The notes under the pieces are model-generated. The model did no database searches, had not been told where the DNA came from, and was given only the letters and a program-made list of their open reading frames with translations. Both the position numbers and the translations under genes were made by a program. Below, one piece after another: positions 1 through 64,000 of a stretch of 64,000 bases of DNA. The stretch is from Candidatus Woesearchaeota archaeon. Its GTDB lineage: Archaea > Nanobdellota > Nanobdellia > Woesearchaeales > GW2011-AR4. The stretch spans positions 7,317 through 71,316 of the forward strand of contig JAGVXV010000016.1 of assembly GCA_018303625.1 (NCBI GenBank). The letters are read 5' to 3'. Every line of letters begins with the position of its first letter. Position 1 is the first letter of the stretch.

Positions 1-462
1 TATTAAGTCATATCTGCCTGCATCCCTTAATTCTGTTGCACGATGCTGAAGCCGCCTGAATATTTCACCTTTTTCAGCTTCTTCTCCGGTTTTCTTAGTA
101 TCATCAGTATCTATATAGACCTTTAAGCCTCCCATGCCATCATTTGGGTCCTCTTTTATATCAAAGGTATAACTAGGAGGATGCATTCCTGCACGAGGAT
201 TATACATAAGAACTGCCTGCAGGATAAATTTTTCAATTCTTTTTGCTCTTTTCCCGCCTTTGTTAAGTGTCCTATAGGCATTTGAGGGTTGCACTACTTT
301 TAATAATTGCTTGTGGAGTTCTTTATATGCATTTTCTGCTAAAGAAAAATCTCTATCCTCTTCCGGCTTTTTAAATTCTTCTTCTAGTTTAGAATAAGCA
401 TCATCAGCTATATGTTCCAGCGATTTTACTTCTTTATCAGTTCCAAAAACTTTACCCATATC
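1..462 (-). CDS. Hypothetical protein, N-terminal part (ORF runs off the window start)
   Basis: Open minus-strand frame from ATG (rc of cat at ~460-462) to position 1 without stop. Translation begins MGKVFGTDKEVKSLEHIADDAYSKLEEEFKK...; no family recognised. Confidence 0.35.
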
Positions 463-713
463 GACTGATAAAAAGGAGGTATATTTAAACTTTCCTTTTG
501 TTATCACTATAAAATAAATATTATAAAAATCGCAACATATTTAAACAAAATCCTATTCCTTTTTCATACCAATGAAGAAATGAAGGTCAGTGATTTTAAA
601 TTCCGCGATATTAAACACGAAGTGTTTATGGCTTTTTCGGAATTTATGGCTTGCTGGTCTGATTGAGGTAAGTATTTCTTGGTTTTACCTCACTACGATA
701 ATTAACAACAAAG

Positions 714-1076
714 GTGAAGAAAATGGCTTTAGAGGAATTGTCAAAAGACATGGTTGAAAAGGTTTACGAGGCTGTTGAGGTAGCAAAAGCAACAGGAAAG
801 ATAAGGAAGGGCACGAATGAGGCAACAAAGGCCCTGGAGAAAGGAACTGCAAAGCTTGTTGTCATAGCGAAAGACGTGAGCCCTCCGGAAATAACAATGC
901 ATATCCCTTTGCTTGCAGAGGAAAAAAACGTTGTATGCGTCCAGGTTCCAAGCAAGGAAGAGCTGGGGGCAGCAGCTGGAATTGACAAAGGCGCTGCGAG
1001 CATAGCAATTGTGCAGGAAGGCGAAGCAAAGGAAGTATTGAAGGAAATAATACAAAAAGCGGGCAAGAAAGAATAA
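714..1076 (+). CDS. rpl7ae: Ribosomal protein L7Ae (also the C/D and H/ACA sRNP K-turn binder)
   Basis: 120 aa; ...[22 protein letters not shown]...[12 protein letters not shown]... is typical L7Ae/L30e fold; heads the conserved L7Ae-S28e-L24e-NDK cluster. Confidence 0.9.
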
Positions 1077-1078
1077 AA

Positions 1079-1399
1079 ATGACTAAAGGAAAAAAGATGG
1101 TTAAGAAGGATGAGCAGCCCGCAGGCCAGCCTGCAAGGCAGCAGCAGCCCCAGCAGGAGAGAAAAGGCACTGTCAATTTCTCATTCGCGACTCCTGCAAA
1201 AGTGGAAGAAGTCATTGGAAGAACAGGCACTAGGGGAGAAGCCATACAGGTAAGGTGCAGGGTTTTGGACGGCCGCGACAAAAATAAGGTACTAAGGAGA
1301 AATGTCAGGGGCCCTATGCAGGTAGGAGATATATTAATGCTGAGAGAAACGGAAATCGAGGCAAGGCAGCTCGAAAGAGGCGGCAGGGGTGTTGGATAA
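1079..1399 (+). CDS. rps28e: Ribosomal protein S28e (with Q-rich N-terminal extension)
   Basis: Core ...[26 protein letters not shown]...MLRETE matches S28e; position after L7Ae. Confidence 0.85.
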
Positions 1400-1584
1400 T
1401 GGCAAAATGCACTTTTTGCGGCAACAACCTTAAGAGAGGAACAGGGAAGATGTACGTGCAGAAAGACGCAAAAATACTGTATTTCTGCTCGATGAAATGC
1501 GAAAAAAACATGCTGAAGCTGAAAAGAAAGCCCATTACCACAAAATGGAGCTCAAGATATGAAAAGCAAAGGAAAAAAGAGTAA
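1399..1584 (+). CDS. rpl24e: Ribosomal protein L24e
   Basis: 61 aa, C-x2-C zinc-ribbon start [20 protein letters not shown]; conserved position. Confidence 0.85.
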   Translation: MAKCTFCGNNLKRGTGKMYVQKDAKILYFCSMKCEKNMLKLKRKPITTKWSSRYEKQRKKE

Positions 1585-1585
1585 T

Positions 1586-2086
1586 ATGGCAGCCGAACAA
1601 ACTCTGGTTTTGATAAAGCCTGACGGCCTGATAAAAGGATTGACAGGAAACATACTTACAGCGCTTTCTGATGCCGGCCTTATCATAGTAGGCTCAAAAG
1701 TCGTCCAGGTAACTCGCGAATTGGCAGAGGAGCATTACCAGCATTTAAGGGAAGAGAAATTTTTTGACGAGTTGATAAATTACATAATGGGCGAATACCA
1801 TGTAAAAAGGATTCTTGCATTGGTTTATCATGGTGAAAATGCAATAAAAAAGGTAAGAAAGGTTGTAGGCGCGACTAACCCTGAAGAAGCAGAGCCGACC
1901 TCGATAAGAGGGAAGTATGGAAGGATAACAACAAAAGGCGTTTTTGAGAATGTCGTGCATGCCTCGGAAAACCCAAAAGAGGCGGAAAGGGAGATCAAAT
2001 TATGGTTCAGGCCTTCTGAATTAGTGCATACAATATACCCTACAGAGACAAAAAAAATCACAAAATCTGAAGTTTTCTGGAAGTAA
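1586..2086 (+). CDS. ndk: Nucleoside diphosphate kinase
   Basis: LVLIKPDG..., NVVHASENP (active-site His). Start moved to ATG at 1586 just after the L24e stop; track ORF 1559 overlaps rpl24e. Confidence 0.85.
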   Translation: MAAEQTLVLIKPDGLIKGLTGNILTALSDAGLIIVGSKVVQVTRELAEEHYQHLREEKFFDELINYIMGEYHVKRILALVYHGENAIKKVRKVVGATNPEEAEPTSIRGKYGRITTKGVFENVVHASENPKEAEREIKLWFRPSELVHTIYPTETKKITKSEVFWK

Positions 2087-2087
2087 A

Positions 2088-4262
2088 ATGGCAGAAAAGA
2101 TGGTTGACAGGGTAATGAGGATTATGAAGATTCCCAATCATATCAGGAATATCGCCATTTGCGCCCATATAGACCACGGCAAAACAACTTTTTCCGATAA
2201 TCTGCTGGCAGGAGCCGGAATGATGTCAAAGGAGGATGCCGGCAAAGCCCTGAAGCTTGATTTCCATGCAGACGAGCAGGAAAGAGGCATTACAATAGAC
2301 ACAGCGGCAGTGAGCATGGTCCATAATATCGGCAGCGAGGAATATCTCGTCAATTTGCTCGACACGCCGGGCCACGTTGATTTTGGAGGGGATGTAACAA
2401 GGGCTATGCGTGCAGCAGACGGCGCAATTGTTTTGGTTGATGCTGTAGAAAGCATAATGCCCCAGACAGAAACAGTTTTGAGGCAGGCCTTGCGCGAATT
2501 AGTAAAACCAACTTTATTCATCAACAAAGTTGACCGCTTAATTAAAGAATTGCAGCTAACGCCGGAGCAGATGCAGGAAAGGTTTGTAAAAATCATAACT
2601 TCTGTGAACAGGTTTATCAAAGAGATTGCGCCCAAAGGCTATGGCGAAAAATGGCAGGTAAATGTCCAGGACGGCTCTGTATGCTTTGGAAGCGCGTACC
2701 ATAAATGGGCCTTGTCAGTGCCTTACATGCAGAAAAAAAGCATAACATTCAAAGATGTAATTGAGTATTACCAGGAAGGCGAGAGGTACAAAGAGCTTGC
2801 TGATAAAGCCCCCTTGCATGAAGTTGTCCTGAACATGGTTGTGGGCCATCTGCCAAATCCGCAGGATGCGCAAAAATACAGGATTCCTAAGATATGGCAT
2901 GGGGAGCATGAAAGCGAAGACGGCAAAGCTTTGCTTAACTGCGACCCAAACGGCAACTTGTTCTTTGTCATAACCAAGATTGTAATTGACCCTCAGGCCG
3001 GCGAGATTTCTGCAGGAAGGCTGTTTTCAGGGACAATGAAAAAAGGCCTTGATGTATATTTGAACAGGATGAAGCAGCAAAGCAAGATACAGCAGGTGTT
3101 CATCTACAACGGGGCAAAAAGGGAAATTGTTGACAGCGCGCCCGCAGGCAACATTATAGGAGTAGCAGGAGTAAAAAGCTATGCAGGCGAAACAATAACA
3201 TTGACCCAGACAGAGCCATTTGAAAAAATAACGCATATTTTTGATCCTGTTGTCACAAAGGCCATTGAAGCAAAAAAGCCGAGCGAGCTGCCAAAATTAA
3301 TTGAGGTTTTAAAGCAGGTAGGGAAAGAGGATCCTACAATACAGATTGAGATTGATGAAGAGACAGGAGAGCATTTGATGCACGGCATGGGAGAGCTTCA
3401 CCTGGAAGTTATTGAAAACAGGATAAGGACTGAAAAAGGCGTTGATGTTCAAACAAGCCCGCCGATTGTTGTTTATAGAGAAACAATAACAAAGCCGGGG
3501 CAGGAGGCAATGGGCAAAACGCCAAACAAGCATAATCACCTGTTTTTTAAAGTAGAGCCATTGGATGATGCAACTTACGAAGCGATTAAAAAAGGCGAGA
3601 TTCAGGAAACAAGAATAAAAAAGAAAGACTTGTCTTTAAGGGACAAGCTGGTTGAATGCGGGTGGGACAGCAAAGAAGCATTAAAGATAAAGGACATTTA
3701 CAAGGGCAATATTCTTGTCGACGGCACAAGGGGCCAGGTTCATGTCGGCGAGATTATTGACATGATCCTTGACATGTTTGAGGATGTCATGTCAGCAGGG
3801 CCTATTGTAAAAGAGCCGTGCATCAAGGCAAAGGTCATCTTGACTGATATGAAGCTGCATGAAGATGCCATACATCGCGGCCCTGCGCAGGTTTATCCTG
3901 CGGTGAGGGAAGGAATCAGGGGAACCTTTATGACTGCAAGGCCTTTAATCTACGAGCCTTTGCAGATATTGCAGATAGAAGCTCCCGCGGATTTTTTAGG
4001 AGAAATATCAAAGCTGATAAGCAACAAAAGGGGCCAGCTGCTTGATGCGCAGCAGGAAGGCAATACAATCATTATAAAAGCCAAGATGCCTGTTGCGGAA
4101 ATGTTCGGCTGGAGCTCTGACTTAAGAAGCTCAACAAGCGGAAGAGGCTCTTCTTCTTTGATAGATCAAATGTTTGAAAAATTGCCTGAAGAACTGCAGG
4201 ACAGGGTAATAAAGCAGATAAGGGACAGGAAGGGCCTGACAGAGGCGCAGGTCGGGGTTTGA
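2088..4262 (+). CDS. fusA: Translation elongation factor 2 (aEF-2)
   Basis: 724 aa; GTPase G1 AHIDHGKTT; diphthamide-site HRGPAQ near C-terminus; length fits aEF-2 rather than aIF5B. Confidence 0.9.
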   Translation: MAEKMVDRVMRIMKIPNHIRNIAICAHIDHGKTTFSDNLLAGAGMMSKEDAGKALKLDFHADEQERGITIDTAAVSMVHNIGSEEYLVNLLDTPGHVDFGGDVTRAMRAADGAIVLVDAVESIMPQTETVLRQALRELVKPTLFINKVDRLIKELQLTPEQMQERFVKIITSVNRFIKEIAPKGYGEKWQVNVQDGSVCFGSAYHKWALSVPYMQKKSITFKDVIEYYQEGERYKELADKAPLHEVVLNMVVGHLPNPQDAQKYRIPKIWHGEHESEDGKALLNCDPNGNLFFVITKIVIDPQAGEISAGRLFSGTMKKGLDVYLNRMKQQSKIQQVFIYNGAKREIVDSAPAGNIIGVAGVKSYAGETITLTQTEPFEKITHIFDPVVTKAIEAKKPSELPKLIEVLKQVGKEDPTIQIEIDEETGEHLMHGMGELHLEVIENRIRTEKGVDVQTSPPIVVYRETITKPGQEAMGKTPNKHNHLFFKVEPLDDATYEAIKKGEIQETRIKKKDLSLRDKLVECGWDSKEALKIKDIYKGNILVDGTRGQVHVGEIIDMILDMFEDVMSAGPIVKEPCIKAKVILTDMKLHEDAIHRGPAQVYPAVREGIRGTFMTARPLIYEPLQILQIEAPADFLGEISKLISNKRGQLLDAQQEGNTIIIKAKMPVAEMFGWSSDLRSSTSGRGSSSLIDQMFEKLPEELQDRVIKQIRDRKGLTEAQVGV

Positions 4263-4342
4263 AAACATAACCTTTATAAATATCCATCTATTCCCAAGAA
4301 CTCCAAAAATTATTGCAAAAAACACAAAATCATGGTGGTAAA

Positions 4343-5629
4343 ATGGCTAAAGGAAAAGTTCATATAAACCTGGTATTTATGGGCCATGTTGATCATGGCA
4401 AAAGCACTACAGTAGGAAGACTTCTTTACGATTCAGGCACTGTTTCCGAGCAGGAAATGAGAAAGCTGAAGGAAAAGGCTGAAGAGCTTGGAAAAGGCGG
4501 CTTTGAATTTGCCTTCGTCATGGACAACCTTAAAGAGGAGAGGGAGAGAGGTTTAACAATAGATTTGGCGCATAAGAAATTTGAAACGCCAAAATATTAC
4601 TTTACAATAATTGATGCCCCGGGGCACAAGGATTTCATTAAAAACATGATTACCGGCGCTGCCCAGGCAGATGCAGGAGTTCTTGTTGTGAGCGCGAATC
4701 CAGGAGATGGAATACAGGCTCAAACAAAGGAGCACGTTTTCCTGGCAAGGACACTGGGAGTAAACCAGCTTATGATTGCAGTAAACAAGATGGATATGGC
4801 AAAGTATGACCAAAAGAGATTTGAGCAGCTAAAAGCCGAAGTTTCAACATTATTGCAAAGTGTCGGCTATAAGCCTCAGGAAATACCATTTATACCAATA
4901 GCATCTTTGCACGGCGACAATGTAGTTAAAAAATCAGCAAACATGCCTTGGTATACCGGCGGCACACTGTTGGAAAATTTTGATAAGCTAAAAGAGCCTG
5001 AAAAGCCGACAAATTTGCCTTTAAGGCTGCCTATACAGGATGTTTATAACATAACAGGCATAGGAGTTGTTCCTGTAGGAAGAGTCGAGACAGGGATAAT
5101 GAAGATTAATGATAAGGTCATAGTTGTGCCAGCAAGGGAAGGAAAAGGAATTGCCGGGGAAGTCAAGACAATAGAGATGCACCATGAGCAGATGCAGCAG
5201 GCCGAGCCGGGAGACAACATAGGCTTCAACGTAAGAGGCATAAACAAAAAGGATATTGCAAGAGGAGATGTTTTAGGGCATGCTGACAAGGCTCCTACTG
5301 TCGCAGTGGAATTTACCGCTCAGCTGGTTGTTTTGAACCATCCCAGTGTTATTACAGTTGGCTACACGCCTGTTTTCCACGTGCATACCGCGCAGGTTGC
5401 ATGCCAAATCACTGAGATTGTGAAGAAACTTGACACAAGGACTGGCCAGACATTGCAGGAAAAGCCGGACTTCATAAAAAATGGGGACGCGGCTATAGTC
5501 AAGGTAAAGCCTGTACAGCCGCTGGTTATTGAAAAGCAGAACGAGATTCCCCAGCTTGCAAGGTTTGCAGTAAGGGACTCCGGAACAACAGTAGCAGCGG
5601 GAATGTGCATAGATCTTGTAAAGAAATAA
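4343..5629 (+). CDS. tuf: Translation elongation factor 1-alpha (aEF-1alpha)
   Basis: [21 protein letters not shown] GTPase motifs; start set at MAKGK (4343) preceded by GGTGGT SD-like tract; track ORF begins 4313. Confidence 0.9.
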
Positions 5630-5707
5630 TCCTAACTTTTTATTTTACCCTCGTCTCGAGGATCATGGTTAGTTTATGCTCATCATGAGGCAAACCCGGG
5701 TGTTAAA

Positions 5708-6016
5708 ATGCAGAAAGCGAGAATAAAGCTGGTAAGTGTGGACATAAGCAAGATTAATGATGTGTGCAGTTACATTAAGGATATAGCTGAAAAAACCGGG
5801 GTTGACATGAGGGGCCCGATACCCTTGCCGACAAAAAGGCTGAAAGTCACGACAAGAAAAAGCCCGGATGGCGAAGGGACTGCAACCTGGGAAAGATACG
5901 AGATGAGAATCCACAAAAGGCTTATTGATTTGGGCCTGGATGAAAGGGCCTTAAGGCTTGTTATGAGGGTGCCTATTCCTGAGGGCTTGAACATTGAGAT
6001 TGAGATGATTGAGTAG
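5708..6016 (+). CDS. rps10: Ribosomal protein S10
   Basis: 102 aa, [12 protein letters not shown]...[10 protein letters not shown]...HKRLIDL pattern of S10/S20e; follows EF-1alpha as in archaeal str-like clusters. Confidence 0.9.
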
Positions 6017-6095
6017 TTTTTTCTAAATTGAATTTATGTTGAACTCGTCTTCGGAAAATATGTATTTTTCTATATAGTTTTATTCTTCAATATGC

Positions 6096-6235
6096 TACGC
6101 AAATCTAGTGCTCGGCATTTTTTGACTGACACTAAAAAATGCCTCGCCTACTTATTCATTATTATTGAATGAATTTCGAGGCGAAATTTAGTGGCAGGAC
6201 AAATTTCGCCGAGTGTAAACAGGGTGAGCGTAGCG
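6096..6235. repeat. Inverted duplication of a ~65-nt GC-rich unit (GGCGAGG..GCCGAGCACTAG..) forming a long imperfect palindrome; third copy at 16231-16297
   Basis: Outer arms gctacgc(6096-6102)/gcgtagc(6229-6235), inner ctcggc/gccgag and cctcgcc/ggcgagg pairs, palindromic centre ttcattattattgaatgaa. Shares TGGCAGGA, GCCGAG, GTGAGC, GCGAAC blocks with 16231-16297. Confidence 0.55.
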
Positions 6236-6338
6236 AACATGTTTAATTTTCTTTTAAGTTAATATTGCAAAAAAATCAGCAAAGTTTTTAAACACCTACT
6301 TCCAGAGACAGCTAAATCAAAAAAAGGAGGTGTAAGCT

Positions 6339-6551
6339 ATGTGCGTATGCAAAAAGTGCACGAGCATGTGCGGCGTTCTGCTTTTGGCGTTGGGTGTAGT
6401 TTTTCTGCTGAGGGACGTAGGCATATGGGACTTCTGGAACATCCAGGGGTGGACAGCATTGTTCCTTCTTGTTGGCGTTGCCGCTTTAGGCTCTTCAAAA
6501 TGCCCTGACTGCCAAGCCATGAAAGGGGCAGTGATGAGTAAGAAAAAATAA
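6339..6551 (+). CDS. Small membrane protein with two CxxC pairs
   Basis: 70 aa, strong SD AAAGGAGGTG 7 nt upstream; CKKC...CPDC flanking two hydrophobic helices. Confidence 0.45.
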   Translation: MCVCKKCTSMCGVLLLALGVVFLLRDVGIWDFWNIQGWTALFLLVGVAALGSSKCPDCQAMKGAVMSKKK

Positions 6552-6585
6552 GCCATTTCTTTTTTATTTTTCTTTTATTTCTAAA

Positions 6586-6594
6586 GTTTTATAA
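6586..6594 (+). promoter_or_regulatory. TATA-like box (ttttataaa) ~27 nt upstream of the 6620 RNA 5' end
   Basis: Archaeal TATA consensus at the expected distance from the start of the tRNA-like RNA. Confidence 0.4.
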
Positions 6595-6619
6595 ACATCT
6601 TGAAAATACAAGGCCCTAT

Positions 6620-6797
6620 GCCGGGATCGCATAACTCGGTATTGCACAGATCCTTTTGGAGTGTAAGCCTGGAATTATGCGAACAGCTCAGCCTGGCCCG
6701 AAAGGGCATCTGGGTTCAAAAAGCGCCTTGCTTTGGCATAGAGCTTTGCTTGTTGCCTGACTTAACACAAGGCGCCTTGAAAGTCCCAGTCCCGGCG
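6620..6797 (+). ncRNA. tRNA-like structured RNA, unassigned (candidate multi-intron class-II tRNA, or tRNA-derived RNA)
   Basis: 5' half GCCGGGA-TC-GCAT-AACTCGGTA-TTGC is near-identical to the D-arm of tRNA-Ser(CGA) at 8693. 3' end has a variable-arm-like GCCC-GAAA-GGGC, T-stem CTGGG, TTCAAAA..[~60 nt]..GAAAGT CCCAG, acceptor TCCCGGC, discriminator G, then T9 terminator. A canonical anticodon arm could not be resolved by eye. Confidence 0.45.
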
Positions 6798-6806
6798 TTT
6801 TTTTTA
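6798..6806 (+). terminator. Oligo-T archaeal terminator after the tRNA-like RNA
   Basis: ttttttttt immediately after the 3' acceptor strand. Confidence 0.5.
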
Positions 6807-6839
6807 ATTTTTAGGAAAGTTATTAGAGGGTTGGTGAAT

Positions 6840-7499
6840 ATGGAAACTAAAAAAATGAAAACAATTTTATTTTTGCTTCCTACATACAAATATATCAGCT
6901 CCAGATGTTTTGTATGCTTTTCTAAATTCTTTTTCAATATAAAAAAACATTACAATGTGAAAATGAGTTTGTGCGAGGGAATGTATATCACATTAGCAAG
7001 GAATAATCTCTCCGAGAAGTATACAAGCCTTGACGAACAACAAAAAAAGGAGATTGATTTGGTAGTATGGATGGATGATGATGTTGTATTTGGCATGCAG
7101 CAGGTTATAGGCCTAATAGAAAAATTTGAAAGCACGGGATTAGATATGCTAAGTGCATTATGCTTTTCCAGGTATAATAAAGAGCCCATGGCGTATACTT
7201 TTGACTTTAAAGAAAAAAGGCCGATAATACCATTGGAAAATATCCGCAATACGGGCATTGTTAAATGCGATGCTGCTGGTTTCGGTTTCTTGGTTATGAA
7301 ACCCGAAGTCCTTGACAAGATGCATGCCTCATTAGGCAAATGGATGTTTAAGACGCCTGTTATGCCCCATGAAGAATTCAAAGAAGGAATCTATATTGGA
7401 GAAGACATCTATTTTTATATGAAAGCAAAAGAATTAGGGATTACTATGGGTGTGGATACAGACATAATTATCGGGCATGATGGAGGGGTTATAGAGTAA
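6840..7499 (+). CDS. Putative glycosyltransferase (DxD-type)
   Basis: Start reset to METKK (GGTTGGTGA SD-like upstream) because the 6600 extension overlaps the ncRNA; VVWMDDDVVF DxD-like motif; GT-A-like composition. Confidence 0.5.
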   Translation: METKKMKTILFLLPTYKYISSRCFVCFSKFFFNIKKHYNVKMSLCEGMYITLARNNLSEKYTSLDEQQKKEIDLVVWMDDDVVFGMQQVIGLIEKFESTGLDMLSALCFSRYNKEPMAYTFDFKEKRPIIPLENIRNTGIVKCDAAGFGFLVMKPEVLDKMHASLGKWMFKTPVMPHEEFKEGIYIGEDIYFYMKAKELGITMGVDTDIIIGHDGGVIE

Positions 7500-7614
7500 T
7501 GGGTGTATAGGGAAAATCTAATCCGTTTTTCCATTTTTTAAATGTCCCAGCGTTTAATATTTCAATTTAGTAAGTAGAATAAGCTTTTTAAATTGGGGAT
7601 AATTCTCATTAAAT

Positions 7615-7884
7615 ATGGAGTTAGAGAATATAGTTTTTTATGGTGGATTAAAATTTGATGAGGGTGGTACAAGCAAAAGGGATAATACAAGACCTTATCT
7701 GATGACTCCAGAGGAGCTCCTCACAGGAAGAAAGCCGAAAAAGACATTTAGCGAAAGTCTTGGAGAAAATGTGATTGAGCCATTTCTAAGTGGGGTAGAT
7801 TATTTAGCCAAGAGAGGATATTTTGGCCAAAGACTAAAAGGATTCTTTGAAAGAGTTGAAAAAGCAGCAAAAGAGATAGAATAA
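7615..7884 (+). CDS. Hypothetical protein (89 aa)
   Basis: Intact ORF, no recognisable family. Confidence 0.35.
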   Translation: MELENIVFYGGLKFDEGGTSKRDNTRPYLMTPEELLTGRKPKKTFSESLGENVIEPFLSGVDYLAKRGYFGQRLKGFFERVEKAAKEIE

Positions 7885-7928
7885 TCTTAATAATATTTAT
7901 AAATGAATGTTATGTTCTTGGTCTCCTT

Positions 7929-8097
7929 GCTCCCGTGGTGTAGCCCGGCAGCCTTTTTGGCTGGGCAAACAATCATTCGGCCCTCTCGTGTGGCAAACCA
8001 TAAATCGCTTTGCGATTTAAAATCACTGAAGAAAGGCCGAGACCCGAGTTCAAAGAAGCTAAAAGCTATTTTAGCATTGGAAGTCTCGGCGGGAGCA
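7929..8097 (+). tRNA. tRNA-Glu(CUC) with three insertions (D-loop, anticodon 37/38, T-loop)
   Basis: GCTCCCG-TG-GTGTAGCCCGG[~21 nt]CAATCAT-T-CGGCC-CTCTCG[45-nt intron 7989-8033]A-GGCCG-AGAC-CCGAG-TTCAA[~27 nt]AGT-CTCGG-CGGGAGC-A; Glu/Asp-type D-arm; followed by T7. Confidence 0.6.
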
Positions 8098-8153
8098 TTT
8101 TTTTGTTTTTTACATAAAAAAATTTAAATAATCCTAATCCTAAAAATAATAAA

Positions 8154-8264
8154 ATGCAGATTTCTGAATTAAAGTGCGGAAGATGCGATGCTCTGCTTAT
8201 AGAAAGGCACTGCAAATTAGTCTGCCTGAACTGCGGGCTTATTGAGGATTGCTCTGACCATTAA
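8154..8264 (+). CDS. 36-aa zinc-ribbon mini-protein (CxxC...CxxC)
   Basis: MQISELKCGRCDALLIERHCKLVCLNCGLIEDCSDH; below the ORF-track size cutoff; speculative. Confidence 0.3.
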   Translation: MQISELKCGRCDALLIERHCKLVCLNCGLIEDCSDH

Positions 8265-8572
8265 ATCCATATCTTTCTGGAGAATGAGTAATACCAAGCA
8301 ATGTATTTTCCCTCGCGCTCTTCTACTTCCCCCAGATAATAACCCCTTATAACTGAAAAGAGTTCTTTCCCTACTTTATGAATTTCGAATGGGACTCCTC
8401 TTGGCAATATTGTATACCCATTTCCATGCCTTGTGATCACATTTAATGGAGTAACTAGTGCTCTTAGATTTCTTTTATCAAAAACATAGTTTAAAAGTGG
8501 TATATGTTTAGTATCAATCCCGTGTTCAGAGTCTTCATTTGCAATTTTTGTCAATTCAGCTGGTTGGGGCAT
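8261..8572 (-). CDS. Hypothetical protein (103 aa)
   Basis: Intact ORF between two tRNA genes; no family recognised. Confidence 0.4.
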   Translation of the reverse strand: MPQPAELTKIANEDSEHGIDTKHIPLLNYVFDKRNLRALVTPLNVITRHGNGYTILPRGVPFEIHKVGKELFSVIRGYYLGEVEEREGKYIAWYYSFSRKIWI

Positions 8573-8692
8573 ATCATAAGATTTGAATATTTAAGTATAT
8601 AAATCTTTCTATTTTTAACCACTTTATAATGGTTAATTTTATAAAAACAATTACAAATAAGCTTTTAAAACAAAATGAATTACTTATATCGT

Positions 8693-8821
8693 GCCACGGT
8701 CGCATAACCCGGTAGTGCGGCAGTCTCGAAGCTTCAGGCTATGCATGATGTCCGCGAAATCGCAGATTTCGAGCTAACTGCTGTCCGCAAGGACTTCTCG
8801 GTTCAAATCCGAGCCGTGGCG
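8693..8821 (+). tRNA. tRNA-Ser(CGA), class II, with canonical 37/38 intron (~45 nt)
   Basis: GCCACGG-TC-GCAT-AACCCGGTA-GTGC-G-GCAGT-CTCGAA[intron, helix CTCGAA/TTCGAG]A-ACTGC-T-GTCC-GCAA-GGAC-TT-CTCGG-TTCAAAT-CCGAG-CCGTGGC-G. Confidence 0.7.
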
Positions 8822-8856
8822 TAAAGTTTTAATATAACCACTCGTTAGTAAAATAT

Positions 8857-9726
8857 ATGGGCGGCTATACTAGAAGGCAAATTTTAGGGTACACAAAATA
8901 CTTGGTGGGGTTAATTGTGCCACCAGAATTTTCGTTATTGACATCATTAAATCCAATAGAAGACATTCATTTGGAAAAAAAAGTTAGGCTAGAATACTGG
9001 CTGGATAAACTGCCCATAAAAGGAAAGAACCCGCGTGATAGTTTTAAAGTAGGCACAATTTTAGGGGATCTTGGCCGAGCTGAAATCTATGTTGAATCAA
9101 ACAGCAGAGAATATATTGGTGCAATTGTAATGACAGTGCCATCTCTTGATTTTTTTAGGGTTCACATGTCAAAAGGGCTGGTAAAGAACGGCTTATATAT
9201 CCCCCAAACTACTATCAGAGTAGTTAATAACTTTGGTAAAAATTTTTCACATTCAGTAATTAAATACGACCAAGAAGATAGAACAGCAACTTATAATGAA
9301 GATTATAAAAATCGTAAAACTGGAAAAATAATGGGGTTCAGGAATTTCAGAATAGTTGCAGCAAATACGATGCCGGAAGGAAAGCATTTTGATGATATTA
9401 TTTCCGGTTTAGAGGGTATTAAAAGAGAATTGCCATATGCAGGATTTGCTGTTATAAGACAAATTAGCGATGAGAATTCAAATCCCCGACTTGATGAAGT
9501 GGTAGTAGAATTGTCAGATGAGAAATCGGAAAGCGGTTTAATTTTACAAGCTGATCTTTCAACTTTATTAGGAAACTCTGAAGGTACTAACATATTGATA
9601 GGCCACGTTAATTCTGAAGGTAGTCCTGTCAAAGGCAGCATAACTGATGTATATTTATGGTTTGATTTACTCATTGAAAGAGTTAGTCCAGAATTCAGTC
9701 GTGGTGGTAAAATTGTACAAAGATGA
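8857..9726 (+). CDS. Hypothetical protein (289 aa)
   Basis: Intact ORF, no recognisable motifs; lies in a tRNA-flanked interval. Confidence 0.45.
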   Translation: MGGYTRRQILGYTKYLVGLIVPPEFSLLTSLNPIEDIHLEKKVRLEYWLDKLPIKGKNPRDSFKVGTILGDLGRAEIYVESNSREYIGAIVMTVPSLDFFRVHMSKGLVKNGLYIPQTTIRVVNNFGKNFSHSVIKYDQEDRTATYNEDYKNRKTGKIMGFRNFRIVAANTMPEGKHFDDIISGLEGIKRELPYAGFAVIRQISDENSNPRLDEVVVELSDEKSESGLILQADLSTLLGNSEGTNILIGHVNSEGSPVKGSITDVYLWFDLLIERVSPEFSRGGKIVQR

Positions 9727-9991
9727 AACAAAAAAATTATCTTTGATATTAATATTTTTAATTTTAGTAGTGTCTGTTATTTTAGGTGTAGTTCCATTAG
9801 GAAAAGAAAACAGCAGTGAAATTTTAATCATAAGCACAAAAACAGGCTTTGAAACAAAAACATTTGTTGTTGAAAGCAAAGCAATCGAGCAGCCTTTTGC
9901 TGACAGGGAATACCCTAAAAGGTATACAGAAAAAATATGGGATTATTACGATAAATCGCAGGAAGCAAGGGACAGGACTTTTTTTAGGTAA
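9647..9991 (+). CDS. Hypothetical membrane-anchored protein (start uncertain; in-frame GTG codons near 9700)
   Basis: One TM segment LSLILIFLILVVSVILGVV then soluble tail; 80-nt overlap with upstream gene if ATG 9647 is used. Confidence 0.35.
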   Translation: MYIYGLIYSLKELVQNSVVVVKLYKDETKKLSLILIFLILVVSVILGVVPLGKENSSEILIISTKTGFETKTFVVESKAIEQPFADREYPKRYTEKIWDYYDKSQEARDRTFFR

Positions 9992-10010
9992 TTCTTGAGA
10001 AATAAATAAG

Positions 10011-10132
10011 TGCCGCTGGCGATATTTGAAATCACGACCTCTACGTAACCCAGTTAAGCTAAATCATCTCCCTGCGGATCAGAGCTCATAATATATGAGC
10101 GTAGCGCTCTAACCAGGCTGAGCTACAGCGGC
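10011..10132 (-). tRNA. tRNA-Met(CAU), elongator type (G1-C72), with ~47-nt 37/38 intron
   Basis: rc reads GCCGCTG-TA-GCTC-AGCCTGGTTA-GAGC-G-CTACG-CTCATA[intron, helix CTCATA/TATGAG]A-CGTAG-AGGTC-GTGAT-TTCAAAT-ATCGC-CAGCGGC-A. Confidence 0.7.
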
Positions 10133-10175
10133 ATAGCAGGAAAGAAAAAGTCAGGCTTTTAAAAAGATTACTGAA

Positions 10176-10586
10176 CTAGAGAAATTTTTTGATTTTTTCC
10201 TGGAATTCCTTCATCTCATTTTCCATGTATTTCTGGTGGCTCCACTTGAGCCTCAGCCTGTCGCTCTTGAATCTCGGGATGACATGCAGATGCGCGTGGC
10301 TCACTAATTGGCCTGCTTCCTTGCCATTGTTCATAACCAGATTGAAGGCCCCGTTGCCGACAGACAAAGACAGGGCTTTTGCAACCTTTTTTGCTGTTTT
10401 AATCAGCAGGCTTAAATCCTCATCAGGAACTTCAAGCAGGGTTTCGTAATGCTTTTTCGGAACTATAAGGCAATGCCCTTTGTTAGCGGGCATTATGTCA
10501 AGAAAAGCCATTACATTACTATCCTCATAGACTTTTGCAGCGGGAATTTTTCCACTGGCAATTTTGCAAAATACGCAATCTTCCAT
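10176..10586 (-). CDS. HIT-family nucleotide hydrolase
   Basis: Histidine triad HAHLHVIPR; N-terminal CVFC; 136 aa. Confidence 0.85.
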   Translation of the reverse strand: MEDCVFCKIASGKIPAAKVYEDSNVMAFLDIMPANKGHCLIVPKKHYETLLEVPDEDLSLLIKTAKKVAKALSLSVGNGAFNLVMNNGKEAGQLVSHAHLHVIPRFKSDRLRLKWSHQKYMENEMKEFQEKIKKFL

Positions 10587-10588
10587 TT

Positions 10589-11416
10589 TCAGATTTCCAG
10601 ATATTTCAAGTTTAAAGTGTGGATTTCGATAATAATGCAGTTTAATAAATCTTTCGGGTAGGAGCTGCCGACATTAATGCATGCAGTTTTTCCGATTTTA
10701 TCAGCAAAGCTGCCAGACATCCTGGGGCTTTCGTGGATATGGCCGTGCAGTGCAAGAAAAGGCTGCTCTTTTTCTATAAAGCTTCTTATTGCCTTGCTTC
10801 CGACATGCTGCTTCGCTGCGGTTATATCAAGCTTTGTGTTGAATGGAGGGGCGTGCATGACATAAACTGTTGAGCCTGGATTTGAAAGCCTTTTCAGTTT
10901 TTCCATATCCTCCTTTATCGTGCCTTTTTCCTCTTCCATGCTTCTTATGATTTCATCAGAAAATCTGTTTGGCTCCTCATTATTTTCATCTTCAAATTTC
11001 TCCCAGTCCCTCAGGCGGAAAGGAGTCGGGTTGACAAAGCTGTAGCCTACAATGCTTTTGCTTCCGAGCTTATGCATTTTTTTATGCATTATTTTTAAAA
11101 TTCCTTTTTCCTCGGCATCTTCAAGAATTTTATAATTGACTCTGAAATCGTCGTTGCCCATTATCAGGAAAACATCTTTTCCAAACTCTTCTATCTTCGG
11201 AATTAAAAAATTTTCAAGAAAGCTTTTTTGCACTTCAATTGAGCTTTCAAGCGAGGAGCCGCCTCTGGGGCACAAGTCGCCTCCAATGACAACCGCGTTT
11301 ATATCATTATCCCTGCCTTTCTCGAATAGTTTATTATAGAAATTCTCATTTCCATGTAAGTCCGCGGTGTAGAGGATTTTGAAGGGCATTTTAGCGTTTA
11401 TCGCGTTATTTGTCAA
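10589..11416 (-). CDS. Calcineurin-like metallophosphoesterase
   Basis: DLHG, GGDL, GNDD, HxH-type phosphoesterase motifs in order. Confidence 0.8.
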   Translation of the reverse strand: MTNNAINAKMPFKILYTADLHGNENFYNKLFEKGRDNDINAVVIGGDLCPRGGSSLESSIEVQKSFLENFLIPKIEEFGKDVFLIMGNDDFRVNYKILEDAEEKGILKIMHKKMHKLGSKSIVGYSFVNPTPFRLRDWEKFEDENNEEPNRFSDEIIRSMEEEKGTIKEDMEKLKRLSNPGSTVYVMHAPPFNTKLDITAAKQHVGSKAIRSFIEKEQPFLALHGHIHESPRMSGSFADKIGKTACINVGSSYPKDLLNCIIIEIHTLNLKYLEI

Positions 11417-11819
11417 GCAGCCTTTTGCACAGATTTATTAAATTCTTTATTTCTCCGATTGTTGCTTCTGCTTCCTCGATTGAAATTTTCCTGCCGTAGT
11501 AATTTATGGCATTCCTTATTTTCCTGATTCTGTCGTATGCGTCAGCGATTTCCTCCTCGCTTAAAACAGATTTTAGGAAACAAGTATAGCACTCATGATT
11601 GTAAATCTTGTAGCAGTGCTTGATTGCCAATGCCTCGAGAAGCTCCCTTAAGGAGTCATAGCAAAGGGTGATTACAGAGGAAGATGTCACTTCGCTAATT
11701 TCCAAGGAAGCTGCCGATATTGACTTGTTTTTTGAGGTTTCTTTTAAAGAATTTATCAATGCTATATCGGCATGTATCTTTTTTGCCAGCCTTCTTTCAA
11801 CGCATTCTTTCCAGTCCAT
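11406..11819 (-). CDS. HEPN-domain protein (putative toxin of a HEPN/MNT pair)
   Basis: All-helical 137 aa directly downstream of an MNT gene, overlapping the next gene; HEPN-like R..xxxH region (RIRKIRNAINYYG). Confidence 0.55.
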   Translation of the reverse strand: MDWKECVERRLAKKIHADIALINSLKETSKNKSISAASLEISEVTSSSVITLCYDSLRELLEALAIKHCYKIYNHECYTCFLKSVLSEEEIADAYDRIRKIRNAINYYGRKISIEEAEATIGEIKNLINLCKRLLDK

Positions 11820-11820
11820 T

Positions 11821-12306
11821 TTACCTTATTTTTATGCCTTTTTTTATGTTTTCCAGTAAATTTTCGTTTTTTGACGAATCCCTGAAGTGAATCTGCATCT
11901 TTCTTTTTAATTTAGTTTCTATATGTTTTGTGTCTATCTGCTTAGGCGCCATGTCGATGTAAAGGTCTACATCAGAGTCTTTGGTATTTTCAGCTTTTGC
12001 TATAGAGCCGAAAAGTATTACAGACTTAAACAGGACTTCCTTATGAATGCCCTCCAGCAGATGAAACAGCTTTTCCCTCCAGTAGGCAACTGCCAAGTCT
12101 TTGAATAAATGGCATTCATTGTTTGCCCTGAAAACAAGGTAAATTCCCTGCTTCTTACTTATCAGTAAACTCCCCGTTGCAAGGCCCTTTAATATTTTAG
12201 ATGCTGTTGGTGGGCTGATTTTCCTTAATCTACCATACTCCCTGACAGAAAACTCTCTGTAAACATCCTCAAAAAAAGGCTCCAAATTGTTAAATATTTT
12301 TAACAT
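11821..12306 (-). CDS. Minimal nucleotidyltransferase (MNT) with N-terminal wHTH-like region
   Basis: LFGSIAKAENTKDSDVDLYID = GS..D.D nucleotidyltransferase signature. Confidence 0.7.
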   Translation of the reverse strand: MLKIFNNLEPFFEDVYREFSVREYGRLRKISPPTASKILKGLATGSLLISKKQGIYLVFRANNECHLFKDLAVAYWREKLFHLLEGIHKEVLFKSVILFGSIAKAENTKDSDVDLYIDMAPKQIDTKHIETKLKRKMQIHFRDSSKNENLLENIKKGIKIR

Positions 12307-12407
12307 ATGTTAAATAACATTAACAAGTGTTTATAAATTTTTCTGTTATTACTGGGTTTTTGACGATGTTCAGAAAGTCTGCTGTGTAGAGGATTTTAAA
12401 GGGTGTT

Positions 12408-12821
12408 TTATTTCTTGATTATTTTTAATGCTTTTTTCAATTTTGATTTTTTGATTAAAAAATAATCTTTATTATGGGTAGAGACCACTCCTGCGCTTAT
12501 CTTATTTTCAGCCAATAATTTAGTAATGCCTGCAATAAATCCTATTAAATTCCAACTTAAATCCTTATCAAAATAAAAAATTTTAAAATCTTTCTCAGTT
12601 TTATAATTTTCAAAATTGTTTTTTACTTTATTCCAATCTTCTCTGGAGATTATTAATGAAACTTCTTTATTTTCCTTCGATAGTGTATAGAAGTTCTTAA
12701 TTTTGGACAAATTATTAATTAATTTAGAAGTGTCTTCTTTCTTCAATCTTGCAATTATAAATTCTGAGTAAATTGTCTTAAGTTTTGATTTTTTTATTAT
12801 TTTTTTTATTTTGGAATCCAT
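12408..12821 (-). CDS. Hypothetical protein, possibly ACT-like small-molecule-binding domain
   Basis: K-rich 137 aa; C-terminal DLSWNLIGFIAGITKLLAENKISAGVVSTHNKDYFLI resembles ACT fold; weak. Confidence 0.4.
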   Translation of the reverse strand: MDSKIKKIIKKSKLKTIYSEFIIARLKKEDTSKLINNLSKIKNFYTLSKENKEVSLIISREDWNKVKNNFENYKTEKDFKIFYFDKDLSWNLIGFIAGITKLLAENKISAGVVSTHNKDYFLIKKSKLKKALKIIKK

Positions 12822-12835
12822 TTTAAGGTTAAAAA

Positions 12836-12940
12836 TGGACCGGCCGGGATTTGAATTTCCGAATCACAAGTTTTTACTTGCAATTTCCCGGAGTCTTTCC
12901 CTAGCCAAGGGAACACGATACCAGATTTCGCCACCGGCCC
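12836..12940 (-). tRNA. tRNA-Ala(GGC) with G3:U70 and a ~31-nt insertion between T-stem and T-loop
   Basis: rc reads GGGCCGG-TG-GCGA-AATCTGGTA-TCGT-G-TTCCC-TTGGCTA-GGGAA-AGACT-CCGGG[aaattgcaagtaaaaacttgtgattcggaaa]TTCAAAT-CCCGG-CCGGTCC-A; U37 is unusual. Confidence 0.55.
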
Positions 12941-13028
12941 ATTAAAAGCAGTGAGAAAAATAACAATATAAAATACTTTTCATTAAAATACTAACTCATT
13001 AATAAAAATCAAAGGGGAGGGAAGGTTT

Positions 13029-13121
13029 ATGTTTGCACTTTCTGGAAATGTTATGCCCTCCACCCACCCGTTAAGATTAAGCAAGAAAGTGCAGATATCA
13101 TATTATATTGCGAGCCAATGA
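13029..13121 (+). CDS. Mini-ORF c3 (30 codons) of the SD/PxHPL hairpin-element family
   Basis: AAAGGGGAGGGAAGG 4 nt upstream of ATG; MFALSGNVMPSTHPLRLSKKVQISYYIASQ; C-rich tract CCCTCCACCCACCC can pair with the G-rich SD tract. Confidence 0.25.
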   Translation: MFALSGNVMPSTHPLRLSKKVQISYYIASQ

Positions 13122-13176
13122 GCGAGCCTAGAATACGCCGTAGGCATATTAAATTTTAAGAAGGATTATTTAATTT

Positions 13177-13389
13177 TTACTTTGCAGCCAGCTTAACATC
13201 CCCTTCATGGACGGTTACCCTTCCTGAATGCTTGGCTATCTGAGATGCCTTGTTCGCTATCTGCAGGGCTTTCTCGGTAAGAATTTCGGTAAAAGCGCTC
13301 ACAGCGCCTGAAGAAACCCTTTTAGCGCCAGCGTTGAGCAGAATCCTGCCTACAGGCGCTTTAGGAATTATGCTTGTTTTTCTGCCCAT
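13177..13389 (-). CDS. Archaeal histone (HMf-like histone fold)
   Basis: 70 aa; PKAPVGRIL...AGAKRVS...HSGRVTV..DVKLA matches archaeal histone A/B. Confidence 0.85.
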   Translation of the reverse strand: MGRKTSIIPKAPVGRILLNAGAKRVSSGAVSAFTEILTEKALQIANKASQIAKHSGRVTVHEGDVKLAAK

Positions 13390-13520
13390 ATTGCCCCAAA
13401 AAACCCTTTTTAATAAAAAAGAGGAGTAAATAGAACCCCTCCAGTCTTTGCTTGCTATTTTTATTGCGTAGCTTATTTAAATAGTTTTCGTTTTTGAATT
13501 TTTAAGTATATTTGAAAGAA

Positions 13521-13970
13521 TTATTGCTTATAAAAATAAACTTTCTTCTCTTTTTGCCTGAATAAAACATCAAAATTATCAAAAATTATTTTTCTGCCAA
13601 GTATCATTTCATAGTCTTCATTAATTTTAAATGGCCTTGTTATCCAAAAAATTGGGATATTAAGCCTATGCTCTCCAATCCATATATCTACATGTTTTGG
13701 GAAAGCTTTTTCTGTCCCGGTAAGGCCTCTCAGCTCATCTGGTTCGCCTTCAAGCTCGTCTCCTACCCCTAATTGGTAACCAAAAGGGTCTAAAAAGGAT
13801 ATTGTCCTGTCAGAGCCGGAATCAATCAAAGCATTCATCTTGAAGTTTTCCTTTTTAACACCAACTAAAGCCATTGGTCTAAGAACTCGCTCTAGTTTGC
13901 CGCTTATAACAATATCATGGAGCTTATAAGGAAAGACAACAGGCTTTTTTTTAGAATAATCCAGAGTCAT
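13521..13970 (-). CDS. Putative retropepsin-like aspartic peptidase
   Basis: ALIDSGSD = D-S/T-G-A-like catalytic motif in a ~150-aa protein; clan AA-like; tentative. Confidence 0.45.
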   Translation of the reverse strand: MTLDYSKKKPVVFPYKLHDIVISGKLERVLRPMALVGVKKENFKMNALIDSGSDRTISFLDPFGYQLGVGDELEGEPDELRGLTGTEKAFPKHVDIWIGEHRLNIPIFWITRPFKINEDYEMILGRKIIFDNFDVLFRQKEKKVYFYKQ

Positions 13971-13972
13971 CT

Positions 13973-14200
13973 TTACAAGGACATGGCCATCTTTACTTTT
14001 GGAACACAGATTAATGCCACTTCCTTATCCTCTTTTTGGGCTAATAACTGCTTCATTACCTTTTTTGGGTCTTTGTTTTTAAAGGCAATTTTTCCTTCAA
14101 CTATGCCTACAGCTAAGCCGGCATAATCCCTCAAGTCCATTGAATTAAACCTGTCCAATGCAGTTTTAGTTGCCATATACATCATCTTTCTTATAGACAA
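13973..14200 (-). CDS. Hypothetical small protein (75 aa)
   Basis: Immediately upstream of, and probably co-transcribed with, the peptidase-like gene. Confidence 0.3.
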   Translation of the reverse strand: MSIRKMMYMATKTALDRFNSMDLRDYAGLAVGIVEGKIAFKNKDPKKVMKQLLAQKEDKEVALICVPKVKMAMSL

Positions 14201-14521
14201 ATATAAACTTTACTGATTTATTAAGTTTTTTGTTTTTTCTTTCTTTATTTATGTCTAAAGTCCAGATTGCCAATATCTTAAAAATAGATATGCAATTAAA
14301 CCAAATGGAAAAATTATAATAGGATTAAAAAACATTAAAATTCCGACTCCAATAGCAACAACTAATAATAAATACGTTTGAACTTTTTTATCTTTCAGGT
14401 TAATTTTCTTCTTCATTATCACCCATCTTTATCCTTTCCCTTAATAAATTTAACCATTATTTATTTTTAAATGACATTTAAACCAAAATATTTAAAATAA
14501 GGGGTGATTATTTCTTAATTA

Positions 14522-16201
14522 ATGGAATTAAAAAATATAATACTCAAGTATGCCCTCCAAAACGCGGTCAAGTACAATGGAAAGGCTGATGCAAATGCAG
14601 TTATAGGGAAGATTTTGGGCGAAAATCCGGGATTAAGAAAAGAAGCCAAAAAAGTAATAGATGAAATAAGCAAAGTAATAAAGGATGTAAACAGGCTTTC
14701 CCCGGAAAAGCAGAGGGAAAAATTAGAAGATATTGCGCCTGAGCTGCTGGAAAAGAAAAAAGAGGAAGGAAAAGACATTTTTGCATTTCTGGAAATAAGC
14801 CCGGGGGAGGAGGTAAGAACCGCTTTTCCGCCTGAGCCAAGCAAATACCCCCATATAGGGCATGCAAAAGCAATAATCCTGAACTACGAGCTGGCAAAAA
14901 GATACAATGGAATTTTTGTTATAAGGTTCGAAGACACAAACCCAAAATTAGCCACAAGCGAATTCTACAAAGTGCATCTTCAGGGCTATGAATGGCTTGG
15001 AATCAAGGCTGACAAAATTGAGTACGCATCAGACTTTATGGATATTTTTTATGAGCAGGGAGAAATACTGGTTAAAAGCGTGCATGCTTATGTATGCTCC
15101 TGCGCACAGGAGGAGATAAAGAAAAACAGGTTTGAGGGCAGGGAATGCAATTGCAGATATGTGCCTGCTGAGGAAAATCTGAAAAAATACAGCGAGATGT
15201 TCAAGGCAAAGGAAGGAAAACTCATCCTGAGGCTTAAGGGCTACATGCAGCACCAGAATACAGTTATGCGCGATCCAACTTTAATGCGCATCATTGATGA
15301 AAGCCATCCAAGGACAAGGAAAAAATACCGCGTTTGGCCTACCTATGACTTTGAGAATGCAGTCATGGACGGCGTTGAAAAAATAACCCACAGATTAAGA
15401 AGCAAGGAATTTGAGATGAGAAATGAGCTGCATAGGCACATACAGGCAGCATTGGGCTTTCGCGAAACGAAAATCTATGAGTTTGCCCGCTTTAACCTTG
15501 AAGGGGTTGAAAGCTCAGGCCGCATAATAAGGGAGAAAATAAGGAAAAAAGAGCTTATCGGATGGGATGACCCTTCATTGACAACGCTAATTGCATTAAG
15601 AAGGCGCGGTTTTTTGCCAGAAGCGATAAAGGAATTCGTGCTTTCAACAGGCATTACAAAAACAGAGGCAACTTTAACTTGGGATGACTTAATCTCGCAT
15701 AACAGAAAACTGCTTGACGCAAAGTGCAACAGGTATTTTTTCATAAGCGACGCAAAGGAAATCAAAATAGAGAATGCCCCTGAGCAGGAGGCTGAATTAA
15801 AGCTGCATCCTGACTTCAAGGAAAGGGGATTCAGGAAATTTAAGGCAAAAGACAGGTTTTACGTAGAAAAAGAGGACTTTAAGGAGTTCAAGGACAATAA
15901 ATTATACAGGCTGATGGACTGCCTGAATTTCAAAAAAGCAAAAGGCAAGCTTGTTTTTGACTCCTTGGAACATGAGAAATATAAAAAGCACGGGGAAAAA
16001 ATAATCCATTGGCTTCCTGTGCAAAAAGATCTGGTGAAAGCCGAGATTTTGATGCCGGACAAAAAAACCATAAAAGGCATTGCAGAGCCTATGGTAAAGA
16101 ATTTGAAAGCTGGAGAAGTAGTGCAATTTGCCAGATTCGGCTTCTGCAGGCTGGACAAAAAGGAAAAAAATAAGTTGAGTTTTTGGTTTACTCATAAGTA
16201 A
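14522..16201 (+). CDS. gltX: Glutamyl-tRNA synthetase (archaeal, probably non-discriminating) with N-terminal GatB/YqeY-like appended domain
   Basis: HIGH motif PHIGHAKA, RFEDTNP; 559 aa; first ~100 aa (NGKADANAVIGKILGENPGLRKE...) resemble the C-terminal half of GatB/YqeY. Confidence 0.85.
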   Translation: MELKNIILKYALQNAVKYNGKADANAVIGKILGENPGLRKEAKKVIDEISKVIKDVNRLSPEKQREKLEDIAPELLEKKKEEGKDIFAFLEISPGEEVRTAFPPEPSKYPHIGHAKAIILNYELAKRYNGIFVIRFEDTNPKLATSEFYKVHLQGYEWLGIKADKIEYASDFMDIFYEQGEILVKSVHAYVCSCAQEEIKKNRFEGRECNCRYVPAEENLKKYSEMFKAKEGKLILRLKGYMQHQNTVMRDPTLMRIIDESHPRTRKKYRVWPTYDFENAVMDGVEKITHRLRSKEFEMRNELHRHIQAALGFRETKIYEFARFNLEGVESSGRIIREKIRKKELIGWDDPSLTTLIALRRRGFLPEAIKEFVLSTGITKTEATLTWDDLISHNRKLLDAKCNRYFFISDAKEIKIENAPEQEAELKLHPDFKERGFRKFKAKDRFYVEKEDFKEFKDNKLYRLMDCLNFKKAKGKLVFDSLEHEKYKKHGEKIIHWLPVQKDLVKAEILMPDKKTIKGIAEPMVKNLKAGEVVQFARFGFCRLDKKEKNKLSFWFTHK

Positions 16202-16230
16202 TAGACAGTTATAATATCAATTAATAAATA

Positions 16231-16297
16231 GGCGAGGCTTGAGCGCAATGGCAGGAAGCGAAAGCCGAGCACTAGAATTGGCGAACGAAGTGAGCAT
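16231..16297. repeat. Third copy of the ~65-nt GC-rich unit (GGCGAGG..TGGCAGGA..GCCGAGCACTAG..GCGAAC..GTGAGC)
   Basis: Shares blocks with both arms of the 6096-6235 palindrome; GC-rich island in AT-rich spacer after gltX. Confidence 0.5.
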
Positions 16298-16432
16298 ATT
16301 TTAAATTAAAAATAAAATAATAATTTGTGCCGAAGGCACGGATTGAAAATTAAGATGGTGCTTATTAAAAAATAAATTGACGAGGTGATTTGCATTACAA
16401 AAAGCATAATTGTAAGGACACAAGTGAAGGAA

Positions 16433-16576
16433 ATGGCGAAAATTGACGGGAAGGCGTTGAATGTGACTGCAGACTTTTACTCTGCCTTAGACGAGAAAGT
16501 AAAGAAAATCGTGGAAGAGGCATGCAAAAGGGCCAAGCAAAACAGCAGGAATACAGTAATGGGCAGGGATGTTTAG
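16433..16576 (+). CDS. Hypothetical small protein (47 aa from MAKIDGK)
   Basis: MAKIDGKALNVTADFYSALDEKVKKIVEEACKRAKQNSRNTVMGRDV; histone-fold/DUF1931-like feel; start uncertain (track GTG 16385). Confidence 0.35.
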   Translation: MAKIDGKALNVTADFYSALDEKVKKIVEEACKRAKQNSRNTVMGRDV

Positions 16577-16577
16577 C

Positions 16578-16943
16578 TTATTTTTTGTGTTTTTTCTCCT
16601 GCACTGCCTGATGGATAATTGACTTCATTTTAGAGATAGTCTCTGCAACTCTTTTTATTTCCTCTTTATTCTGGATTAGTGCCCTGTCCCTTTCCTTTTT
16701 TGCAGCTGAAAGCTCCTTTTCAAGAATGCTGATTTTTCCCGCCAAATGCCTTATAACATCTTCATTGCCTGCGCCCAAAAGCCTGCCTTCCTTTTGAGGC
16801 AGATTTTCAGCCTGTTTTTTTTCAGCAAAAGGAATTTTCCCGGATTTATTGGATTCATTATGCCTTCCGGCAGCCATGCAGACATGCCTGATGAAATGCT
16901 TTAGTTCAGAAGGATGTATTTTTACAGAAGCGTCTTCCTGCAT
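16578..16943 (-). CDS. Hypothetical coiled-coil protein (122 aa from MQEDAS)
   Basis: Start trimmed to avoid overlap with upstream ORF; heptad-rich C-terminus. Confidence 0.35.
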   Translation of the reverse strand: MQEDASVKIHPSELKHFIRHVCMAAGRHNESNKSGKIPFAEKKQAENLPQKEGRLLGAGNEDVIRHLAGKISILEKELSAAKKERDRALIQNKEEIKRVAETISKMKSIIHQAVQEKKHKK

Positions 16944-16944
16944 T

Positions 16945-17535
16945 TTATTTTTTGAACCTACCGAAAAGGCCCTTTTTCTTTGTCTCGTCAAAAGGCAATG
17001 GCTCTTCAAACAGCGGCGATTGAGGCATAGGCGCCATGGGCGCGCTTGGTATCTGTATGGTTGGCATGGGCTTCGGGAGCGTATGCCTTGGCATCGGCGC
17101 CATCGGCTTAGGACCTAAATCAGAAAATTTTGGATATTCCTGCTGCTCAAAGGCTGGAAATTCCGCCCTGGGCTCGGGCCTCAAAAACGGCTTTGGCTCT
17201 CTTGCCCTCTCCATGCTTTCCTTGATCATATCCGCAACTGCAACTATGCCCTCTGCTATTATCTTGTTCTGCTCTATTATCGAGTCAAGCTTGTCAATCA
17301 GAGGCTCTATTTTCTTTGCAACGAAATGCTCGTCTTTTTCCTCAAGGCGCATGTCCTCAGCTGCTGTCTTGAACAGGCCCATCAAAGAATTCATCTGCTC
17401 AGCAAGCTTGCCTACAGACTGGGAAAGCGGGTTAGAATTATCGTCTGAGCCTTTTGACTTCAATTCCTGCACCTGCTTTCTTAGCTCAACAATCTCCTTA
17501 TAAGGCATTATCTCGTAAGGACCTTCTTCCGCCAT
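16945..17535 (-). CDS. Hypothetical coiled-coil protein with Pro/Met-rich C-terminal tail
   Basis: GGGG SD ~10 nt upstream of ATG; PKPMAPMPRHTLPKPMPTIQIPSAPMAPMPQSP low-complexity tail; the antisense ORF 17036-17503 looks artefactual. Confidence 0.45.
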   Translation of the reverse strand: MAEEGPYEIMPYKEIVELRKQVQELKSKGSDDNSNPLSQSVGKLAEQMNSLMGLFKTAAEDMRLEEKDEHFVAKKIEPLIDKLDSIIEQNKIIAEGIVAVADMIKESMERAREPKPFLRPEPRAEFPAFEQQEYPKFSDLGPKPMAPMPRHTLPKPMPTIQIPSAPMAPMPQSPLFEEPLPFDETKKKGLFGRFKK

Positions 17536-17680
17536 AAACTATCAACCCCTTTTTTGATTCTTTATATTATTTAATGATTTTATATAAATATTTCTATTTT
17601 GCCTTATATGTTATTATGTTGTTACTTGTTTATAGTAAAAAATAGAAAGATTTATAAATCCCTGATTAATCTGTTTCCAC

Positions 17681-18310
17681 GTGGACCAGGGGGGATTAGA
17701 AGGAGGATTAGGAAAAGATGTTCTTTCAAAAGTAGATAGCATTGACTCTTTGTTCGGTGCCTTAAGATTAAAAAAAATGGTATGGTGGAACAACCTTGAT
17801 TCGGAGGATAGTATAGGGGTTCTAATTCCATCCGACATGTATGAAGAAATATTAGATGAAGTAAATAGGAATTTACTTCAACAGATAGGTGACCCTCATA
17901 GAAGATATGGGGTAGAAACTCACATACCTTATATAGAAAGGGGTATTCTCATGTCTTTGACTTATTTTGGAAGAGATAAAAATTTTTTTGAAAGTCTTAG
18001 GAAAAAAATTGGCATTCCTGCGAGAAATAAAAACAGGTTTGATTATTTTAATGTTGATATTCTTGATAGAAACCACATTAATTCAAGTAGGGTTTATGAT
18101 GAGAGGAATATCCCCAGGAAAAAAAATCCTACACCAATAAGATTTTGGGGAATGTTTGGCGACTCTTCAGGCGAAACGTTCAAGGAAGATTATTGCCTTT
18201 TAAGGGTCCAGATAAAACAAAAAACAAAATTAGGCATTGATATGTTAGAAAGGTTCATTGATGCGTTAAACAATGTCTATAACACTAAAAGAGTATCATA
18301 CTCTGGCTAA
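17681..18310 (+). CDS. Hypothetical protein (209 aa)
   Basis: TATA-like tttataaatc upstream; no family recognised. Confidence 0.4.
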   Translation: MDQGGLEGGLGKDVLSKVDSIDSLFGALRLKKMVWWNNLDSEDSIGVLIPSDMYEEILDEVNRNLLQQIGDPHRRYGVETHIPYIERGILMSLTYFGRDKNFFESLRKKIGIPARNKNRFDYFNVDILDRNHINSSRVYDERNIPRKKNPTPIRFWGMFGDSSGETFKEDYCLLRVQIKQKTKLGIDMLERFIDALNNVYNTKRVSYSG

Positions 18311-19653
18311 ATACCCGGCAATTTGCCCTTAAACTTTCTCATTATCTTATTAATATCCCCGCCAGAGCCTTTCATCATTTTAACAAGCTTTTTGCCCATC
18401 CTATACTGTTTTACCAAGTCGCGAATGTCTTTTGCATTAATGCCAGAGCCTTTGCTTATCCTGTCTATCCTTTCAGAGCTTATTAGTTCAGGATCTTCAA
18501 GCTCTTCCTTCGTCATTGAATCCATGGCAAATTTCCATTTTTCCAGCTTTCCTTCCTGGACATTCAAAACTTCTTTTGGCAGCTGCATCTGTGAAAAGCC
18601 GGGAATCATCTCGATGATTTTATTCAAGGGACCCATTTTTTTCATTGCCTGCATCTGCTCATATAAGTCTATTAAAGTGAAGTCGCCTTTAAGCAGCCTT
18701 TTGCTCAAGTCCTCTGCCTCCTCAACTTTTATTGCTTCCTTTGCCTTCTCAAGCAATGCTTCCAAATCGCCCATTCCGAGAAGCCTTGAAACAAAGCCTT
18801 TGGGATTGTAGCTTTCCATATCCTCAAGCTTTTCTCCGACACCAATAAATTTTATAGGAGCGCCGGAAACAGCGCATGCAGTCAATGAGCCTCCGCCCCT
18901 TGCAGTTCCGTCCATCTTTGTTACAATAATCCCTGTTATGTTGCAGCTTTTATGAAATTGCTCAGCCTGCTTTTGCGCTGCCTGCCCAATATCCGCAGAT
19001 ATAACAAGCAGGTTTTCATGCGCCTTTATCTTTTCACTTACCTTTTCAATTTCCTCAATCAAATCCTTGGATAAAGCATCTCTTCCTGCTGTATCGATTA
19101 TAAGAACATCAAAATTTTTGTATCGGTCCTTGAATTCATCATAAATTTTCAGCGGGTTTTTTTCTTTTTTATCGAGAAAACATGGAACATTTGCCTGCTT
19201 TGCAACCTGCTCGAGCTGCTCCATTGCAGCAGGCCTGTGTATATCCAATCCGATTAAAGCAGCTTTAAAGCCCCTTTTTGCAAAGTACCTTGCTAATTTT
19301 CCTGCTGTAGTTGTTTTTCCGCTTCCAAACAAGCCGACAAGCATAATTTTAAAAGGCTTTTCCCTGACTTCAATTTTTGACTGCTCTTTCCCAAGGAAAT
19401 TGACAAGCTCATCGTAAACAACATTGATTAAATGCTCTTTTTTTGTCAGCCCTTTTGGCGTTTCCTCTTTCTTGATTCTGTCTTTTATCTTGTTTGTAAG
19501 GTCAAATACTAATTGCACATTAACATCTGCCTGCAATAAAGCTCTTTGTATGTCCTTAACCAATTCATTGAGCAGCTTTTCATCTACAAAAATGCTTTTG
19601 GCTATTTTCTGCAGTGTGTTTTTCAATGATGTGCCCAGTTTTTCAAGTACCAT
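18307..19653 (-). CDS. srp54: Signal recognition particle protein SRP54
   Basis: NG domain LVGLFGSGKTTTAGKLA, DTAGR; M-domain Met-rich C-terminus; 448 aa. Confidence 0.9.
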   Translation of the reverse strand: MVLEKLGTSLKNTLQKIAKSIFVDEKLLNELVKDIQRALLQADVNVQLVFDLTNKIKDRIKKEETPKGLTKKEHLINVVYDELVNFLGKEQSKIEVREKPFKIMLVGLFGSGKTTTAGKLARYFAKRGFKAALIGLDIHRPAAMEQLEQVAKQANVPCFLDKKEKNPLKIYDEFKDRYKNFDVLIIDTAGRDALSKDLIEEIEKVSEKIKAHENLLVISADIGQAAQKQAEQFHKSCNITGIIVTKMDGTARGGGSLTACAVSGAPIKFIGVGEKLEDMESYNPKGFVSRLLGMGDLEALLEKAKEAIKVEEAEDLSKRLLKGDFTLIDLYEQMQAMKKMGPLNKIIEMIPGFSQMQLPKEVLNVQEGKLEKWKFAMDSMTKEELEDPELISSERIDRISKGSGINAKDIRDLVKQYRMGKKLVKMMKGSGGDINKIMRKFKGKLPGI

Positions 19654-19695
19654 ATTAAAGAAAAGAAGTTGTTTTTGGTTTAAAAATGTTTGGGG

Positions 19696-21156
19696 TTAAA
19701 CTTTTGCTTTATTCGCCAATGACCTAAAAACAGTTTCATATTCCCTTGCAATTTGGAATAAATTATATTGCCTAGTTCCGTTTATTTCGCCATAAGATAT
19801 GCGACCTTCTGAAATTTTTTTGCCAAATTCCGTTTTTTTGAATTGTTCCCCCAACAATTCCGTAACTTCTTTAGCGGATATGAAGGGGCCATATTGGTCA
19901 ATAAAAGGTTTTGCTAAAACACTGATTCGTTGCACATGCTCATCAGTCATCATTATAATATCCAATGTCCCTGGTGGAAAAACATGTTTGCCTTTGTAAA
20001 GCAATGGCAGGATTCGTGCCGAACTTAATACACCCACTACATGCCCTCTATCGTATGAATCAATAACTCCCGCCAACTCTTGTTTAAGTGCACCTTCAGG
20101 AATGTAAGCTCTTGCCAAGTATAAGCGCTCAACATCAGATGAGTTTAACCTTACATTGCTTCTTCCTTTAGTTAAATCCCCTACATGCCTAATCTTTGAT
20201 GCATCCTCATGAGGTTCGGCACAATCCTTTATTAACCCGAAATCAGTATGGATATTTAATCCATCAACTGCAGATATTCTGACATAACCTTCATCCAATG
20301 CCAAGGGACTTTCTTTATATTGAGGGACTGCAACTCCAGTTTGAGCAGCCTTACCTTCGGCAGGGACAGTATAATCCCCACGCTTATCCAAATCTTCTTT
20401 ACTTAATCTCTCCCACAGCGTATCATAAAATCTTGCTGCTTCTCCCTTTCTTAAGTATATTTCACTTGCGTTTTCAGTAAATCTCAATAGCTTTCTTTTA
20501 TCTGCAAGTTCCTGTATAAGCTCTATACTTACAAATAAAAGTGATGCAAAATCCCCATAAGACATTTTTGACCTGCCATCAGGTCTGAAGTGATATCTTA
20601 TAATCTGGCTTCCCAGAATTTTGCCTCCCTTTTCTATCCTCATTTGTTTATTATTGTATAGGATGTTATTCAGGTTGCTCGGAGTTAAATCAAATATCTT
20701 CATTACCTCTGTTTTTGAGTAGAGCTTTTCTTCAGAAATGGTTATTCCGTGAAGATTAATTCTCTTGCGTCTTTGCCTATGGTAATTTTCAGCTATGATG
20801 CCTATAAGTTGCTCATTAGTAAGCCTTTCAAATTCTTTAATATCCCCTATTCCTAAAATTCCATTTTGGGTTATGTATGCTGATGTATGTCCAAGCCTGT
20901 CTGCTCCATCTATGGTTGCTTTTTCTTTAAGGGGAGTTGCACCTCCTACTGCTAAATCAATAGAGTGTCCTTGGGTGGCTGCCTCCTCATGCCCGTCAAG
21001 AATAATACCCAAAGTTTCATAAAAAGCTTGAAAAGAAGTGATAACAGTGCCTAATTGCCCATGGGCTTTCCTTAATAATTCCGAATCAGTTTTTTCCAAT
21101 AGTTTTAGTAATCCGTCTGAATCCAAATTTAAAACCCCCAATCCTATAAAAACCAT
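19696..21156 (-). CDS. Conserved-looking hypothetical protein (486 aa), family not recognised
   Basis: Long intact ORF between srp54 and thrS; no Walker, radical-SAM or aaRS motifs seen. Confidence 0.55.
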   Translation of the reverse strand: MVFIGLGVLNLDSDGLLKLLEKTDSELLRKAHGQLGTVITSFQAFYETLGIILDGHEEAATQGHSIDLAVGGATPLKEKATIDGADRLGHTSAYITQNGILGIGDIKEFERLTNEQLIGIIAENYHRQRRKRINLHGITISEEKLYSKTEVMKIFDLTPSNLNNILYNNKQMRIEKGGKILGSQIIRYHFRPDGRSKMSYGDFASLLFVSIELIQELADKRKLLRFTENASEIYLRKGEAARFYDTLWERLSKEDLDKRGDYTVPAEGKAAQTGVAVPQYKESPLALDEGYVRISAVDGLNIHTDFGLIKDCAEPHEDASKIRHVGDLTKGRSNVRLNSSDVERLYLARAYIPEGALKQELAGVIDSYDRGHVVGVLSSARILPLLYKGKHVFPPGTLDIIMMTDEHVQRISVLAKPFIDQYGPFISAKEVTELLGEQFKKTEFGKKISEGRISYGEINGTRQYNLFQIAREYETVFRSLANKAKV

Positions 21157-21220
21157 ACTCCGAAAGAAATCATATTTAAATATATCTATTTTAAAGTAGT
21201 CTCAATAAAATTTTAGAATT

Positions 21221-23134
21221 TTAAAACTCAATCCTTTCATTCTTCTCCATTATATTCTCATTGATATTTTTGATAAGATCATTTAATTTAACTCCGAAAT
21301 AAACTTTATTATCTAAAGTTCTTACTGCCAAAGTTTTTGTTTTCTCTTCTTTTTCACCCACTGTTATAATCAAAGGAATTTTTTGGGCCTGCGCTTCCCT
21401 CACTTTATATCCTACAGATTCTGTCCTTGCATCTAATTCAACTCTAAGCTCGTTTTTTTCCAATTCTTCTTTTATTTTTTCTGCATAATCTGTAAACCTG
21501 TCGGCAACCGTCAAAATCCTCACTTGAATCGGAGCAAGCCATAATGGAAACCTGCCTGCATAATGCTCGATTAAAATTCCCAAAAACCTTTCAATGCTTC
21601 CGTAAATTGTCCTGTGGATTATTATTGGGGTGTATTTTTTGCTGTCCTCTGCCACATATTTCACATTGAATTTCTGCGGCATCTGGAAATCTACCTGGAC
21701 AGTTGCGCACTGCCATGTCCTTCCAAGGCAATCCCTGATATGAAAATCAATTTTAGGGCCATAAAAGGCTCCTTCTCCGGTGTTTATTTTGTAAGGCAGC
21801 TTCTTTTTCTCCAAAGCATTTTTTAATGCGCTTTCCGCTTTTTCCCATTCCTCAACTCTGCCCATAAATTTCTCAGGCCTTGTTGACAATTCAACAGTGT
21901 ACGTGAAGCCGAAAATTTTGTAGAAATAATCTGTTAGATCTATAACTTTGATAAGCTCGCCTTCCAATTGCTGAGGGGTTATGAAAATATGCGAATCATC
22001 CTGAGTAAAAGCCCTTACGCGAAACAACCCGGATAAAACTCCTGAAAGCTCGTGCCTGTGGTCCATGCCGAATTCCAGCAGCCTTTTCGGCAATTCGCGG
22101 TAAGAATGCAGCTTTTCATTGAAAACAAGAATAGCGCCCGGGCAGTTCATCGGCTTTATTGCAAAATCCTGCTGCTCGACTTTCGTGAAGTACATGTTTT
22201 CCCTGAAATGCTCCCAATGGCCGCTCTGCTCCCAGAGCCTCTTATTCAATATCAAAGGGGTCTGTATTTCCTCATAGCCGTTTTTTGAATGGACTTTTCT
22301 TGAAAAATCCCTCAGGATGTTTATTATCGTCATGCCTTTTGGATGGAAAAAGGTAAATCCCGGGCCTTCCTCATGCAAAGAAAACAGCTCAAGCTGCTTT
22401 CCTATCTTCCTATGGTCCCTTTTTTCAGCTTCCTCAAGCAATTTTAGATAGTCCTGCAGCTGCTTTTTTTCAGGAAAGGAAATGCCATAAACCCTCTGCA
22501 GCTGCTTATTTTTTACGTCACCGCGCCAGTAAGCTCCGGCAATTTTCATTATCTTAAAAGCCTTGATTTTTCCGGTATTCGGAAGGTGAGGACCCCTGCA
22601 AAGGTCAATAAAGCTGCCCTGCTCATAGGCGGAAGTAGGCTCGTTGAAATCATCAATCAGCTCAATTTTATATTTATTGTCCCTGAAGATTTTCTCTGCT
22701 TCCTTTTCGCTCAATTCCAGCCTTTCAACCTTGTAGTCTTTATCCACTATTTCCTGCATCCTTTTCTCTATTTTCCCTATGTCTTCAGGCGTAAAATTAT
22801 GCGAAATGTCAAAATCATAGTAAAAGCCCTCATCAACTGCAGGGCCTATAGTCGGCTTTGCATCAGGAAACAGGTCAGTTACGGCATGAGCCAGTAAATG
22901 AGCTGTTGAATGCCTGAAAATATCCATGCCTTCCCCGTCATTAAAAGTTAGTATCTTTATCTTTGAGTCCTCATTGATTTTGAAGGATAAATCAACTAAT
23001 TTGTCATTTATCTTTGCTGCCAAAGCGTCTTTTGCAAGCCTCTGCCCTATGGATTCAGCTACTTCAAAAGCTGTTACGCCTTTGGCAAATTCTTTTTCCT
23101 TTCCGTCCGGCAGCGTTATTTTGATTTTCGCCAT
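21221..23134 (-). CDS. thrS: Threonyl-tRNA synthetase
   Basis: 637 aa; TGS N-terminus, FRHSTAHLLAHAV, class-II motifs (FRVRAFTQDDSHIF, ELSTRPEKFMG). Confidence 0.9.
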   Translation of the reverse strand: MAKIKITLPDGKEKEFAKGVTAFEVAESIGQRLAKDALAAKINDKLVDLSFKINEDSKIKILTFNDGEGMDIFRHSTAHLLAHAVTDLFPDAKPTIGPAVDEGFYYDFDISHNFTPEDIGKIEKRMQEIVDKDYKVERLELSEKEAEKIFRDNKYKIELIDDFNEPTSAYEQGSFIDLCRGPHLPNTGKIKAFKIMKIAGAYWRGDVKNKQLQRVYGISFPEKKQLQDYLKLLEEAEKRDHRKIGKQLELFSLHEEGPGFTFFHPKGMTIINILRDFSRKVHSKNGYEEIQTPLILNKRLWEQSGHWEHFRENMYFTKVEQQDFAIKPMNCPGAILVFNEKLHSYRELPKRLLEFGMDHRHELSGVLSGLFRVRAFTQDDSHIFITPQQLEGELIKVIDLTDYFYKIFGFTYTVELSTRPEKFMGRVEEWEKAESALKNALEKKKLPYKINTGEGAFYGPKIDFHIRDCLGRTWQCATVQVDFQMPQKFNVKYVAEDSKKYTPIIIHRTIYGSIERFLGILIEHYAGRFPLWLAPIQVRILTVADRFTDYAEKIKEELEKNELRVELDARTESVGYKVREAQAQKIPLIITVGEKEEKTKTLAVRTLDNKVYFGVKLNDLIKNINENIMEKNERIEF

Positions 23135-23522
23135 TTTTGCTTTATTTTTTATTTAGGTTTATAAAATTATTGATTAAAAAATCTGGAGCAAAACAATGAA
23201 ACCCGATTAAGCGGTTGTTGTAGTTGTAGAAGTAGTTGAAAGCAAGGTTAAGTTATAATAAAACAAATTTTTTGCCATAAATCATCTATATTAATTGGTT
23301 GTATTTAAATATTTCTGAAAAATTGGTAGTAGTGCGTAATAGGTTGGTTTGGGCTAAAATAGGCTTTTTGGGGCAATATGGTATGTAGAATTTATTTTTT
23401 CTTCATCAAATATTCTTCTTTATAATTTATCTTAATAAACTTAACCATCTATTTCCTTCCACCTCGAAAACAATACTAGAAAACCAAAAATTTATATAGT
23501 TAAATGGCTAGTTAAGTCTGAT

Positions 23523-23660
23523 ATGGCATCTGAAACAATCACAATTCCAAAGAAAGAATATGAAAGGCTGAAAAAGAAGGAAGAAGTAGATACAGAGCTT
23601 CTCGAAGATATAGCGCACGGGATAAAGGATGTCCTGACAGGAAAGGTAAAAGAAGTTTAA
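23523..23660 (+). CDS. 45-aa ORF convergent with RelE-like gene (4-nt tail-to-tail overlap)
   Basis: MASETITIPKKEYERLKKKEEVDTELLEDIAHGIKDVLTGKVKEV; antitoxin-like composition but wrong orientation for an operon partner. Confidence 0.25.
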   Translation: MASETITIPKKEYERLKKKEEVDTELLEDIAHGIKDVLTGKVKEV

Positions 23661-23971
23661 AGGTTCTTTAGTATTGTTTCCAACTGCTCTTTGTATATGT
23701 CTAGATTAACTTTTATCAAGTCTATAACCTTTTGTTGTGTTTTCTTATCGGTGATTGTTATAAGAAATATAGCCTTATGGGATTCATAAACCAAAAAAAG
23801 CAATCTTTTCCCGTCAAATTTCTTTTCCCTGAAGAAATTGTAGCCGAGCGGCTTTCCATCATAAGGGTTATTCTTTAATTCCTGCTCAATATGCCTGACT
23901 CTCTCCTGCTCATCCATGCTGAGCTTTCTGAGCTTCTTTTCATACCATTCTGTCCTGAATGCCCTAAACAT
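23657..23971 (-). CDS. RelE/ParE-family toxin-like protein
   Basis: ...KKLRKL...IEQELKNNPYDGKPLGYNFFREKKFDGKRLLFLVYESHKAIFLITI matches RelE/ParE core. Confidence 0.55.
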   Translation of the reverse strand: MFRAFRTEWYEKKLRKLSMDEQERVRHIEQELKNNPYDGKPLGYNFFREKKFDGKRLLFLVYESHKAIFLITITDKKTQQKVIDLIKVNLDIYKEQLETILKNL

Positions 23972-24138
23972 CAGATTCTTTAAATCCTTACAGTATAAAA
24001 ATGTTTTTTATTTGTTTATGTTATACCTATAATCGCAACATTTATAAATAATAAATTTAATAATTCTAAAAATATTAATATTTTTTTATATTTTAATATT
24101 TTTATTAAAATTAATAATTTAATACCAAAGAGGAATAA

Positions 24139-24351
24139 ATGAATATTAAATTTATTGGAAAGGCAAAATTAACCCAGCAGGGCCAATTAACTTTGCCGAT
24201 AGAGGCTAGGAATGAATTAAAGATAAGCATAGACACAGAATTATACTGGTATCAGGTTGATAATTACCTAATTGTTGTAAAAGAGCTTATAAGCGAGAAG
24301 GATTTGGAGAATTTGCTTAAAAAACATGGGACAAGGAGATTAAAACAATGA
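24139..24351 (+). CDS. AbrB/MazE/SpoVT-type swapped-hairpin DNA-binding protein
   Basis: GQLTLPIEARNELKI motif; divergent from the RelE-like gene across an AT-rich spacer. Confidence 0.55.
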   Translation: MNIKFIGKAKLTQQGQLTLPIEARNELKISIDTELYWYQVDNYLIVVKELISEKDLENLLKKHGTRRLKQ

Positions 24352-24430
24352 AAACCGACAGAAACAATAAAAAATACCCAATAAAAAATAATTCAAAAAA
24401 ATAAAATAAAAAATCAAAAAAGAGGATGAA

Positions 24431-26296
24431 ATGGCTTTCACGAACACAATAGGGCTTTTTGCACTGCTGAGCCTGATACCCTTCATAATCCTCTACATGA
24501 GGAGGCCGAAGCCCCAGGACAGGATAATTCCTTCATTGATGTTTTTAATCAAAGAGCAGAAGATGTCAAAAAGGTACTCTTTCCTGAGAAGATTCCTCAC
24601 AAACCTGCTGTTTTTTGTCCAATTGCTTATATTTATTGGATTGTCTTTTGCAGTAGCATCGCCTTTCATAAGGCTGCCTTATGATGTTTCCCTGGAAAAT
24701 ACAGTGATAATCCTTGATGCGAGCGCCTCGATGCAGGCGCAGGAAAATGGAAAGATGAGGTTTGACAATGCAATAAAAGAGGCAAAAAGCACTTTAAGCG
24801 GCAGAAACAGCATAATACTTGCGGAAAGCATACCCTTAATTATTTTGGAGGAAGAGGATGAAGAGGTTGCATTGGACATTTTAGGAAGCCTGGAGCCAAA
24901 GGCTACAGCAACAAACTTAGGCGATGCAATTCTGCTTGCAAGGGACCTGCTGGAAGACAAGCCAGGAAGGATTGTTGTTATAAGCGATTTTGCAAATGTC
25001 AATATAGCAGACCTGCTCGTTGTAAAAAGGGCCACTGAAACCGATGAAAGGATTGTCAATTTTGTGGATGTTTCAAACAAAGCAGGAAATGTAGGGATAA
25101 TAAACATGGAAGTAAGAAAGCACTCTATAAAGGCTTATATTAAAAACTTTAACGACGAGGAAAAGACAGTGAAGCTGAAATTAACGCAGGGAAAAGAGGT
25201 TTTGGCTGAATCAGGGAAAATAAAGATACTGCCGAATTCCGTTGAAAGCTTTATTTTTGATGACACTCCTACCGGAATAAGCGCAATAGAGATAGAGCCA
25301 AAGGACAATTTCCCGGTAGACGACATCGCTTATATAAGCGCCCCCTTAAAGAAGCAGGTGAATGTGCTATTGATAACAAACAGGAAAAACACAAATCTGG
25401 AAACCGCTTTAAGGGCTTCCAGGGATATTGCGCTGAATGTCGTCAATCCGCCCGTGCTTACAATCAATACAGAAGGGGATAAAGTAGAGCCGTATAAGCA
25501 TGATGTCATTATTGTGCATGAGGTAAACAATGTAAACAAAAGGGACGGCATTTTGCCAGGCACTTTCCAGGACTTGTCAAGCTATGCGAAAAACGGGGGC
25601 AATTTAATCATTACAGCGCAAAATGACCTTGAAGAGATTAACCTGCATGATGCAAAGGTCGTAAACATAAAAAACAGGGTGGAGGATGCAAGAAAGGTTT
25701 GCCTTGATGTTGTTAATCAGCTTACCAAGCAGTTTGGAAACGAGCCATGCTTTGCAACAATAGGGAGGTATTTTAATGCAGAGGCTGCTGTAGGCACATT
25801 GACAATTGCGTCCATTGACAAGATTCCAATTTTGGCCTTAAAAGGGCTGCAGAAGGGCAAAGTATTTTACTACGGGCTTATTGACGATGCAAGCGATTTT
25901 GAAACTTTGCCTTCCTACCCTATTTTCTGGAATGAGCTTATAAATTTCATGGCGGAAATCGAGGACATAAGGGACTTTAACTTTAAAACAGGAAGGGTGA
26001 TAACGGTAAATGAGCAAAAGGTAAAAACACCATCGTCAACACTGACAACATCAAAAATAATTTTTGATGAAGCCGGGATTTATGAATACGGCGGCAAGAA
26101 ATTTGCAGCCAATCTCTTGGATGAAAAGGAATCCGGCATAAACGTGAAAGGCATTTTGGAAAAGGAAAAGGCAGCCGATATCCTGGAGGAAGAAGGAAGG
26201 GAAAGAAACTTCAGCCTTGATGTGCTGCTGCTCTCAATGGTGTTTTTGCTGATGTGCTTTGAGGTATTTTACATAAAAAGGAGAGGTGACTTGTAA
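24431..26296 (+). CDS. BatA-like membrane protein with vWA domain
   Basis: N-terminal TM pair plus VIILDASASM (MIDAS D-x-S-x-S); 621 aa; C-terminal TM. Confidence 0.7.
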   Translation: MAFTNTIGLFALLSLIPFIILYMRRPKPQDRIIPSLMFLIKEQKMSKRYSFLRRFLTNLLFFVQLLIFIGLSFAVASPFIRLPYDVSLENTVIILDASASMQAQENGKMRFDNAIKEAKSTLSGRNSIILAESIPLIILEEEDEEVALDILGSLEPKATATNLGDAILLARDLLEDKPGRIVVISDFANVNIADLLVVKRATETDERIVNFVDVSNKAGNVGIINMEVRKHSIKAYIKNFNDEEKTVKLKLTQGKEVLAESGKIKILPNSVESFIFDDTPTGISAIEIEPKDNFPVDDIAYISAPLKKQVNVLLITNRKNTNLETALRASRDIALNVVNPPVLTINTEGDKVEPYKHDVIIVHEVNNVNKRDGILPGTFQDLSSYAKNGGNLIITAQNDLEEINLHDAKVVNIKNRVEDARKVCLDVVNQLTKQFGNEPCFATIGRYFNAEAAVGTLTIASIDKIPILALKGLQKGKVFYYGLIDDASDFETLPSYPIFWNELINFMAEIEDIRDFNFKTGRVITVNEQKVKTPSSTLTTSKIIFDEAGIYEYGGKKFAANLLDEKESGINVKGILEKEKAADILEEEGRERNFSLDVLLLSMVFLLMCFEVFYIKRRGDL

Positions 26297-28780
26297 GTGG
26301 TAGTTTTGCCTAACCTGAGCAAAGTCTTTTGCATCTCGAAGTTTTGCCTGAGGTATTCCTACCTGGTTTTATTGATTATACTGGTAGTTGCAGCTTTATA
26401 TTTTCTTATAAAAAGGAATTTCGTGAGGTTTGCGGACAAAGGGGAGCAAAGCTCCTACGACAGGAGCAAGCAAAGAAAGCGCATGATATTTTTCACAATA
26501 AGGTCATTGATTTTCGCCCTTGTCATTTTCTCGATTGCATCGCCTTTTATCCTGGAGCAGACAACTGTGAAGGGGAACCCAAGGATAACAATACTTGTCG
26601 ACAATTCAAGCTCTTTTAATTTATTTGACGGCAAAGTAGGCAGCGAGCTTGCAGAGAAGCTGAAAGGCAATGTTCCAGTAACTTTAAGGCATATTGCTGC
26701 AGGGGAAAAATCGGCTATAGGAGACGGGATTTTGAACAACATTGACAGGGATGAAAATGTTTTGGTCATAACTGATGGGAACAGCAATTCCGGCAAACTG
26801 CTTGGGGATATTATGCTGCTGGCAGCCTCATTGAACACCACAGTAAGCACATTAAGCCTGGAGCCAGTAAGAAGTGATGTCAATGTCGTGATTGAAGGCC
26901 CCTCTGAGGCGATAAAAGACTCTGAAGAAAATTTTATTGTTCGTGTCAACAATGTCGGCAGGAGCATTCCTTACACCCTTGAAGTAAGGCTTGACGAGGA
27001 AATTGTGCTTGCGCAGAGCGGCGATGAAAGCAAAACATTCACAATAAACAAAAAACTGACTGAAGGCTACCATAAATTCAAGGCAGAACTGCTGAATGTC
27101 GGCAGCGAGGATCACTTTTCGCAAAACAATGCTTATTACAAAACAGTAAAGGTATTCGGCAGGCCGAAAATCCTGTTTGTCTCGGAAAAAAGCTCCCCCA
27201 TGGTAAGCGACCTCAACGAGATTTATGATGTCTCTGTTTTTTCTGAGGTTCCCGGCGACTTAAGCCAATATCTTGCCACTGTGCTGAACGACCTGCCAAT
27301 AAACAAGATTGAACCACATTATGAGAAAATTGAGAAATATGTCGAGGATGGAAACGGCCTTATTGTTATTGGAGGCCAGAATTCCTATGACAGGGGAGGC
27401 TATAAAAACCCCGGAATACTGTTCCCTTCGCTGCTGCCCGTGAAAATAGGGACTGGTGAAGAGGGAGAAAAGAGTGATATACACATAGTCGTTGCCTTGG
27501 ATGTTTCAGGATCAACAATTGAGGTTATAAACCAAAGGGGGGAGCGTGAATTCAGGAATTATGATGATGTAATAAAGGCTTTGGGCGTAAGCGTTTTGGA
27601 CAGCCTACACGAAAAAAACAATGTCGGTGCTGTGGTAATAGGAACCTACAGTTCGCCCTTTGTCGGAAAAGTGCAGGATATTTACCCTTTAAAGGACAAA
27701 AAGAAAGAGCTTGTCGACAAATTTTCAAGGCTAAAGGGTGGAGGCCAAAGCGAGATAGAAGGAGGAATTAAACTAGGCCATAAGATGCTTGACAATGCCG
27801 GAGGCGGAAAAAACATTGTTTTAATTTCTGACGGCAGAGGCATCGGCCTACCACCGCAAATAGCGGCTTTAGAAGCAGTCCGGCAGGCTGCATCAAGAGG
27901 CATAAAAACTTATGTTGTAGGCGTTGGAGCTGTTGACAGGCAGGAGCAGGAATTTTTGTCAAAAGTTGCGCTTTTCGGGGAAGGGGTTTATTTTCCCGCT
28001 GATGCCTCAAACAAATTAAAGATTTTGTTTGGCGAGCCTGAAGGCAAGGACAAGGATTTTTTCAACAGTCTGGTGATTTTGGACAATACCCACTTCATAA
28101 CTTTGAATGTCAGCCTCGAAGCTGTTGTGAGCGGCTATAATTTTGTTTTGCCTAAGCCAAATGCCAGGATTTTGGTTACAACAAACAAGAACATACCTAT
28201 CCTAGTTGCCGGGCGCTACGGCTCGGGAAGAATCGTAGCCTTAGGGACTGACGATGGAGGCAAATGGGCAGGGGAATTATTAAATAAAAGAAACTCTAAG
28301 CTGATAACAAAAAGCATTAACTGGGCTATTGGCGACCTGGGAAGGAAAAAGGATTTTGATGTCAACATCAAGGACACAACAATAGACAAATCTGCTTTAG
28401 TCAGCGTAATCGCTAATAGTGTTCCAAAGCACGAAAAGCTTTCATTCGTGAAAAGCGATGTTAATTTATACACATCATTTTTCGAGCCGACAAGGACTGG
28501 GTTTCATAATGTCTTGGGCGCTGATTTTGCCGTCAATTACAACAGCGAATACGAAAAGCTGGGGCTGAACAGGGAATTTACAAGCCTTGTTACGCAAACA
28601 GGGGGAAAGGTTTTTGAAAGGGACGATGTTGAAGAAATGATAGCATTTATAAAGGAAAAATCTAAAAGGATAAAGGTAGACGCCACTGAATTCAAATGGC
28701 CTTTCGTGCTTGCAGCGATAATTTTGCTGCTGTTTGAAATATTTTTAAGGAGGATATGGGAAAATAAAAGCTATATGTGA
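26297..28780 (+). CDS. BatB-like membrane protein with two vWA domains
   Basis: ILVDNSSSF and VVALDVSGST MIDAS motifs; 827 aa; N- and C-terminal TM; GTG start abutting upstream stop. Confidence 0.7.
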   Translation: MVVLPNLSKVFCISKFCLRYSYLVLLIILVVAALYFLIKRNFVRFADKGEQSSYDRSKQRKRMIFFTIRSLIFALVIFSIASPFILEQTTVKGNPRITILVDNSSSFNLFDGKVGSELAEKLKGNVPVTLRHIAAGEKSAIGDGILNNIDRDENVLVITDGNSNSGKLLGDIMLLAASLNTTVSTLSLEPVRSDVNVVIEGPSEAIKDSEENFIVRVNNVGRSIPYTLEVRLDEEIVLAQSGDESKTFTINKKLTEGYHKFKAELLNVGSEDHFSQNNAYYKTVKVFGRPKILFVSEKSSPMVSDLNEIYDVSVFSEVPGDLSQYLATVLNDLPINKIEPHYEKIEKYVEDGNGLIVIGGQNSYDRGGYKNPGILFPSLLPVKIGTGEEGEKSDIHIVVALDVSGSTIEVINQRGEREFRNYDDVIKALGVSVLDSLHEKNNVGAVVIGTYSSPFVGKVQDIYPLKDKKKELVDKFSRLKGGGQSEIEGGIKLGHKMLDNAGGGKNIVLISDGRGIGLPPQIAALEAVRQAASRGIKTYVVGVGAVDRQEQEFLSKVALFGEGVYFPADASNKLKILFGEPEGKDKDFFNSLVILDNTHFITLNVSLEAVVSGYNFVLPKPNARILVTTNKNIPILVAGRYGSGRIVALGTDDGGKWAGELLNKRNSKLITKSINWAIGDLGRKKDFDVNIKDTTIDKSALVSVIANSVPKHEKLSFVKSDVNLYTSFFEPTRTGFHNVLGADFAVNYNSEYEKLGLNREFTSLVTQTGGKVFERDDVEEMIAFIKEKSKRIKVDATEFKWPFVLAAIILLLFEIFLRRIWENKSYM

Positions 28781-28785
28781 TTAAA

Positions 28786-29301
28786 ATGGCATTCATGAAA
28801 AAAAACGTCAATTTGGGGCTTTTGGTTTTGATAATAGCATCTCTGGTTTTGTTTACAGGCTTTGCTGTTTATTACCAGATAACCTTGAAAGGCATCAGCC
28901 TGGAATATAATACCAAGCTTACCGAGCTTCAAAAAGTCACAAAGGAGCTTGGGCTGCAAAAGCAGGCGCTTAATGAAACCTATGAATTAAAGACAAAGGC
29001 GGAAACTGACAGGAGCGCATTGGACTCCAAATACAAGGATATAAGCGATGAAAACCTGCAGTTCCAGAGGGATAATACAAATTTAAGGGTTGAGGTTACG
29101 CAGACAAAAAGCGAGTTAGGAGCGGCACAAGTGGAGCTTGAAAACAAAAAAGTCATCTTGGCGCAGGTGCAGCAGGATTTGGCAAGCGAAAAAAGCCAGA
29201 CAACGTCTTTAAAAAGCAAAGTTGGTGGTTTGGAAGATGATATTGACAGGATATGCACAAAGTTGATTGCGGCAGGAGGCTCTGACAGCGACTGTAGTTA
29301 A
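28786..29301 (+). CDS. Membrane-anchored coiled-coil protein
   Basis: N-terminal TM then heptad-rich 130 aa; inside the Bat/MoxR operon. Confidence 0.45.
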   Translation: MAFMKKNVNLGLLVLIIASLVLFTGFAVYYQITLKGISLEYNTKLTELQKVTKELGLQKQALNETYELKTKAETDRSALDSKYKDISDENLQFQRDNTNLRVEVTQTKSELGAAQVELENKKVILAQVQQDLASEKSQTTSLKSKVGGLEDDIDRICTKLIAAGGSDSDCS

Positions 29302-29302
29302 A

Positions 29303-30076
29303 ATGAAAAACTTTGCTAACTTGATAAATGAAGTCAACAGGACGTTAAATGAGATATTCCTGTTTGAAACCCTGATACATACGATACTGCTTTTCCTTGT
29401 CGTGTATTTATTCCTGTCATTGTTCAACCTTTACCCGATTTCAGCTTTGGTTCCGGCAGCCATATACTTTGTACTTTCAGCCTATTCAAAATTCAGAAAA
29501 AACAAGATAAGGATTGTTGAAGGCAAGTACAGCCCTCTGAATGAGAAGCTGAGGACTGCTGCCGACAACATAAATTTAGAGAATCCTGTTGTTGATGAGC
29601 TGCAGAGCGAGATTATGCAGGACATTAAGAATGTGGGCATAGCGGAATTCCTGCAGACAAAAAACATATCCTACAAGGTTTTTGCATCCATAATACTGTC
29701 ATTTATCATAGTGTTTACCTCGACCTTCAATATACAGCTGGTAGACCTGAAAAATCTGTTCGGCTTTTTGCCCGAAGTCATAGAAAAACTGCCCATAAGG
29801 AGAGGCGCAAATGTTTTTGTGGAGGTAAATACGACAGAAGATATTTACGGCGAAAGCTCATTGGCGGTTTTGGGCAACAGGGAGCTTGACATCAAGATAC
29901 AGCCGGTTAATTTCGAGGTAAGCGTCAAGGACACAGGAGACATAGAGCAGAAGCAGTTTGATGAGATATTCCCGAAAGATGTTGAGATTAAAGGCGCAAC
30001 AGCCCTTGAGGAGAATGTGCCGCAAGAGCAGCAGGAGCTAGTAAAAAGCTATTTCAAGAAATTAGCGAAAGGATGA
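29303..30076 (+). CDS. Membrane protein (operon member; start at MKNFANLI)
   Basis: Multiple TM segments; start immediately after upstream stop. Confidence 0.45.
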   Translation: MKNFANLINEVNRTLNEIFLFETLIHTILLFLVVYLFLSLFNLYPISALVPAAIYFVLSAYSKFRKNKIRIVEGKYSPLNEKLRTAADNINLENPVVDELQSEIMQDIKNVGIAEFLQTKNISYKVFASIILSFIIVFTSTFNIQLVDLKNLFGFLPEVIEKLPIRRGANVFVEVNTTEDIYGESSLAVLGNRELDIKIQPVNFEVSVKDTGDIEQKQFDEIFPKDVEIKGATALEENVPQEQQELVKSYFKKLAKG

Positions 30077-30142
30077 AGAGGAAAATTGTTATTTTGATTA
30101 AAAATTAAATAAAAACAAAAAATAAAATAATTTAGAATAAAA

Positions 30143-30175
30143 ACAACCAATAACTAAGATTCAGAAAAACAATAA
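30143..30175 (+). promoter_or_regulatory. Repeated AT-rich spacer element ACAACCAATAACTAARATTCARAAAA (copy 1, upstream of moxR)
   Basis: Near-identical 33-nt copy at 31429-31461 upstream of the DUF58 gene. Confidence 0.4.
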
Positions 30176-30278
30176 ATAAAAATAATCAATGAAATTAAAT
30201 AAAATAATAAAGATTAATAAAAGGGATTATGATTACAAGCGAAAAAATTAAAAATAATGCTTAAAGAGGTGAACATTC

Positions 30279-31214
30279 ATGAAGAACTATAAGCCTGTAT
30301 TTGATGCCATATTTAAGGAGATACATAGGGTCGTGATTGGCCAGGATGACGCTATTGAGCAGATATTGGTTGCCATACTATGCGACGGAAACGCCCTGCT
30401 TGAGGGCTACCCGGGGCTGGCAAAAACCCTTGTCGTGAGGACAATATCCGACTTAATGAACCTAAAGTTCAGCAGGATACAAAACACCCCGGACCTAATG
30501 CCTTCTGACATAACCGGCACCTATATTATAGAGGAAACTTCGGGAAAAAGGCAGTTTAAATTCCAGCCCGGCCCTGTGTTTGCAAACATAGTCCTGGCTG
30601 ATGAAATCAACAGGGCAACCCCAAAAACACAAAGCGCTTTGCTCGAGGCAATGCAGGAAAAGCAGGTTACTGTTGGAAACAATACATTCAAGCTTGATCT
30701 GCCATTTTTTGTTTTGGCAACACAAAACCCCATAGAGCAGGAAGGCACATACCCATTGCCGGAGGCGCAGGCTGACAGGTTTTTGCTGAAAATCAAGGTA
30801 GGGTATCCTTCAATAGAAGAGGAGGCTGAAATAGTGGAGAAGTATGCTGCGGAAATAACCGAGCAGAAGCTCAAGGTGATATTGAACAAGAACCATTTGC
30901 TAAGCCTGCAAAGCCTGACAAGGCAGGTTCCAATCGCAAACGACATAAAGCAAAGGGCTTTGAAGATTGTAGTAGCCACAAGGACTAACAAGGATGTCAT
31001 ACAATATGGCGCTTCGCCAAGAGCCTCAATCGGGATAATACTGGCGTCAAAAGCCAAGGCCCTGGTAAGCGGCAGGAATCATGTAAGCAACGAGGACATA
31101 AATGCGATGGCATACCCGGTTCTGAGGCACCGCGTTATACTGAATTTCGAAGCTGAGAGAAAAGGCATGACAACCGATGATGCCATCAAGCATATCTTGG
31201 ACAAGGTAAAGTAA
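30279..31214 (+). CDS. MoxR-family AAA+ ATPase
   Basis: Walker A GYPGLAKT, Walker B VLADEINRA; 311 aa. Confidence 0.85.
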   Translation: MKNYKPVFDAIFKEIHRVVIGQDDAIEQILVAILCDGNALLEGYPGLAKTLVVRTISDLMNLKFSRIQNTPDLMPSDITGTYIIEETSGKRQFKFQPGPVFANIVLADEINRATPKTQSALLEAMQEKQVTVGNNTFKLDLPFFVLATQNPIEQEGTYPLPEAQADRFLLKIKVGYPSIEEEAEIVEKYAAEITEQKLKVILNKNHLLSLQSLTRQVPIANDIKQRALKIVVATRTNKDVIQYGASPRASIGIILASKAKALVSGRNHVSNEDINAMAYPVLRHRVILNFEAERKGMTTDDAIKHILDKVK

Positions 31215-31428
31215 AAGAAGCCGGTTCAATTAACTGCGCGACTGAATTCAAGGGATTAAAGGCGCCTTAACTTAGTGATTTACCGCGTTATTTATTTTTA
31301 TTAAAATTTAATTCAAAAAAATAATAAAAACAAAAAATAACACAACCAAGTACGCAAATAATTGTTATTGTGTTTGTGCCCATAATGTTAAAATCGAATC
31401 ATTGAAAAATAAAACCACAAAAATAAAG

Positions 31429-31461
31429 ACAACCAATAACTAAAATTCAAAAAATCAATAA
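31429..31461 (+). promoter_or_regulatory. Repeated AT-rich spacer element (copy 2, upstream of DUF58 gene)
   Basis: ACAACCAATAACTAAAATTCAAAAAATCAATAA vs copy 1. Confidence 0.4.
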
Positions 31462-31503
31462 CGAACAAAAAATAAAAATTACTTAAAAAAATATCAATAA
31501 AAA

Positions 31504-32352
31504 ATGATAAGCACCGACTTCTTGCAGCAATTAGACCGGTTCCATCTGGTCATTAAAAAAAGAGTTACGTCGAGCTATATGGGACCGAGGAAGTCTGTTG
31601 CAACAGGCCGCGGCCTGACTTTCAAAGAACATAGGATTTACACGCCCGGCGATGACATAAGGCTTATTGACTGGAGGGTTTTCGCAAGAACTGATGATTT
31701 GTACATTAAGACGTACGAGGAAGAAAGGAACTTGACTGTGCACGCGATTATGGACTGCAGCGCCTCCATGGGATTTGGCAAGCCGATAAGCAAGTTTGAT
31801 TATGCCGCAATGATAGGCGTTGGCTTCGGATACCTGGCTATGAAGGAAAATGAAAAGCTCCAGTTCTCGACATTTGCCGAAAAGCTCGATGTTTTTCAGC
31901 CAAGAAGGGGCATGTCGCAGCTCGCTTCGATGATATTCCACATGAACAGCGTGAAAACGCAGGGCAACTCAAAAATTCTTGACAGCATTCTGCAATACAA
32001 AAAAGTTGTAGGAAGCAAATCGATGCTTGTGCTTGTTTCGGATTTTTTAATGAACCTGGACGAGGTCATCGAAGCCATATACATGCTTGGCGAGCATGAA
32101 GTGAAAATAATCCAGGTTCTGGATCCTATTGAAAAAAACCTTGCGATGCAGGGCGACTTCAAGCTGATTGATGCTGAAAGCAAAGATATCCTAAGGACTT
32201 ACGTAAGCCCAAGAGCCAGGGTCCAGTACCAGCAAATGCTGGACGAGCATTGCGCCAGGATTGAGGAAACATGCAACAGCCTTGGCTTCCATTATTTTCT
32301 TGTAACAACAGACACGCCCATATTTGACGTTTTTTACAGGGTCCTGCAATAG
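31504..32352 (+). CDS. DUF58-family protein (vWA-like, MoxR partner)
   Basis: 282 aa following moxR; DCSASMGFG MIDAS-like. Confidence 0.65.
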   Translation: MISTDFLQQLDRFHLVIKKRVTSSYMGPRKSVATGRGLTFKEHRIYTPGDDIRLIDWRVFARTDDLYIKTYEEERNLTVHAIMDCSASMGFGKPISKFDYAAMIGVGFGYLAMKENEKLQFSTFAEKLDVFQPRRGMSQLASMIFHMNSVKTQGNSKILDSILQYKKVVGSKSMLVLVSDFLMNLDEVIEAIYMLGEHEVKIIQVLDPIEKNLAMQGDFKLIDAESKDILRTYVSPRARVQYQQMLDEHCARIEETCNSLGFHYFLVTTDTPIFDVFYRVLQ

Positions 32353-32399
32353 AAAGAGCTGTCAATGCGCATCTAGGGCCGGGTAAAATCATGGGGAAT

Positions 32400-33380
32400 T
32401 CAAGGAGTTTTTCCGGTTATCCATCCCTTTCTCCTGAAATATAAGTACATCAGCAAAATAGAAAATCCCATCAGGAACAAGGCAAAATAATAGCCGTATT
32501 TCTGCCCGAATTGTGTATTTATTTCCGGCATAAAGTGGAAATTCATCCCGTAAATTCCTGCAATCAAAGTCGGCAGTAAAATGAAAGATGCCACAATTGT
32601 CAGGGTTTTCATAACCTGGTTCAGGTTGTTTGAAACTGAGCTCAGGTAGATTTCAAGGGTGCCTGTCATGATATCCCTGTAAGTGCCTTCTGTGTCTATC
32701 AACTGGGTTATGTCATTGTATAAAGACCTGAAGCGCTTGATATTTTTCTTGTCAATCTCCTTCACATACTCCTTTTCTATCGAGGTTATGACTTCCCTGT
32801 TTGCTGTTAAAGCCTTATGGAAAAAAATAAGAGTCTTTTTAATCGCGAAAATCTGCTGCACTGTCTGCCTGCTTGGCTTCTCAAAAACCTCATCTTCTAT
32901 CCTGTCAATTTTTTCCTCTATGGTGCTTAAAATAAGGAAATAGGAATTCAGAATTTCGTCAAGAAGCCTGTACAGGAAAAAGCTTGTGCCCTTTTGCAGC
33001 AGGGTGTTTCTCTCCAGAAGGATCTGCCTTATCCTTTCAATGGAGGCTATTTCCTTTGTCCTCAGTGTTATGAGATTGTTTTTGTTTTTTGATATGAAAA
33101 TTGCAACAGAGGTTGTTGTAACGTGCATTTCCTCATGCTCAAGAAACGGCGCCCTGAACGTCATCAAAGAGTACTTGTCCAAATCCTGGACTTTCGGCCT
33201 TTCCTCTTCAGCTAACGTGTCCTTTAGATTGGATACATCCATATCCACTAGCCGGGAAATTTCCTCAAAGTCTTTTTTTTCCGGAGAAAGGCAGTCTGCC
33301 CAGCATACAGCTTTAGTTGCCAGGTCTTTTAAAGAGCCCTCTACTACACCTCTTTTTGTATATTTGCAGACTTTAATCAT
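32400..33380 (-). CDS. corA: CorA magnesium/cobalt transporter
   Basis: YGMNF signature and two C-terminal TM helices; 326 aa. Confidence 0.85.
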   Translation of the reverse strand: MIKVCKYTKRGVVEGSLKDLATKAVCWADCLSPEKKDFEEISRLVDMDVSNLKDTLAEEERPKVQDLDKYSLMTFRAPFLEHEEMHVTTTSVAIFISKNKNNLITLRTKEIASIERIRQILLERNTLLQKGTSFFLYRLLDEILNSYFLILSTIEEKIDRIEDEVFEKPSRQTVQQIFAIKKTLIFFHKALTANREVITSIEKEYVKEIDKKNIKRFRSLYNDITQLIDTEGTYRDIMTGTLEIYLSSVSNNLNQVMKTLTIVASFILLPTLIAGIYGMNFHFMPEINTQFGQKYGYYFALFLMGFSILLMYLYFRRKGWITGKTP

Positions 33381-33625
33381 TTATTTTGATTTTGTCAAAA
33401 ACCACCTGTCAAAGACAGGTGGCATGATTGGGTTATCAAAAGTATATGTGAGGTGGTTTTTGATGCTTGAAATTCCACGACTATGTATGTGTGGTTTTTG
33501 AGCACAATTCACTCCACTCATTTTTAATGAGCGGAATTTCATTGTTTAAATCAGTGTTTATTTATATTTTTTGATTTTAATTAATTTTTTGGATTTGACT
33601 TTTATAAAAATTAAGGGGGAATAGA

Positions 33626-33715
33626 TTGCTCCTTGCTCTTTACCACTCCCCTAGGTTCCCCACCCCCTTGCGTTTATTTAAGCAAAGGAGTATTATTTCG
33701 CCTGCAAAAGCTTAA
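33626..33715 (+). CDS. Mini-ORF c1 (TTG start, 29 codons) of the SD/PxHPL hairpin-element family
   Basis: AAGGGGGAATAG tract then TTG; LLLALYHSPRFPTPLRLFKQ...; C-tract TTCCCCACCCCC pairs with the G-tract. Confidence 0.2.
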   Translation: MLLALYHSPRFPTPLRLFKQRSIISPAKA

Positions 33716-33912
33716 TATAATAGAGGCTCTATATATAACAATAATAGCCAACTAAGGCAAAACCAGAGGAAATATATGTTGCAATATATATTTTTCAATG
33801 ACTAAAAGAACCGTAAGCTTTAAATACCATTTGTTGCCTATTAGTTGGTTAGATACTAACCTCTATAGGTTAGTTGCACGATATTTAAAAAAAACTATGA
33901 GGTGTTAAGAAA

Positions 33913-36385
33913 ATGAGATTTCAAAAAGCAATTAAGAAGATTATGGCTCTAGGTACAGGAGCAACAATGATGGGTGCTACTTTAATGGGAGCATTCGCGG
34001 CTGCTGACCTGGCTAATTACCCTGCGCCATTTATTAAAGACGGCAAATTCAACGGTGTTCTGGTCGTAGGCGACAAAGCTGCTGCAGAAGATGTTATCGG
34101 CGTTTCTGATATAGCTATAAGCATGCAGTTTGCTGCAACAAAGGAGAAGCCTGGAAAGTAGGAACATCAACAAAGATTCTGGAAATAAGCGAAAATTTGG
34201 AGAGTGGCAATGCAAACCAAGAGTCAATATCAAACATAACGTCTAATTCATTTATAGATGACACAGAATTGCCGACTCTATTAGCCACATTAACAGCAAC
34301 AAACGGTAAAGGAGATTCTCCATATGATCAAAGACTGTATTTTGAAGACTCGAGCAGCGGTTATGTTAAACTGCTTGAAGATGACAATGATGTAACAGCA
34401 GATTTCCTGTATTTTCCAAACAGCAGGCAGATTGCAAGATATGAGTTGGAATTTACAACTTCTCTTGAATCAGATGTAGATGACAGCGCTGGAGCTGCAT
34501 CAACTACGGGCCTATACCTGACAGACATTGAAGATGCAGACCTTACAATGCTAGGAAAACCTTACACGGTTGTGCAAGCAAGAAGATTAACTACATCAGG
34601 CGGAGGTGTCAAATTAATTTTAATGGGAGGCTCTGTAAAAGACACCTTGGTTGAAGGAAACACAAAGACGTACACAATTGGCGGAAAAGACTATGAAGTT
34701 ACGTCAAACTTTGTAGATGCAAACAGCGCTAAGTTCACAATAAACGGAGAAGGAACAAGGGATTTGCTTGACGGAGAAACTGACAAGATATCTGATGGAA
34801 CCACATTAGGTGTTTCAGCACTGATGTAGAGAATACTGGAAGCAGTAACGAATTAAAGGTAGATGATGAAACAATTGATGGTGCGAATGTAGCTATCGAA
34901 GCTACTGATGACAATAGTACATTTAAGCTTGATAAGATTAAAATCAACATGACTGCAGATGATGACTATTGGGTGCCTGCAGGAGGAAAATTAACAGAGA
35001 GTCCTGATTTAAAAGAGCCAGAGTTGATTTTTACGAAAGGATGGGACATTGAATATAGAGGGCTTAGCAAAGAATTGACACAAGAGATCAATATTAAAAC
35101 AAGCGGCTCAGACGATTATGACTTAGAGTTTGTTGATGGAAAGGGAAATAAGGCAAAAATCCCTGTCCTACATACGTCAGGAGGAGCTGTTACTAAAATG
35201 GGAGATAACGACGATGACTTGATAGTGCAGGAAAACGTAACTATAACCAAGAATGACTACTTTGTTATAACTGATTACACTGATAAAAGTGGTGAAAGAC
35301 AGAGTTTTGCCTTGAGATACAAGGGAGCTGATAAGTTAACATCCACTGACCCAAAAATCAAGTTTGAGGATTTGGGAAGTGGAGAGACAATTGAGAGAAC
35401 CCTTAGCGCAGGCACTGCAATTGCGGCAGGCGTGATAGAAGCTGCAGCTGAAGTGGCCCAAATTAAAATAGGCGGAGGGACATATAAAGTGTACAACGTC
35501 TCAGCAGGCACGGCAAATGACTTCAACATAATGGTTGATTTGGACGCATCTGGAGGTCTTTCAGGCACAGATAAGCTTGGTGTGGGCAATGTATATGGTA
35601 AAGATATTGGTATAAACACTAAGTATGGTGCAAATATATCAATAGACAACTCTACCACAGGTGGTGTGGTTATAATGATTGACACACCAAACACTGATGA
35701 CTTTGATGACTTGGCTCCAAATCAATTGGAGTGGAACCTTTCTGCTGCAAGCGGAGAAGTAGCATTAGGATTAACAGGTCCTCAGGTACATTCGTTCCTT
35801 ACACCAGAAGGAGACGATAAAAACCAGTACGCATATACCTCTTATGGGGCGTATGTAAAGCAGTACAAGCCAACAAATGACCCGAATGAAGTGTTCATTG
35901 AGTACCCACAGGAGCAGAGAGTGCCTTTGGTTTACATTGTATCAAAAGGAGTGACATTTACAGAGACTGGAGCAACAAGCGGAGATGCTGTTACACTTCA
36001 AAAGATTGAAGTTGGAGCAACAAAGCTTGCATCTGAAGTCTCAAATGTCAAGGCTGTAAACTCAATCCTTGTTGGAGGGCCTTGTGCTAACGCAGCTGCT
36101 GCAACCGTATTAGGAAATCCTGCTGACTGTGCTGCTGGATTCGAGCCAGGAGTAGGCAGGGTTGAATTGTACGAAAACGACGGCAATGTTGCAATGCTTA
36201 TAGCAGGCTACAGCGCATTAGACACAAGAAATGCAGCGCAGGTTGTTGCCAACTACAAGGATTACAAGAGCCAGTTAAAAGGAACTGCTGTTGAGGTCAA
36301 GAAAGTCAACAACCAGTTGACAGTGGCAGAGTCCTCAAAGAAAGCTGGCATGATGGAAGAGGCAGCTGAAGAGACAACAGCTTAA
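33913..36385 (+). pseudogene. S-layer-domain protein gene split over three frames (ORFs 33913-34161, 34197-34829, 34949-36385)
   Basis: N-terminal signal/TM plus NYPAPFIKDGKFNGVLVVGDKAAAEDVIGVSDIAISMQF and C-terminal VGGPCANAAAATVLGNPADCAAG...GYSALDTRNAAQVVANYKDY both parallel the 45834-49700 paralog (S_layer_N/C-like); frame changes near 34155-34200 (poly-A run) and 34800-34950. Confidence 0.5.
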
Positions 36386-36512
36386 AGGGAGCAAAACTTC
36401 CTTAATTTTTCTTTTTCTTTATTATTAATTTTATAAAGTAGTAATAACTTTTATTCTCCAATAAACAAAAGATTTATATATAGGAACCTATAGGAAGCTA
36501 TAAGTAGGTAAA

Positions 36513-36740
36513 ATGAGTGAAACGACAACTGTGCAATTAAACAAAGAGATTGTGGAATCTTTAAAAAAGATTAAAGAGCACCCCAGGCAGTCTTATAATG
36601 AATTAATTGCTCGTATGGTAGACATCTTTAAAAAAGCAAAAAGCAATAACCAATATGATGAATTCTTACATAAAATTCAGCAGCATAAGATGAAAGAGCT
36701 TTGGGACAACAAAGAGGATGTTGAGTGGGAAAATGCTTAA
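36513..36740 (+). CDS. Putative antitoxin (MazE-like partner)
   Basis: 75 aa, overlaps the downstream PemK/MazF-like gene by 8 nt. Confidence 0.45.
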   Translation: MSETTTVQLNKEIVESLKKIKEHPRQSYNELIARMVDIFKKAKSNNQYDEFLHKIQQHKMKELWDNKEDVEWENA

Positions 36741-37047
36741 AAGTGGCGACGTAATTCTTACTAAAGTACAGTTTACAGATACTTTTGAGATAAAAACAAG
36801 GCCTGCTGTCGTACTTTTTGAAGAATTTAATAATGTGGTTATTGCAGGAATAACAAGCAATTTGGAAATGAAAGGCATTTCTCTAACAAAAAAAGAAGGC
36901 GCCATAAAAGATAGCATCATTAAAGTAAATTATATCTTTACAGTTTCCAACGCACTAATCTCAAAAGTTTTGTTTCATCTAAGCCCGGAAAAGAAGCGCA
37001 TTTTGTTTGGGGAATTGACAGAGCGTTTAAGCGGCCTCAATGCTTAG
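36733..37047 (+). CDS. PemK/MazF-family toxin-like protein
   Basis: KSGDVILTKVQFTDTFEIKTRPAVVLF...VVIAGITSN matches MazF/PemK core; start at MLKSGD. Confidence 0.6.
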   Translation: MLKSGDVILTKVQFTDTFEIKTRPAVVLFEEFNNVVIAGITSNLEMKGISLTKKEGAIKDSIIKVNYIFTVSNALISKVLFHLSPEKKRILFGELTERLSGLNA

Positions 37048-37050
37048 ATT

Positions 37051-38274
37051 CTAACTTAATAACTCTCCAAGAAAGATATTATGCTTAGTTCGCCTTATTT
37101 TTACCCTGATAAAACCGCTTTCCTTATCGCAGTTTGGCACTGAAATGAGCCTGTTTTTTGCCACTGCAAGCATTTCATTTTTCAGCCTGCCTGGAAATGC
37201 TATTTCTGCCTCAATTATTTGGCCTTTTTTAAAGGGTTTGGGAAGCTCTTTAGCCTCGACAATGCCAAAGTCCTCTTTATCATAAATAAGCCTTATATTG
37301 TGCTCTTTTTCCATCTCCCTGAGCTTTTTGTAGAACATGTCAATAGAAACTTCCTTAACAGGATTTCTCCCAAACTTGTAAGGAAGAAAGTTTTGTATGC
37401 CTATTGGAGGGCAATGCCTGCCAGCGCCTATATCCTTTGCAAATTTTGCCAGTTTTACAATCTCATTGTCATTATAGCCTGGAAGCCACACAGGCGCAAT
37501 TAAAAGGTCAATTTTTGTTTTAGGGATGTAAGCTGCTATTTCCATTACCCTCTTGAGGTTATAAGGAAAGCCTGCCATTAAATCCGCTATTTTAGGATCA
37601 AGGGCATTCAAAGACAGGTTTATCCTTGTAAGGCCGGCATCTGCAAGCCTGTCAACAAGCTGCTTTGTAAGCAGGATTCCGTTTGTGTCAATTGAAATAA
37701 CCTTTATCTGCCTCATTTTGGCTATATCCTCAACAAGGCCAGGCATATCATCATAAAGCAAAGGCTCTCCCTGGGCATTAATATGCGCATCAATATTACC
37801 AATTGCCTTATATTCCACGATTTTTCTGAATTCCTCAATAATGTAGTCTTTTTCAACGACAAAATCAACCTTTCTTCTTGACTTTGGGCCTTCATCAACA
37901 GAGCAGTAAATGCAGCCTAAATTGCAGCTTGTTACCGGCTTTATCTCAATCAAGTTTGTGCCTCTGTCTATAAGCCCGAAATAATTTGTCCCGATTAATG
38001 GTATCTGAGAATTTTTATGGATGTAAATGGCTTTTTTATGGTCAAGCCTGTTAGTCAGGTTTTGAAAGCCCTGCTCCAAAAGCAAATACAGCCTTCTCCT
38101 TGCCTTTTCCTCGGAAATGCCTTCAAAGTATATGGCATTTGAGCTTATTTTAAAAGCCGCAATTTTGTTCAAAAGCCCCTTATCAAGGTAAAAGTAAAAA
38201 ATATTGAGGAAATTTACCCTTACTTTTTCATCTTCTTCCCTGAAAGTCAAATCCTGAAAGGTTAGTTCTGCCAT
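37051..38274 (-). CDS. Radical SAM domain protein (subfamily unassigned)
   Basis: CNLGCIYCSVD (CxxxCxxC) after a ~110-aa N-terminal domain; 407 aa. Confidence 0.75.
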   Translation of the reverse strand: MAELTFQDLTFREEDEKVRVNFLNIFYFYLDKGLLNKIAAFKISSNAIYFEGISEEKARRRLYLLLEQGFQNLTNRLDHKKAIYIHKNSQIPLIGTNYFGLIDRGTNLIEIKPVTSCNLGCIYCSVDEGPKSRRKVDFVVEKDYIIEEFRKIVEYKAIGNIDAHINAQGEPLLYDDMPGLVEDIAKMRQIKVISIDTNGILLTKQLVDRLADAGLTRINLSLNALDPKIADLMAGFPYNLKRVMEIAAYIPKTKIDLLIAPVWLPGYNDNEIVKLAKFAKDIGAGRHCPPIGIQNFLPYKFGRNPVKEVSIDMFYKKLREMEKEHNIRLIYDKEDFGIVEAKELPKPFKKGQIIEAEIAFPGRLKNEMLAVAKNRLISVPNCDKESGFIRVKIRRTKHNIFLGELLS

Positions 38275-38350
38275 AGTATTTTTTTGATAAATTTTTATTT
38301 GTTTTTTATTGAATTTTTAATGAAAATAAACTTAAGGGGGAATAGGTTTA

Positions 38351-38437
38351 TTGTTTGCTCTTGATTCTTTTTATAATGTTCCCCACCCCCTTCTGATTAT
38401 GCCAGTTAAGGAGAACTTAAATGGCAGACTTGCTTAA
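38351..38437 (+). CDS. Mini-ORF c2 (TTG start, 28 codons) of the SD/PxHPL hairpin-element family
   Basis: AAGGGGGAATAGG tract then TTG; LFALDSFYNVPHPLLIMPVKENLNGRLA; the 3' end overlaps the MITE-TIR-like motif. Confidence 0.2.
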   Translation: MFALDSFYNVPHPLLIMPVKENLNGRLA

Positions 38438-38446
38438 GTTGACAAT
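38423..38446 (+). repeat. Solo copy of the TIR-like motif GGCAGACTTGCTTAAGTTGACAAT
   Basis: Matches the right terminal inverted repeat of the 39591-39752 MITE-like element (GGCGCACTTACTTAAGTTGACAAT). Confidence 0.45.
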
Positions 38447-38512
38447 TATATTGCACAGTAAAAAAGGAAATTATATAAATATAACTCCTATTTGCATATT
38501 AAGGGGTGGAAA

Positions 38513-39151
38513 ATGGAGAAAAAGGAGATTGTCATAACCCATGAGACCTTATTCGAGATATTAAAAAGGGAGAAGGACAGGACTGAGCTGCAGAAGCTGG
38601 ATGCAAGCTTTTTCGAGGACGTTGTTAATTATATCAGAGAGAAAAGGAGCATATTGGGCAATGAAAGCCCGTTTTCTGCTGATGAAAAAAGGAATACAGA
38701 GAGGCAGATTGAGAATATAAGAAGGATCCTCAAAGACCTTTACGACAAAAGGGAGAAGAAAGTTATAGGGATGGCCCTGGACAAAAGCAGGACAAAAAGC
38801 AATGTCATGGACACTTCCGCCCTGCTGAATGAGGAAAAAATGCTTTTTGAAAGCCTGGTTGCCCTGTTTGACAAATTCAGGCAGGAGATTTTATACAGCC
38901 TGCTGAACGAGAGCGTGCCAGCTATTGAGGAAAGAAAGGCGGAAAATGAAAAAATGGAAAGGGCTGAGGAGAAAAGCGAGGCAAGGAAAGACACAAAATT
39001 AGTCAGGTTTGTGCATGCTGTCCCTAAATTCGTAGGCAAGGAGCTTGAAGAATACGGCCCTTTTGAAGAGGATGACATTGCAAACCTGCCGAATGAGATT
39101 GCCGATGTGCTAATGCTGAAAGGAAGGGCAGAAGAAATCAGGGAAGATTAA
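38513..39151 (+). CDS. Putative GINS subunit (Gins51/Sld5-like); start at MEKKEIVI
   Basis: GGGGTG SD before ATG 38513; helical N-domain with LFEIL...FFEDVVNYIREK and small C-terminal B-like domain; moderate resemblance only. Confidence 0.4.
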   Translation: MEKKEIVITHETLFEILKREKDRTELQKLDASFFEDVVNYIREKRSILGNESPFSADEKRNTERQIENIRRILKDLYDKREKKVIGMALDKSRTKSNVMDTSALLNEEKMLFESLVALFDKFRQEILYSLLNESVPAIEERKAENEKMERAEEKSEARKDTKLVRFVHAVPKFVGKELEEYGPFEEDDIANLPNEIADVLMLKGRAEEIRED

Positions 39152-39217
39152 GAGATTAAGCCATAAATACTATCATCTTAGAAACATTTTTAAATTAACT
39201 ACAAATACCAAAAAAGC

Positions 39218-39526
39218 ATGAAGCTGCCAAAAAATGTTAAAAGGTACTGCCCTTACTGCAAAAAGCATACAGAGCATAAAGTCAGCCAGACAAAGAAAGG
39301 GAAGCCCAGCAGCATGACCTATGGAAGCAAATTAAGGGCCAGAAAAAGGGGCAAAGCCAGAGGCATAGGGAATATGGGAAGGTACAGCAAGCCCGCAGTA
39401 AGCAAGTTCAAAATGGCGGGCAAAAAGACAAGCAAGAAAACTGACTTGAGGTATGAGTGCAAGGAATGCAAAAAGCAGCATGTTCAAAGGAAGGGCTTCA
39501 GGGCAAAAAAAGTCGAGTTTAAGTAA
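39218..39526 (+). CDS. rpl44e: Ribosomal protein L44e
   Basis: RYCPYCKKHTEHKV...C..C zinc ribbon, K/R-rich, 102 aa; conserved neighbour of S27e. Confidence 0.85.
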   Translation: MKLPKNVKRYCPYCKKHTEHKVSQTKKGKPSSMTYGSKLRARKRGKARGIGNMGRYSKPAVSKFKMAGKKTSKKTDLRYECKECKKQHVQRKGFRAKKVEFK

Positions 39527-39590
39527 CTATCACTTATTTTCCCATTCTCTTTGATTTTTATTTAAATTTTATTCAAATGCGCCGATTCGA

Positions 39591-39752
39591 TGTTGTCAAC
39601 TTAAGTGCGCCTTCGCTTCGGCAGTTTTCTTTATATTTTTATTTTTTAAATATTAATTGCTTTAATGAAGGAAAACTATCTCTTTTTTTCTGTCACAGGC
39701 ACTTTGCCTCAGCGAAATTAAATGGCGCACTTACTTAAGTTGACAATACCCC
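39591..39752. mobile_element. MITE-like element: 19-23-bp terminal inverted repeats flanked by 9-bp direct repeats (CCGATTCGA)
   Basis: TSD 39582-39590 and 39753-39761; TIR-L TTGTCAACTTAAGTGCGCC (39593-39611), TIR-R GGCGCACTTACTTAAGTTGACAA (39724-39746); AT-rich ~110-nt body; no ORF. Confidence 0.5.
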
Positions 39753-39822
39753 CCGATTCGAGCAACAAAAAGCTTTATATACAGCGGCGGATTACTTTTT
39801 GTGTTTTACAGGTGGTGTTTTC

Positions 39823-40005
39823 ATGGAAATAAGGCAACCAAGCAGTAAATTCATCAAGATAAGATGCCCAAAATGCAAAAATGAGCAGGTAATGTTCGGC
39901 AAGGCCGCAACCAATGTTGAATGCCTTGTCTGCGGAAAGGTTCTTGCAGAGCCCAGCGGCGGAAAAAGCAAAATCAAGGCAAGGATTTTAGAGGTGCTGG
40001 AATAA
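39823..40005 (+). CDS. rps27e: Ribosomal protein S27e
   Basis: [48 protein letters not shown] = S27e C4 zinc finger; start at MEIRQ. Confidence 0.85.
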
Positions 40006-40787
40006 TGCTTTTGGTGAAAAAGGGGTTTCCGGAAGAAGATGAGCTTATTATGTGCACTATAACAAAGGTGCAGTTTCATTCTGTTTTCTGCACTCTGGAC
40101 GAGTACGGCAAGTCAGGCATGATTCACATTTCTGAAGTAAGCCCGGGAAGGATAAGGAACATAAGGGATTTTGTAAGGGAAGGGAAAAAAGTCGTTTGCA
40201 AGGTTTTGAGAGTTAATGAAGAAAAAGGCCATATCGACCTGTCTTTGAGAAGGGTGACTGAAAGCCAGAGAAGGGCCAAGGTAGATGAAATAAAACAGGA
40301 GCAAAAAGCGGAAAAGATAATAGAATTTGTCGCAAAGAGCAACAATCTGGAGCTCAGTAAGTTCTTCAACGAGATTTCTGAAAAAATACTGAAAAATCAT
40401 CTTTCAATCTCTGCTTTTTTCCAGGAAGCTGTTTCAAACCCGAAGATGATAGAAGAGCTGGGCCTGGACAAAAAATTGGTCAAAAGCCTTGATGAGGTAG
40501 TAAAGCAAAGGGTTAAAGAAGTAATTGTTGAAATCGAGGGAAAGCTGAAATTGACCAGCTACGAGCCAAATGGGATTGAAATAATAAAAGAGGCCCTGCA
40601 AAAAGCCCAGGAAAGCGGCAAGGGGAATATAGCCTTAAGGTATCTTGGAGGGGGCAATTACCACGTGCAGGTCAAGGCCAAGGACTACAAGGAAGCAGAG
40701 CAGATACTGAAAGACTCGACAGAAGCCGCGATTAAATTTGTAATCAAGAGGCAGGGCGAAGGAAGCTTTGCAAGGGCTGAAGCTTAA
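40005..40787 (+). CDS. eif2a: Translation initiation factor 2 alpha subunit (aIF2alpha)
   Basis: S1 domain GMIHISEVSPGRIRNIRDFVREGKKV; ATG overlaps the S27e stop (TAATG); 260 aa. Confidence 0.85.
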   Translation: MLLVKKGFPEEDELIMCTITKVQFHSVFCTLDEYGKSGMIHISEVSPGRIRNIRDFVREGKKVVCKVLRVNEEKGHIDLSLRRVTESQRRAKVDEIKQEQKAEKIIEFVAKSNNLELSKFFNEISEKILKNHLSISAFFQEAVSNPKMIEELGLDKKLVKSLDEVVKQRVKEVIVEIEGKLKLTSYEPNGIEIIKEALQKAQESGKGNIALRYLGGGNYHVQVKAKDYKEAEQILKDSTEAAIKFVIKRQGEGSFARAEA

Positions 40788-40788
40788 A

Positions 40789-40959
40789 ATGAGGCATATT
40801 TTGAAATGTGAAAGCTGCGGCAGGTATACCATGAAAGAGGAATGCTGCGGCGGAAAAACAATTGCCATAAGGCCATTGAAATTCAGCCTTGATGACCCTT
40901 ACGGAAGCTACAGAAGGAAAGCAAAAGCCGGGGAATTGAAAAAGAAGGGATTAGCATGA
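40789..40959 (+). CDS. nop10: H/ACA RNP protein Nop10
   Basis: MRHILKCESCGRYTMKEEC...YGSYRRKAK matches Nop10; conserved position after aIF2alpha. Confidence 0.8.
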   Translation: MRHILKCESCGRYTMKEECCGGKTIAIRPLKFSLDDPYGSYRRKAKAGELKKKGLA

Positions 40960-41753
40960 GCACATGGAAACTGCAGCAAATAGGAAAAAAGCCGAAGCTT
41001 AGGAATCCTGTGTTTATAGAGGGCCTGCCAGGCATTGGAAATGTCGGCAAGGTGGCAATCGACTTCATGATTGACGAGCTGAAATCAGTAAAATTGTATG
41101 AGATAACTTCCTATGCTTTTCCCCATTCTGTTTTTGTAAATGAGGACAATCTGATTGAGCTGCCAAAAATAGAGATTTTCTACAAAAAATTTGGCGGCAA
41201 GAGAAGCGACCTTTTGCTTATGGGCGGCGATGTGCAGCCTGTTGATGAGGTAAGCAGCTATGAGTTTTCGGACAAAATCCTGGATATTATTGAAGGATTC
41301 AACGGCAAGGAAGTCATTACCTTGGGAGGCATTGGCCTGGCGCAGATACCCAAAAAGCCCCAGGTGTATTGCACCGGCAACTCAAAAAAGATAATAAAAA
41401 AGTACAAGGACAGCACGGTTAATGACAAGCTTTATGGGGTTGTAGGGCCTATTGTAGGAGTTTCAGGGCTGATGCTCGGCCTGGCGGAGCAAAGAAACAT
41501 TGAGGCAATTTCATTTCTTGCTGAGACATACGGCCATCCGATGTACCTGGGAATCAAGGGCGCAAGGGAAATTCTGGATATCCTGAACAAAAAGCTGGAT
41601 TTGAAAATAAATACGGCAAAGCTGGACAGGGAAATAAAGGACATTGAATCAGAAGTTATCAAAAAAACCGAGCAGCTGAGCGAAGTGGCAAGGACAACAG
41701 CCTTAAAGAGGCTAAAGGGAAAACTAGGCCAGGAAATGGATTATATAGGCTAG
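40956..41753 (+). CDS. PAC2-family protein (proteasome assembly chaperone-like, COG1938-type)
   Basis: 265 aa; conserved neighbour of nop10 in archaea; GLPGIGNVG N-terminal motif. Confidence 0.55.
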   Translation: MSTWKLQQIGKKPKLRNPVFIEGLPGIGNVGKVAIDFMIDELKSVKLYEITSYAFPHSVFVNEDNLIELPKIEIFYKKFGGKRSDLLLMGGDVQPVDEVSSYEFSDKILDIIEGFNGKEVITLGGIGLAQIPKKPQVYCTGNSKKIIKKYKDSTVNDKLYGVVGPIVGVSGLMLGLAEQRNIEAISFLAETYGHPMYLGIKGAREILDILNKKLDLKINTAKLDREIKDIESEVIKKTEQLSEVARTTALKRLKGKLGQEMDYIG

Positions 41754-41758
41754 TAAAA

Positions 41759-42172
41759 ATGTTTTATATAAGCATCTGCCCGATATGCGGAATGGACTTA
41801 ACAGGCGCTAAATGCGGTGGCTGTGGTTATGACCTAAGCACAAAGAATGAGGGCAGTATTGAAATAGGGCCAAAAGCTACCAATGAAAAAATAAAAAACA
41901 ATGAGGATTTCATTCTTTTGGATGTAAGGCACCCCAATGAAAATGAATTAACTAAGATTGAAAACTCGGTTTTAATACCCCTTAATGAGCTTCCTAACAG
42001 GTTAAATGAGCTTGACAAAAAGAAGCAGATAATCTGCTATTGCAGGACTGGAAACAGAAGCCTTCATTCTGCCAGGTTTTTGAGGCAGAAGGGATTTACT
42101 GATGCAAAAAACCTTAAAGGCGGCATTCATTTATGGCATGATGAAGTGGATTCGAGCAAGGTTAAGTATTAA
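41759..42172 (+). CDS. Rhodanese-domain protein with N-terminal zinc ribbon
   Basis: CPICG...CGGCG ribbon; active-site loop CYCRTGNRS. Confidence 0.75.
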   Translation: MFYISICPICGMDLTGAKCGGCGYDLSTKNEGSIEIGPKATNEKIKNNEDFILLDVRHPNENELTKIENSVLIPLNELPNRLNELDKKKQIICYCRTGNRSLHSARFLRQKGFTDAKNLKGGIHLWHDEVDSSKVKY

Positions 42173-42264
42173 GTATTAAAATTTGGCAATTAATTCTATA
42201 AAATAAAAATATTTAAATAAAGAGTTTATTAGTTTGATGACATCCCATTAAAAGAGGCAATAGT

Positions 42265-43293
42265 ATGAGGAAAAAGAGTATCATAATTATTTCCATATTG
42301 TTATTCTTAATCTTAATGACGACTTTAATTGCGCAGCCTCCGCCCCCTCCGCCTCCGCCCCCAATAGGGGATAATGAAGTTTCAGAAGGGGGTTCAAGCC
42401 AATCTACAGCAACATGCAATGATAATATTAAGAATCAGGACGAAACAGACATGGATTGCGGCGGCAAATGCCCAAAATGCCCTGTTAATAAGTTATGCTC
42501 AGCTAATTCTGATTGCCAAAGCAACTATTGCAATCCTGACAGAAAGTGTTCTACAATTGCGTGCAATGATAAATTTAGGAATGGCAATGAGACTGATGTT
42601 GATTGCGGTGGGAATTGCGCAGTATGCACTGATAATTCCCATTGCTTGGCTAATTCTGATTGCAGGAGCGATTATTGCAACCCCGATAAAAGATGTTCAA
42701 TTCCTTCCTGCAGCGATGGGTGGAAAAATAGGGCTGAAACTGGAGTAGACTGCGGCGGAAACTGCCAGCAATGCACTGCTATTCCTACCCAGAATACACA
42801 AACCCTAGAAAGGCAATCCGGAACTAATGAAAGGGCATCTATCCAGAATCAAAATCAAGCTGCGCAACAGGATATTCCAAAGGAAACCCCTAGGGAAGTG
42901 GAATCAAAGTCAGGGACAGAAACTTCCGTTACAGCAGAAGAGGCTGAAAATAGAGGGAATATTCCGCTATTTGTCTCAATATTCCTTAACTTTGTCCTTA
43001 TAGGCTTTATCGCCACTATACTTGTATTTTTTTACATGAAAAAATCAAAAAGCCAAAGCACGCCTGAAAACAGGATTTTAAGGCCCACTCAGCAAAGGGC
43101 TTTCAGCCATTATCAGACTATAAGCCGCCTCCAAGCGCCTGGGCAAGATTTAAACTATTTCAGATTAAAAAGTTTTATAGCCGCCAGTTTAAATAAAGGT
43201 TTCAGCCAAGAAGAGATTAAACTAAAGCTATTAAGTGGCAATTGGCCTGAGCAAAAAATAATTCAAGCTTTTAATGAATTAAGAAGATGGTAG
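42265..43293 (+). CDS. Secreted/membrane protein with poly-Pro linker and three tandem ~42-aa Cys-rich repeats
   Basis: Signal/TM, PPPPPPPPP, 3x [C.D..xN.xETDxDCGGxCxxC....C.ANSDCxSxYCNPDxxC], then TM and cytoplasmic tail. Confidence 0.6.
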   Translation: MRKKSIIIISILLFLILMTTLIAQPPPPPPPPPIGDNEVSEGGSSQSTATCNDNIKNQDETDMDCGGKCPKCPVNKLCSANSDCQSNYCNPDRKCSTIACNDKFRNGNETDVDCGGNCAVCTDNSHCLANSDCRSDYCNPDKRCSIPSCSDGWKNRAETGVDCGGNCQQCTAIPTQNTQTLERQSGTNERASIQNQNQAAQQDIPKETPREVESKSGTETSVTAEEAENRGNIPLFVSIFLNFVLIGFIATILVFFYMKKSKSQSTPENRILRPTQQRAFSHYQTISRLQAPGQDLNYFRLKSFIAASLNKGFSQEEIKLKLLSGNWPEQKIIQAFNELRRW

Positions 43294-44237
43294 TAGAAGA
43301 GCTTTTCAAGGCAAAATGGGTAGAGAAGAGGCCGGTTTATTCCTTTTTATTGGGTGTATTTTTTACGATAATCTCGCTCTTTACATCCATGATCTTATTC
43401 AGGAATACTCCAAACTTTATAGGTATATCCACAATATTATTTACAGTAATATTGATAGTCCCTACAGTAAATAAATTATTTGACCTGGAAGAAAAAATAG
43501 AAGTGAAAAAAAACATCAGTTTTTTTAAAAAGCATGAGCATATAATTGATTTTTTCATTTATTTTTTCATTGGCGTCTTCATTGTTTTGTTTGTTGTGGC
43601 GCTGATTTCTCCAGGTATTGTTTTGTCAGAACAGCAGCTCTACAGCATAGAAACAAAGGTCGTTCAGGAAGGAAGAAAATTGCCTCCTCCGCCTGCTATG
43701 GGCCAGGAAAGCGAACTTTTAAGGATTTTTAGGAATAATATATATGTCATGATTATATCCTTTGTATTATCGCTTTTTTACGGCTCGGGCGCATTGTTTT
43801 TAATAACCCTCAATGCATCTATATTTGCATCAGCATTGGCTAATGCCGTGAAAAGCAACCTCACTGATTTCGGCTTTTTATTTGTATATTCCTTTACATT
43901 GTGCAATCTTGGAGTTCTGCTGTTCCATGCTATCCCGGAAGTCGGGGGATACCTGATTGCGGCAATTGCAGGAGGAGTTTTATCGCATGCTTTTATAAGA
44001 GAGAAAATAGGGGGCAAAAATTTTAAAATTGTGCTGAAAGATTCTGTTATATTGGTATTAATTGCGTCTCTTGTCCTATTCACAGCCGCTTTTATTGAAA
44101 CTGAAGTTTCGAAAAGGCTTTTTACAAGCAATGTCTGCGCCAAAAGCAAATTTTTGATTATATTCCTTCTTGCATCTGCCATAATTGCATTGGTAATTTT
44201 TGAGTATATGAGAAAAAAGAAAGCATTCGATAAATGA
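43287..44237 (+). CDS. Polytopic membrane protein, SpoIIM/DUF95-like
   Basis: 6+ TM; HAIPEVGGYLIAAIAGGVLS region resembles DUF95. Confidence 0.45.
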   Translation: MVVEELFKAKWVEKRPVYSFLLGVFFTIISLFTSMILFRNTPNFIGISTILFTVILIVPTVNKLFDLEEKIEVKKNISFFKKHEHIIDFFIYFFIGVFIVLFVVALISPGIVLSEQQLYSIETKVVQEGRKLPPPPAMGQESELLRIFRNNIYVMIISFVLSLFYGSGALFLITLNASIFASALANAVKSNLTDFGFLFVYSFTLCNLGVLLFHAIPEVGGYLIAAIAGGVLSHAFIREKIGGKNFKIVLKDSVILVLIASLVLFTAAFIETEVSKRLFTSNVCAKSKFLIIFLLASAIIALVIFEYMRKKKAFDK

Positions 44238-45760
44238 TTTACCCAATGCTTAGCCAAGGAATTATGCCGCTTATTGCTTACCTGAATCTTTTATTAATCA
44301 TGATTTTTGCAATCTTATCTTCTAATATTATTTATAAAAAATTAACTAAAATAAAAAAGAGATATTTAATAGCGCTTATTATTGTTTTTTTGGCGGGCTT
44401 GTATATAAGGCTGCATTATTCTCCTTTGCACCATGGCTTTTTCATAGACGAGTCCTTTTATATGGAGTCTGCCAAAAACATATTGGCTCATCAAAGATCA
44501 TTTTTATCGACGGGAGACTATGAAAAGCAGATAGGCTGGCCCGTGCTTTTAACAATTCCATTCTTTATTTTTGGGGTTAATAATTATGTTGCTATATACA
44601 CTTCCGTATTTATTGGAAGCTTATCAGTATTTTTGATTTTTGTCCTGGTTTTTTTAATATTCAGAAATGAAAAATCAGCATTATTTAGCTCTGTTTTACT
44701 GGCAGTATTGCCTTTGCACATTTTTTATTCCGGGACTGCTGAGACTGCTGCAGCATCTATTTTCTTCATTCTTTTAACATATATCTCGTTCTTTTTCATG
44801 CTTGAAAAATTCGACATTAAATTTGCTTATTTAACATTGTTTTTATTGTTATTTGCCATTCAGGTAAGGCTTGAAAATTTTTTAATGTTTATTCCTATGA
44901 CTATTTACATCTTAATTAAAAAAGTTGATTTACGATGGAAAAAATCTGTTGTCCCGGCTATGATTTCTATCCCATTTTTTGCCTCTGTTATTTTCCAGTA
45001 TTTCCAGATTAAAGGTTTTTATGTGAAAGCCTATGCTACAGAATTGGCTTTTTTTGGATTTCAAAACATTTCTGATAAATTTTATTTATTTATTAAAAGC
45101 ATTGATTTATTTTATTTATTTTTTATTTTCATTGCAGTTATTGGGGCCTATTACTCTTTTAAAAAAGAAAAACTTCTTTCTTATTTTTTTGCCTCATGGT
45201 TCTTGGTTTTTTCCCTTTATTATTTGCTTTATCTGTTTGCCGATGACTTCCATTTTCTTCCTGCGCTTGTCGCCTTAATTCCGATAGCCGCTTTTGGGAT
45301 TGATTCCTTAATTGCTTATTTTTCCGAGTATTTTAAAATTAAGCAAAATAATTTGTTGCTTTTTTCAATTATTTTTATTTTAGCTCTCTTTTTTATAAGT
45401 TATGATGGCGTGTCCATGCCATATTTTGAACTTGAAACCCGGGTTATGGGAAAATTAAGCGAAGATATACCGCCTGACTGTATTATTGTTGCAGAGCTTC
45501 CGAATATAATAACCTCAACAACAGAACTGGAGGCTATAGGCACGGCCAAATTCCTGAATGATGCTTCTGACGATCTTTTTTCATACAAAAACAGGTGCTT
45601 GCTGTATTTTGAAGACATGTACTGCAAAGAGAATTTTCTGCCTAACTCCATGTTAAGGTGCGGAAGAATGCGCTCCAAGTTCAAGCTGACCGATTTTATA
45701 TGGCATAAAAATGGTGAATTGGGGTTTTATTTCTATAAAATATCTGCTAAAAGACCTTAG
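44234..45760 (+). CDS. GT-C-type glycosyltransferase (family 39/83-like, PMT/ArnT-type)
   Basis: ~12 TM; first extracytoplasmic loop carries FIDESFY (DE motif of GT-C enzymes). Confidence 0.55.
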   Translation: MIYPMLSQGIMPLIAYLNLLLIMIFAILSSNIIYKKLTKIKKRYLIALIIVFLAGLYIRLHYSPLHHGFFIDESFYMESAKNILAHQRSFLSTGDYEKQIGWPVLLTIPFFIFGVNNYVAIYTSVFIGSLSVFLIFVLVFLIFRNEKSALFSSVLLAVLPLHIFYSGTAETAAASIFFILLTYISFFFMLEKFDIKFAYLTLFLLLFAIQVRLENFLMFIPMTIYILIKKVDLRWKKSVVPAMISIPFFASVIFQYFQIKGFYVKAYATELAFFGFQNISDKFYLFIKSIDLFYLFFIFIAVIGAYYSFKKEKLLSYFFASWFLVFSLYYLLYLFADDFHFLPALVALIPIAAFGIDSLIAYFSEYFKIKQNNLLLFSIIFILALFFISYDGVSMPYFELETRVMGKLSEDIPPDCIIVAELPNIITSTTELEAIGTAKFLNDASDDLFSYKNRCLLYFEDMYCKENFLPNSMLRCGRMRSKFKLTDFIWHKNGELGFYFYKISAKRP

Positions 45761-45833
45761 TCTGATTTTTTAAGTTCTAATCTTGACAAATTAAAAACAT
45801 TTAAATATAAGATATTGAGTTAACTATGGAGTA

Positions 45834-48800
45834 ATGGAAAAAGGTGTTTTGGCAAGCAGGATTTGCGTTTTTGCATTAGTGGTTTTATCTTCTGTTTTTT
45901 TAATTTCCTGCAATAAGGCTGATTTGCCCCCGGCACCCAATGGAAATAGGGGCCCGATTGGCAAGGCAACTGGGATTTATGAGGGATATGGGGTTCCTTT
46001 TGACGTTTTCAATAATGATGAGCCAATTTTTACTTTAAGCAGGAATGTTGTTAATCTGGAGCCTGATCAAAATGAGATCTTCCTTGGCTTGAAAGCAAAG
46101 CAGGAAGGAGGGTATATATTCAAGGAAGGCTGGTATTTCACAAAAAACGGATGGAAAAAATTCTTATTTCCGCAGGATACAGTTAAAGAAAGCCGATGGA
46201 TTGCAGATAATGCCAATGTTACTTTAAATATCCCTGCTGATGATTTTGCTGATGGAGAGAACTATGTTGTTGCGTATTCATGCAAAAAATATGATGGCGC
46301 CTGGAAATGCGGCTGCACAAGCCAAAGCGGGCCATGCAACCAGTGGATGATACAGAATTTCCTCCTAAGGAGCGTTGATTTGCCCCCGGAGCCATTGCAG
46401 CCGGGAGAGATTTATTCAGGCGAGATTTACATGTCGCCTTCCAACAACCTGTTTACTTCAAGCTCAGAAGTTTATTTGAAATCCTACATCCAGTCAAACA
46501 AGGACTTTAGCGAAGATTACAGCAGCCTGAATTTCCTTATAACAATGCCCGATGGGAGCCAGGAGACTGTTGCTCCAAGCTATAAAAGCGATTTGAACTG
46601 CAATTTGTGCTACGGCGAATATTGCTCGGAAAGGTTTTCCTGCTATACAAGCCTTAGCGGAACTTATTTCCCGGCACAGCAGGGAAAGTATACAGTTGAT
46701 TTAAGCAGGGATATTGTAAATGCAAGGAAGGAACTTGGCTCCTTTACTGTTGATGATGATTTATTTGATAAATACCTGATAAGGAAAGATATTGAAAACT
46801 ATAAATTTATTGAAGGAAACGGGTATTTGCACGATAGCGGCTTTTCATTCAGCGCTTCTTACTCTAAAAGTGAAAAAGGCAATGCTTATGCAAATGTTGA
46901 ATCAAGCATCTATGTAAATGAAAACTTTAAGGGTAATATAAGGAATAACCCGGAATGGTCCCAATTAGAAATTAACGGCAACGTGATTTACTTCTATAGT
47001 TATGACTACTATAATAAATATTACAGCTACTATTATTATGACGATAATTACGCATCTTTTAGGTATATGTGGCTAAGCAACGGCAATTTGATTTCAATAA
47101 CTGCAGATGGGTTTGATGTCAATGATGCAAATGCGCTTGCAGAAGCTTATTTGGGGAAGCACCCAAGCGATAATGCTATTGTTGAGCCAGAAAGATATCC
47201 TGATATCCTTCTGGAGCATGATATTGACGGATTTAGGTATGTAAGGTCAACATTTGAGGAAGAGTCTGAAGGAGAACTTAACTTGGGTATTTATTCTGCT
47301 TTATACAAGGATGATGCAAATGGGGAGCATGCTGTCAATGTAATAATTTTTGATGATAAATCTGCCATGGACGAGGTTTTAAGAAAGGAGGGAATTTTTG
47401 ATTCTGAATTAATTGATATAGGTGGAAATAAGGTATATCGGATTGATGAATTTGCCTATGGCTGGACCAATGGAAATAATTTTGTCTATATTTTAACCGA
47501 CAGGTATGCTTATTACGCTTTGGCTGAGAAAGAAGCTAATGAGATTGTCAAAGAGTCTGCCGACAACATACTCACGGAGGAAACTGCCGTTGAAGTTAAG
47601 GATTATGACAGCGCCTTGGAGTATTCCCCTCTGGTTATTGTTGAGAAGTATTTGGAAAAGTATCCTTCCACTATTGAGAATCAGATCATTTACAAGATTA
47701 AAAAAGTATCTGGAAAAAACAGCCAAGATCCAAAAATCCATGATAATAAAATAAGTTTTACTGTTGGGGATGGGTCCTTAAGGCTTTATGATATCAAAAC
47801 AGATAAATATGGGGTTATAGAAGAAAATGCTGGTGCTTTTGGGAGACATGATATCTTTAGCAATTATGTTGTATACCACGATTTAGACGTAGGATTAAGA
47901 TTGTTTGATTATGCTACGGATGAAATCACTCAAATCGAGCCTGAAAAAACTAGTTTACAACCGCCAAGAATTTATGGAGATTATATAGTTTACAGCAAAG
48001 ATTCAAAACTAATTCTATACAGCATTTCTACTAAAGAAAAAACAATCATAGATGAGTATGGGACAAATGAATATGATGCTAACTTTAATCGTTATGCAAT
48101 TCATAAAAACAAAGTATACTATTCAAAAAAAAATGGATTAGATTTAATAGTATATGATATTACCAATTCTAATAAAACTACCATTACTCCACTTAGAGGC
48201 CAAATAGATGATTTCGACGTTACTGACGGTTACATTATTTATGAAACTATTTATTATAAAGACATGCAACACTTAATATTATACAGTATAAATGAAGGCT
48301 CTCACAAAATTATAGATTTGAGGCCTGATTTAAAAATGCTATACGGCCCATCCATATATTCTAATTTAGTTATTTACTCTAATAATACTAATACAAGGAT
48401 TTTATATGATATAGTATCGGATAAAAAGATAATATTAAATCTCGAATCAATTTATCTATACTCAATATATAAGGATTATATTGCATTTGAAAAGGATGCT
48501 GAAGTATATATAGGAAAAATTAATTTTGAACTGTTTGAGGGTATTGGAGTAGGAGTACCTTCTTCATGCACAGATTCCGATGGCGGGAAGAATATTTATT
48601 TGAAAGGAACTATCACAACTAACCAATATCCTGCATGGAATGACTTTACAGGTGACGATGTTTGTGCAAAAAAAACAGGTGATGCTCAATATAGTAGTGT
48701 AGACTCTTGTGAAGGAGACGATTGCTATATTAGGGAATACAGTTGTAAACCGCCAGAAACTCCATTTGATTTTATTCAATGCCCGAATGGCTGTCAGGAT

Positions 48801-49700
48801 GGGGCTTGCGTTGTAGGCGGATTTGAGGATTATCCAGACTTCTTGATGACAGATGGAAAATATAATGGTATTTTGGTTGTTGGTGATAAAAGCTCTGCAA
48901 GCGACATAGTGGCAATGGTAGATATTGCAACCAGCCTTCAATACAAATCTACAATCGAAGGAAAAGATGGAGAATTAATACAAATGATTGATGGAAGTAT
49001 AACAAAGCTTGCAAGCGAAGTAGATAACTTAAAACAGAACATAATCTCTGTGGGTCATGCCTGCGCCAATGCTGTCACTACAAAAATACTTGGCAATCCT
49101 GAAAACTGCACCAGCAATTACAATGAAGGTCAGGGAAAGCTCCAGCTGTTCATAAACGATGGCTATTACCATATACTTGTCGGAGGATATTCTGATAAAG
49201 ACGCAAGGGAAGCTGCCAAGATTTTGGCAAACTGGAAAGATAATAAGGAATTTCTGAAAGGAAAATTGATAGAGGGTGTTTTTTTTGACCCTTTTTCTAA
49301 TTTAACGAAGCAAATTGAGGATTTAATAATTAATGATCTAATAACAGGCGATAAAAAAATCTCTGTAGAACAAACTAACATAATAATGGATAAAGGAACA
49401 ACTAAAACCTTGCTATTTGGAGTAAGGAACAATATAGACACAATCTTAAATTATAAAATCGAGTTTGTCCCGATTTCCGGGCCTAACGGCTCTTTTAGTA
49501 CTGAATATCCCGACTGGTTTCAGTTTGACAAGGAAATGATCCATAGTCTCCCAAGTGCTGATTATGATGTAATGAGCATAAGATTAAGCATTCCGTCCGA
49601 TGCACAATCAGGCTCTTACCTTTTGGAATTTGATGTTGTAGATGATGCTAATGCTGAAATTTATTCCAGTAAAGAGTTTTTTGTTGTCGTAAAGAGTTAA
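45834..49700 (+). CDS. Large surface (S-layer-domain) protein, 1288 aa
   Basis: Signal peptide ending LISC (lipobox-like); YD/beta-propeller-like repeats; C-terminal S_layer_N/C-like block DYPDFLMTDGKYNGILVVGDKSSASDIVAMVDIATSLQYK...GHACANAVTTKILGNPENC. Confidence 0.8.
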   Translation: MEKGVLASRICVFALVVLSSVFLISCNKADLPPAPNGNRGPIGKATGIYEGYGVPFDVFNNDEPIFTLSRNVVNLEPDQNEIFLGLKAKQEGGYIFKEGWYFTKNGWKKFLFPQDTVKESRWIADNANVTLNIPADDFADGENYVVAYSCKKYDGAWKCGCTSQSGPCNQWMIQNFLLRSVDLPPEPLQPGEIYSGEIYMSPSNNLFTSSSEVYLKSYIQSNKDFSEDYSSLNFLITMPDGSQETVAPSYKSDLNCNLCYGEYCSERFSCYTSLSGTYFPAQQGKYTVDLSRDIVNARKELGSFTVDDDLFDKYLIRKDIENYKFIEGNGYLHDSGFSFSASYSKSEKGNAYANVESSIYVNENFKGNIRNNPEWSQLEINGNVIYFYSYDYYNKYYSYYYYDDNYASFRYMWLSNGNLISITADGFDVNDANALAEAYLGKHPSDNAIVEPERYPDILLEHDIDGFRYVRSTFEEESEGELNLGIYSALYKDDANGEHAVNVIIFDDKSAMDEVLRKEGIFDSELIDIGGNKVYRIDEFAYGWTNGNNFVYILTDRYAYYALAEKEANEIVKESADNILTEETAVEVKDYDSALEYSPLVIVEKYLEKYPSTIENQIIYKIKKVSGKNSQDPKIHDNKISFTVGDGSLRLYDIKTDKYGVIEENAGAFGRHDIFSNYVVYHDLDVGLRLFDYATDEITQIEPEKTSLQPPRIYGDYIVYSKDSKLILYSISTKEKTIIDEYGTNEYDANFNRYAIHKNKVYYSKKNGLDLIVYDITNSNKTTITPLRGQIDDFDVTDGYIIYETIYYKDMQHLILYSINEGSHKIIDLRPDLKMLYGPSIYSNLVIYSNNTNTRILYDIVSDKKIILNLESIYLYSIYKDYIAFEKDAEVYIGKINFELFEGIGVGVPSSCTDSDGGKNIYLKGTITTNQYPAWNDFTGDDVCAKKTGDAQYSSVDSCEGDDCYIREYSCKPPETPFDFIQCPNGCQDGACVVGGFEDYPDFLMTDGKYNGILVVGDKSSASDIVAMVDIATSLQYKSTIEGKDGELIQMIDGSITKLASEVDNLKQNIISVGHACANAVTTKILGNPENCTSNYNEGQGKLQLFINDGYYHILVGGYSDKDAREAAKILANWKDNKEFLKGKLIEGVFFDPFSNLTKQIEDLIINDLITGDKKISVEQTNIIMDKGTTKTLLFGVRNNIDTILNYKIEFVPISGPNGSFSTEYPDWFQFDKEMIHSLPSADYDVMSIRLSIPSDAQSGSYLLEFDVVDDANAEIYSSKEFFVVVKS

Positions 49701-49789
49701 TTTCTTCAAAAACAATAATCTTTAAATAATATTAAAAACTAATTTCTAAAACTATCTCAAAAAGAGGGGTACTAATCAAAAAATACCAT

Positions 49790-51043
49790 ATAATAAAAAT
49801 CAAGGCAAGGGAAGTTCTTGACTCAAGGGGGAATCCTACAATAGAGGTTGATGTTTTAACCGGTTCTGGCCTGTCGAGGGCAATTGTCCCAAGCGGCGCA
49901 AGCACTGGAAAGCATGAGGCTTTGGAATTAAGGGACAAAGGCAAGAGATACAATGGAATGGGTGTTTTGAAGGCTGTAAAGAATGCCAATAATATCATTG
50001 CCCCTAAGATCATAGGAGATGACTGCGTGAGGCAGAAGGCAGTTGATGAGGTGATGCTTGAGCTGGATGGCACTGAAAATAAGTCAAAACTAGGCGCAAA
50101 CGCAATTTTGGGTGTTTCAATGGCTGTATGCAAGTCAGCTGCCCATTACCTTGAAGTTCCTTTGTTTGAATACATCGGCAGCCTGGCAAATTCAAAGGCG
50201 AATTTAATGCCTGTTCCGCAAATGAATGTCATTAATGGGGGAAAGCATGCAGGAATTGAAAATGACATACAGGAGCACATGATAATGCCCAAGGGAAAAA
50301 GCTTCAATGAAAGCCTTATGATTGGGGCTGAAGTCTACCATGAATTGAAAGGCATACTAAAGAAAAAGTTTGGCGCGCAGGCTATTTTATTGGGGGATGA
50401 AGGGGGCTTTGTCCCGAAAATTGACAATGCCGAGAAAAGGCTTGAGTTAATCGAAAAGGCAATAAGCAACGCCGGCTATAAAAACAAAGTTTTTTTGGCT
50501 TTGGACTGCGCTGCCTCGGAGTTTTTTTATAAAAATCATTATAAAATAAGAAACAAAAAGTACAACTCAGGGCAATTAATTGATTACTACAAAAAATTAA
50601 TAAAAAAATTTAACATAATGTCAATTGAAGACGGGATGGCGGAAGATGACTGGGGAGGCTGGAAGCTTATGACAAAAGAATTAGGCGGCAAAATCCAGAT
50701 TGTGGGGGACGATTTATTAGTGACAAATGTTGACAGGATAAATAAGGCAATCTACTCCAAAGCCTGCAATTCATTGCTTTTGAAACTGAACCAGATTGGC
50801 ACAGTAACAGAAGCTATTGAAGCGTGCAAAGCAGCCCAAAAAAGCAAATGGGGCGTTATTGTAAGCCACAGGAGCGGCGAAACAGAAGATACTTTTATCG
50901 CCGACTTAGTTGTTGGATTGAATGCCGGGCAGTGCAAGTTTGGAGCGCCGGCAAGAAGCGAAAGAAACGCAAAATACAACCAATTATTGAGGATTGAGGA
51001 AGAATTGGGAAATAAAGCAAAATATTTTTCTAAATTGAAATGA
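49790..51043 (+). CDS. eno: Enolase (start codon uncertain: no in-frame ATG/GTG/TTG upstream of conserved N-terminus)
   Basis: [22 protein letters not shown]...SGASTG...SHRSGETED; in-frame stop at ~49733 and GAGGGG SD at 49763-49769 leave only ATA/ATT/ATC candidates near 49790-49799. Confidence 0.8.
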
Positions 51044-51789
51044 TAAAGCTTGTACTTTTAAGGCATGGTGAAAGCACCTGGAATAAAGAGAACAGGTTTA
51101 CTGGATGGACTGACGTTCCTTTGACGGAGCTGGGTATTAATGAGGCAAAAAAGGCAGCCAAGGTCCTGAAAAAAGAAGGGTTTGCATTTGATGTCGTGTT
51201 CACATCCGTATTGAAGCGCGCATTGGATACAACTGATATTGTTCTTGATGGGATGAAATTAAAAAAAATAAAAGTGCATAAGTCCTGGCGCCTTAATGAA
51301 AGGCATTACGGCGCATTGCAGGGCTTGAACAAGGCTGAGATGGCAGCAAAATACGGAGAAGAGCAGGTTTTGAAGTGGAGAAGAAGCTATGATATAAGGC
51401 CTCCTGCCCTAAAAGAAGATGACCAAAGATATTCCGGCAATGACACTCTTTACAAGGATTTAGACAAAAAATACATTCCCTTAACAGAATCGCTGAAAGA
51501 CACCGTAAAGCGCGTTGTGCCATATTGGAAAGATGAAATTGTGCCTGCGCTTAAAGCAGGAAAAAAAGTCCTTATTTCCGCCAGCGGGAATAGTTTGCGA
51601 GCTTTGGTAAAGCATATTGACAATGTGCCTGATGAAGAGATTGTGCAGTTCAACATTCCTTATGGTACTCCCCTCGTTTACGAGCTCAATGACGGATTGA
51701 AGCCAATAAAACATTACTTTCTGGGCGACCCTGAAGAAATAGAAAAAAAGATTAAGGCAGTTGCAGAGCAGGGAAAGGCGAAGAAATAA
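51040..51789 (+). CDS. gpmA: 2,3-bisphosphoglycerate-dependent phosphoglycerate mutase
   Basis: [10 protein letters not shown] catalytic His motif; ATG overlaps the eno stop. Confidence 0.85.
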
Positions 51790-51790
51790 A

Positions 51791-52732
51791 TCATTTACTC
51801 CTGTAAAACCTTGCTGCATCCTCAGGCATTACTGAATTTATTATAGCCCCTGTCGACAGCTCAAATCCTCCCCATTTCGCAAATCTTGGAGATACTTCAA
51901 TATGGAAATGCAGGTCAAAGCCCTGAGGGGCATAATGCAGGTAATAATTGTATGAAGCATTTAATCTCTTTAACTTCAACAGAATCTTTTTTAGGATAAC
52001 AGCCAAATCTTTCAGCTCATTATCGTCAAATTCCGTGATGTTTTTTTTGTGCTTTTTGGAAAAAATCCAGACTTCAAAATTAAATCTTGAAGCGAATGGC
52101 GCGATTGCAATAAAATTTTTGTTCTCAAAAACCTCCCTTTTTGTCTTGCTTTCAATCTTAATGATATTGCAGTAAGGGCATTTCTTATGTTTCTTTGCTG
52201 CATTAATCTCATCCATAATCTCTTTTGGCAAAATGGATATTGCCATTATTTGCGTATGGCTATGAACCAACGATGTTCCTCCAAAAACTCCGTGATTTTT
52301 AAAAATTGTGACGTATTTTATGCCTTTCAATTGTGACAAGGTTTTCATTCTTAAAGCATAAACTTCCAGTATCTCCATTATATGCTCCACGCTTAAATCC
52401 GCAAGCTGCTTTTTATGCTCGCTTGTTTCCGCAATAACCTCGTGCCGGCCGTAAGCATCGGAATGGGCAAAAAACTTATTTTTTGCTAATTTTGCATTTC
52501 CCTTCAATTCAACGGCGGGAAACTTGTTTGGAAACCACCTTATTTTCCACGTGCCTTTTTCCTCAACCCTGCCTATTTCCTTTGGAGTCAAATGCTCGCT
52601 TCCCGGGCAGAAAAAACATATTTTGCTTTCTTTTATAACTTCCTCTTTCCTAAACTCAAACGGCCTCTTTTTCCTTTCAGTTGCATAATAAACCCACCTG
52701 TCAAGAATATAGTCTTTTCTCAGAATGCCCAT
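51791..52732 (-). CDS. galT: Galactose-1-phosphate uridylyltransferase-like (GalT/HIT-superfamily nucleotidyltransferase)
   Basis: CFFCPGSEHLT zinc motif and HSHTQ (HxHxQ) active site. Confidence 0.75.
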   Translation of the reverse strand: MGILRKDYILDRWVYYATERKKRPFEFRKEEVIKESKICFFCPGSEHLTPKEIGRVEEKGTWKIRWFPNKFPAVELKGNAKLAKNKFFAHSDAYGRHEVIAETSEHKKQLADLSVEHIMEILEVYALRMKTLSQLKGIKYVTIFKNHGVFGGTSLVHSHTQIMAISILPKEIMDEINAAKKHKKCPYCNIIKIESKTKREVFENKNFIAIAPFASRFNFEVWIFSKKHKKNITEFDDNELKDLAVILKKILLKLKRLNASYNYYLHYAPQGFDLHFHIEVSPRFAKWGGFELSTGAIINSVMPEDAARFYRSK

Positions 52733-52867
52733 AATTATAAATTCGAAACAGAATTATTTAAACTTTTGGATTTTAATTCAGAATTTGTCAAAAACACTGC
52801 GCACTAAAGTGCCTTAACAATTCCTACATTTCAAAACATTTAAAAAACAGTAAAATAACCATAAAAC

Positions 52868-53530
52868 ATGGAATTAAAGCTGATAAAAAACAAGCTGCCA
52901 AGCAGATTATATGAAATTCTTGAAAAAGAAATAAAGAGTCTGAGGCCTGCCCAGGAAAAGGCGGTAAAAAAAGGGCTTCTGGAAGGAAAAAACCTTCTTG
53001 TTTGCACGCCGACTGCCTCCGGAAAAACACTTATCGGGGAGCTTGCAGCATTAAAATCAATCCTTGAAAGCAGGGGAAAGGCGATTTACATTGTGCCGTT
53101 AAAGGCATTGGCATCTGAAAAATACAATGATTTCAAAAAAAGGTACGAGAACGCCGCAAAAATCGCATTATCAATAGGTGATATGGACAGCAAAGACCCT
53201 TATCTTGTGGATTATGACTTAATTATCATGACGTCAGAAAAACTGGACAGCCTTATAAGGCACCATTCCCCATGGCTAAGCATGGTAAAAACCATCATAA
53301 TCGATGAGATACATCTGCTTAATGACATTGAAAGAGGCCCAACACTTGAAATCTTGATTACCTTGCTAAAAAAATTATTAAAAAATGTGCAGATTATAGG
53401 ACTGAGCGCAACAATAGGAAACCCTGAAGAGCTTGCTGAATGGCTTAGCGCGGATTTAGTGGAGGATGATTGGAGGCCGGTAAAGCTGCATAAAGGGATT
53501 TATCATGACGGGGAAATTGAGTTTTATTAA
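52868..53530 (+). pseudogene. Hel308/Ski2-like helicase N-terminal fragment (RecA domain 1 only)
   Basis: Q-motif-like RPAQEKA, Walker A CTPTASGKT, DEIH; ends after 220 aa where ftsY abuts on the opposite strand. Confidence 0.5.
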
Positions 53531-54708
53531 TCCAGCCCTAAATTTTTTATTACAGCATCAGAATCGAATTCCTGCAAATCTGAATAATTCTGGCCCGTTC
53601 CTAAAAACATTATCGGCTTTTTTGTCACGTAGCTTACAGAGACAAAAGCGCCGCCTTTTTCATCGACATCAGCCTTGGCCAGGATAATCCCGTCAATTCC
53701 CACAGACTCGTTAAACGCTTTTGCCTGCTCAACGCAGTCATTTCCGGTTATAGCCTCCCCGACAAAAATCTTCAAGTCAGGCTTTGCAACCCTTATTATT
53801 TTTTTCATCTCATTGAGCAGGTTTTCATTGCTGTGCATCCTCCCTGCAGTGTCAATCAGAACAACATCAATGTTTTTTGCCTTTGCATACTTGATCGCGT
53901 CAAAAGCAACAGCCGCAGGATCAGCCTTGTAGTCGTGCCTTATCATCTTGACATTTATGGAATCCGCGTGCTTTTGCAATTGCTCTATTGATGCTGCCCT
54001 GAAAGTATCGGAAGCTGCCAAAACAGCGCTGATTTTTTTGCTTTTCAGCATGGAGGCGATTTTAGCTATTGTCGTTGTTTTTCCCGAGCCGTTGATCCCA
54101 AAAAAAGCAATGACAAAAGGCCTGTCTTTTCTGCTCTTTATAAAATTCAGCAGGTTGATTTCCCCGACGTCAAAAAGCTCATTGACTGAATTTTTCAGGC
54201 TTTCCCTGATTGTTTCCTCGACCTTTGTTCTTTTAATCGGCTTTTCAACCAGGCTCTGCCTTAAATCATCCTTGATTTTGTCTATAACCTCAACAGCAAC
54301 ATTGTTTTCCAGCAATGCCAATTCCAATTCATTGAAAAGCTCGTCAAATTTTTCGCCGCTTATCTTTTTCGTAGTTATTTTTTCCTTTAATTTTCCAAAA
54401 AAGCCTTTTTCAACCTCTTCTGCTTCTTCCCGGATTTCCTTTATTTCTTCTTTTATTTCCTCCAGTTCAGGCTCTTCCTTTTTTGCTTCCTCCCTAACTT
54501 CTTCAAAAACTTCTTTGATATCTTCTTTCAAAACGCTAATTTCTTCTTTTAGTTCTTTTTTTCCTTCTTTTTTTTCCCTATCTTCGCCTGATTCCGCTGA
54601 TTTTTCTATGGGCTCGGCTTTAGTTTCTTCAGCTTCCTTTTCAAATTTTCCAGAAATCTTTGAAATAGCGCTTTTCAGCTTGTCTTTAAGAAATTTAAAC
54701 ATTTTCAC
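53527..54708 (-). CDS. ftsY: Signal recognition particle receptor FtsY
   Basis: E/K-rich N-terminal domain; NG domain FFGINGSGKTTTIAKIA, DTAGR. Confidence 0.9.
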   Translation of the reverse strand: MKMFKFLKDKLKSAISKISGKFEKEAEETKAEPIEKSAESGEDREKKEGKKELKEEISVLKEDIKEVFEEVREEAKKEEPELEEIKEEIKEIREEAEEVEKGFFGKLKEKITTKKISGEKFDELFNELELALLENNVAVEVIDKIKDDLRQSLVEKPIKRTKVEETIRESLKNSVNELFDVGEINLLNFIKSRKDRPFVIAFFGINGSGKTTTIAKIASMLKSKKISAVLAASDTFRAASIEQLQKHADSINVKMIRHDYKADPAAVAFDAIKYAKAKNIDVVLIDTAGRMHSNENLLNEMKKIIRVAKPDLKIFVGEAITGNDCVEQAKAFNESVGIDGIILAKADVDEKGGAFVSVSYVTKKPIMFLGTGQNYSDLQEFDSDAVIKNLGLD

Positions 54709-55121
54709 TCGGAAGCAATCTTGCCCATTTCCCTTTCAATTAAGGCTGCCTGCGTTGTCAACTTGTCTAATTCCACTAAAATCTGCTCCTGGATTTTTTT
54801 CATCTCATCTACCTGGCTTTCAACAATTTTTTTCGTGTCGCCGAGATTTTTCTTCACGCTTGTGCCGGCACCAACATTAACAACAAGATTTTCAGTGTCC
54901 TTGAGTTCAGCTTTGGCGTAAACACCTGAACTTATCGGAACCAGAATTTCAGTTCCCGGCTTCACAGTTTTAAAATCCTCGAGGCTTTGCATTGCGCCTA
55001 AAAGCTCGACGAGCTGGGCATTTAACGCCGCTGCCTGCTGCTGCATATGCTTTATATGGTGCTCCAAAACCTGAGACTGCATGTAAAGCTTTTGCAGCCT
55101 TTTTTCATTATTTTCTGCCAT
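54705..55121 (-). CDS. pfdA: Prefoldin alpha subunit
   Basis: Coiled coil - beta hairpins (EILVPISSGVYAKAEL) - coiled coil; conserved pfdA-ftsY pair. Confidence 0.75.
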   Translation of the reverse strand: MAENNEKRLQKLYMQSQVLEHHIKHMQQQAAALNAQLVELLGAMQSLEDFKTVKPGTEILVPISSGVYAKAELKDTENLVVNVGAGTSVKKNLGDTKKIVESQVDEMKKIQEQILVELDKLTTQAALIEREMGKIASE

Positions 55122-56091
55122 CTTTGCTCATTTTTCCTATTTTTTTGTATAATTTTTCATAGACAGTGCCCATCGGCGTTCCTTCATGCGCCCTGCTGAT
55201 GGTTTCCGCAAGAAAAGGCGCTATCGAGATAATTTTCATTTTCTTTATTTGCTTTTCCCCGGGGAGTTTTATCGTGTCTGTGAAAACAACTTCCTTTATT
55301 TCGGATTTTTCCAGCTTTTTTGCTGCGTCGCCCGACAGGACTGCATGGGTTGCGTAAACATAGATGTCTTTTGCGCCCTGCTTTCTTAATAAGGCCGATG
55401 CTTCTGTTATAGTGCCTCCGCTGTCAATTATGTCGTCTATTATTATGCAGGTCTTGCCCTTGACTTCGCCTATTATATTTTCGATTATCGGCTTGTTTGA
55501 GTTTTCAGAGCGCCTTTTGTCTATTATGGCAATCGGGGCGTGAATTACATTTGCTATCGCCCTTGCCCTTGAAGCACCTCCGACATCAGGAGCAATAAAA
55601 ACGATATTCCTGAGCTTTCTGCTTAAAATGTGCTCCACATACAAGGGTATCAGATCCAGATTGTCTGAATGTATGTCAAAAAACCCCTGCACCTGGGCAA
55701 CATGAAGGTCAAAAGTTATAACCCGGTCAACGCCTGCAGCTTCTATCATTTTTGCAACAAGCTTTGCGCTTATGGGCTCCCGAGGCTTGTTTTTCCTGTC
55801 CTGCCTGCTGTAGCCATAGTATGGGATGACTGCAGTAATCTTTTGAGGCGAAGACCTTTTTAATGCATCAACAGTTATGAGCAGCTCCATCAGGTTCAGG
55901 TTTGCATCAGGGCAGGTTGGCTGTATAAGAAAAACATCTGCACCCCTTACGCTTTCCAAAATTCTTACATAGATTTCGCCGTCAGGAAATCTTCGTATAT
56001 CTGTGGGAGTAAGCCTGACGTTAAGCCTTTTTGCAACCTCTTCTGCAAGATTTCTATTTGCGCTGCCTGCCATTAACCTAAGCTGTTGCAT
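55108..56091 (-). CDS. prs: Ribose-phosphate pyrophosphokinase (PRPP synthase)
   Basis: PRPP-binding IIDDIIDSGGT; N-terminal MAGSANRNLAEEVAKRL; 327 aa. Confidence 0.85.
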   Translation of the reverse strand: MQQLRLMAGSANRNLAEEVAKRLNVRLTPTDIRRFPDGEIYVRILESVRGADVFLIQPTCPDANLNLMELLITVDALKRSSPQKITAVIPYYGYSRQDRKNKPREPISAKLVAKMIEAAGVDRVITFDLHVAQVQGFFDIHSDNLDLIPLYVEHILSRKLRNIVFIAPDVGGASRARAIANVIHAPIAIIDKRRSENSNKPIIENIIGEVKGKTCIIIDDIIDSGGTITEASALLRKQGAKDIYVYATHAVLSGDAAKKLEKSEIKEVVFTDTIKLPGEKQIKKMKIISIAPFLAETISRAHEGTPMGTVYEKLYKKIGKMSKDGRK

Positions 56092-56148
56092 TCAAAAACC
56101 ACCCTAATAAAATTATAAACCGCCTTGATTTAAAAACCTTTTGGGTTT

Positions 56149-57135
56149 TCAAGCCTGCTTCTCAAACAGATATTTCGGCAGGTAGGATTTCATGTAATAT
56201 TTGCTGAATTCAATTATGTTAAAAGTTTCGATTATATCCTTAAAGTTCTCCCTTATCTGGATTGTTAAAAACCTTATTCTGTTTTTATCCGCAGATTCTA
56301 TATCCACCTCCATATCCCAGTCGCCTACAGTTTTGTTAAGCTGCACAATTTCTTTTGTTTTGAGCATAAAATCCATTAATTGCTGCTCTCTTTCCTTGCT
56401 TACATTATGCAGTTTAAGAAAAAGCCTGAACTTATTTATGCCAAGCTTGCCGGTGTCAAGGACATATTTGAAGCCTTTTACAATTTTTTTATTTTCGAGA
56501 TTTTTCAGGATAGAAACTGCTGTTTTTATGTTGATGCTGGACTGCCTGGCCAGGGTTGTGAGCCTTATTTTCGGACTAATCTGGAGGTTTTTCATGATAC
56601 TAATTTCATTCTGGCTGAAATCTTCTATTATCCTGTCGCCCCCGATGATTTTTTCGCCTTCTATATGGGTTATTGCACTATAATCCTCTATTAAGTAGTA
56701 TCTTGGATAGATATGGGTGACAACATTAAGCAGGATCTTATAGTTGTTTAAAGTGGGGATTAAGGTTGCTATGTTCTTCAGCTCCTTGTTGAATCTTGAG
56801 GGATTTGGTGCTCCGAGCTCCAATGCAAGGTCAAATTCGCCGCTAAGCTCGCAAATGGAAACTATGTAAGGGTTAATTACAAGCTTTTTTATAATCTCGG
56901 CCTTATCCTTTTCGCTGATATAGCCTCCCTTAAAATAAACCCTGAAGAGGATTATACCAAAATAGGAGTAATCAAAGACGCAATGCGCATTATTTATTAT
57001 GCCCTCTTTCTCAAATTTTTCTATTGAATATTTCAGGCGCTGGGAGCTTTTTTTAAGCGTGCCTGATAAATCCTTTATTTTCGCCCTTGCGTTTTCTGAG
57101 TAGAGGAACAAAAGGCTCCTGTCAAATTTTACCAT
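56149..57135 (-). CDS. Tandem (two-unit) Lrp/AsnC-like transcriptional regulator
   Basis: Two successive HTH + RAM-like (beta-alpha-beta-beta-alpha-beta) halves; 328 aa. Confidence 0.5.
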   Translation of the reverse strand: MVKFDRSLLFLYSENARAKIKDLSGTLKKSSQRLKYSIEKFEKEGIINNAHCVFDYSYFGIILFRVYFKGGYISEKDKAEIIKKLVINPYIVSICELSGEFDLALELGAPNPSRFNKELKNIATLIPTLNNYKILLNVVTHIYPRYYLIEDYSAITHIEGEKIIGGDRIIEDFSQNEISIMKNLQISPKIRLTTLARQSSINIKTAVSILKNLENKKIVKGFKYVLDTGKLGINKFRLFLKLHNVSKEREQQLMDFMLKTKEIVQLNKTVGDWDMEVDIESADKNRIRFLTIQIRENFKDIIETFNIIEFSKYYMKSYLPKYLFEKQA

Positions 57136-57245
57136 GTTTTTAATAGAATATTTTTATTTATTTATAAATTTTACCATATTTTTACTAAAAAATAAAAAAA
57201 TTGGATAAACAAAGTATAAATATAGGGAGGAGTATAGTGAAGGAT

Positions 57246-58166
57246 ATGGAAAGAGTAAGGGCCTTTGATAGTGTGGTGCAGCTCCACTACGAAAATTTGG
57301 AAGCAGCTAGAAGAAAACATCCTGTAAAGAATGGAAGGTTCATGGTTGACAGCAGACCAGTAAGAGAAGGCAAAGAAAACCACTTGCATGAAGGGCTACT
57401 TATTGCTGAAATTGTAAATAAAGAGGTTGCAGGTGATATAAGTAGGTTGCAAGACTTATCAAAAAAACTTACAGTTGAAGGTGGAACTGTAAGCGAATTT
57501 GTTTATGTGGGGGATGGAAAAGAATTTTCTGCATATTTAAGAGAGCATAAAGGTGATGGAGCACATATTTTAGCTGGACACTATATAGCAACTGTTCATC
57601 CAGCCTTTGTAAATAATCCACCGGGCATCCCTTCAAATTTTCAGATTTCAGACTATGTTCCAAAAGACTTTGTACGCTATGGCAATGCAGAACCAATAAA
57701 CGCATCTGATATTAAGATAATTGGTGCAAGAGCATATGAAGGTATAATATTACCAGTAGCAGTCCATAATTCTATGGGAATAGAAATGACCACTATTCTA
57801 TTAAGAGCAACTGGGTATGGGGATACTGGAATGGGTCCAATATGGGAACAAACATATAGAGGAACAAAACGGAATTTTTCCTTTAACACTAATCCTGATA
57901 ATAGGGCAGGGTATCCAGCGGAATATCCGGAAATCGTAGGAGTACATAGAAGTTATAAGCGCATGCCAAATGAAGAACTTCGATGTGTATTTTCGACAGA
58001 TGGCAATCATTATCGACCACAGGTCCCCTTAGATAACTATGAGAGTTGTTTAGTGCCAGTTCCTGGATTAGTTCCAACACTAAATGGGCATGGGCCTAAT
58101 GGCAGAAACGGGCATAATGGCACCGGAAAAAAACATTACGTGCCTGAACTACCAATTTTAGCCTAA
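57246..58166 (+). CDS. Hypothetical protein (306 aa) with His/Asn/Gly-rich tail
   Basis: GGGAGGAG SD then ATG 57246 (track start TTG 57201 lies upstream of the SD); tail NGHGPNGRNGHNGTGKK. Confidence 0.5.
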   Translation: MERVRAFDSVVQLHYENLEAARRKHPVKNGRFMVDSRPVREGKENHLHEGLLIAEIVNKEVAGDISRLQDLSKKLTVEGGTVSEFVYVGDGKEFSAYLREHKGDGAHILAGHYIATVHPAFVNNPPGIPSNFQISDYVPKDFVRYGNAEPINASDIKIIGARAYEGIILPVAVHNSMGIEMTTILLRATGYGDTGMGPIWEQTYRGTKRNFSFNTNPDNRAGYPAEYPEIVGVHRSYKRMPNEELRCVFSTDGNHYRPQVPLDNYESCLVPVPGLVPTLNGHGPNGRNGHNGTGKKHYVPELPILA

Positions 58167-58238
58167 TAAAATTTAATATAAAAAAATAATAAAAAATAAG
58201 AAATATAAATGTCCAAAACAAGGATTAGGGCTGATTAA

Positions 58239-58307
58239 TTATTCTTCATCCCATCCATAATCATTATCGTCTTCTTCCGCAAATCTGGCATAATTGAAGC
58301 TTTCCAT
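58239..58307 (-). CDS. 22-aa acidic mini-ORF with near-perfect SD
   Basis: rc: TGGGGAGGTTTGAAAATG; MESFNYARFAEEDDNDYGWDEE. Confidence 0.25.
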   Translation of the reverse strand: MESFNYARFAEEDDNDYGWDEE

Positions 58308-58446
58308 TTTCAAACCTCCCCAGTTTTATTTTATCATAAATGATGCAGCGGGTGTATGCCCATCTAATATTTAAACATTTAGTTTTTGACTCTTACTTGC
58401 CGATATTGCAAAAAATTAATAAAAACAGAATTTTAAGTGTTCTATA

Positions 58447-58860
58447 ATGGAAAAAAACTGGAAAAAGGGGATTGCAAGAGATGTTATGGCTTTGGGCTCT
58501 ATTCCATTCTACTTTATCGTAATCATAAGGGCAATTATTGGAAAATATGCAATATTTGTTTATCAGCTATTGATTGCCGCCATAATATTATTTCTGCTAA
58601 TGAAAATTTTCAGGAAATCCAATGCGCATATTGCAAGAGGTCTTATCCTTGTGGTTTTCACAAGCTTATTTTATAGAGATAATTTATATACAACTTTCGC
58701 TTTTTTATTGTGGATTTTTATGCTTATATCTGGATTTTATATAAAAATAAAGAAAAATGAGATTATTAAAGGGGTTTTATTTGGCGTCATTGCTGCATCG
58801 ACATCTTATTATTTGTCGCCATTCATTGCAAGATTCATAAATTTTCAATTTGCAGCTTAA
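58447..58860 (+). CDS. Small polytopic membrane protein (4 TM)
   Basis: 137 aa hydrophobic. Confidence 0.45.
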   Translation: MEKNWKKGIARDVMALGSIPFYFIVIIRAIIGKYAIFVYQLLIAAIILFLLMKIFRKSNAHIARGLILVVFTSLFYRDNLYTTFAFLLWIFMLISGFYIKIKKNEIIKGVLFGVIAASTSYYLSPFIARFINFQFAA

Positions 58861-59606
58861 ACCTTGCCCAGCTCCTTGTCTATTTCCTTTTGCACCTGAT
58901 TCAGTGTTATGTCTATCTCGCCGAAATGCTTTTCCTGGTGCAACTCAATTTTTCTCTGGTTTGATAAATGCAATAAGGGAATGAATGTATAAATTTTGTC
59001 CTCTTTGGAATCAGAAGGAACAATCTGCGAAAAAGTAACCGTGTTTTGCTTATTCCCGAGTATAAATGCCTTTACTCTCCCGTATACTTCCCTTATCACC
59101 TGGGTTATATCGCGGCTTTTTTTTGGAATCCTGACATTGGCAGGAGGCGCTGAATTCAAAACTCTCCTTCTTTTGACTTCAAGCGCTTTTTGCAGCGCAT
59201 CAACCAGGTCATAAATGGAAACTTTCCTCTTTCTGGGCTGCGGCATCCTGGGAATCAAGCGGGGGTTGTCTTCCTGCAGTTTGCCGAAAGTTTCCTCGAA
59301 AGCAAGCTCTTCAATAGATTCTTCGTCGCCTGCTATAAGCCTGTCAAACTCTGTTAAGTCCTGCGTAAGAAGCCTGTTTGATTTTATCCTTAACAGCACT
59401 GCCGCAGCAAGCAGCACCTTTCCAGAAATCCTGAAATTAAGCTCTTTCAGCTTTTTTATCGTGGTGATATACCTTTTTGTCAGTATGCTTACATCGATAT
59501 CCCATGGGTCCATCTCCTCGGTTTTTACTAATTCATAGATTAAAGTCTGCCAAGTGATTTCGTCCTTATCCAGCAATAATTCAAAAATTTTGTCGTGAGC
59601 GTCCAT
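58857..59606 (-). CDS. scpA: Segregation and condensation protein A (kleisin)
   Basis: N-terminal ELLLDKDEITWQTLIYELVK...DPWDIDVSIL pattern of ScpA; 249 aa. Confidence 0.7.
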   Translation of the reverse strand: MDAHDKIFELLLDKDEITWQTLIYELVKTEEMDPWDIDVSILTKRYITTIKKLKELNFRISGKVLLAAAVLLRIKSNRLLTQDLTEFDRLIAGDEESIEELAFEETFGKLQEDNPRLIPRMPQPRKRKVSIYDLVDALQKALEVKRRRVLNSAPPANVRIPKKSRDITQVIREVYGRVKAFILGNKQNTVTFSQIVPSDSKEDKIYTFIPLLHLSNQRKIELHQEKHFGEIDITLNQVQKEIDKELGKV

Positions 59607-59699
59607 AATACGAATTTATACCAGAATAGATATATAAACTTAATGTAAAAATATAAGCTACAAAACATTTTTAAATAATATCCAAATAGCATTTGCTAT

Positions 59700-59796
59700 G
59701 GGCCCGTGGTCTAGTCCGGTATGATAACTCCTTTACACGGAGTAGGTCACCAGTTCAAACTGTTAATTAGCCATCATGAAAGTCTGGTCGGGCCCA
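59700..59796 (+). tRNA. tRNA-Val(UAC) with ~22-nt T-loop insertion
   Basis: GGGCCCG-TG-GTCT-AGTCCGGTA-TGAT-A-ACTCC-TTTACAC-GGAGT-AGGTC-ACCAG-TTCAA[actgttaattagccatcatgaa]AGT-CTGGT-CGGGCCC-A. Confidence 0.7.
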
Positions 59797-59797
59797 T

Positions 59798-59884
59798 GCG
59801 CGAGTGATCTAATGGCTATGATTGGGCCTTGCCAAGCAGAAATGCGAAAAGAGGCTCCCATCCGGGTTCGAATCCCGGCTCGCG
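59798..59884 (+). tRNA. tRNA-Gly(GCC) with ~15-nt 37/38 intron; 1-nt spacer after tRNA-Val (dicistronic)
   Basis: GCGCGAG-TG-ATCT-..-TGAT-T-GGGCC-TTGCCA[agcagaaatgcgaaaag]A-GGCTC-CCAT-CCGGG-TTCGAAT-CCCGG-CTCGCGC-A. Confidence 0.7.
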
Positions 59885-59904
59885 CATTTAATTTTATTTT
59901 TGAT

Positions 59905-60005
59905 TACTTTTTAATATTTAAAAAGCTGCGAGTTATCTTGGCGGCGCCATTGACGCGCCGCATCCATAATCGCCACATTGCGGGCGACTATGTTGCGCGA
60001 CATCA
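59905..60005 (+). other. GC-rich ~100-nt element with two look-alike 7-bp GC-clamped hairpins (loops CATTGAC / ATCATTG)
   Basis: GCGGCGC-cattgac-GCGCCGC and GCGCGAC-atcattg-GTCGCGC; stands out against ~30% GC spacer between the tRNA-Val/Gly pair and tRNA-Ile. Confidence 0.4.
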
Positions 60006-60114
60006 TTGGTCGCGCCAAATTTCTTTAAGTTTTTTTATTTTTGAACGAATTTTATAATACTGTTATTTATCAGAAACTTTTAAATATAATGTATTATTCT
60101 TCCAAGCTGTTTTT

Positions 60115-60216
60115 GGGCCCGTAGCTCAGCCTGGTTAGAGCGACGGTCTTATATGGCATCGCTCTACGCAGCTCTAAGTGAGCCGTAGGTCGAGAGTTCA
60201 AATCTCTTCGGGCCCA
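60115..60216 (+). tRNA. tRNA-Ile(UAU) with ~27-nt 37/38 intron
   Basis: GGGCCCG-TA-GCTC-AGCCTGGTTA-GAGC-G-ACGGT-CTTATA[intron]A-GCCGT-AGGTC-GAGAG-TTCAAAT-CTCTT-CGGGCCC-A; anticodon TAT. Confidence 0.65.
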
Positions 60217-60280
60217 CCTTCACTATTTCTTAGTAGTTAAATTAGAAAGATTTAAAAAATAATGCCCATTAGAGAAGCAA

Positions 60281-61333
60281 ATGAGCAAGTATCTTTTTAA
60301 TGAAAAATCTCCAAAGCAGGAAGCAGTTATTGTATCTAGCGGTCTTGATGACGAAGAGCGCCGATTGGTCAAATCGGTTGTTGAATGGGATTTTCCAAAT
60401 GAATGGGCTAAAAACCTATTTGCAGTCCATGGAAGGAGTATCGTTTTTAAAAGTCCGACAAGAACAGGGTGTATTGATGATTATCTTGAAGGCAGATTTG
60501 ATGGGCTGCAGTTAGTTGGTGTTGGGGGAAGCTTGTACTATGTTAGATCTGGAATGGTAGAAAGACCCGGAATTTTGGTTATTGACCAGCCAGACCCTAA
60601 GAATCATGCAGAAATGTTAAGTGATATAACAGAATTAAGGGATTTTGACAATGAAGGAAAAATTGTATTCTCCAATAGAAAATACGTTCCTTTAAGAGGT
60701 ATGGATCTGGGGGAAGCGCAAAATCGTAAAAGATTCACAGCAATAGTCAGAGGCATGGTAGAAAAATTCAGGCAAGAAAATATAAGACTGCCATTCGTAG
60801 CTCCGGAAATTGCTGCGGAGGGGTATTTTCCAAAAAAAATAGATGATGGAAACACGCCTCTGCAATTTCAGGTTTATAGAGTGCCTATAATTCCTAGGTT
60901 CCCCAGTCAAACAACAGACAGGTTCTATCAAGGAGGAGATGTAAGGGATATGTTGGATCTCATTGGATTTGTTACCCATAAGATGGGAAAAGTTTTAAGG
61001 TCATTTCACGCCAATGATCTTGCCTATATGGACAGCCATCTTGGAAATATTAGCCTTATTAGTAATAACAAATCTGATGCCATTTACACCACAGACCTTG
61101 GCAGCATGAAGGAGTTTTCCAATGAGAAGTTCCCGAGAAGATACATGGGATTTGATGCATATTCCTTTTTGTTTAGTGCCATGAAACATACAGAGGCCAT
61201 ATTGAATTTTTTTCAATCAAAGATTTTAGTAAATGGGGCCGAAATTGAAGATAGAAAAATTGCTTTATTGCATCTAGCAAATAGCTACATTGATAGTTTT
61301 CTTAATGGATATTTTCGGCCCGAGGAAATATGA
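60281..61333 (+). CDS. Hypothetical protein with protein-kinase-like catalytic/activation motifs
   Basis: FHANDLAYMDSHLGNISL (H.D....N-like) followed by IYTTDLGSMKEF (DFG-like DLG); 350 aa; no P-loop seen. Confidence 0.5.
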   Translation: MSKYLFNEKSPKQEAVIVSSGLDDEERRLVKSVVEWDFPNEWAKNLFAVHGRSIVFKSPTRTGCIDDYLEGRFDGLQLVGVGGSLYYVRSGMVERPGILVIDQPDPKNHAEMLSDITELRDFDNEGKIVFSNRKYVPLRGMDLGEAQNRKRFTAIVRGMVEKFRQENIRLPFVAPEIAAEGYFPKKIDDGNTPLQFQVYRVPIIPRFPSQTTDRFYQGGDVRDMLDLIGFVTHKMGKVLRSFHANDLAYMDSHLGNISLISNNKSDAIYTTDLGSMKEFSNEKFPRRYMGFDAYSFLFSAMKHTEAILNFFQSKILVNGAEIEDRKIALLHLANSYIDSFLNGYFRPEEI

Positions 61334-61468
61334 TTCAGAAGTTCGTAGAACATTTTGAAATAATAAGTCCAAGGAACAGAGCAATAGCGGGTTTTTATGC
61401 TTCGTGACCTTATTTAAGCGCCTCAAATTAAAAACCTTTAAAAACAACTTACTTTTTTCTATGTGTGC

Positions 61469-61616
61469 GCTCCCGTGGTGTAGTCCGGTCTGAAGAAAGT
61501 CCATCACATGATGGTTGTTCTTTCGGGATAACCAATCATTTCGGATTTTCGATCCGAAGACCTGGGTTCAAAGAAGATAAGGTCCATCCTGACTTTAGAA
61601 AGTCCCGGCGGGAGCA
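61469..61616 (+). tRNA. tRNA-Glu(UUC) with ~43-nt D-loop insertion and ~27-nt T-loop insertion
   Basis: GCTCCCG-TG-GTGTAGTCCGGTC[tgaagaaag...ataacc]AATCAT-T-TCGGA-TTTTCGA-TCCGA-AGAC-CTGGG-TTCAA[..]AGT-CCCGG-CGGGAGC-A, then T7. Confidence 0.6.
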
Positions 61617-61623
61617 TTTTTTT
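61617..61623 (+). terminator. Oligo-T terminator after tRNA-Glu(UUC)
   Basis: ttttttt directly after discriminator A. Confidence 0.45.
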
Positions 61624-61800
61624 CTATGTATACAACTAATCCGCAGATTAAACCGCAATAATCGCCAATTCCTTCAGATGTTGGTCAAGTTTCGCGCCTG
61701 CTGCAAACAAAAACAATAATCTTTATAAAACAACATTAAGTTCTTTCCTGAATAAAAACTATTTGGAGGTTAAGTAACCCGCAGAGTAGGGAAGCAACAC

Positions 61801-61902
61801 ATGAAAAGAAGTTCAAGGCGTTGGAAGAAAAAAAGACAAATGCGCTGGAAGTGGCAAAGGAAAAGAATGAAAAAAGAGAAAAGAAGAAGAGCAAAAAGGT
61901 AG
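61801..61902 (+). CDS. Putative ribosomal protein L41e-like basic peptide (33 aa)
   Basis: MKRSSRRWKKKRQMRWKWQRKRMKKEKRRRAKR; extreme K/R content with W residues as in L41e (MRAKWRKKR...). Confidence 0.35.
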   Translation: MKRSSRRWKKKRQMRWKWQRKRMKKEKRRRAKR

Positions 61903-62219
61903 GTTATACTGCTAGTCTGGGGTTTTCCCATTGTTTAAACCAACGGAAAGGTTTGATTTTCCCGGTCTCGGAAAACTAAGTTTTCAGAAACAAAGGGAAA
62001 TTCAAAGAGTTTTCTGGCTTGGGAAATCTTTGATTTCCGAAACATTTAAATATGAAAAAGAGATTCACATTTCCTCTTATCGCCTCCGCTCATATATCTT
62101 TAGATATTAAATTCTAAAAGACATATAGAAAGCTGATAGTTGATTTGATGCTTGATGGAACTATCAAGTATGTGCAAACAAAAAGTGCTTCCAATTTGAA
62201 TAAGCGACCAAAAGGTTTA

Positions 62220-63693
<1,474 letters not shown>

Positions 63694-63770
63694 ATTTTTT
63701 TTATTTTATATTCATAAACAATTAAACATTACCAACCTTAAAAGTGGTAATTCATACAAAGTCATATGTT

Positions 63771-63887
63771 GGGCCCGTAGCTCAACCGCAGAGCGCTGCC
63801 CTTGCACGAAGCAATTCGATGAAAGGCAGAGGCTTCGGGTTCAAAATTAAGGCCCAAGGGCTTTAGATGAAAGTCCCGACGGGTCCA
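63771..63887 (+). tRNA. ITS tRNA-Ala(UGC), G3:U70, with 37/38 intron plus T-loop insertion
   Basis: GGGCCCG-TA-GCTC-AACCGCA-GAGC-G-CTGCC-CTTGCA[cgaagcaattcgatgaa]A-GGCAG-AGGCT-TCGGG-TTCAA[aattaaggcccaagggctttagatgaa]AGT-CCCGA-CGGGTCC-A. Confidence 0.65.
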
Positions 63888-64000
63888 TTTCATTATTCAG
63901 CTTTAAAAGATTAGATTATGTTCATTCATCACGAATGATTGCCCATAGCAAATTTGATTTGTTATGGGTAGGTTGATATTAATGAAACCATGCATAGACT

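Follow-up and report, generated by a model that had tools for sequence, protein, structure and literature searches.

On the sequence evidence, the 178-nt unit at the head of Table 1 is very probably a functional gene of a Woesearchaeota (DPANN) archaeon, encoding tRNA-Ser(GGA), which reads UCC and UCU codons. Removal of 6650-6666, 6675-6689 and 6721-6783 (coordinates refer to the window, the whole 64,000-nt stretch of DNA analysed) leaves exons of 30, 8, 31 and 14 nt. Joined, they make a class-II cloverleaf of 83 nt, identified by ARAGORN as tRNA-Ser(gga). The division into exons and introns was established here, as were the uniqueness of this solution, its conservation and the genomic setting. 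The gene itself adds to the multi-intron archaeal tRNAs, a class already known and, in this phylum, known for being under-predicted. It is set apart from the routine by a conserved block complementary to 16S rRNA (anti-16S block) in its intron at tRNA position 59/60 and by unusually fluid intron positions among close relatives.

In the spliced product the acceptor is of 7 bp, the anticodon stem of 5 bp, all Watson-Crick, and the variable arm of 4 bp; residue 37 is A and the T-loop reads UUCAAAU. There are zero stem mismatches, and U8, U33, G18G19, the T-loop and G73 are all kept. The traits of a class-II tRNA-Ser are present: the variable arm GCCC-GAAA-GGGC, G73 and the anticodon GGA. G73 and a long variable arm are archaeal serine identity elements. 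The first-pass annotation had already read the ends of the unit as tRNA-like; the acceptor helix, the variable hairpin, the T-arm with a T-loop insertion and discriminator G, the TATA box and the oligo-T tract that it listed are all where it placed them, the T-stem being CTGGG/CCCAG and the insertion 63 nt long. It had also described the D-arm as almost identical to that of tRNA-Ser(CGA), and GCATAACTCGGTATTGC indeed equals the D-arm (8702-8718) of the window's tRNA-Ser(CGA) gene (8693-8821) at 15 of 17 positions; two such matches are found in the window and 0.09 are expected by chance.

The unspliced RNA is not recognised as a tRNA, in agreement with the earlier remark that no cloverleaf could be folded. 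ARAGORN finds no tRNA anywhere in the unspliced window, and no tmRNA. The Rfam tRNA model gives no match at 6620-6797, even at E <= 10 on a 301-nt slice; Rfam reports three other tRNAs and the 16S rRNA in the window. The Ser(GGA) anticodon loop was located as a heptamer, CUGGAAU/A, at RNA positions 50-56. Joining CAG (RNA 28-30) to GC (48-49) gives CAGGC, which pairs with GCCUG (72-76) directly 5′ of the variable arm. The introns thus delimited occupy RNA positions 31-47 (29/30), 56-70 (37/38) and 102-164 (59/60).

The uniqueness of this solution was assessed by enumerating every removal of one or two segments, each 8 nt or longer, from the stretch that separates the acceptor from the T-stem, and retaining those that have a D-stem, a legal variable region and an anticodon stem of 5 bp together with U33 and a purine at 37. 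One model only survived, in two variants one base apart at intron 2: a 37/38 boundary gives the loop CUGGAAA and a 38/39 boundary gives CUGGAAU. The 37/38 boundary (A38) is preferred because the spliced relatives all read CUGGAAA. Applied to the tRNA-Glu gene at 61469, the same filter returned about two thousand solutions; it is therefore not intrinsically strict and the single solution for tRNA-Ser(GGA) is meaningful. The placement of intron 1 at 6650-6666 is the sole one that restores the stem CAGGC/GCCUG. The T-loop insertion was assigned to 59/60 because its site (UUCAAA^...GAAAG^U, carets marking the cuts) equals that in the window tRNAs at 61469 and 63771.

Other readings of the same region were tried and rejected. 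An alternative D-arm, GCAU (10-13)/AUGC (58-61) with a 31-nt D-loop intron, derives from an 8-bp helix of the MFE fold and leaves no anticodon stem. A Leu(CAG) reading yields the loop CUCAGCC without a flanking stem. The use of CAGAU/AUCUG as anticodon stem costs both the variable arm and the T-stem; the collision of this pairing with the T-stem had been pointed out before, and the overlap is real because the AT of CAGAT already belongs to the intron. The earlier suggestion of a Ser- or Leu-type tRNA with an intron inside the anticodon stem was right as far as it went, the tRNA being Ser(GGA) with a 17-nt intron after CAG (29/30). It missed the second, 15-nt intron (37/38) and the loop CUGGAA. 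No 3′ strand of the anticodon stem is seen beside the loop because intron 2 follows the anticodon loop.

Table 1 Features of the tRNA-Ser(GGA) gene and of the matching 16S rRNA segment (positions in the window; intron boundaries, promoter and terminator are predicted)
Feature	Position	Strand	Remarks
TATA-like box TTTATAAA	6588..6595	+	centre ~28 nt upstream of the first tRNA base (6620); read from sequence
tRNA-Ser(GGA) gene, complete (very probable)	6620..6797	+	four exons, three introns, 178 nt in total; CCA not encoded
Acceptor strands	GCCGGGA 6620-6626, TCCCGGC 6790-6796	+	7-bp helix; discriminator G = 6797
Exon 1	6620..6649	+	acceptor 5′ strand, U8 C9, D-arm (GCAU AACUCGGUA UUGC), A26, C27 A28 G29; ARAGORN cloverleaf
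Intron 1, 17 nt (AUCCUUUUGGAGUGUAA)	6650..6666	+	tRNA position 29/30, anticodon stem 5′ strand
Exon 2, 8 nt GCCUGGAA	6667..6674	+	G30 C31, then C32 U33 G34 G35 A36 A37
Anticodon GGA	6671-6673	+	within exon 2
Intron 2, 15 nt (UUAUGCGAACAGCUC)	6675..6689	+	canonical position 37/38; from sequence alone 6676-6690 (38/39) fits equally
Exon 3	6690..6720	+	A38, GCCUG, variable arm GCCC-GAAA-GGGC AU, T-stem CUGGG, T-loop UUCAAA (54-59)
Intron 3, 63 nt	6721..6783	+	T-loop, position 59/60; near-canonical bulge-helix-bulge
Anti-16S block UUUGCUUGUUGCCUGACUUAACA	6745..6767	+	inside intron 3; invariant core GUUGCCUGACUUAACA at 6752-6767
Exon 4	6784..6797	+	U60, T-stem CCCAG, acceptor UCCCGGC, discriminator G73
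Oligo-T tract TTTTTTTTAATTTTT	6798..6812	+	eight T at 6798-6805, then AATTTTT; likely archaeal terminator
16S segment complementary to the intron block, UGUUAAGUCAGGCAACGAGCGAG	63244..63266	+	window's own 16S rRNA, 16S positions 1025-1047

The three introns differ in their predicted splice motifs. Intron 3 carries an hBHBh′ motif, with two 3-nt bulges around the 4-bp helix UUCA(A)/(U)UGAA and helices on both flanks. In the MFE fold the T-stem is succeeded by a 3′ bulge AGU (6782-6784), the helix UUCAA/UUGAA, a 5′ bulge AAA (6720-6722) and an inner helix of 8 bp, GCGCCUUG/CAAGGCGC. If each bulge is cleaved after its second base, the T-loop UUCAAAU results. Covariation across 32 relatives is seen in the terminal helix of this intron. 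Intron 1 is predicted to form a helix between 6642-6647 and 6661-6666, a bulge AGA (6648-6650), in which the 5′ splice site lies, and the inner hairpin UCC-UUUU-GGA. Its motif is a relaxed HBh′ with the 4-bp helix GCAC/GUGU, extended to 6 bp as UUGCAC/GUGUAA, and a 5′ bulge AG^A; exactly 4 bp separate the bulge from the 3′ site AA^G, and an outer helix is lacking. This helix uses the 3′ strand of the D-stem, and forming the motif needs the D-stem to be unfolded. Such borrowing of a D-stem strand is common among non-canonical introns. Intron 2 has no clean bulge-helix-bulge: its central helix is of 3 bp only (CUG/CAG) and its 3′ bulge, CUC^A, is of 4 nt. For this reason neither the predicted boundaries (37/38 or 38/39) nor efficient removal is secure, and intron 2 is the least secure part of the predicted model. 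In the closely related locus L005 the same site shows a proper helix, UCAG/CUGG, and a CC^A bulge. Non-canonical introns at 29/30 and at 59/60 have been documented (PMC4090602).

We propose that the precursor would be transcribed from its own TATA-box promoter, would end at the oligo-T tract and would bear three protein-spliced introns of the bulge-helix-bulge type, at 29/30, 37/38 and 59/60. The archaeal splicing endonuclease would cleave within the bulges and an RNA ligase would join the four exons. The product would be the 83-nt class-II tRNA with the stem CAGGC/GCCUG, the loop CUGGAAA, a long variable arm and G73, with CCA added later. In this scheme we infer that the gene is transcribed, which enzymes act, in what order the introns are removed and where exactly intron 2 is bounded. 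The spacing of archaeal TATA boxes is general background behind the predicted promoter, as is archaeal termination at T-runs for the predicted role of the oligo-T tract. The orthologues L005 and L094 have upstream boxes like TTTATAAAC.

The genomic context is that of an archaeal serine tRNA. The order of genes is EF-2, EF-1alpha, ribosomal protein S10, a 70-aa membrane ORF and then the tRNA-Ser(GGA) gene. Aquifer metagenome contigs carry an identical copy of the S10 gene (5708-6016), and among genomes its nearest relatives come from Woesearchaeota (DPANN) bins. Among the loci that we fetched, S10 is followed by tRNA-Ser(GGA/UGA) in Thermococcus, Methanobrevibacter, Pacearchaeota, Woesearchaeota and other archaea, and from this recurrent order a serine tRNA was already suspected. 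The S10-linked loci L209, L213 and L215-L218 have no tRNA-Ser beside S10. The window holds six tRNA genes, every one of which (6/6) contains introns; those at 61469 and 63771 have T-loop introns at the same position as the present gene.

Relatives were collected by a metagenome scan, which returned about 40 aquifer and sediment loci and one unrelated gut gene. The search pattern required 12 of the 16 core bases of the anti-16S block, the remaining four not being required. Together with the window, L004 and L005, the scan loci make up 32 unique tRNA-Ser(GGA) genes. L004 and L005 were found via S10 alone (their S10 is 93% and 91% identical, respectively). For in silico splicing each gene was aligned to an intron-poor member and the insertions were removed, upon which 29 of the 32 give a tRNA-Ser(GGA) in ARAGORN. 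The exons are common to all; the introns number one to four in each gene and their sites vary, being found in the acceptor/7-8 region, the D-loop, the anticodon stem at 29/30, at 37/38, in the variable arm and at 59/60. The 59/60 intron is present in 32/32, in a set gathered with a pattern from the core of intron 3. CCUGGAA occurs in all relatives.

Two comparisons within this set bear on intron 1. L004 and L005 read CAGGC-CUGGAA[intron]A-GCCUG with an unbroken 5′ strand of the stem, and have a D-loop intron in place of that at 29/30. L190 and L116 share the architecture of the window gene; their 29/30 intron keeps the AGA bulge and has the inner helix UAAC/GUUA vs UCC/GGA in the window. Such a compensated inner helix is the pattern expected of a real spliced intron.

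We considered whether the unit could be a decaying or non-functional tRNA pseudogene, in which insertions have accumulated and whose transcript is never processed to a working tRNA. Three interruptions in a single gene, the poor splice motif of intron 2 and the failure of standard finders would all fit such a history. The flawless spliced cloverleaf argues strongly against it, as do the identical gene in independent assemblies (L001-L003, L138 and L188) and exons that are conserved across 32 relatives while the introns diverge or move. The predicted promoter and terminator and the position after S10 are all retained, and multi-intron tRNAs are the norm in the window. A pseudogene is thus very improbable, and with it falls the pseudo-tRNA or tRNA-derived regulatory RNA entertained in the first-pass annotation. 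Still further from likelihood, indeed barely conceivable, is a tRNA-like regulatory or structural RNA (a reduced SRP RNA, RNase P RNA, tRNA-Sec or a tmRNA-like molecule) or a permuted or split tRNA in place of an elongator tRNA. The unspliced fold is very stable (MFE -79 kcal/mol vs -55.6 +/- 4.3 for shuffles, z = -5.4) and includes an 8-bp helix, running from the D-stem region to intron 2, that is foreign to a cloverleaf. That helix is not conserved in L004 and L005, however, and about 0.2 such helices are expected by chance. None of 4227 Rfam families, searched at gathering thresholds and at E <= 10, matches here beyond noise (STnc420, E = 9.1), which disposes of the other RNA families raised before, and the class-II tRNA-Ser features are all present once the RNA is spliced. 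The earlier thought of a permuted gene does not hold, nor does a split one: the four exons are colinear in one 178-nt unit with one promoter and one terminator.

Intron 3 contains a sequence, GUUGCCUGACUUAACAC, that is identical in the window, L004 and L005; the remaining intron cannot be aligned. This block is the reverse complement of the window's 16S rRNA at 63243-63259 with one mismatch (0.13 such matches expected by chance). When G·U pairs are admitted, a gapless duplex of 23 nt results between 6745-6767 and 63244-63266, with three G·U pairs; runs in 300 shuffles reach 17 at most. Within the duplex, a Watson-Crick core of 16 nt is exactly complementary to the organism's own 16S rRNA, and equally so to that organism's more complete 16S copy, on L203. 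The 16S target lies in the conserved segment ...CCUGUUAAGUCAGGCAACGAGCGAG... and contains a small hairpin, CCUG-UUAAGU-CAGG; we take it to correspond to about 1088-1110 of E. coli, in helices 35-37. In the 5′ extension of the window's block there are three departures from the perfect complement, all of them C-to-U and all keeping pairing as G·U. RNAduplex gives -70 kcal/mol for intron and 16S vs -46 +/- 3 kcal/mol for shuffles, a value that allows long interior loops and is supportive only. In predicted folds of the intron UUGCC lies in a hairpin and the 3′ half of the block, GACUUAACA, is unpaired with a probability of about 0.9.

The core is 100% identical in the 32 unique relatives vs 38% for the remaining intron, with 12 of its 16 bases required by the search. 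Three loci that were reached without using the block show 100% and 31%, respectively. In the block-independent sample, T-loop introns with the block are those of the window, L004, L005 and L207/L208, and one without it is that of L211/L212; a further eight Ser(GGA) genes have no T-loop intron. Since L211/L212 have a 59/60 intron without it, the block is cargo and not a requirement for splicing.

Complementarity to rRNA was also considered as a general property of such introns and rejected, no other tested intron being comparable. The introns of the window's tRNA-Glu, tRNA-Ala and tRNA-Ser(CGA), the T-loop introns of L009, L017 and L020, and the D-loop and 37/38 introns of the relatives have no Watson-Crick complementarity of at least 12 nt to 16S or 23S rRNA of the same organism. 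The T-arm exon of tRNA-Ser(CGA) matches 23S positions 99-112 over 13-14 nt, probably by chance. We found no precedent in the open-access literature for tRNA introns complementary to rRNA. The yeast snR55 and snR40 were examined as a parallel at the homologous 18S segment and set aside, as they target helix 34 (PMC5464676).

The likeliest reading is that excised intron 3 would pair in trans with 16S rRNA or its precursor, and it is possible that it is a trans-acting antisense RNA. A more specific form of this proposal, which we offer tentatively and regard as rather unlikely, is that the excised and probably circularised T-loop intron would be a stable antisense RNA, whose exposed GACUUAACA would seed a 16-23-bp duplex with the universally conserved 16S sequence GUUAAGUCAGGCAACGAG in the 3′ major domain. 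Somewhat short of an even chance is what we give to a rival reading of the intron's cargo, in which the block does not act on 16S rRNA in trans and is a cis element for folding or splicing, a degenerate box C/D guide or an inert relic of rDNA. The pairing of the block's 5′ part, UUGCC, within the intron in predicted folds speaks for a cis element. The 59/60 intron of L211/L212, in the same tRNA, dispenses with the block, however, and cis pairing with the anticodon stem was rejected: the stem varies (CAGGC, CAAGC, CAACC, CAGCC) while the block is invariant.

A degenerate C/D guide is suggested by the CUGA within the block, which is the box D consensus, and by the tRNA-Trp introns that are known hosts of C/D guides (PMC7994747). 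Yet an alignment of 32 introns has no conserved RUGAUGA C box; the UGAUGG of one intron subclass is part of the covarying terminal helix, and the sole CUGA sits inside the 16S duplex, whose pairing runs 7 nt further. For these reasons the intron is not a standard C/D guide. As a box C/D or H/ACA guide more generally it was also rejected, there being no conserved C box or k-turn partner and the ACA lying inside the duplex. An rDNA relic would account for a block that is the reverse complement of 16S at the DNA level. A neutral relic, however, predicts neither the invariance of the core next to so divergent an intron across the 32 relatives nor three C-to-U changes that all keep G·U pairing.

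The nearest known systems share some of these features. Multi-intron tRNAs occur in Thermoproteales, where tRNA-Pro(UGG) of Pyrobaculum islandicum has introns at 25/26, 37/38 and 56/57 (PMC4090602). As in those tRNAs, a canonical intron and two non-canonical, protein-spliced introns are combined in one gene, the splice motifs (here those of introns 1 and 3) are BHB or relaxed HBh′/hBH, and standard finders miss the genes (PMC4090602). The present case differs in its lineage (DPANN/Woesearchaeota), in the combination 29/30, 37/38 and 59/60, and in positions that shift between very close relatives. Pre-tRNA-Cys(GCA) of ARMAN-2 (Candidatus Micrarchaeum), also of the DPANN, has an hBH intron at exactly 59/60; tRNA and lineage are different, and no conserved rRNA-complementary cargo is reported for ARMAN-2 (PMC5829648). 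DPANN endonucleases with extra loops and relaxed specificity have been linked to an abundance of disrupted tRNA genes and to predicted tRNA sets that are incomplete (PMC5829648).

For the block itself the closest comparison is the archaeal tRNA-Trp intron (Haloferax; sR50 in Pyrococcus), which hosts a box C/D guide RNA and so likewise carries a conserved antisense element in a tRNA intron (PMC7994747). That intron has C/D and C′/D′ boxes, sits at the canonical 37/38 position and guides methylation of its own tRNA (PMC7994747). Unlike it, the block here has no C box, lies in a 59/60 intron and is complementary to 16S rRNA over 16-23 nt that include and pass CUGA. In yeast, free tRNA introns are described as excised and acting in trans by base pairing with mRNAs (PMC13079951). 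The yeast case differs in being eukaryotic, in its mRNA coding-sequence targets and in its introns at 37/38; the pairing of the archaeal block is predicted from sequence.

Both ARAGORN and the Rfam tRNA model miss the gene, and automated annotation would therefore, barring an uninterrupted copy elsewhere in the genome, wrongly report tRNA-Ser(GGA) as missing. The first-pass remark that a missing Ser or Leu isoacceptor would be consequential was apt, as the GGA isoacceptor otherwise seems to be absent. The case shows how the gaps noted in DPANN tRNA sets (PMC5829648) resolve, and the more than 30 relatives are a training set for intron-aware predictors. With one to four introns at many positions in very close relatives, they also form a natural series for the study of intron gain and loss. 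If the more specific proposal is true, the excised intron would resemble a snoRNA, without its boxes and with a tRNA intron as host. This would then point to a role in folding or processing of the small subunit, or to a coupling of tRNA maturation to ribosome biogenesis, in a DPANN clade, and would give a concrete reason for keeping a non-canonical tRNA intron. The block differs from the one known functional case, the C/D guide in the tRNA-Trp intron. As an anti-16S element in a non-canonical intron it represents a testable candidate function, which bears on why archaeal tRNA introns persist.

The T-loop intron of tRNA-Ser(GGA) contains a block complementary to a segment of 16S rRNA. The organism's own 16S rRNA is exactly complementary to a 16-nt core of this intron, or over 23 nt if G·U pairs are counted. 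The core shows no variation among the relatives (the orthologous loci L004 and L005, L207, and L084-L201); in one related lineage (L211/L212) the T-loop intron is kept and the anti-16S block is missing. C/D boxes are absent from the block.

A further complementarity lies within the precursor itself. U8-C9 together with the 5′ strand of the D-stem (UCGCAUAA) pairs perfectly over 8 bp with the start of intron 2 (its initial 8 nt, UUAUGCGA); the resulting helix dominates the MFE fold. The chance expectation for 8-bp helices of this type is about 0.2. L190, which has the same intron architecture, possesses a 5-bp analogue; L004 and L005 have none. The helix might set the order of the splicing steps, or it might be incidental. 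Intron 2 is also flanked by a 7-nt direct repeat, AGCCUGG, and its boundaries are consequently ambiguous; the repeat may be relevant to the origin of the intron.

Coordinates of the features discussed (window positions unless a locus is named)
Feature	Position	Details
8-bp helix strands	6627-6634; 6675-6682	D-stem side; intron 2
AGCCUGG repeats	6666-6672; 6690-6696	flank intron 2
Anti-16S block	6745-6767	pairs with 16S segment 63244-63266
299-aa ORF	6600-7499 (+)	through tRNA-Ser(GGA)
tRNA-Ser(CGA)	8693-8821	intron at 37/38
T-arm exon of tRNA-Ser(CGA)	8794-8807	(A)UUCUCGGUUCAAA
23S partner of this T-arm	L203 23S 99-112	L017 also listed for this match
tRNA gene	59798-59886	intron-containing
tRNA gene	60115-60216	intron-containing
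tRNA-Glu(UUC)	61469-61616	D-region intron(s), 30-nt T-loop intron
16S rRNA	62220-63691	1472 nt; Rfam 1277 bits
tRNA-Ala(UGC)	63771-63887	16S-23S spacer; 37/38 intron, 29-nt T-loop intron
16S rRNA, same population	L203 5751-7302 (-)	1552 nt; 1424 bits
23S_rRNA_IVP gene	L203 1952-2350	PF05635

A complementarity of 13-14 nt exists between the T-arm exon of tRNA-Ser(CGA) and the 5′ region of 23S rRNA. Across all comparisons made, chance would yield about 0.1 matches of this kind, and this one is probably fortuitous.

Two segments of the 16S rRNA gene on L203, which comes from the same population, are missing from the gene in the window; they measure 18 nt and 62 nt. The two copies differ at 13 further positions. 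Because the missing segments fit the conserved model, the gene in the window has the look of a variant with deletions or of an assembly collapse. On L203 the 23S rRNA gene of the organism is closely followed, on its downstream side, by a gene with the Pfam 23S_rRNA_IVP domain, which falls past the window end.

The ORF running through tRNA-Ser(GGA) is an upstream-extension artefact; the gene as called on the source contigs begins at 6840, beyond the oligo-T tract of the tRNA gene.

Every other tRNA gene of the window also contains introns. ARAGORN in default mode called no tRNA across the 64 kb, and tRNA-Glu(UUC) was detected neither by it nor by Rfam. Close relatives of tRNA-Ser(GGA) (32 unique genes, L084-L201) carry one to four introns each, located in the acceptor/7-8 region, D-loop, anticodon stem, 37/38, variable arm and 59/60 (for example L130, L134, L116 and L143). 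Some introns form recognisable sequence families, such as a D-loop intron of ~40 nt, GGCGAGGUUC..CCUCACACYGCAGGAAAU. The varied sites, taken with these families, point to rapid gain, loss or transposition of introns in tRNA-Ser(GGA).

Follow-up and report, generated by a model that had tools for sequence, protein, structure and literature searches.

All 10 tRNA genes that we found in the 64-kb window (i.e. the whole stretch of Woesearchaeota DNA that was analysed) are interrupted, by 16 introns in total, and these insertions are very probably archaeal pre-tRNA introns removed by proteins at bulge-helix-bulge (BHB) splicing motifs. Half of the genes, those of tRNA-Ser(GGA), tRNA-Glu(CUC), tRNA-Glu(UUC), tRNA-Val(UAC) and tRNA-Ala(UGC), carry an intron in the T-loop at position 59/60, and one, that of tRNA-Ala(GGC), carries an intron at 53/54. 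Three introns each are present in the Glu(CUC) and Ser(GGA) genes. The introns are 15-63 nt long and add up to 497 nt, vs 761 nt of exons for the same genes, which gives a density of 1.6 introns per gene calculated on 10 genes only. A first-pass annotation of the sequence had reported T-loop insertions in at least six tRNA genes, and they are indeed present at the places it gave, five of them at 59/60 and that of Ala(GGC) at 53/54. Their location in the T-loop thus holds, but the common site, placed at 'roughly 58/59-59/60', is exactly 59/60. Split or permuted tRNA genes whose parts are joined at BHB-like junctions are known in Nanoarchaeum equitans and in Caldivirga or Thermofilum, with some in DPANN. 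Unlike those, the ten genes of the window are contiguous and colinear, with none split and none permuted.

Standard annotation mishandles these genes, as the first-pass annotation had anticipated. With the raw window sequence, ARAGORN detected none of the ten tRNAs in default mode and four in intron mode, and the Rfam tRNA model at its gathering score retrieved 3 of the 10. Before splicing, the six genes with non-canonical introns all escaped ARAGORN. In silico splicing from the window coordinates yields ten canonical tRNAs of 72-86 nt, each of which ARAGORN recognises in no-intron mode; the cloverleaves are thus canonical without the inserts, as had been proposed. A scanner for genes with a T-arm divided at 59/60, 7 bp in the acceptor stem and a complete 4-bp central helix retrieved four genes in the window, or five if three of the four pairs were allowed to suffice, as compared with 7 hits in 20 shuffles of the window (0.35 each); all its hits in the actual window are complete tRNA genes. 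A broader scan, in which the T-arm could be split anywhere, yielded no further tRNA genes in the window, although it can miss atypical T-arms such as that of tRNA-Met, which is devoid of the G53:C61 pair and escaped the scan.

To describe the junctions, we used a rigid 3-4-3 model in which the BHB motif comprises a central helix (H) of 4 bp, two 3-nt bulges, each cut after its second nucleotide, and at least one flanking helix. The central helix has all four pairs in 11 of the 16 introns (four at 59/60, the 29/30 intron, both D-loop introns, the 53/54 intron and three at 37/38), three pairs in three introns and two pairs in the remaining two. At 59/60, it is complete in four of the five genes and has 3/4 pairs in the fifth, the outer helix is 5 bp long in all five, and three of the five introns form a strict hBHBh' motif, i.e. 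with H 4/4, 5 bp in the outer helix and 2 bp or more in the inner one. The 53/54, 29/30 and both D-loop introns are of the HBh' type, without an outer helix, and several 37/38 introns have two or three of the four central pairs. Minimum free energy (MFE) folds of the Val, Ala(UGC) and Ser(GGA) genes reproduce the stem, the helix of 4-5 bp, the 3-nt bulges and the inner helix, such that the folding of the junctions called for in the first-pass annotation reveals the motif in these three cases; the z-scores of the three inserts range from -2.7 to -3.7. Other excisions that yield the same T-arm have a much poorer BHB geometry than the 59/60 cut. A loose BHB criterion on its own gives many chance hits and is informative only together with the restoration of the cloverleaf. 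Some introns depart from the rigid motif, namely the 37/38 introns of Ser(GGA) (H 2/4) and Ala(UGC) (H 2/4 in a hand count) and the 59/60 intron of Glu(UUC), which has an A-A mismatch; hence, their exact cut sites rest on homology and cloverleaf restoration. ARAGORN was discarded as an arbiter of the D-loop splice sites, as it accepted hundreds of alternative excisions without discriminating between them, and BHB geometry and intron-free orthologs were therefore used instead. The window introns do not belong to the self-splicing group I or group II classes: none matched an Rfam intron family even in permissive mode, and they are much shorter than a ribozyme core, which takes a few hundred nucleotides.

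The frame shared by the T-loop inserts, TTCAAA|...TGAAAG|T, is the BHB motif itself. It had been interpreted as the signature of a uniform 'TTCAA..AAGT family', but there is no special conserved intron family here. The common words are forced by the geometry of the motif, because UGAA must pair with the near-invariant UUCA of the T-loop and the bulges give AA|N and AG|U. Inside, the introns are otherwise unrelated, and within the window a resemblance is seen only between the two Glu T-loop introns, although some modules are common to different tRNAs in relatives. The word TGAAGAAAG, which the D-loop inserts of the two Glu tRNAs were thought to share, is attributable to chance. It has three matches in the window vs 1.36 expected, 15% of shuffles reach three matches, and in Glu(CUC) it is found at 8027-8035, across the 3' junction of the 37/38 intron and outside of the D-loop insert.

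The tRNA-Glu(CUC) gene (7929-8097, + strand) is 169 nt long for a mature product of 75 nt. Its first intron (7949-7968, 20 nt) is located in the D-loop directly 3' of G19 and is of the HBh' type. The junction, CCGG|ACAATCAT, was set by the BHB scorer as the all-Watson-Crick solution (H GCCC/GGGC 4/4, bulges GG|C and AA|A, 4-bp inner helix AGCC/GGCT), and it agrees with the intron-free ortholog of locus L016. The second intron (7989-8033, 45 nt) is at the canonical 37/38 position in a relaxed BHB, with H 3/4 and a 7-bp outer helix made of the anticodon stem and two additional pairs. The third one (8055-8083, 29 nt) is the T-loop 59/60 intron, with H TTCA/TGGA (4/4, including one G-U), bulges AA|G and AG|T and the 5-bp T-stem as the outer helix, but a contiguous inner helix of just 1 bp. 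It has a homolog in locus L011 and is missing from L016 and L049. The spliced product is identified as tRNA-Glu(ctc) by ARAGORN without intron mode and aligns without gaps to the intron-free orthologs of L016 and L049, and all three window introns are clean indels in the alignment with orthologs. Up to three introns had been proposed for the Glu tRNAs, which is correct for Glu(CUC), but the Glu(UUC) gene (61469-61616, + strand) has two. The D-loop intron of the latter (61489-61531, 43 nt), also 3' of G19, was placed by analogy with that of Glu(CUC) and then confirmed by the BHB scorer (H GTCC/GGAT 4/4, including one G-U), and L080 harbours an intron at the same site. Its 59/60 intron (61573-61602, 30 nt) has H 3/4 with the A-A mismatch at position 57, a 3-bp inner helix and a 5-bp outer helix. 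The spliced 75-nt product corresponds to tRNA-Glu(ttc).

The tRNA-Val(UAC) gene (59700-59796, + strand) has a single 59/60 intron (59760-59782, 23 nt) in a strict hBHBh' motif, with H TTCA/TGAA 4/4, an inner helix of 2 bp and an outer helix of 5 bp; the MFE fold displays the motif, and the spliced product was confirmed. In the spacer downstream of the 16S rRNA gene, the tRNA-Ala(UGC) gene (63771-63887, + strand) contains a 37/38 intron (63807-63823, 17 nt) and a 59/60 intron (63846-63873, 28 nt). Its alignment to the Rfam model in permissive mode shows one insert of 19 nt at the anticodon loop and one of 29 nt at the T-loop. The T-loop intron has BHB scores (H, inner helix, outer helix) of 4,2,5 and a textbook hBHBh' motif in its MFE fold (z = -3.2), and the spliced product was confirmed. 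The tRNA-Ala(GGC) gene (12836-12940, - strand) has a single HBh'-type intron at 53/54 (12856-12886, 31 nt), corresponding to the 31-nt insert described in the first-pass annotation at the junction between T-stem and T-loop. Its motif comprises H TCCG/CGGA 4/4, bulges GG|A and AA|T and a 10-bp inner helix, with no outer helix. The spliced product is tRNA-Ala(ggc) with the G3:U70 pair, an Ala feature that had been pointed out and is confirmed.

Classical 37/38 introns had been recognised in the Ser(CGA), Met, Gly, Ile, Ala(UGC) and Glu(CUC) genes, and all six are confirmed. In the four of these genes that have no other intron, ARAGORN in intron mode also finds the tRNA, and the spliced products were confirmed. 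The tRNA-Ser(CGA) gene (8693-8821, + strand) has an intact T-loop and a 45-nt intron (8731-8775) with H 4/4 and an 8-bp outer helix. That of tRNA-Met(CAU) (10011-10132, - strand; 52 bits with the Rfam tRNA model in permissive mode) has a 47-nt intron (10047-10093, boundary possibly shifted by 1 nt) with H 4/4 and a 5-bp outer helix. The tRNA-Gly(GCC) gene (59798-59886, + strand; 42.7 bits) starts 1 nt past the end of the tRNA-Val gene and has a 17-nt intron (59835-59851), and the tRNA-Ile(UAU) gene (60115-60216, + strand; 59.1 bits) has a 27-nt intron (60154-60180) in a strict BHB scored 4,2,5.

We compared these genes with those of 43 loci from related Woesearchaeota species. Among the validated genes of these relatives, the T-arm is intact in 48, interrupted by a 59/60 intron in 40 (from 28 species) and by a 53/54 intron in 4, making 59/60 the dominant non-canonical site (40 of 88 genes). 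The 59/60 inserts of the relatives vary in length from 14 to 139 nt without sequence conservation, and most form strict hBHBh' motifs. Genes with and without this intron coexist for the same isoacceptor, with 8 vs 12 for Ser(GGA), 6 vs 7 for Glu(CUC) and 4 vs 11 for Ser(CGA), counts that are approximate because ARAGORN isotype labels are unreliable for relatives carrying further non-canonical introns. The clearest pair is that of L016 and L020, whose Glu(CUC) exons are identical and differ solely by one 20-nt 59/60 intron. The intron-free orthologs align in the same register; the first-pass annotation had named a failure of its T-loop boundaries in homologs as grounds for refutation. Covariation links position 57 to the first base of the intron pairing block (Fisher p = 0.004, computed on introns whose pair was unconstrained by the selection filter): UUCA occurs with UGAA 23 times vs 3 times with CGAA, and UUCG occurs with CGAA 5 times vs twice with UGAA. 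The motif geometry, the restored cloverleaves, the intron-free orthologs and this covariation are direct observations.

In the splicing route that we propose, UUCA at T-loop positions 54-57 of the pre-tRNA would pair with an intron UGAA located 2 nt from the 3' intron end to form the 4-bp central helix. The T-stem would stack beneath as the outer helix, and the intron body would provide the inner helix. The two 3-nt bulges would then be A58-A59-i1 and i(n-1)-i(n)-U60, and EndA would cleave after the second nucleotide of each, i.e. between 59 and 60. An RtcB-type ligase would join the exons to reconstitute the 7-nt T-loop UUCAAAU, and the intron would be released, probably in circular form. The D-loop 19/20, 29/30, 37/38 and 53/54 introns would make use of the same motif, strict or relaxed (HBh'). 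In this scheme, the enzymes, the circular form of the released intron and the way in which introns spread are inferred. Pfam searches revealed neither EndA nor RtcB among the ORFs of the 64-kb window, and tblastn with the verified EndA sequence of M. jannaschii (1A79) gave no match in the window or in 85 related loci. The splicing endonuclease of this lineage is probably of the alpha4 type with an 'L3' insert (PMC5829648). The first-pass annotation had deduced a relaxed BHB specificity from the conservation of the 59/60 position. The 59/60 introns, three of five of which are strict, do not imply it, but the sequences of the HBh' introns without outer helices and of the 37/38 introns with two or three of four pairs suggest such relaxed specificity; the relaxed-endonuclease inference is needed only in part. 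The 59/60 hot spot would rather be explained by the suitability of the T-arm for BHB formation: as the T-arm is nearly identical in all tRNAs, an intron ending with UGAA and 2 nt fits any of them. This portability, together with intron mobility, would make a single non-canonical site recur across isoacceptors and Woesearchaeota species.

That the inserts remain in mature tRNAs as expanded T-loops or extra arms is hardly credible. They are structured, as indicated by the z-scores of the three folded inserts, but their lengths and sequences are not conserved, orthologs in related species lack them while having identical exons, and their junctions display BHB geometry and covariation. The T-loop and the D-loop of tRNAs engage in a conserved tertiary interaction, and a retained 59/60 insert would break it. 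Decaying pseudogenes or assembly artefacts might be invoked given that standard tools miss the genes, yet this reading is equally implausible in view of the interruption of ten genes out of ten, including that of tRNA-Ala beside the 16S gene. Furthermore, each exon set forms a perfect cloverleaf with identity elements (G3:U70 for Ala, G73 for Ser), the locus is found on at least 23 contigs from independent metagenomes, and the architecture was found again in 28 related species.

Another view is that the introns are genuine but recur at 59/60 by vertical inheritance of ancient introns, with neither mobility nor a fit to the site. The homology of the Glu(CUC) T-loop intron between the window and L011 and the presence of the same Ser(GGA) intron, described below, in eight species are in line with this idea. 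Nevertheless, we consider it unlikely as a general explanation, since the introns are patchily distributed among near relatives with identical exons, as in L016 vs L020, and the isoacceptors that bear them differ between species. Thus, the Ser(CGA) T-arm is intact in the window and interrupted in four relatives, and the intron of Ala(GGC) is at 53/54 in the window vs 59/60 in three relatives. In addition, modules of 28-45 nt with 93-100% identity are common to the Glu D-loop intron of L011 and to Ser and Glu T-loop introns elsewhere, i.e. to different tRNAs and to both positions, a pattern resembling the transposition of introns in Thermoproteales (PMC4090602). Near relatives with identical exons that differ by one intron offer a natural system to study intron gain and loss.

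The introns of the window are ordinary in kind and at documented positions, but they are unusually dense for a tiny-genome groundwater archaeon. Introns at 59/60, 53/54 and 29/30, D-loop introns and triple-intron genes have been published, notably for ARMAN-2 and Thermoproteales, and thus those of the window represent no new kind (PMC3239211, PMC4090602, PMC8450103). A 2018 report (PMC5829648) described heavy disruption of tRNA genes in DPANN, with one Woesearchaeota genome among them. In ARMAN-2 (Candidatus Micrarchaeum acidiphilum), pre-tRNA-Pro(GGG) has introns at 53/54 and 59/60, and the 59/60 intron of pre-tRNA-Cys(GCA) is cut in vitro by the organism's own EndA (Fujishima et al. 2011, PMC3239211); both positions are also listed in a review (PMC4090602). 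The present case has in common with ARMAN-2 a DPANN host, two T-arm positions and BHB-type junctions. In contrast with the few genes, the 13-nt hBH-type intron and the epsilon2 enzyme of ARMAN-2 (PMC3239211), 5 of the 10 window genes are interrupted at 59/60. According to two summaries on Thermoproteales, i.e. Pyrobaculum and relatives (PMC4090602, PMC8450103), these archaea similarly have up to three introns per gene, 29/30, 53/54 and 59/60 positions, HBh' motifs and similar introns in different tRNAs (Sugahara 2008, Fujishima 2010). P. calidifontis has 71 introns in 46 genes, a density comparable to the 1.6 introns per gene of the window (10 genes). However, Thermoproteales are hyperthermophilic Crenarchaeota with an (alpha-beta)2 EndA, whereas the window belongs to a small-genome groundwater DPANN archaeon; the Thermoproteales record thus has a counterpart of comparable density in a mesophilic DPANN lineage. 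In 208 complete Nanobdellota genomes, a survey of 2026 found only 26-54 tRNAs per genome and tentatively ascribed the isoacceptors 'missing' in Woesearchaeales to split genes (bioRxiv 10.64898/2026.05.13.725050). Multi-intron genes, which can be recovered by BHB-guided splicing, are a simpler account of these missing isoacceptors.

One of the introns contains an element of a different nature. The gene at 6620-6797 (+ strand, 178 nt, mature product 83 nt) had been described as a tRNA-like RNA with a T-loop insert; the insert is at 59/60 as expected, but the gene is that of tRNA-Ser(GGA), with three introns at 29/30 (6650-6666, 17 nt), 37/38 (6675-6689, 15 nt) and 59/60 (6721-6783, 63 nt). Their respective BHB scores (H, inner, outer) are 4,3,0, 2,1,2 and 4,2,5. 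ARAGORN identifies the spliced product as tRNA-Ser(gga), and the orthologs located 3' of the S10 gene are tRNA-Ser(GGA) genes, some without any other intron. A large D-loop intron in the D-arm of this gene was considered and rejected, as the orthologs of L011 and L013 have 29/30 and 37/38 introns. Within the 59/60 intron, the block TTTGCTTGTTGCCTGACTTAACA (6745-6767, + strand) is complementary to the organism's own 16S rRNA (gene at 62220-63691) at 63244-63266 (+ strand), i.e. gene positions 1025-1047, roughly 1090-1110 in E. coli. The two form an uninterrupted 23-nt duplex (G-U allowed), vs a maximum of 17 in shuffles, and an exact 15-mer of the match is expected 0.09 times by chance. The block is kept in eight species, with 37 distinct introns overall from groundwater and sediment samples and a match of 17-23 nt. 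For the other 15 introns of the window, antisense matches to the 16S rRNA do not exceed their own shuffle ranges.

Box C/D guide RNAs combine a C box (RUGAUGA) with a D box (CUGA) in a K-turn, and their guide of 10-12 nt directly precedes D or D'. We rejected this identity for the Ser(GGA) intron, which lacks such a C box and K-turn. No RUGAUGA-like C box is present in seven of the eight orthologs, and the lone TGATGA, in L015, is 3' of the block and not shared. The sole CUGA sits within the antisense block and is itself complementary to the 16S rRNA, and the spacing between GAGC and CUGA varies from 8 to 14 nt among orthologs. Inspection of the orthologs by hand revealed no C/D, K-turn or H/ACA features in this intron. 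In Haloferax volcanii, a guide RNA of the box C/D class is encoded by the pre-tRNA-Trp intron (Clouet d'Orval 2001 and Singh 2004, cited in PMC7994747); it is likewise a BHB tRNA intron with a conserved antisense element against a stable RNA, but it has C, D, C' and D' boxes and its own tRNA as the target. The Ser(GGA) intron differs by the absence of a C box and a K-turn, by its variable spacing and by its 17-23 nt of complementarity to 16S rRNA. The excised intron, probably circular, might pair with nascent 16S rRNA in the region of helices 35-37, with some 8-10 nt of the element predicted to be single-stranded and the remainder in a hairpin, and its role might be that of an assembly chaperone, guide or regulator. 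If functional, it would represent a new type of RNA derived from a tRNA intron, antisense to rRNA and devoid of C/D and H/ACA boxes. Tentatively, the 59/60 introns of Woesearchaeota could even be portable carriers able to deliver functional RNAs such as this element, although we regard this as rather doubtful. In the Ser(GGA) intron, each pair of the inner helix has three to four double changes, indicating covariation.

ARAGORN called no tRNA genes in the window with default settings; switching to intron mode gave four (Ser-CGA, Met, Gly and Ile). The Rfam tRNA model found three at its gathering score; its permissive mode added Met and a partial Val, and the permissive alignment revealed two inserts, in the anticodon loop and the T-loop, in the tRNA-Ala adjoining the 16S gene. 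Excision of all the inserts yielded 10 canonical tRNAs, each of which ARAGORN then called without intron mode. The window thus contains 10 tRNA genes with 16 introns. Three introns each are found in tRNA-Ser(GGA) (6620-6797), at positions 29/30 (17 nt), 37/38 (15 nt) and 59/60 (63 nt), and in tRNA-Glu(CUC) (7929-8097), in the D-loop after G19 (20 nt), at 37/38 (45 nt) and at 59/60 (29 nt). tRNA-Glu(UUC) (61469-61616) has introns in the D-loop after G19 (43 nt) and at 59/60 (30 nt), and tRNA-Ala(UGC) (63771-63887) at 37/38 (17 nt) and 59/60 (28 nt). Single introns are present at 59/60 in tRNA-Val(UAC) (59700-59796; 23 nt), at 53/54 in tRNA-Ala(GGC) (12836-12940, minus strand; 31 nt) and at 37/38 in tRNA-Ser(CGA) (8693-8821; 45 nt), tRNA-Met(CAU) (10011-10132, minus strand; 47 nt), tRNA-Gly(GCC) (59798-59886; 17 nt) and tRNA-Ile(UAU) (60115-60216; 27 nt). 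A general scan of the window for T-arms split at any position gave no additional tRNA genes. The gene at 6620, previously described as a tRNA-like RNA, was identified as tRNA-Ser(GGA) from orthologs downstream of the S10 gene, with the T-loop intron excised; some of these orthologs are devoid of the other introns, and the close relatives L011 and L013 served to place its two extra introns.

At the T-loop sites listed in the first-pass annotation, the sequence reads T-stem, TTCAAA, an insert ending in TG(A/G)AAG, then T and the T-stem complement; the Glu-UUC insert ends in AGAAAG, unlike the others. A scan restricted to candidates with this split T-arm, 7 bp in the acceptor stem and no mismatch in the central helix retrieved four genes in the window, or five with one mismatch permitted, against a mean of 0.35 in shuffled windows. 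The inserts are real and far beyond chance. We scored bulge-helix-bulge (BHB) motifs for a 5' exon end a and an intron end b by pairing (a-5..a-2) with (b-5..b-2) as the central helix H and counting contiguous inner-helix (intron) and outer-helix (exon-exon) pairs. The 59/60 introns of Val, Ala(UGC) and Ser(GGA) all score H 4, inner 2 and outer 5, that of Glu(CUC) H 4, inner 1 and outer 5, and that of Glu(UUC) H 3, inner 3 and outer 5. The 53/54 intron of Ala(GGC) scores H 4, inner 10 and outer 0. Alternative excisions giving the same T-arm (56/57 or 57/58, for example) have far poorer scores, and minimum free energy folds of the T-arm regions contain textbook hBHBh' motifs for Val, Ala(UGC) and Ser(GGA).

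Comparison with 43 related loci also identified the inserts as introns. Among validated tRNA genes, 48 have an intact T-arm, 40 a 59/60 intron (28 species; 14-139 nt) and four a 53/54 intron. Across species, the 59/60 intron interrupts eight Ser(GGA) genes and is absent from 12, interrupts six Glu(CUC) genes and is absent from seven, and interrupts four Ser(CGA) genes and is absent from 11. The Glu(CUC) exons of L016 and L020 are identical, and a 20-nt 59/60 intron is the sole difference between these genes. Similarly, the three introns of the window Glu(CUC) are clean indels relative to the intron-free genes of L016 and L049, and the predicted 75-nt mature tRNA is in register with them, D-loop junction included, which upholds the T-loop boundaries initially chosen. 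The Ser(GGA) T-loop intron shows covariation in its inner helix, each pair having undergone three to four double changes. Given these BHB scores, canonical spliced products and intron-free orthologs, the initial interpretation of the inserts as non-canonical introns is right in essence. They are best explained as introns removed by standard archaeal tRNA splicing, in which the endonuclease EndA would cut in both bulges and an RtcB-type ligase would join the exons.

The first-pass annotation also proposed a uniform TTCAA..AAGT family, but the shared words are accounted for by BHB geometry. At 59/60, intron UGAA would pair with T54-A57 (UUCA) to form the 4-bp central helix, A58-A59 and the first intron base would form the 5' bulge, and the final two bases of the intron (mostly AG) and U60 the 3' bulge, with the T-stem as the outer helix. 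This geometry dictates the GAAAGT word for any tRNA; hence, the word is not a family signature. In related genomes, TTCA T-loops are combined with TGAA in 23 cases and with CGAA in three, whereas TTCG T-loops are combined with CGAA in five cases and with TGAA in two, the latter still allowing a G-U pair (Fisher p = 0.004, using only introns in which the filter left that pair unconstrained). This covariation confirms the central helix.

The relaxed endonuclease specificity initially proposed is only partly justified. The 59/60 introns do not imply it, as three of the five have strict motifs and a fourth has all four H pairs. It is rather suggested by the introns at 53/54, at 29/30 and in both D-loops, four HBh'-type introns that lack an outer helix, and by the 37/38 introns of Ser-GGA, Ala-UGC, Glu-CUC and Gly, with only two to three of four central pairs. 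Neither EndA nor RtcB is encoded in the window, and a Methanocaldococcus jannaschii EndA query, checked against PDB 1A79, gave no tblastn match in 1.3 Mb of compared DNA. Alpha4-type EndAs bearing an 'L3' insert are reported from DPANN lineages, where they accompany marked tRNA gene disruption; incomplete DPANN tRNA sets are said to need manual curation (PMC5829648).

Because the T-arm is near-identical in every tRNA, an intron adapted to 59/60 would fit any of them. Consistent with such portability, 28-45-nt modules with 93-100% identity recur in the relatives in T-loop introns from both Glu and Ser and in one Glu D-loop intron, which suggests that these introns belong to a mobile or recombining family; we infer this route of spread for the 59/60 introns. 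These modules, exemplified in different species by CAAATGGTTACGCGCATTTGATACGCAAAG and GCTCGCTTCGCTCGCAA, are located at L011:13170-13259, L053:11977-12072, L061:11824-11914, L073:5322-5554, L050:18508-18539 and L072:14528-14556. This sharing resembles the intron transposition of Thermoproteales (PMC4090602). The Glu(CUC) 37/38 intron (7989-8033) holds a conserved hairpin, CCATAAATCGCTTTGCGATTTAAA; a tRNA gene at L050:4081-4238 carries a near-identical one in its anticodon-loop intron.

The phenomenon is already known in kind (PMC4090602, PMC3239211, PMC8450103). Reviewed non-canonical sites include 20/21, 29/30, 53/54 and 59/60 (PMC4090602). For ARMAN-2, cleavage in vitro has been shown with a tRNA-Cys precursor interrupted at 59/60, and a tRNA-Pro is interrupted at both 53/54 and 59/60 (PMC3239211). 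At most three introns per gene are known. In P. calidifontis, 71 introns are spread over 46 genes (PMC8450103). Thus, the locus adds further examples; the extent of the phenomenon in Woesearchaeota and the predominance of 59/60 have been less well documented so far. In a 2026 preprint covering 208 complete Nanobdellota genomes, each genome is still credited with 26-54 tRNAs and isoacceptors are missing, a gap tentatively put down to split genes (10.64898/2026.05.13.725050).

The Ser(GGA) 59/60 intron contains a block, TTTGCTTGTTGCCTGACTTAACA (6745-6767), that can form an unbroken 23-nt pairing, G-U allowed, with the 16S rRNA of the same window (63244-63266), against a shuffle maximum of 17; 0.09 exact 15-mer matches to 16S are expected by chance. 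The remaining 15 window introns have no comparable match to 16S. The block was found only in the Ser(GGA) 59/60 intron, in eight species between which the intron has otherwise diverged, with match lengths of 17-23 nt and a target around E. coli positions 1090-1110. Outside the window, the block-bearing introns are those of L010, L011, L015, L016, L019, L020, L050 and L086-L128. A T-loop-anchored metagenome scan returned 43 contigs with 37 distinct block-bearing introns, at least 32 of which belong to tRNA-Ser(GGA); as only introns that match the 15-nt core exactly could be retrieved, this result describes distribution and is not extra evidence of conservation. The introns are built alike, with an inner stem of 8-13 bp that covaries and a small hairpin in which the 5' half of the block is held; the ACUUAACA seed is predicted to be single-stranded in at least 92% of folds. 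The Ser(GGA) intron is free of C/D and H/ACA boxes: a C box is lacking, and no K-turn or H/ACA layout could be drawn. The intron may act in trans as an antisense RNA in 16S biogenesis, a role that we consider less likely than not.

The window is archaeal, with a G+C content of 39%, and the same locus is present on at least 23 near-identical contigs of Rifle aquifer metagenomes. EF-1alpha, with 72-84% identity to its counterparts in 80 species genomes, places the host among Woesearchaeota (DPANN; GTDB Nanoarchaeota). Rfam models place the 16S rRNA gene at 62220-63691; relative to the archaeal SSU model, ~18 nt are missing from one helix at 62736 (model positions ~529-546), which fits the reduced rRNAs of DPANN.

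The genes for tRNA-Val and tRNA-Gly are separated by 1 nt (59796-59798) and thus presumably form a single transcript needing precise RNase P and RNase Z processing. The tRNA-Ile has a UAU anticodon and a canonical intron. In archaea, AUA is usually decoded by a modified CAU tRNA. A UAU tRNA-Ile is present in ARMAN-2 too (PMC3239211). Public gene calls and mechanical ORFs overrun the intron-rich tRNA genes (L002:12196-12420, corresponding to window ~7903-8127; ORFs 6600-7499 and 59776-60057), including a 74-aa 'protein' called across tRNA-Glu(CUC); such proteins are probably spurious database entries. Finally, a GC-rich stretch of ~100 nt between tRNA-Gly and tRNA-Ile (59925-60025) is predicted to form a long, imperfectly paired hairpin in which loops containing CATTG recur (126 nt folded; MFE -44 kcal/mol, z = -3.4). 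It has no match in an Rfam search and could be an unannotated small RNA.

Follow-up and report, generated by a model that had tools for sequence, protein, structure and literature searches.

What are the three short, mutually similar stretches that recur on one strand of a 64,000-nucleotide piece of DNA from a Candidatus Woesearchaeota archaeon (the whole of this piece is called the window below)? Each combines a purine tract, an ATG or TTG and a C tract, and a reading made from the sequence alone had left three answers: mini-genes of 29-30 codons led by Shine-Dalgarno (SD) sequences, leader or attenuator elements of downstream genes, or a structured small RNA whose coding-like conservation is incidental. 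A comparison of the copies, their pairing potential, their reading frames and the sites at which they lie favours the last of these answers: the elements would form a non-coding family of structured RNAs, restricted to one lineage and divided into the paralogous types A and B, a reading to which we assign a probability of roughly 0.55. The window is archaeal, carrying a 16S rRNA gene and intron-bearing tRNA genes, and its Gins51 protein is 100% identical to proteins from groundwater metagenome contigs, with relatives named Woesearchaeota or Nanoarchaeia.

All three reported copies (c1, c2 and c3) are present, all on the plus strand, and are made up as follows:

12999-13103, plus strand: whole c3 unit, type B, with an A/T-rich box (TTAATAAAAAT), core and tail
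13011-13025, plus strand: c3 purine tract AAAGGGGAGGGAAGG, followed by the ATG at 13029 and the C tract CCCTCCACCCACCC at 13056-13069
13029-13121, plus strand: c3 open reading frame (ORF), 30 amino acids
33563-33722, plus strand: whole c1 unit, type A, with an AT-rich 5' flank, core and 3' part
33613-33624, plus strand: c1 G tract AAGGGGGAATAG, followed by the TTG at 33626 and the C tract TTCCCCACCCCCTT at 33656-33669
38277-38450, plus strand: whole c2 unit, type A, from the local alignment with c1; a segment of about 175 bp that is missing in relatives
38334-38345, plus strand: c2 G tract AAGGGGGAATAG, followed by the TTG at 38351 and the C tract TTCCCCACCCCCTT at 38379-38392

The G tract, a (T)TGC(T/A)CTT box and the C tract are common to the three copies on the same strand and far exceed chance expectation: scans of the window gave three matches to TTGCNCTTN{10,24}CCACCC with 0.01 expected and three matches to AAGGGGN{12,30}TTGCNCTT with 0.15 expected. 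Two dimensions of the original description needed adjustment. The C tract, placed about 30 nt downstream, lies 31-33 nt past the end of the purine tract, and the copy length of about 105 nt is too short, as homology between c1 and c2 runs over about 160-175 nt (local alignment of 33563-33722 with 38277-38450, score 90 compared with 31 ± 4.5 for shuffles). Covariance model R1 recovered c1 at 33613-33703 (74.5 bits), c2 at 38334-38426 (79.2 bits) and c3 at 13013-13103 (76.7 bits) in the window, and an nhmmer profile of type B matches c3 at 13014-13095 with E = 1e-24. The three copies are indeed all related, as proposed, but c3 is a diverged paralogue of type B and not a further copy of the same type as c1 and c2.

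Further copies do exist. A metagenome pattern scan together with protein look-ups enlarged the family to 13 distinct members, eight of type A (c1, c2 and six others) and five of type B (c3 and four others). In the metagenome scan, true copies were confined to the AT-rich contigs L061, L081, L093, L094 and L108, the remaining matches being GC-rich chance hits; L087 and L099 are c1 itself and were not counted as separate members. Look-ups with ORFs spanning the element added L119-L122 (identical to L093) and L123/L124. Type A copies are laid out as AAGGGGGAATAG - 8 nt - TTGCTCTT - 15/16 nt - GTTCCCCACCCCCTTG..., and type B copies as AAGGGAGGGAAG - 8 nt - (T/A/G)TGCACTT - 15/16 nt - GCCCTCCACCCACCC.... 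An A and a B copy are convergent neighbours in L061, L093, L094 and L123, their tails 2-3 nt apart, and such a pair forms an imperfect inverted repeat about 175 bp long; in the window the A and B units lie 20-25 kb apart on the same strand. Among the A copies, the blocks of 12, 8 and 15 nt are invariant save for two changes in L123A, where G replaces an A of the G-tract block and C replaces a T of the box, while the intervening spacers vary freely, that of L081A being A-rich where the other A copies are T-rich. GTTCCCCACCCCCTT is identical in all eight A copies and ACCCACCC in all five B copies. The invariance of whole blocks beside freely varying spacers points to function rather than decay.

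The distribution of the family is narrow. Searches of the window and of some 290 kb from relatives by nhmmer and covariance model gave no further copies, L113-L118 (57-60% Gins51 identity) yielded none by either method, and the viral contigs that were scanned contained none. A scan of a genome collection with the three-block pattern gave 40 hits, judged to be chance matches from their titles alone, nearly all of which name bacterial metagenome-assembled genomes. In Rfam 15, no family reaches its gathering threshold at the three sites or in the relatives' copies, even among matches with E up to 1-10, and the literature search found nothing relevant to the element. The family is so far restricted to a few related groundwater Woesearchaeota populations. 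One B copy carries a 50-nt GC-rich insertion, AACGGAAAATTAAAAATTTTCCTAGTTGCGCTCGGCTACGCCTCGGCAAC, inside its C tract (L094, positions 2029-2078), which contains two hairpins and of which blastn found no other copy. A bulge-helix-bulge intron was considered for this insertion and dropped, as the motif could not be drawn by hand on either strand; the copy is either disrupted or the carrier of a small unknown insert.

The conserved blocks are explained by two complementarities, both of which are kept across the family with compensatory change. The first, S1, joins the G arm to the 5' half of the C tract in 6 bp that are unbroken in 13 of 13 members, and RNAalifold, given seven A and four B sequences, returned this pairing of G arm and C arm as its single stem. 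The arms are GGGGAA/TTCCCC in type A and GGAGGG/CCCTCC in type B, three of the six pairs being changed on both sides. The pairing of G tract and C tract suspected in the sequence-only reading is thus kept through three double substitutions between the types, whereas the purine tract, taken there for an SD-like site, is better read as one helix arm. The second complementarity, S2, supports and extends the earlier suggestion of a structured small RNA. It joins the loop box (T)TGC(T/A)CTT to an AAAG(A/T)G motif 23-24 nt past the C arm and measures 5-10 bp across all members. CTCTT pairs with AAGAG in type A and CACTT with AAGTG in type B, so that a T-to-A switch in the box is matched by an A-to-T switch in the tail (box W5/tail W5' pair: U-A in eight copies, A-U in five). 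The helices map to the window as follows:

13016-13021, plus strand: c3, 5' arm of S1, GGAGGG; partner 13056-13061 (CCCTCC)
13033-13041, plus strand: c3 box TTGCACTT(T), 5' strand of S2; partner 13086-13094 (AAAGTGCAG), with eight Watson-Crick pairs and one U.G
13062-13085, plus strand: c3 conserved C-rich linker ACCCACCCGTTAAGATTAAG..., from the identity of the B copies
33616-33621, plus strand: c1, 5' arm of S1, GGGGAA; partner 33656-33661 (TTCCCC), from RNAalifold
33633-33641, plus strand: c1 box TTGCTCTT(T), 5' strand of S2; partner 33685-33692 (AAGGAGTA), from the register test
33656-33661, plus strand: c1, 3' arm of S1, TTCCCC, followed by the C-rich linker ACCCCCTTGCG... at 33662-33684
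38337-38342, plus strand: c2, 5' arm of S1, GGGGAA; partner 38379-38384 (TTCCCC)
38355-38362, plus strand: c2 box TTGCTCTT, 5' strand of S2; partner 38409-38413 (AGGAG; one U.G wobble)

The structure was scored on the very sequences from which it had been derived. In a register test of S2, 82 of 99 cells were paired at shift 0 compared with 31-54 at other shifts. In alignment A8, where an N keeps the register of five copies with a linker shortened by one base, S1 and S2 together have 88.8% of their cells paired (S1 100%, S2 82%) compared with 39-60% for slid partners, and their covariation score of 0.317, compared with a maximum of 0.159 when slid, was reached by none of 500 shuffles. Four pairs are changed on both sides in 20 cells (shuffles 8.5 ± 2.0, none of 500 reaching the observed value), and as all four track the single split between A and B, the compensatory changes amount to about one evolutionary event. 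The spacing of helices and linker is fixed at 11-12, 15-16 and 23-24 nt. S1 and S2 interleave, and if both form, the arrangement is that of an H-type pseudoknot. Single-sequence folding energies are no better than those of shuffles (z = +0.7, -0.07 and -1.0), which is expected for a pseudoknot with long loops. Two known classes were considered on reading the 13 sequences and set aside: box C/D or H/ACA guide RNAs, for which no such boxes are present, the stem being followed by ACC, and split tRNAs, whose defining boxes are absent.

The peptide side of the original description fares differently. The quoted mini-ORF peptides are correct translations, and the P-x-(T)HPL core is encoded by the C tract as described, but its conservation is partly an artefact of poly-C: TTCCCCACCCCC is read TTC-CCC-ACC-CCC in c1 and (G)TT-CCC-CAC-CCC in c2, the frames differing because box and C tract are separated by 15 nt in some copies and by 16 nt in others. 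Reading frames are not maintained across the copies. In the frame first proposed, four of the seven A copies then known (L061A, L081A, L093A and L108A) have no ATG, GTG or TTG between the upstream stop and the C tract. The only frame common to most A copies begins at the TTG of the box (TTG in seven of eight, CTG in L123A) and is broken by a 1-nt deletion in c1 and by an in-frame TAA at codon 5 in L081A, and type B copies start with ATG, GTG or no start codon at all, in two different frames relative to the box. The variable columns are distributed 3/3/4 over the codon positions (our own count on the listed copies), and the third positions of CCC-ACC-CCC are invariant despite the AT-rich genome. 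The substitutions, which the sequence-only reading had proposed to examine for the preservation of peptide or pairing, preserve the pairing through compensatory changes and show no codon periodicity that would speak for a peptide.

That the elements are genes for small proteins of 20-40 codons, possibly leaderless, with products such as (M)LLFISFxMFPTPLR... from type A and M..PSTHPLR... from type B, is accordingly something we consider quite improbable. It would account for the open frame from the box TTG that is common to five A copies, for the ATG or GTG of B copies near the same place, for the agreement of A and B at matching places (Leu as TTG or TTA, Arg as CGN or AGA) and for TTAATAAA at -30 to -23 from the ATG of c3, the distance typical of leaderless genes in this genome; in addition, the c3 ORF is annotated as a gene in two public contigs (P0123). 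It has to contend with L093B, which lacks a start, with the 50-nt insertion in L094B, with the loss of PLR in L123B and L094B, with ORF lengths ranging from 4 to 40 codons and an unconserved C terminus, and with an invariant G tract that lies outside the ORF. A search with the B-frame peptide matched only three clusters, already known ORFs, among 5.8 billion. As the strand is pyrimidine-rich, open frames and apparently hydrophobic peptides arise by composition alone. Candidate peptides for a look at metaproteomes are MFALSGNVMPSTHPLR and LLFISF..FPTPLR, and we expect them to be absent.

The elements had also been read as cis-acting leaders or attenuators of the S-layer paralog and the GINS gene, in which the C tract would sequester the SD-like G tract. 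The tracts do pair, and c1 and c2 do lie upstream of these genes on the same strand, c1 between CorA (minus strand) and the S-layer-like gene (plus strand), c2 between a radical SAM gene (minus strand) and Gins51 (plus strand). With leader-peptide attenuators of the trp/his type and with SD-sequestering leaders the element further shares a short ORF-like stretch and a G-rich tract that a C-rich tract can sequester; in contrast to them it has no linked regulated gene and no conserved ORF, and the flanking genes have their own promoters. Whereas contigs of the same population contain c1 and c2 unchanged, the relatives L047, L048, L049, L051 and L053, whose neighbour proteins are 70-89% identical, have an element-free radical-SAM/Gins51 spacer of 63 bp. 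The Gins51 promoter region GTAAAAAAGGAAATTATATAAATATAACTC is retained in this short spacer; its counterpart in the window is found downstream of c2, so that the DNA around c2 is a gain of about 175 bp. Likewise, c1 is absent from the orthologous CorA/S-layer spacers of L047 and L049, and the S-layer promoter AAGCTTTAAATA and a conserved leader begin at about 33770, with c1 further upstream. The downstream genes therefore keep their promoters and 5' regions whether or not an element is present, and the element does not travel with its neighbour genes. Nor is there a co-directional downstream gene for c3, which lies between a tRNA gene (12836-12940, minus strand) and a histone gene (13177-13389, minus strand) and faces the 3' end of the latter, for L081A, which also faces the 3' end of a gene, or for the paired copies; finally, the neighbour genes are functionally unrelated. 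A leader function is thus very doubtful. The three mini-ORFs can be dropped as spurious, as can the mistaken link of an attenuator to the S-layer and GINS genes. Archaeal ORB replication-origin repeats, which the strings of G and the GINS neighbour had brought to mind, were also discarded: the 407-aa neighbour is a radical SAM protein and not Orc1, and the copies are dispersed and absent from relatives.

The same turnover gives weight to the main rival of a structured RNA, namely a non-autonomous mobile or repeated DNA element of the MITE, REP or REPIN kind, in which the hairpins would have their role in single-stranded DNA or in terminating transcription and the convergent A/B pair would be the complete element, with c1, c2 and c3 as solo halves. 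Bacterial REPINs and the Correia elements of Neisseria are examples of such intergenic hairpin repeats. They resemble the element in being short and intergenic, in their internal complementarity, in occurring singly or as inverted doublets and in being present or absent at orthologous sites in close relatives. Contig L061 (MoxR, DUF58 and CorA 84-87% identical) matches L047 and L049 in its closeness to the window organism and has an A/B pair between MoxR and DUF58. These two genes overlap in L047 and L049, which makes the pair in L061 an insertion, and a pair at a site that is empty in equally close relatives means that element sites turn over quickly. Occupied sites thus differ among close relatives (in L061 MoxR/DUF58, in the window both CorA/S-layer and radical-SAM/Gins51, in L047 and L049 none); the gain of c2 is a discrete segment of about 175 bp; A and B form inverted pairs about 175 bp long in L061, L093, L094 and L123; and the element has an A run on one side and is T-rich on the other like a bidirectional terminator, with T4-T7 in 13 of 13 members when read on the minus strand. 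Nevertheless, we consider a mobile element unlikely. A comparison of the filled c2 site in the window with the empty site in L047 reveals no clear target-site duplication or terminal inverted repeat, and no partner transposase was seen. The solo units are full cassettes and not truncated ends, the blocks are invariant across species while spacers are free, and it is not obvious what two interleaved helices, in place of one palindrome, would mean in duplex DNA. The copies are also few, three in the 64 kb of the window and none in some 290 kb from relatives, and the viral contigs that were scanned gave none.

The convergent pairs admit still another explanation, a sense/antisense module with overlapping 3' ends like the type I toxin-antitoxin loci, of which hok/Sok and TxpA/RatA are examples. 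Type A would then encode a short hydrophobic peptide with its SD and start locked by S1/S2. Such loci share with the element the convergent small transcription units and a fold-back that covers the SD and start codon of a very short hydrophobic ORF. In the pairs of L061, L093, L094 and L123 the tails meet within 2-3 nt, the A-frame peptide is hydrophobic, and S1/S2 cover the SD-like tract and the putative start codon. However, the copies do not keep the A ORF, A and B are related as paralogues with the same fold and not as an mRNA and its antisense, and in the window the partners are unlinked, lying 20-25 kb apart on the same strand. We consider this reading very improbable.

For the structured RNA, the transcribed strand is probably the plus strand, at odds of about 65:35 as judged from sequence features. 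Many genes in the window have a TTATAAAC/TTTAAATA-like box at exactly -30 to -23 from their ATG and no SD, which suggests leaderless mRNAs, and only about six of 39 long ORFs have a GGTG-type SD. TATA-like octamers, read by hand from the flanks, stand at the same distance (-30 to -23) from the G tract of the elements, L081A with TTTATATA and L094A with (G)TATAAAT being examples. The plus strand is also indicated by 11 G.U compared with 0-1 A.C at helix positions (the 11 wobbles are in S2, and L123A adds one G.U in S1) and by the paired loci, where no TATA box is suitably placed for a minus-strand transcript covering S2. The T runs conflict with the G.U signal and point to the minus strand: a run of T4-T7 directly follows the element on that strand in 13 of 13 members, while on the plus strand 12 of 13 members have no run of at least four T within 40 nt past the tail. 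In A/B pairs, the A run of each partner could terminate the read-through transcript of the other.

The unit would accordingly be a conserved core of about 90 nt within a self-contained cassette of about 170 nt, transcribed from its own promoter with a start just upstream of the G arm, most likely on the plus strand. Its RNA would fold through S1 and S2 into an H-type pseudoknot topology and leave the C-rich linker between the helices exposed (ACCCCCUUGCG in A, ACCCACCC... in B). We infer that this RNA acts in trans, because nothing links the neighbours of the various copies (CorA, S-layer, radical SAM, GINS, histone, tRNA, glyA, DEAD helicase, GluRS and thioredoxin). What the exposed linker does is a matter for speculation: tentatively, it may pair with G-rich targets such as GGUG/GGAGG ribosome-binding sites or bind a protein, and as the window contains no excess over shuffles of sequences complementary to the C tracts, pairing with ribosome-binding sites stays a guess. 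RsaE/RoxS (Rfam RF01820), a family of C-rich trans-acting small RNAs of Firmicutes, and the small RNAs of Methanosarcina that target ribosome-binding sites offer a parallel. As proposed for the element, these are short, independently encoded RNAs whose exposed C-rich single strands can base-pair with ribosome-binding sites rich in G, and like it they combine conserved blocks with variable spacers. Unlike RsaE/RoxS, the element is archaeal and has a pseudoknot topology, and the two have no homology in sequence or structure, the sole RsaE match in the Rfam scan scoring 17.3 bits compared with a gathering score of 79 (E = 2.8, opposite strand). A bolder and rather improbable version would make A and B paralogous pseudoknotted regulatory RNAs whose linkers mimic the anti-Shine-Dalgarno of 16S rRNA and titrate or mask the minority of SD-led mRNAs in a genome of mostly leaderless genes; if this were true, convergent A and B copies might also regulate each other through their 3' overlap. 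The regulatory and structural RNAs of the uncultivated DPANN archaea are almost entirely unexplored, and an unannotated family that matches nothing in Rfam and has a testable two-helix fold is something concrete to map in metatranscriptomes and to seek more widely with covariance models. Its value is moderate, as the family is narrow, coming so far from one habitat and lineage, and the structural evidence comes from 13 sequences.

Several further features lie around the three sites. The stretch between c3 and the histone stop codon (13111-13147) contains GCGAGCC..GCGAGCC as a direct repeat, together with the hairpin GCCTA(GAATACGCCG)TAGGC and, after it, AAATTTT; this may be a terminator common to the convergent units. 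The intron-bearing tRNA gene on the other side of c3 (12836-12940, minus strand) is divergent from c3 at a distance of 72 nt; it scored 36.5 bits in a local Rfam scan and was missed by the gathering scan of the whole window and by ARAGORN, which reported no tRNA in the window. Repeat family D19 and reading of the sequence revealed what look like two paralogous tRNA genes with several introns at 7931-8097 and 61470-61617 (both plus strand), neither of which was reported by Rfam. Their 5' end is GCTCCCGTGGTGTAG... and their 3' end ...GGTTCAAAG[insert]AAGTC(T/C)CGGCGGGAGCA, followed by T7.

Upstream of CorA, the interval 33395-33560 contains several features that the L047 spacer lacks: a perfect hairpin, CCACCTGTC-AAA-GACAGGTGG (33403-33423), a CTCATT/AATGAG hairpin and the repeat GTGGTTTTTGA, which occurs twice. 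Whereas the MoxR and DUF58 genes of relatives overlap, those of the window are separated by 290 bp (31215-31503) with a GC-rich stretch at 31220-31290, and A-rich direct repeats that are 84% identical flank MoxR (30136-30185, within the interval 30084-30220, and 31422-31471). The S-layer-like gene downstream of c1 (33913-36385) is split into three ORFs (33913-34161, 34197-34829 and 34949-36385), whereas otherwise near-identical contigs encode one S-layer protein of 863 aa (L041, 5282-7873), the differences starting at 34141.

Follow-up and report, generated by a model that had tools for sequence, protein, structure and literature searches.

The closest described counterparts of the tRNA gene considered here come from the ARMAN archaea (Micrarchaeota/Parvarchaeota). 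Three ARMAN lineages were reported to encode a tRNA-Ile with a UAU anticodon and to lack both tRNA-Ile(CAU) and TiaS (Fujishima et al., 2011; PMC3239211), and the gene of ARMAN-2 carries a 25-nt intron at position 37/38 with a strict hBHBh' motif that was spliced in vitro (PMC3239211). This RNA was still the standard BHB substrate in a structural study published in 2025 (PMC12397907). In a survey of 167 archaeal genomes published in 2018, tRNA-Ile(UAU) was recovered only from Korarchaeum and Nanoarchaeum, and these occurrences were seen as isolated gains (PMC6000648). Korarchaeum cryptofilum and Nanoarchaeum equitans likewise have archaeal UAU Ile tRNAs, and the Korarchaeum gene also contains an intron (PMC6000648), but the phyla to which they belong differ from that of the host examined here. 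Among bacteria, Mycoplasma mobile employs a tRNA-Ile2(UAU) whose anticodon is unmodified, together with an IleRS (Arg865) and a ribosome that are adapted to it (PMC3575796). In yeast, Pus1 forms pseudouridines 34 and 36 of tRNA-Ile(UAU) only as long as the precursor retains its intron (PMC4090602; see also PMC9602550).

The gene described here lies in a 64-kb window, the term used for the whole stretch of DNA that was analysed, with a GC content of 39%. At 2088-4262 the window encodes an EF-2 with 100% identity to an NCBI protein assigned to 'Candidatus Woesearchaeota archaeon', and nearly all of the named relatives belong to Woesearchaeota or Nanoarchaeota; the window therefore derives from a DPANN archaeon. 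This agrees with the original prediction, in which the gene was read as a lineage marker and the trait was placed in reduced lineages: reduced DPANN archaea are the kind of host reported to carry tRNA-Ile(UAU) without TiaS, as ARMAN does (PMC3239211). An archaeal 16S rRNA gene was detected with Rfam at 62220-63691, downstream of the tRNA gene of interest, and in the two relatives that were the closest at species level among those captured (L059 and L015, with 84% and 81% identity at the 5' end of the 16S rRNA) a tRNA(UAU) gene likewise lies just upstream of the 16S rRNA gene. The window contains seven tRNA genes, every one of which includes an intron; six are itemised here, comprising the Ile(UAU) gene and the following five.

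8692-8822: tRNA-Ser(CGA), recovered by ARAGORN -i only
10010-10132, minus strand: CAU tRNA with G1-C72, acceptor GCCGCUG and a 47-nt intron, recovered by Rfam (52 bits) and ARAGORN
59700-59796: tRNA-Val(UAC), with an intron in the T-loop
59798-59886: tRNA-Gly(GCC), one base after the Val gene, recovered by Rfam
63771-63887: tRNA-Ala(UGC), with two introns, located after the 16S rRNA gene, recovered by Rfam

A search with Rfam cmscan (RF00005) returned a full-length tRNA match (model positions 1-71) on the plus strand at 60115-60216, with a score of 59.1 bits against a gathering score of 29 and an E value of 3e-10; the alignment places a 28-nt insert after CUUAUA. With the -i option, ARAGORN called a tRNA-Ile(tat) gene spanning 60115-60218 and placed its 27-nt intron at the canonical position. 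Without its intron mode, the same program reported zero tRNAs across the window because introns were then not looked for. The gene is composed of the following elements.

60078..60089, plus strand: A/T-rich box TTTTAAATATAA, approximately 25-35 nt upstream of the mature 5' end (read by eye)
60115..60153, plus strand: 5' exon, tRNA positions 1-37 (Rfam, ARAGORN -i, manual parse, folding)
60150-60152, plus strand: anticodon TAT, U34-A35-U36 (direct reading)
60154..60180, plus strand: 27-nt intron UGGCAUCGCUCUACGCAGCUCUAAGUG at canonical position 37/38 (ARAGORN i(40,27), BHB geometry)
60181..60216, plus strand: 3' exon, tRNA positions 38-73, with A38 and discriminator A73 (direct reading, Rfam, ARAGORN)

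Read directly, the tRNA has an acceptor stem of GGGCCCG/CGGGCCC followed by A73, a D stem of GCUC/GAGC, an anticodon stem of ACGGU/GCCGU, a variable loop of AGGUC, and a T arm of GAGAG-UUCAAAU-CUCUU. The 3' exon is directly followed by CC, and a complete CCA is not encoded. At the intron boundaries, a BHB is formed in which a 4-bp helix joins C32-U33-U34-A35 to U-A-A-G (60148-60151 with 60175-60178), flanked by bulges of 3 nt each, UA|U (60152-60154) and UG|A (60179-60181), such that the two splice sites are symmetric, both falling after the second base of the bulge. The strict form of the motif requires an outer helix h' of 2 bp or more; in the window gene this helix is present but marginal, with one G-C pair and one G.U pair. 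Across 84 related genes, all four pairs of the central helix are intact in 64, and the helix is kept in 64-77; 23 of these 84 homologues have a 3-bp h', versus 9.7 +/- 2.1 under permutation. When the intron is removed in silico, the cloverleaf is the MFE structure of the 75-nt product (-29.8 kcal/mol) and the anticodon loop is a regular 7-nt CUUAUAA with U33, A37, and A38, from which it follows that the anticodon is UAU. Both a tRNA-Ile with a UAU anticodon at these coordinates and a canonical 37/38 intron had been proposed in the original prediction, and both are borne out by the Rfam score, the ARAGORN -i call, direct reading of the BHB, and the clean cloverleaf obtained after splicing. Boxes like TTTTAAATATAA were also seen by eye upstream of the Val and Met(CAU) genes, which suggests a separate archaeal promoter for each, and the TTTTAAATATAA box is probably the Ile(UAU) gene's own TATA-type promoter, to judge from its composition and position.

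The codon that this tRNA would serve is used heavily. In the 55 long ORFs of the window, AUA accounts for 631 of 16,695 codons (37.8 per 1000), making it the third commonest codon and the choice for 43% of Ile codons. EF-1alpha is a highly expressed gene, and the Ile codons of its window copy comprise 18 AUA, 11 AUU, and 1 AUC. AUA is thus preferred even in EF-1alpha, so the discrimination between AUA and AUG by a tRNA with U34 matters for proteome-wide fidelity. Such a tRNA is able in principle to read both codons. The possibility that AUA has come to mean Met, a change seen in many mitochondria, with the UAU tRNA acting as a Met acceptor that reads AUR, was considered and rejected. In an alignment of EF-2 with 112 homologues, none of them more than 85% identical, the columns facing AUA contain I in 84%, V in 14%, and M in ~0% of cases, like those facing AUU, whereas the columns facing AUG are 85% M. 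Similarly, of the 18 AUA positions of EF-1alpha, 15 correspond to I or V in the structure from Pyrococcus horikoshii and 13 in that from Aeropyrum pernix. A separate CAU tRNA is also present in the window, and reassignment is barely credible in view of these comparisons. The alignment columns indicate that this organism reads AUA as Ile, and the Ile identity of the UAU tRNA is indirectly supported both by the alignment of AUA with Ile/Val rather than Met and by the presence of A73, A37, and A38.

The CAU tRNA at 10010-10132 bears on whether a second route to AUA decoding exists in the genome. It was noted in the original prediction as the only CAU tRNA in the window and as having G1-C72, which is correct, and was called an elongator Met rather than an initiator on the basis of that pair. 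The latter claim holds in part: G1-C72 and an anticodon stem without a run of G-C pairs show that the tRNA is not an initiator, but the assignment to Met does not follow from G1-C72, which fits tRNA-Ile2(CAU) as well as elongator Met. Other features favour elongator Met. Archaeal Ile isoacceptors usually share a GGGCC acceptor, and archaeal elongator Met tRNAs typically begin with GCC; the acceptor of the CAU tRNA, GCCGCUG, differs from the GGGCCCG of the Ile gene at four of seven pairs. The anticodon and T stems of the two tRNAs also differ, while their D-arms and variable loops are identical. Taken from its sequence, the CAU tRNA is probably an elongator tRNA-Met.

TiaS was searched for with the Archaeoglobus fulgidus protein as the query (PDB 4RVZ chain Z, all 420 residues matching, labelled 'tRNA(Ile2) 2-agmatinylcytidine synthetase TiaS'). 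No tblastn match was obtained in the 64-kb window or in 126 loci totalling ~1.3 Mb, the best E value being 3.2, although the fetched loci are uninformative samples as to the absence of TiaS; Pfam scans likewise identified no TiaS domains among 40 ORFs of the window. The original prediction had gone further and read the UAU gene itself as implying that TiaS is missing. In some bacteria, tRNA-Ile(UAU) coexists with tilS (PMC3575796), and therefore a UAU gene alone is no proof that a C34-modifying enzyme has been lost. A genome without TiaS is nevertheless a likely state here, given the precedent in DPANN and the heavy use of AUA, and with ARMAN, Nanoarchaeum, and Korarchaeum as analogues, both TiaS and tRNA-Ile2(CAU) would be missing from the remainder of the genome.

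An arrangement with redundant decoders is improbable. In this case TiaS and a tRNA-Ile2(CAU), for which the gene at 10010-10132 might qualify, would be encoded elsewhere or in the window as well, and the UAU tRNA would supplement the agmatidine route. The arrangement draws on the bacteria that combine tRNA-Ile(UAU) with tilS, on the small share of the genome that the window covers (64 kb of roughly 1 Mb), and on the CAU tRNA, whose G1-C72 pair would suit Ile2 and whose D-arm matches that of the UAU tRNA. It is at odds with the searches for TiaS in the window and in the ~1.3 Mb of uninformative locus samples, with the ARMAN relatives that have neither TiaS nor tRNA-Ile(CAU) (PMC3239211), and with the acceptor, anticodon, and T stems of the CAU tRNA, which are unlike those of the Ile gene. 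More improbable still is that the UAU gene is a pseudogene or a chance tRNA-like sequence. Default ARAGORN did miss it and the unspliced transcript does not have a cloverleaf as its MFE structure, but a score of 59 bits, perfect stems, a canonical BHB, and the A37/A38/A73 context all point to an intact gene. Moreover, at least five metagenome contigs that were assembled independently (L001-L003, L005, and L164) carry the gene with 100% identity, and homologous tRNA(UAU) genes with compensatory changes in their stems are found on more than 100 DPANN contigs; heavy AUA use with no other AUA decoder seen argues in the same direction. It is highly likely that the locus encodes a functional, independently transcribed minor tRNA-Ile(UAU) that serves as the AUA decoder of this Woesearchaeote; its transcript is proposed to pass through an alternative fold before splicing. 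As the reader of a heavily used codon, this tRNA would therefore replace, or at least supplement, the agmatidine route that depends on tRNA-Ile2(CAU) and TiaS.

The distribution of the gene was examined with two scans. The first applied a degenerate pattern (GGGC...TRGCTCA...GAGC...CTTATA) to one genome per GTDB species and returned at least 120 matches. Among the matches listed, about one quarter are from DPANN, comprising Woese-, Pace-, Micr-, Aenigmat-, and Iainarchaeota along with unclassified archaea, and most of the others are intron-less, bacterial-type genes of CPR/Patescibacteria. The second scan was applied to metagenome contigs and accepted only the archaeal length of D-loop. Together, the two scans yielded at least 84 distinct intron-containing and at least 24 intron-less archaeal-type tRNA(UAU) genes, such that an intron is kept in ~78% (84/108) of the parsed archaeal-type UAU genes. 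tRNA-Ile(UAU) is thus widespread across DPANN archaea and CPR bacteria, two radiations of ultra-small organisms with reduced genomes, and the view put forward in the original prediction, by which it marks a few lineages (Nanoarchaeum, Korarchaeum), is outdated. In the literature searched, no statement of such a wide distribution in DPANN and no published statement on tRNA-Ile(UAU) in Woesearchaeota was found, and with respect to TiaS in DPANN or CPR nothing relevant was found beyond the 2011 ARMAN paper (PMC3239211).

The window gene is a further case of an already known type of tRNA, and given the 2011 description from ARMAN and the wide occurrence in DPANN and CPR it does not represent a new kind. 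It shares with ARMAN-2, -4, and -5 a DPANN host with a reduced genome, the UAU anticodon, and a 37/38 intron with an hBHBh' motif (25 nt in ARMAN-2 versus 27 nt here), and the mature sequence is close to that of three Micrarchaeota genes in the present collection (L036, L079, and L124). The cases differ in that the absence of TiaS and tRNA-Ile(CAU) was established genome-wide for ARMAN and splicing was observed in vitro there, while the window gene is known from its sequence alone. M. mobile tRNA-Ile2(UAU) and the CPR genes are also found in small genomes and read AUA not with a modified C34 but via a UAU anticodon of the unmodified type; they are, however, bacterial and intron-less, and their bacterial-type IleRS has Arg865 as its key determinant (PMC3575796). 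By itself, the window gene places a Woesearchaeote among the archaea that read AUA with UAU and adds little; the broad occurrence in DPANN and CPR is more useful, as the published surveys found treat the gene as a rare, species-specific gain.

A further feature of the intron emerged from folding of the precursor. The MFE structure predicted for the unspliced Ile(UAU) transcript is not a cloverleaf but a fold in which the intron pairs with the D-arm (termed the anti-D fold), through the following two elements.

60159..60166, plus strand: intron block UCGCUCUA, intron nt 6-13, antisense to UAGAGCGA (folding, enrichment, permutation)
60136..60143, plus strand: target UAGAGCGA, comprising the 3' end of the D-loop, the 3' strand of the D stem, G26, and A27

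UCGCUCUA is perfectly complementary to UAGAGCGA, and G30-U31-C32 lie opposite intron nt 2-4 (GGC), with which they can pair. Taken together, 11 of the 13 positions in exon segment 20b-32 have an antisense partner in the 5' half of the intron. In the anti-D fold, U33-U34-A35-U36-A37 and the first nucleotide of the intron are left in a 6-nt apical loop. Its predicted energy is -43.1 kcal/mol versus -34.8 kcal/mol for the cloverleaf with BHB, and in the ensemble the anti-D pairs have probabilities of 0.79-1.0 while those of the D stem, the anticodon stem, and the BHB helix are ~0. Since the splice-competent fold lies 8 kcal/mol above its alternative in the nearest-neighbour model, efficient splicing is an assumption of the scheme presented below.

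As a safeguard against cherry-picking, every 7-mer of the exons was compared with the intron core in the 84 intron-containing genes and evaluated against 200 shuffles. Only two sites in the whole tRNA are enriched for complementarity to the intron. The 3' strand of the D-arm is matched in 25-26 genes, the window gene included, where 1.7-3.7 are expected (z of 12-18), and the 3' strand of the anticodon stem together with the start of the variable loop (39-46) is matched in 14-16 genes, where ~1.9 are expected (z of 9-10). In genes of the second class, the block follows each gene's own variable sequence, with GCCGAAGG pairing with CUUUCGGU, GCCAGGGG with CUUCUGGC, GCUGGAGG with CCUUCAGC, and GCCGUAGG with CUUACGGC. 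Intron nt 2-4 read G-R-C in 62 of the 84 genes, and their pairing with the invariant G30-U31-C32 is possible in 63. Downstream of the antisense block the sequence N(0-2)-ACA is usually found.

Whether this complementarity is the product of selection for pairing is less certain than its existence. The motif could instead have been inherited and kept for another purpose, for example as a protein-binding site, or be a relic of the origin of the intron, and this is quite possible, if somewhat short of an even chance. The D-arm is almost invariant, and in the D-arm class the number of perfect 8/8 matches of blocks to their own targets exceeds that with permuted targets only modestly (21 versus 15.0 +/- 1.8, with a maximum of 20); the 26 carriers may share descent; and the N(0-2)-ACA after the block is a further conserved feature, so far unexplained. 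The weak covariation in this class can be attributed to the near-invariance of the D-arm and to G.U pairs that absorb changes. Against a purely inherited motif stand the confinement of the enrichment to two exon sites (z of ~18 and ~10), the tracking of its own anticodon stem by the second class, with 8/8 matches in 13 genes versus 3.6 +/- 1.6 when targets are permuted (maximum of 9 in 300 permutations), and the position of the block, which always starts at intron nt 5-8 despite intron lengths of 16 to 57 nt. The enrichment is solid and one class covaries with its target, and it is from these sequence patterns that we infer a function for the element. A tentative proposal, which is possible but on the unlikely side, is that the 5' half of the intron constitutes a selected antisense module (G-R-C, then the block at nt 6-13, then in most cases ACA) that would pair with the 3' strand of either the D stem or the anticodon stem, lock the pre-tRNA in an unspliceable state and thereby act as a checkpoint or presentation device for modification of the anticodon before splicing or for unfolding of the D-arm.

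With selected pairing as the working assumption, the fresh transcript would first adopt the long hairpin in which U33-A37 are displayed in the 6-nt loop, and this hairpin would have to be remodelled to the cloverleaf with its BHB before splicing becomes possible. The archaeal splicing endonuclease would then cut at the BHB, and ligation would produce a tRNA of 73-75 nt with the loop C-U-U-A-U-A-A, the CCA of which would be completed post-transcriptionally. An archaeal (eukaryote-type) IleRS would charge this tRNA, and AUA would be read through a U34:A pair. By analogy with eukaryotes and M. mobile, misreading of AUG could be avoided in one of two ways: U34 could be modified while the transcript still contains its intron, or the ribosome and the IleRS could be adapted. 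The alternative fold could impose an order in which the anticodon is modified before splicing, as with eukaryotic Pus1, or it could expose the D-arm in a manner comparable to the lambda-form tRNA that is used by ArcTGT and that is mentioned in a review. A weak hint of a fold that delays splicing may be seen in the ARMAN-2 study, where cleavage of pre-tRNA-Ile(UAU) was sampled at 30 min and that of pre-tRNA-Cys at 5 min (PMC12397907). Pfam scans of 40 ORFs of the window identified no pseudouridine synthase.

Eukaryotic tRNA-Ile(UAU) resembles the window gene in its UAU anticodon, in a 37/38 intron that pairs with the anticodon region, and in the need to separate AUA from AUG (PMC4090602; PMC9602550; PMC11912914). 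It differs in that the window intron is bounded by an archaeal BHB and would be removed by the archaeal endonuclease, and an intron antisense to the D-arm is not a described eukaryotic feature. Should the proposal be true, the antisense module would be the archaeal counterpart of the intron-dependent formation of pseudouridines 34 and 36 in eukaryotes, and would explain why introns are retained in the UAU Ile tRNAs of both domains. If confirmed, the element would also offer a testable handle on intron retention and on the handling of U34 before splicing.

An intron that is antisense to its own exons is likewise known from Haloferax tRNA-Trp, where it is a box C/D guide for Cm34 and Um39 (PMC4090602). 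The window intron differs from it in being 27 nt long, in having no C/D boxes, and in targeting the 3' strand of the D-arm instead of positions 34 and 39. A role as a box C/D guide was rejected, as neither box C (RUGAUGA) nor box D (CUGA) is present in UGGCAUCGCUCUACGCAGCUCUAAGUG and no Rfam C/D family matched it. A description of the antisense element was not found in the literature searched, which was incomplete, and the element of DPANN tRNA(UAU) introns seems to be previously undescribed. A further helix, between the 5' strand of the D stem and the 3' splice junction, appeared in a constrained fold and was set aside as not conserved among homologues when compared by eye. Among 13 other tRNA introns of the same loci, an anti-D block occurs in two, those of one tRNA-Tyr and of the window Met(CAU) gene at 10010-10132, the latter with an 8-bp block (shuffle p = 0.044).

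The intron of the tRNA-Ile(UAU) gene (window 60154-60180) was compared with those of 84 related DPANN tRNA-Ile(UAU) genes in loci L015-L245, among the matches listed from the tRNA(UAU) pattern scans. These introns carry an 8-nt block at intron nucleotides 5-13, with ACA usually coming directly or shortly after it. In 26 of the 84 genes, versus 1.7 expected from shuffles, the block is antisense to the 3' strand of the D-arm, and in 14-16 of the 84, versus about 1.9 expected, it is antisense to the 3' strand of the anticodon stem. In this second class, the block covaries with its own target. For the pre-tRNA-Ile(UAU) of the window, an alternative fold is predicted to be ~8 kcal/mol more stable than the splice-competent cloverleaf with its bulge-helix-bulge motif. 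Additional intron-containing tRNA genes are encoded in the window:

8692-8822, tRNA-Ser(CGA), called by ARAGORN with introns, 45-nt intron
10010-10132, minus strand, putative tRNA-Met(CAU), probably the elongator but possibly a tRNA-Ile2, 47-nt intron
59700-59886, tRNA-Val(UAC) and tRNA-Gly(GCC)
63771-63887, tRNA-Ala(UGC), downstream of the 16S rRNA gene, two introns

The intron of the putative tRNA-Met(CAU) contains an 8-bp block, GCUCUGAU, that is antisense to the 3' strand of its own D-arm, a strand that is identical to that of the tRNA-Ile(UAU) of the window. A 24-nt intron is located in the T-loop of tRNA-Val(UAC), for which the scan of the window returned a partial Rfam match only and no ARAGORN call. 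Because a single base separates this gene from tRNA-Gly(GCC), the two would almost certainly share a common transcript, judging from their spacing. The introns of tRNA-Ala(UGC) are ~17 nt at position 37/38 and ~29 nt in the T-loop. The tRNA-Ser(CGA) was not reported by Rfam, even at E <= 5.

In EF-1alpha (window 4343-5629), a highly expressed gene, isoleucine is encoded by 18 AUA, 11 AUU, and 1 AUC codons. AUA thus outnumbers both AUU and AUC and therefore behaves as a preferred Ile codon rather than a rare one, whereas in most prokaryotes the situation is reversed. As of 2013, the tRNA-Ile(UAU) solution was known in nine bacterial species. Among the matches listed at the species level (L007-L126), roughly three quarters of the tRNAs with a CUUAUA anticodon loop belong to CPR/Patescibacteria and a few other bacteria, and the bacterial solution therefore appears to be common in the CPR/Patescibacteria radiation; a literature search found no paper stating this.

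At window 61323/61324, 85 bases are missing that are present in six sibling metagenome contigs (L001-L006). With these included, the ORF starting at 60281 encodes 403 aa, with no Pfam match, while in the window a frameshift ends it after 350 aa; the difference is due either to a deletion in the strain or to faulty assembly. The 16S rRNA of the window also lacks 62 nt of conserved core (AACUCACCAGGAGCGACGGCAGGAUGAAGGUCAGG...) at ~63196 (16S position ~977) that is retained in sibling contig L005, and this gap is probably an assembly artefact or marks a defective copy. One further ORF was called near the tRNA genes:

59776-60057, 93-aa ORF overlapping tRNA-Gly and the intergenic region

This ORF is almost certainly spurious; in the sibling contigs, gene-caller ORFs are likewise extended or placed across the tRNA cluster.
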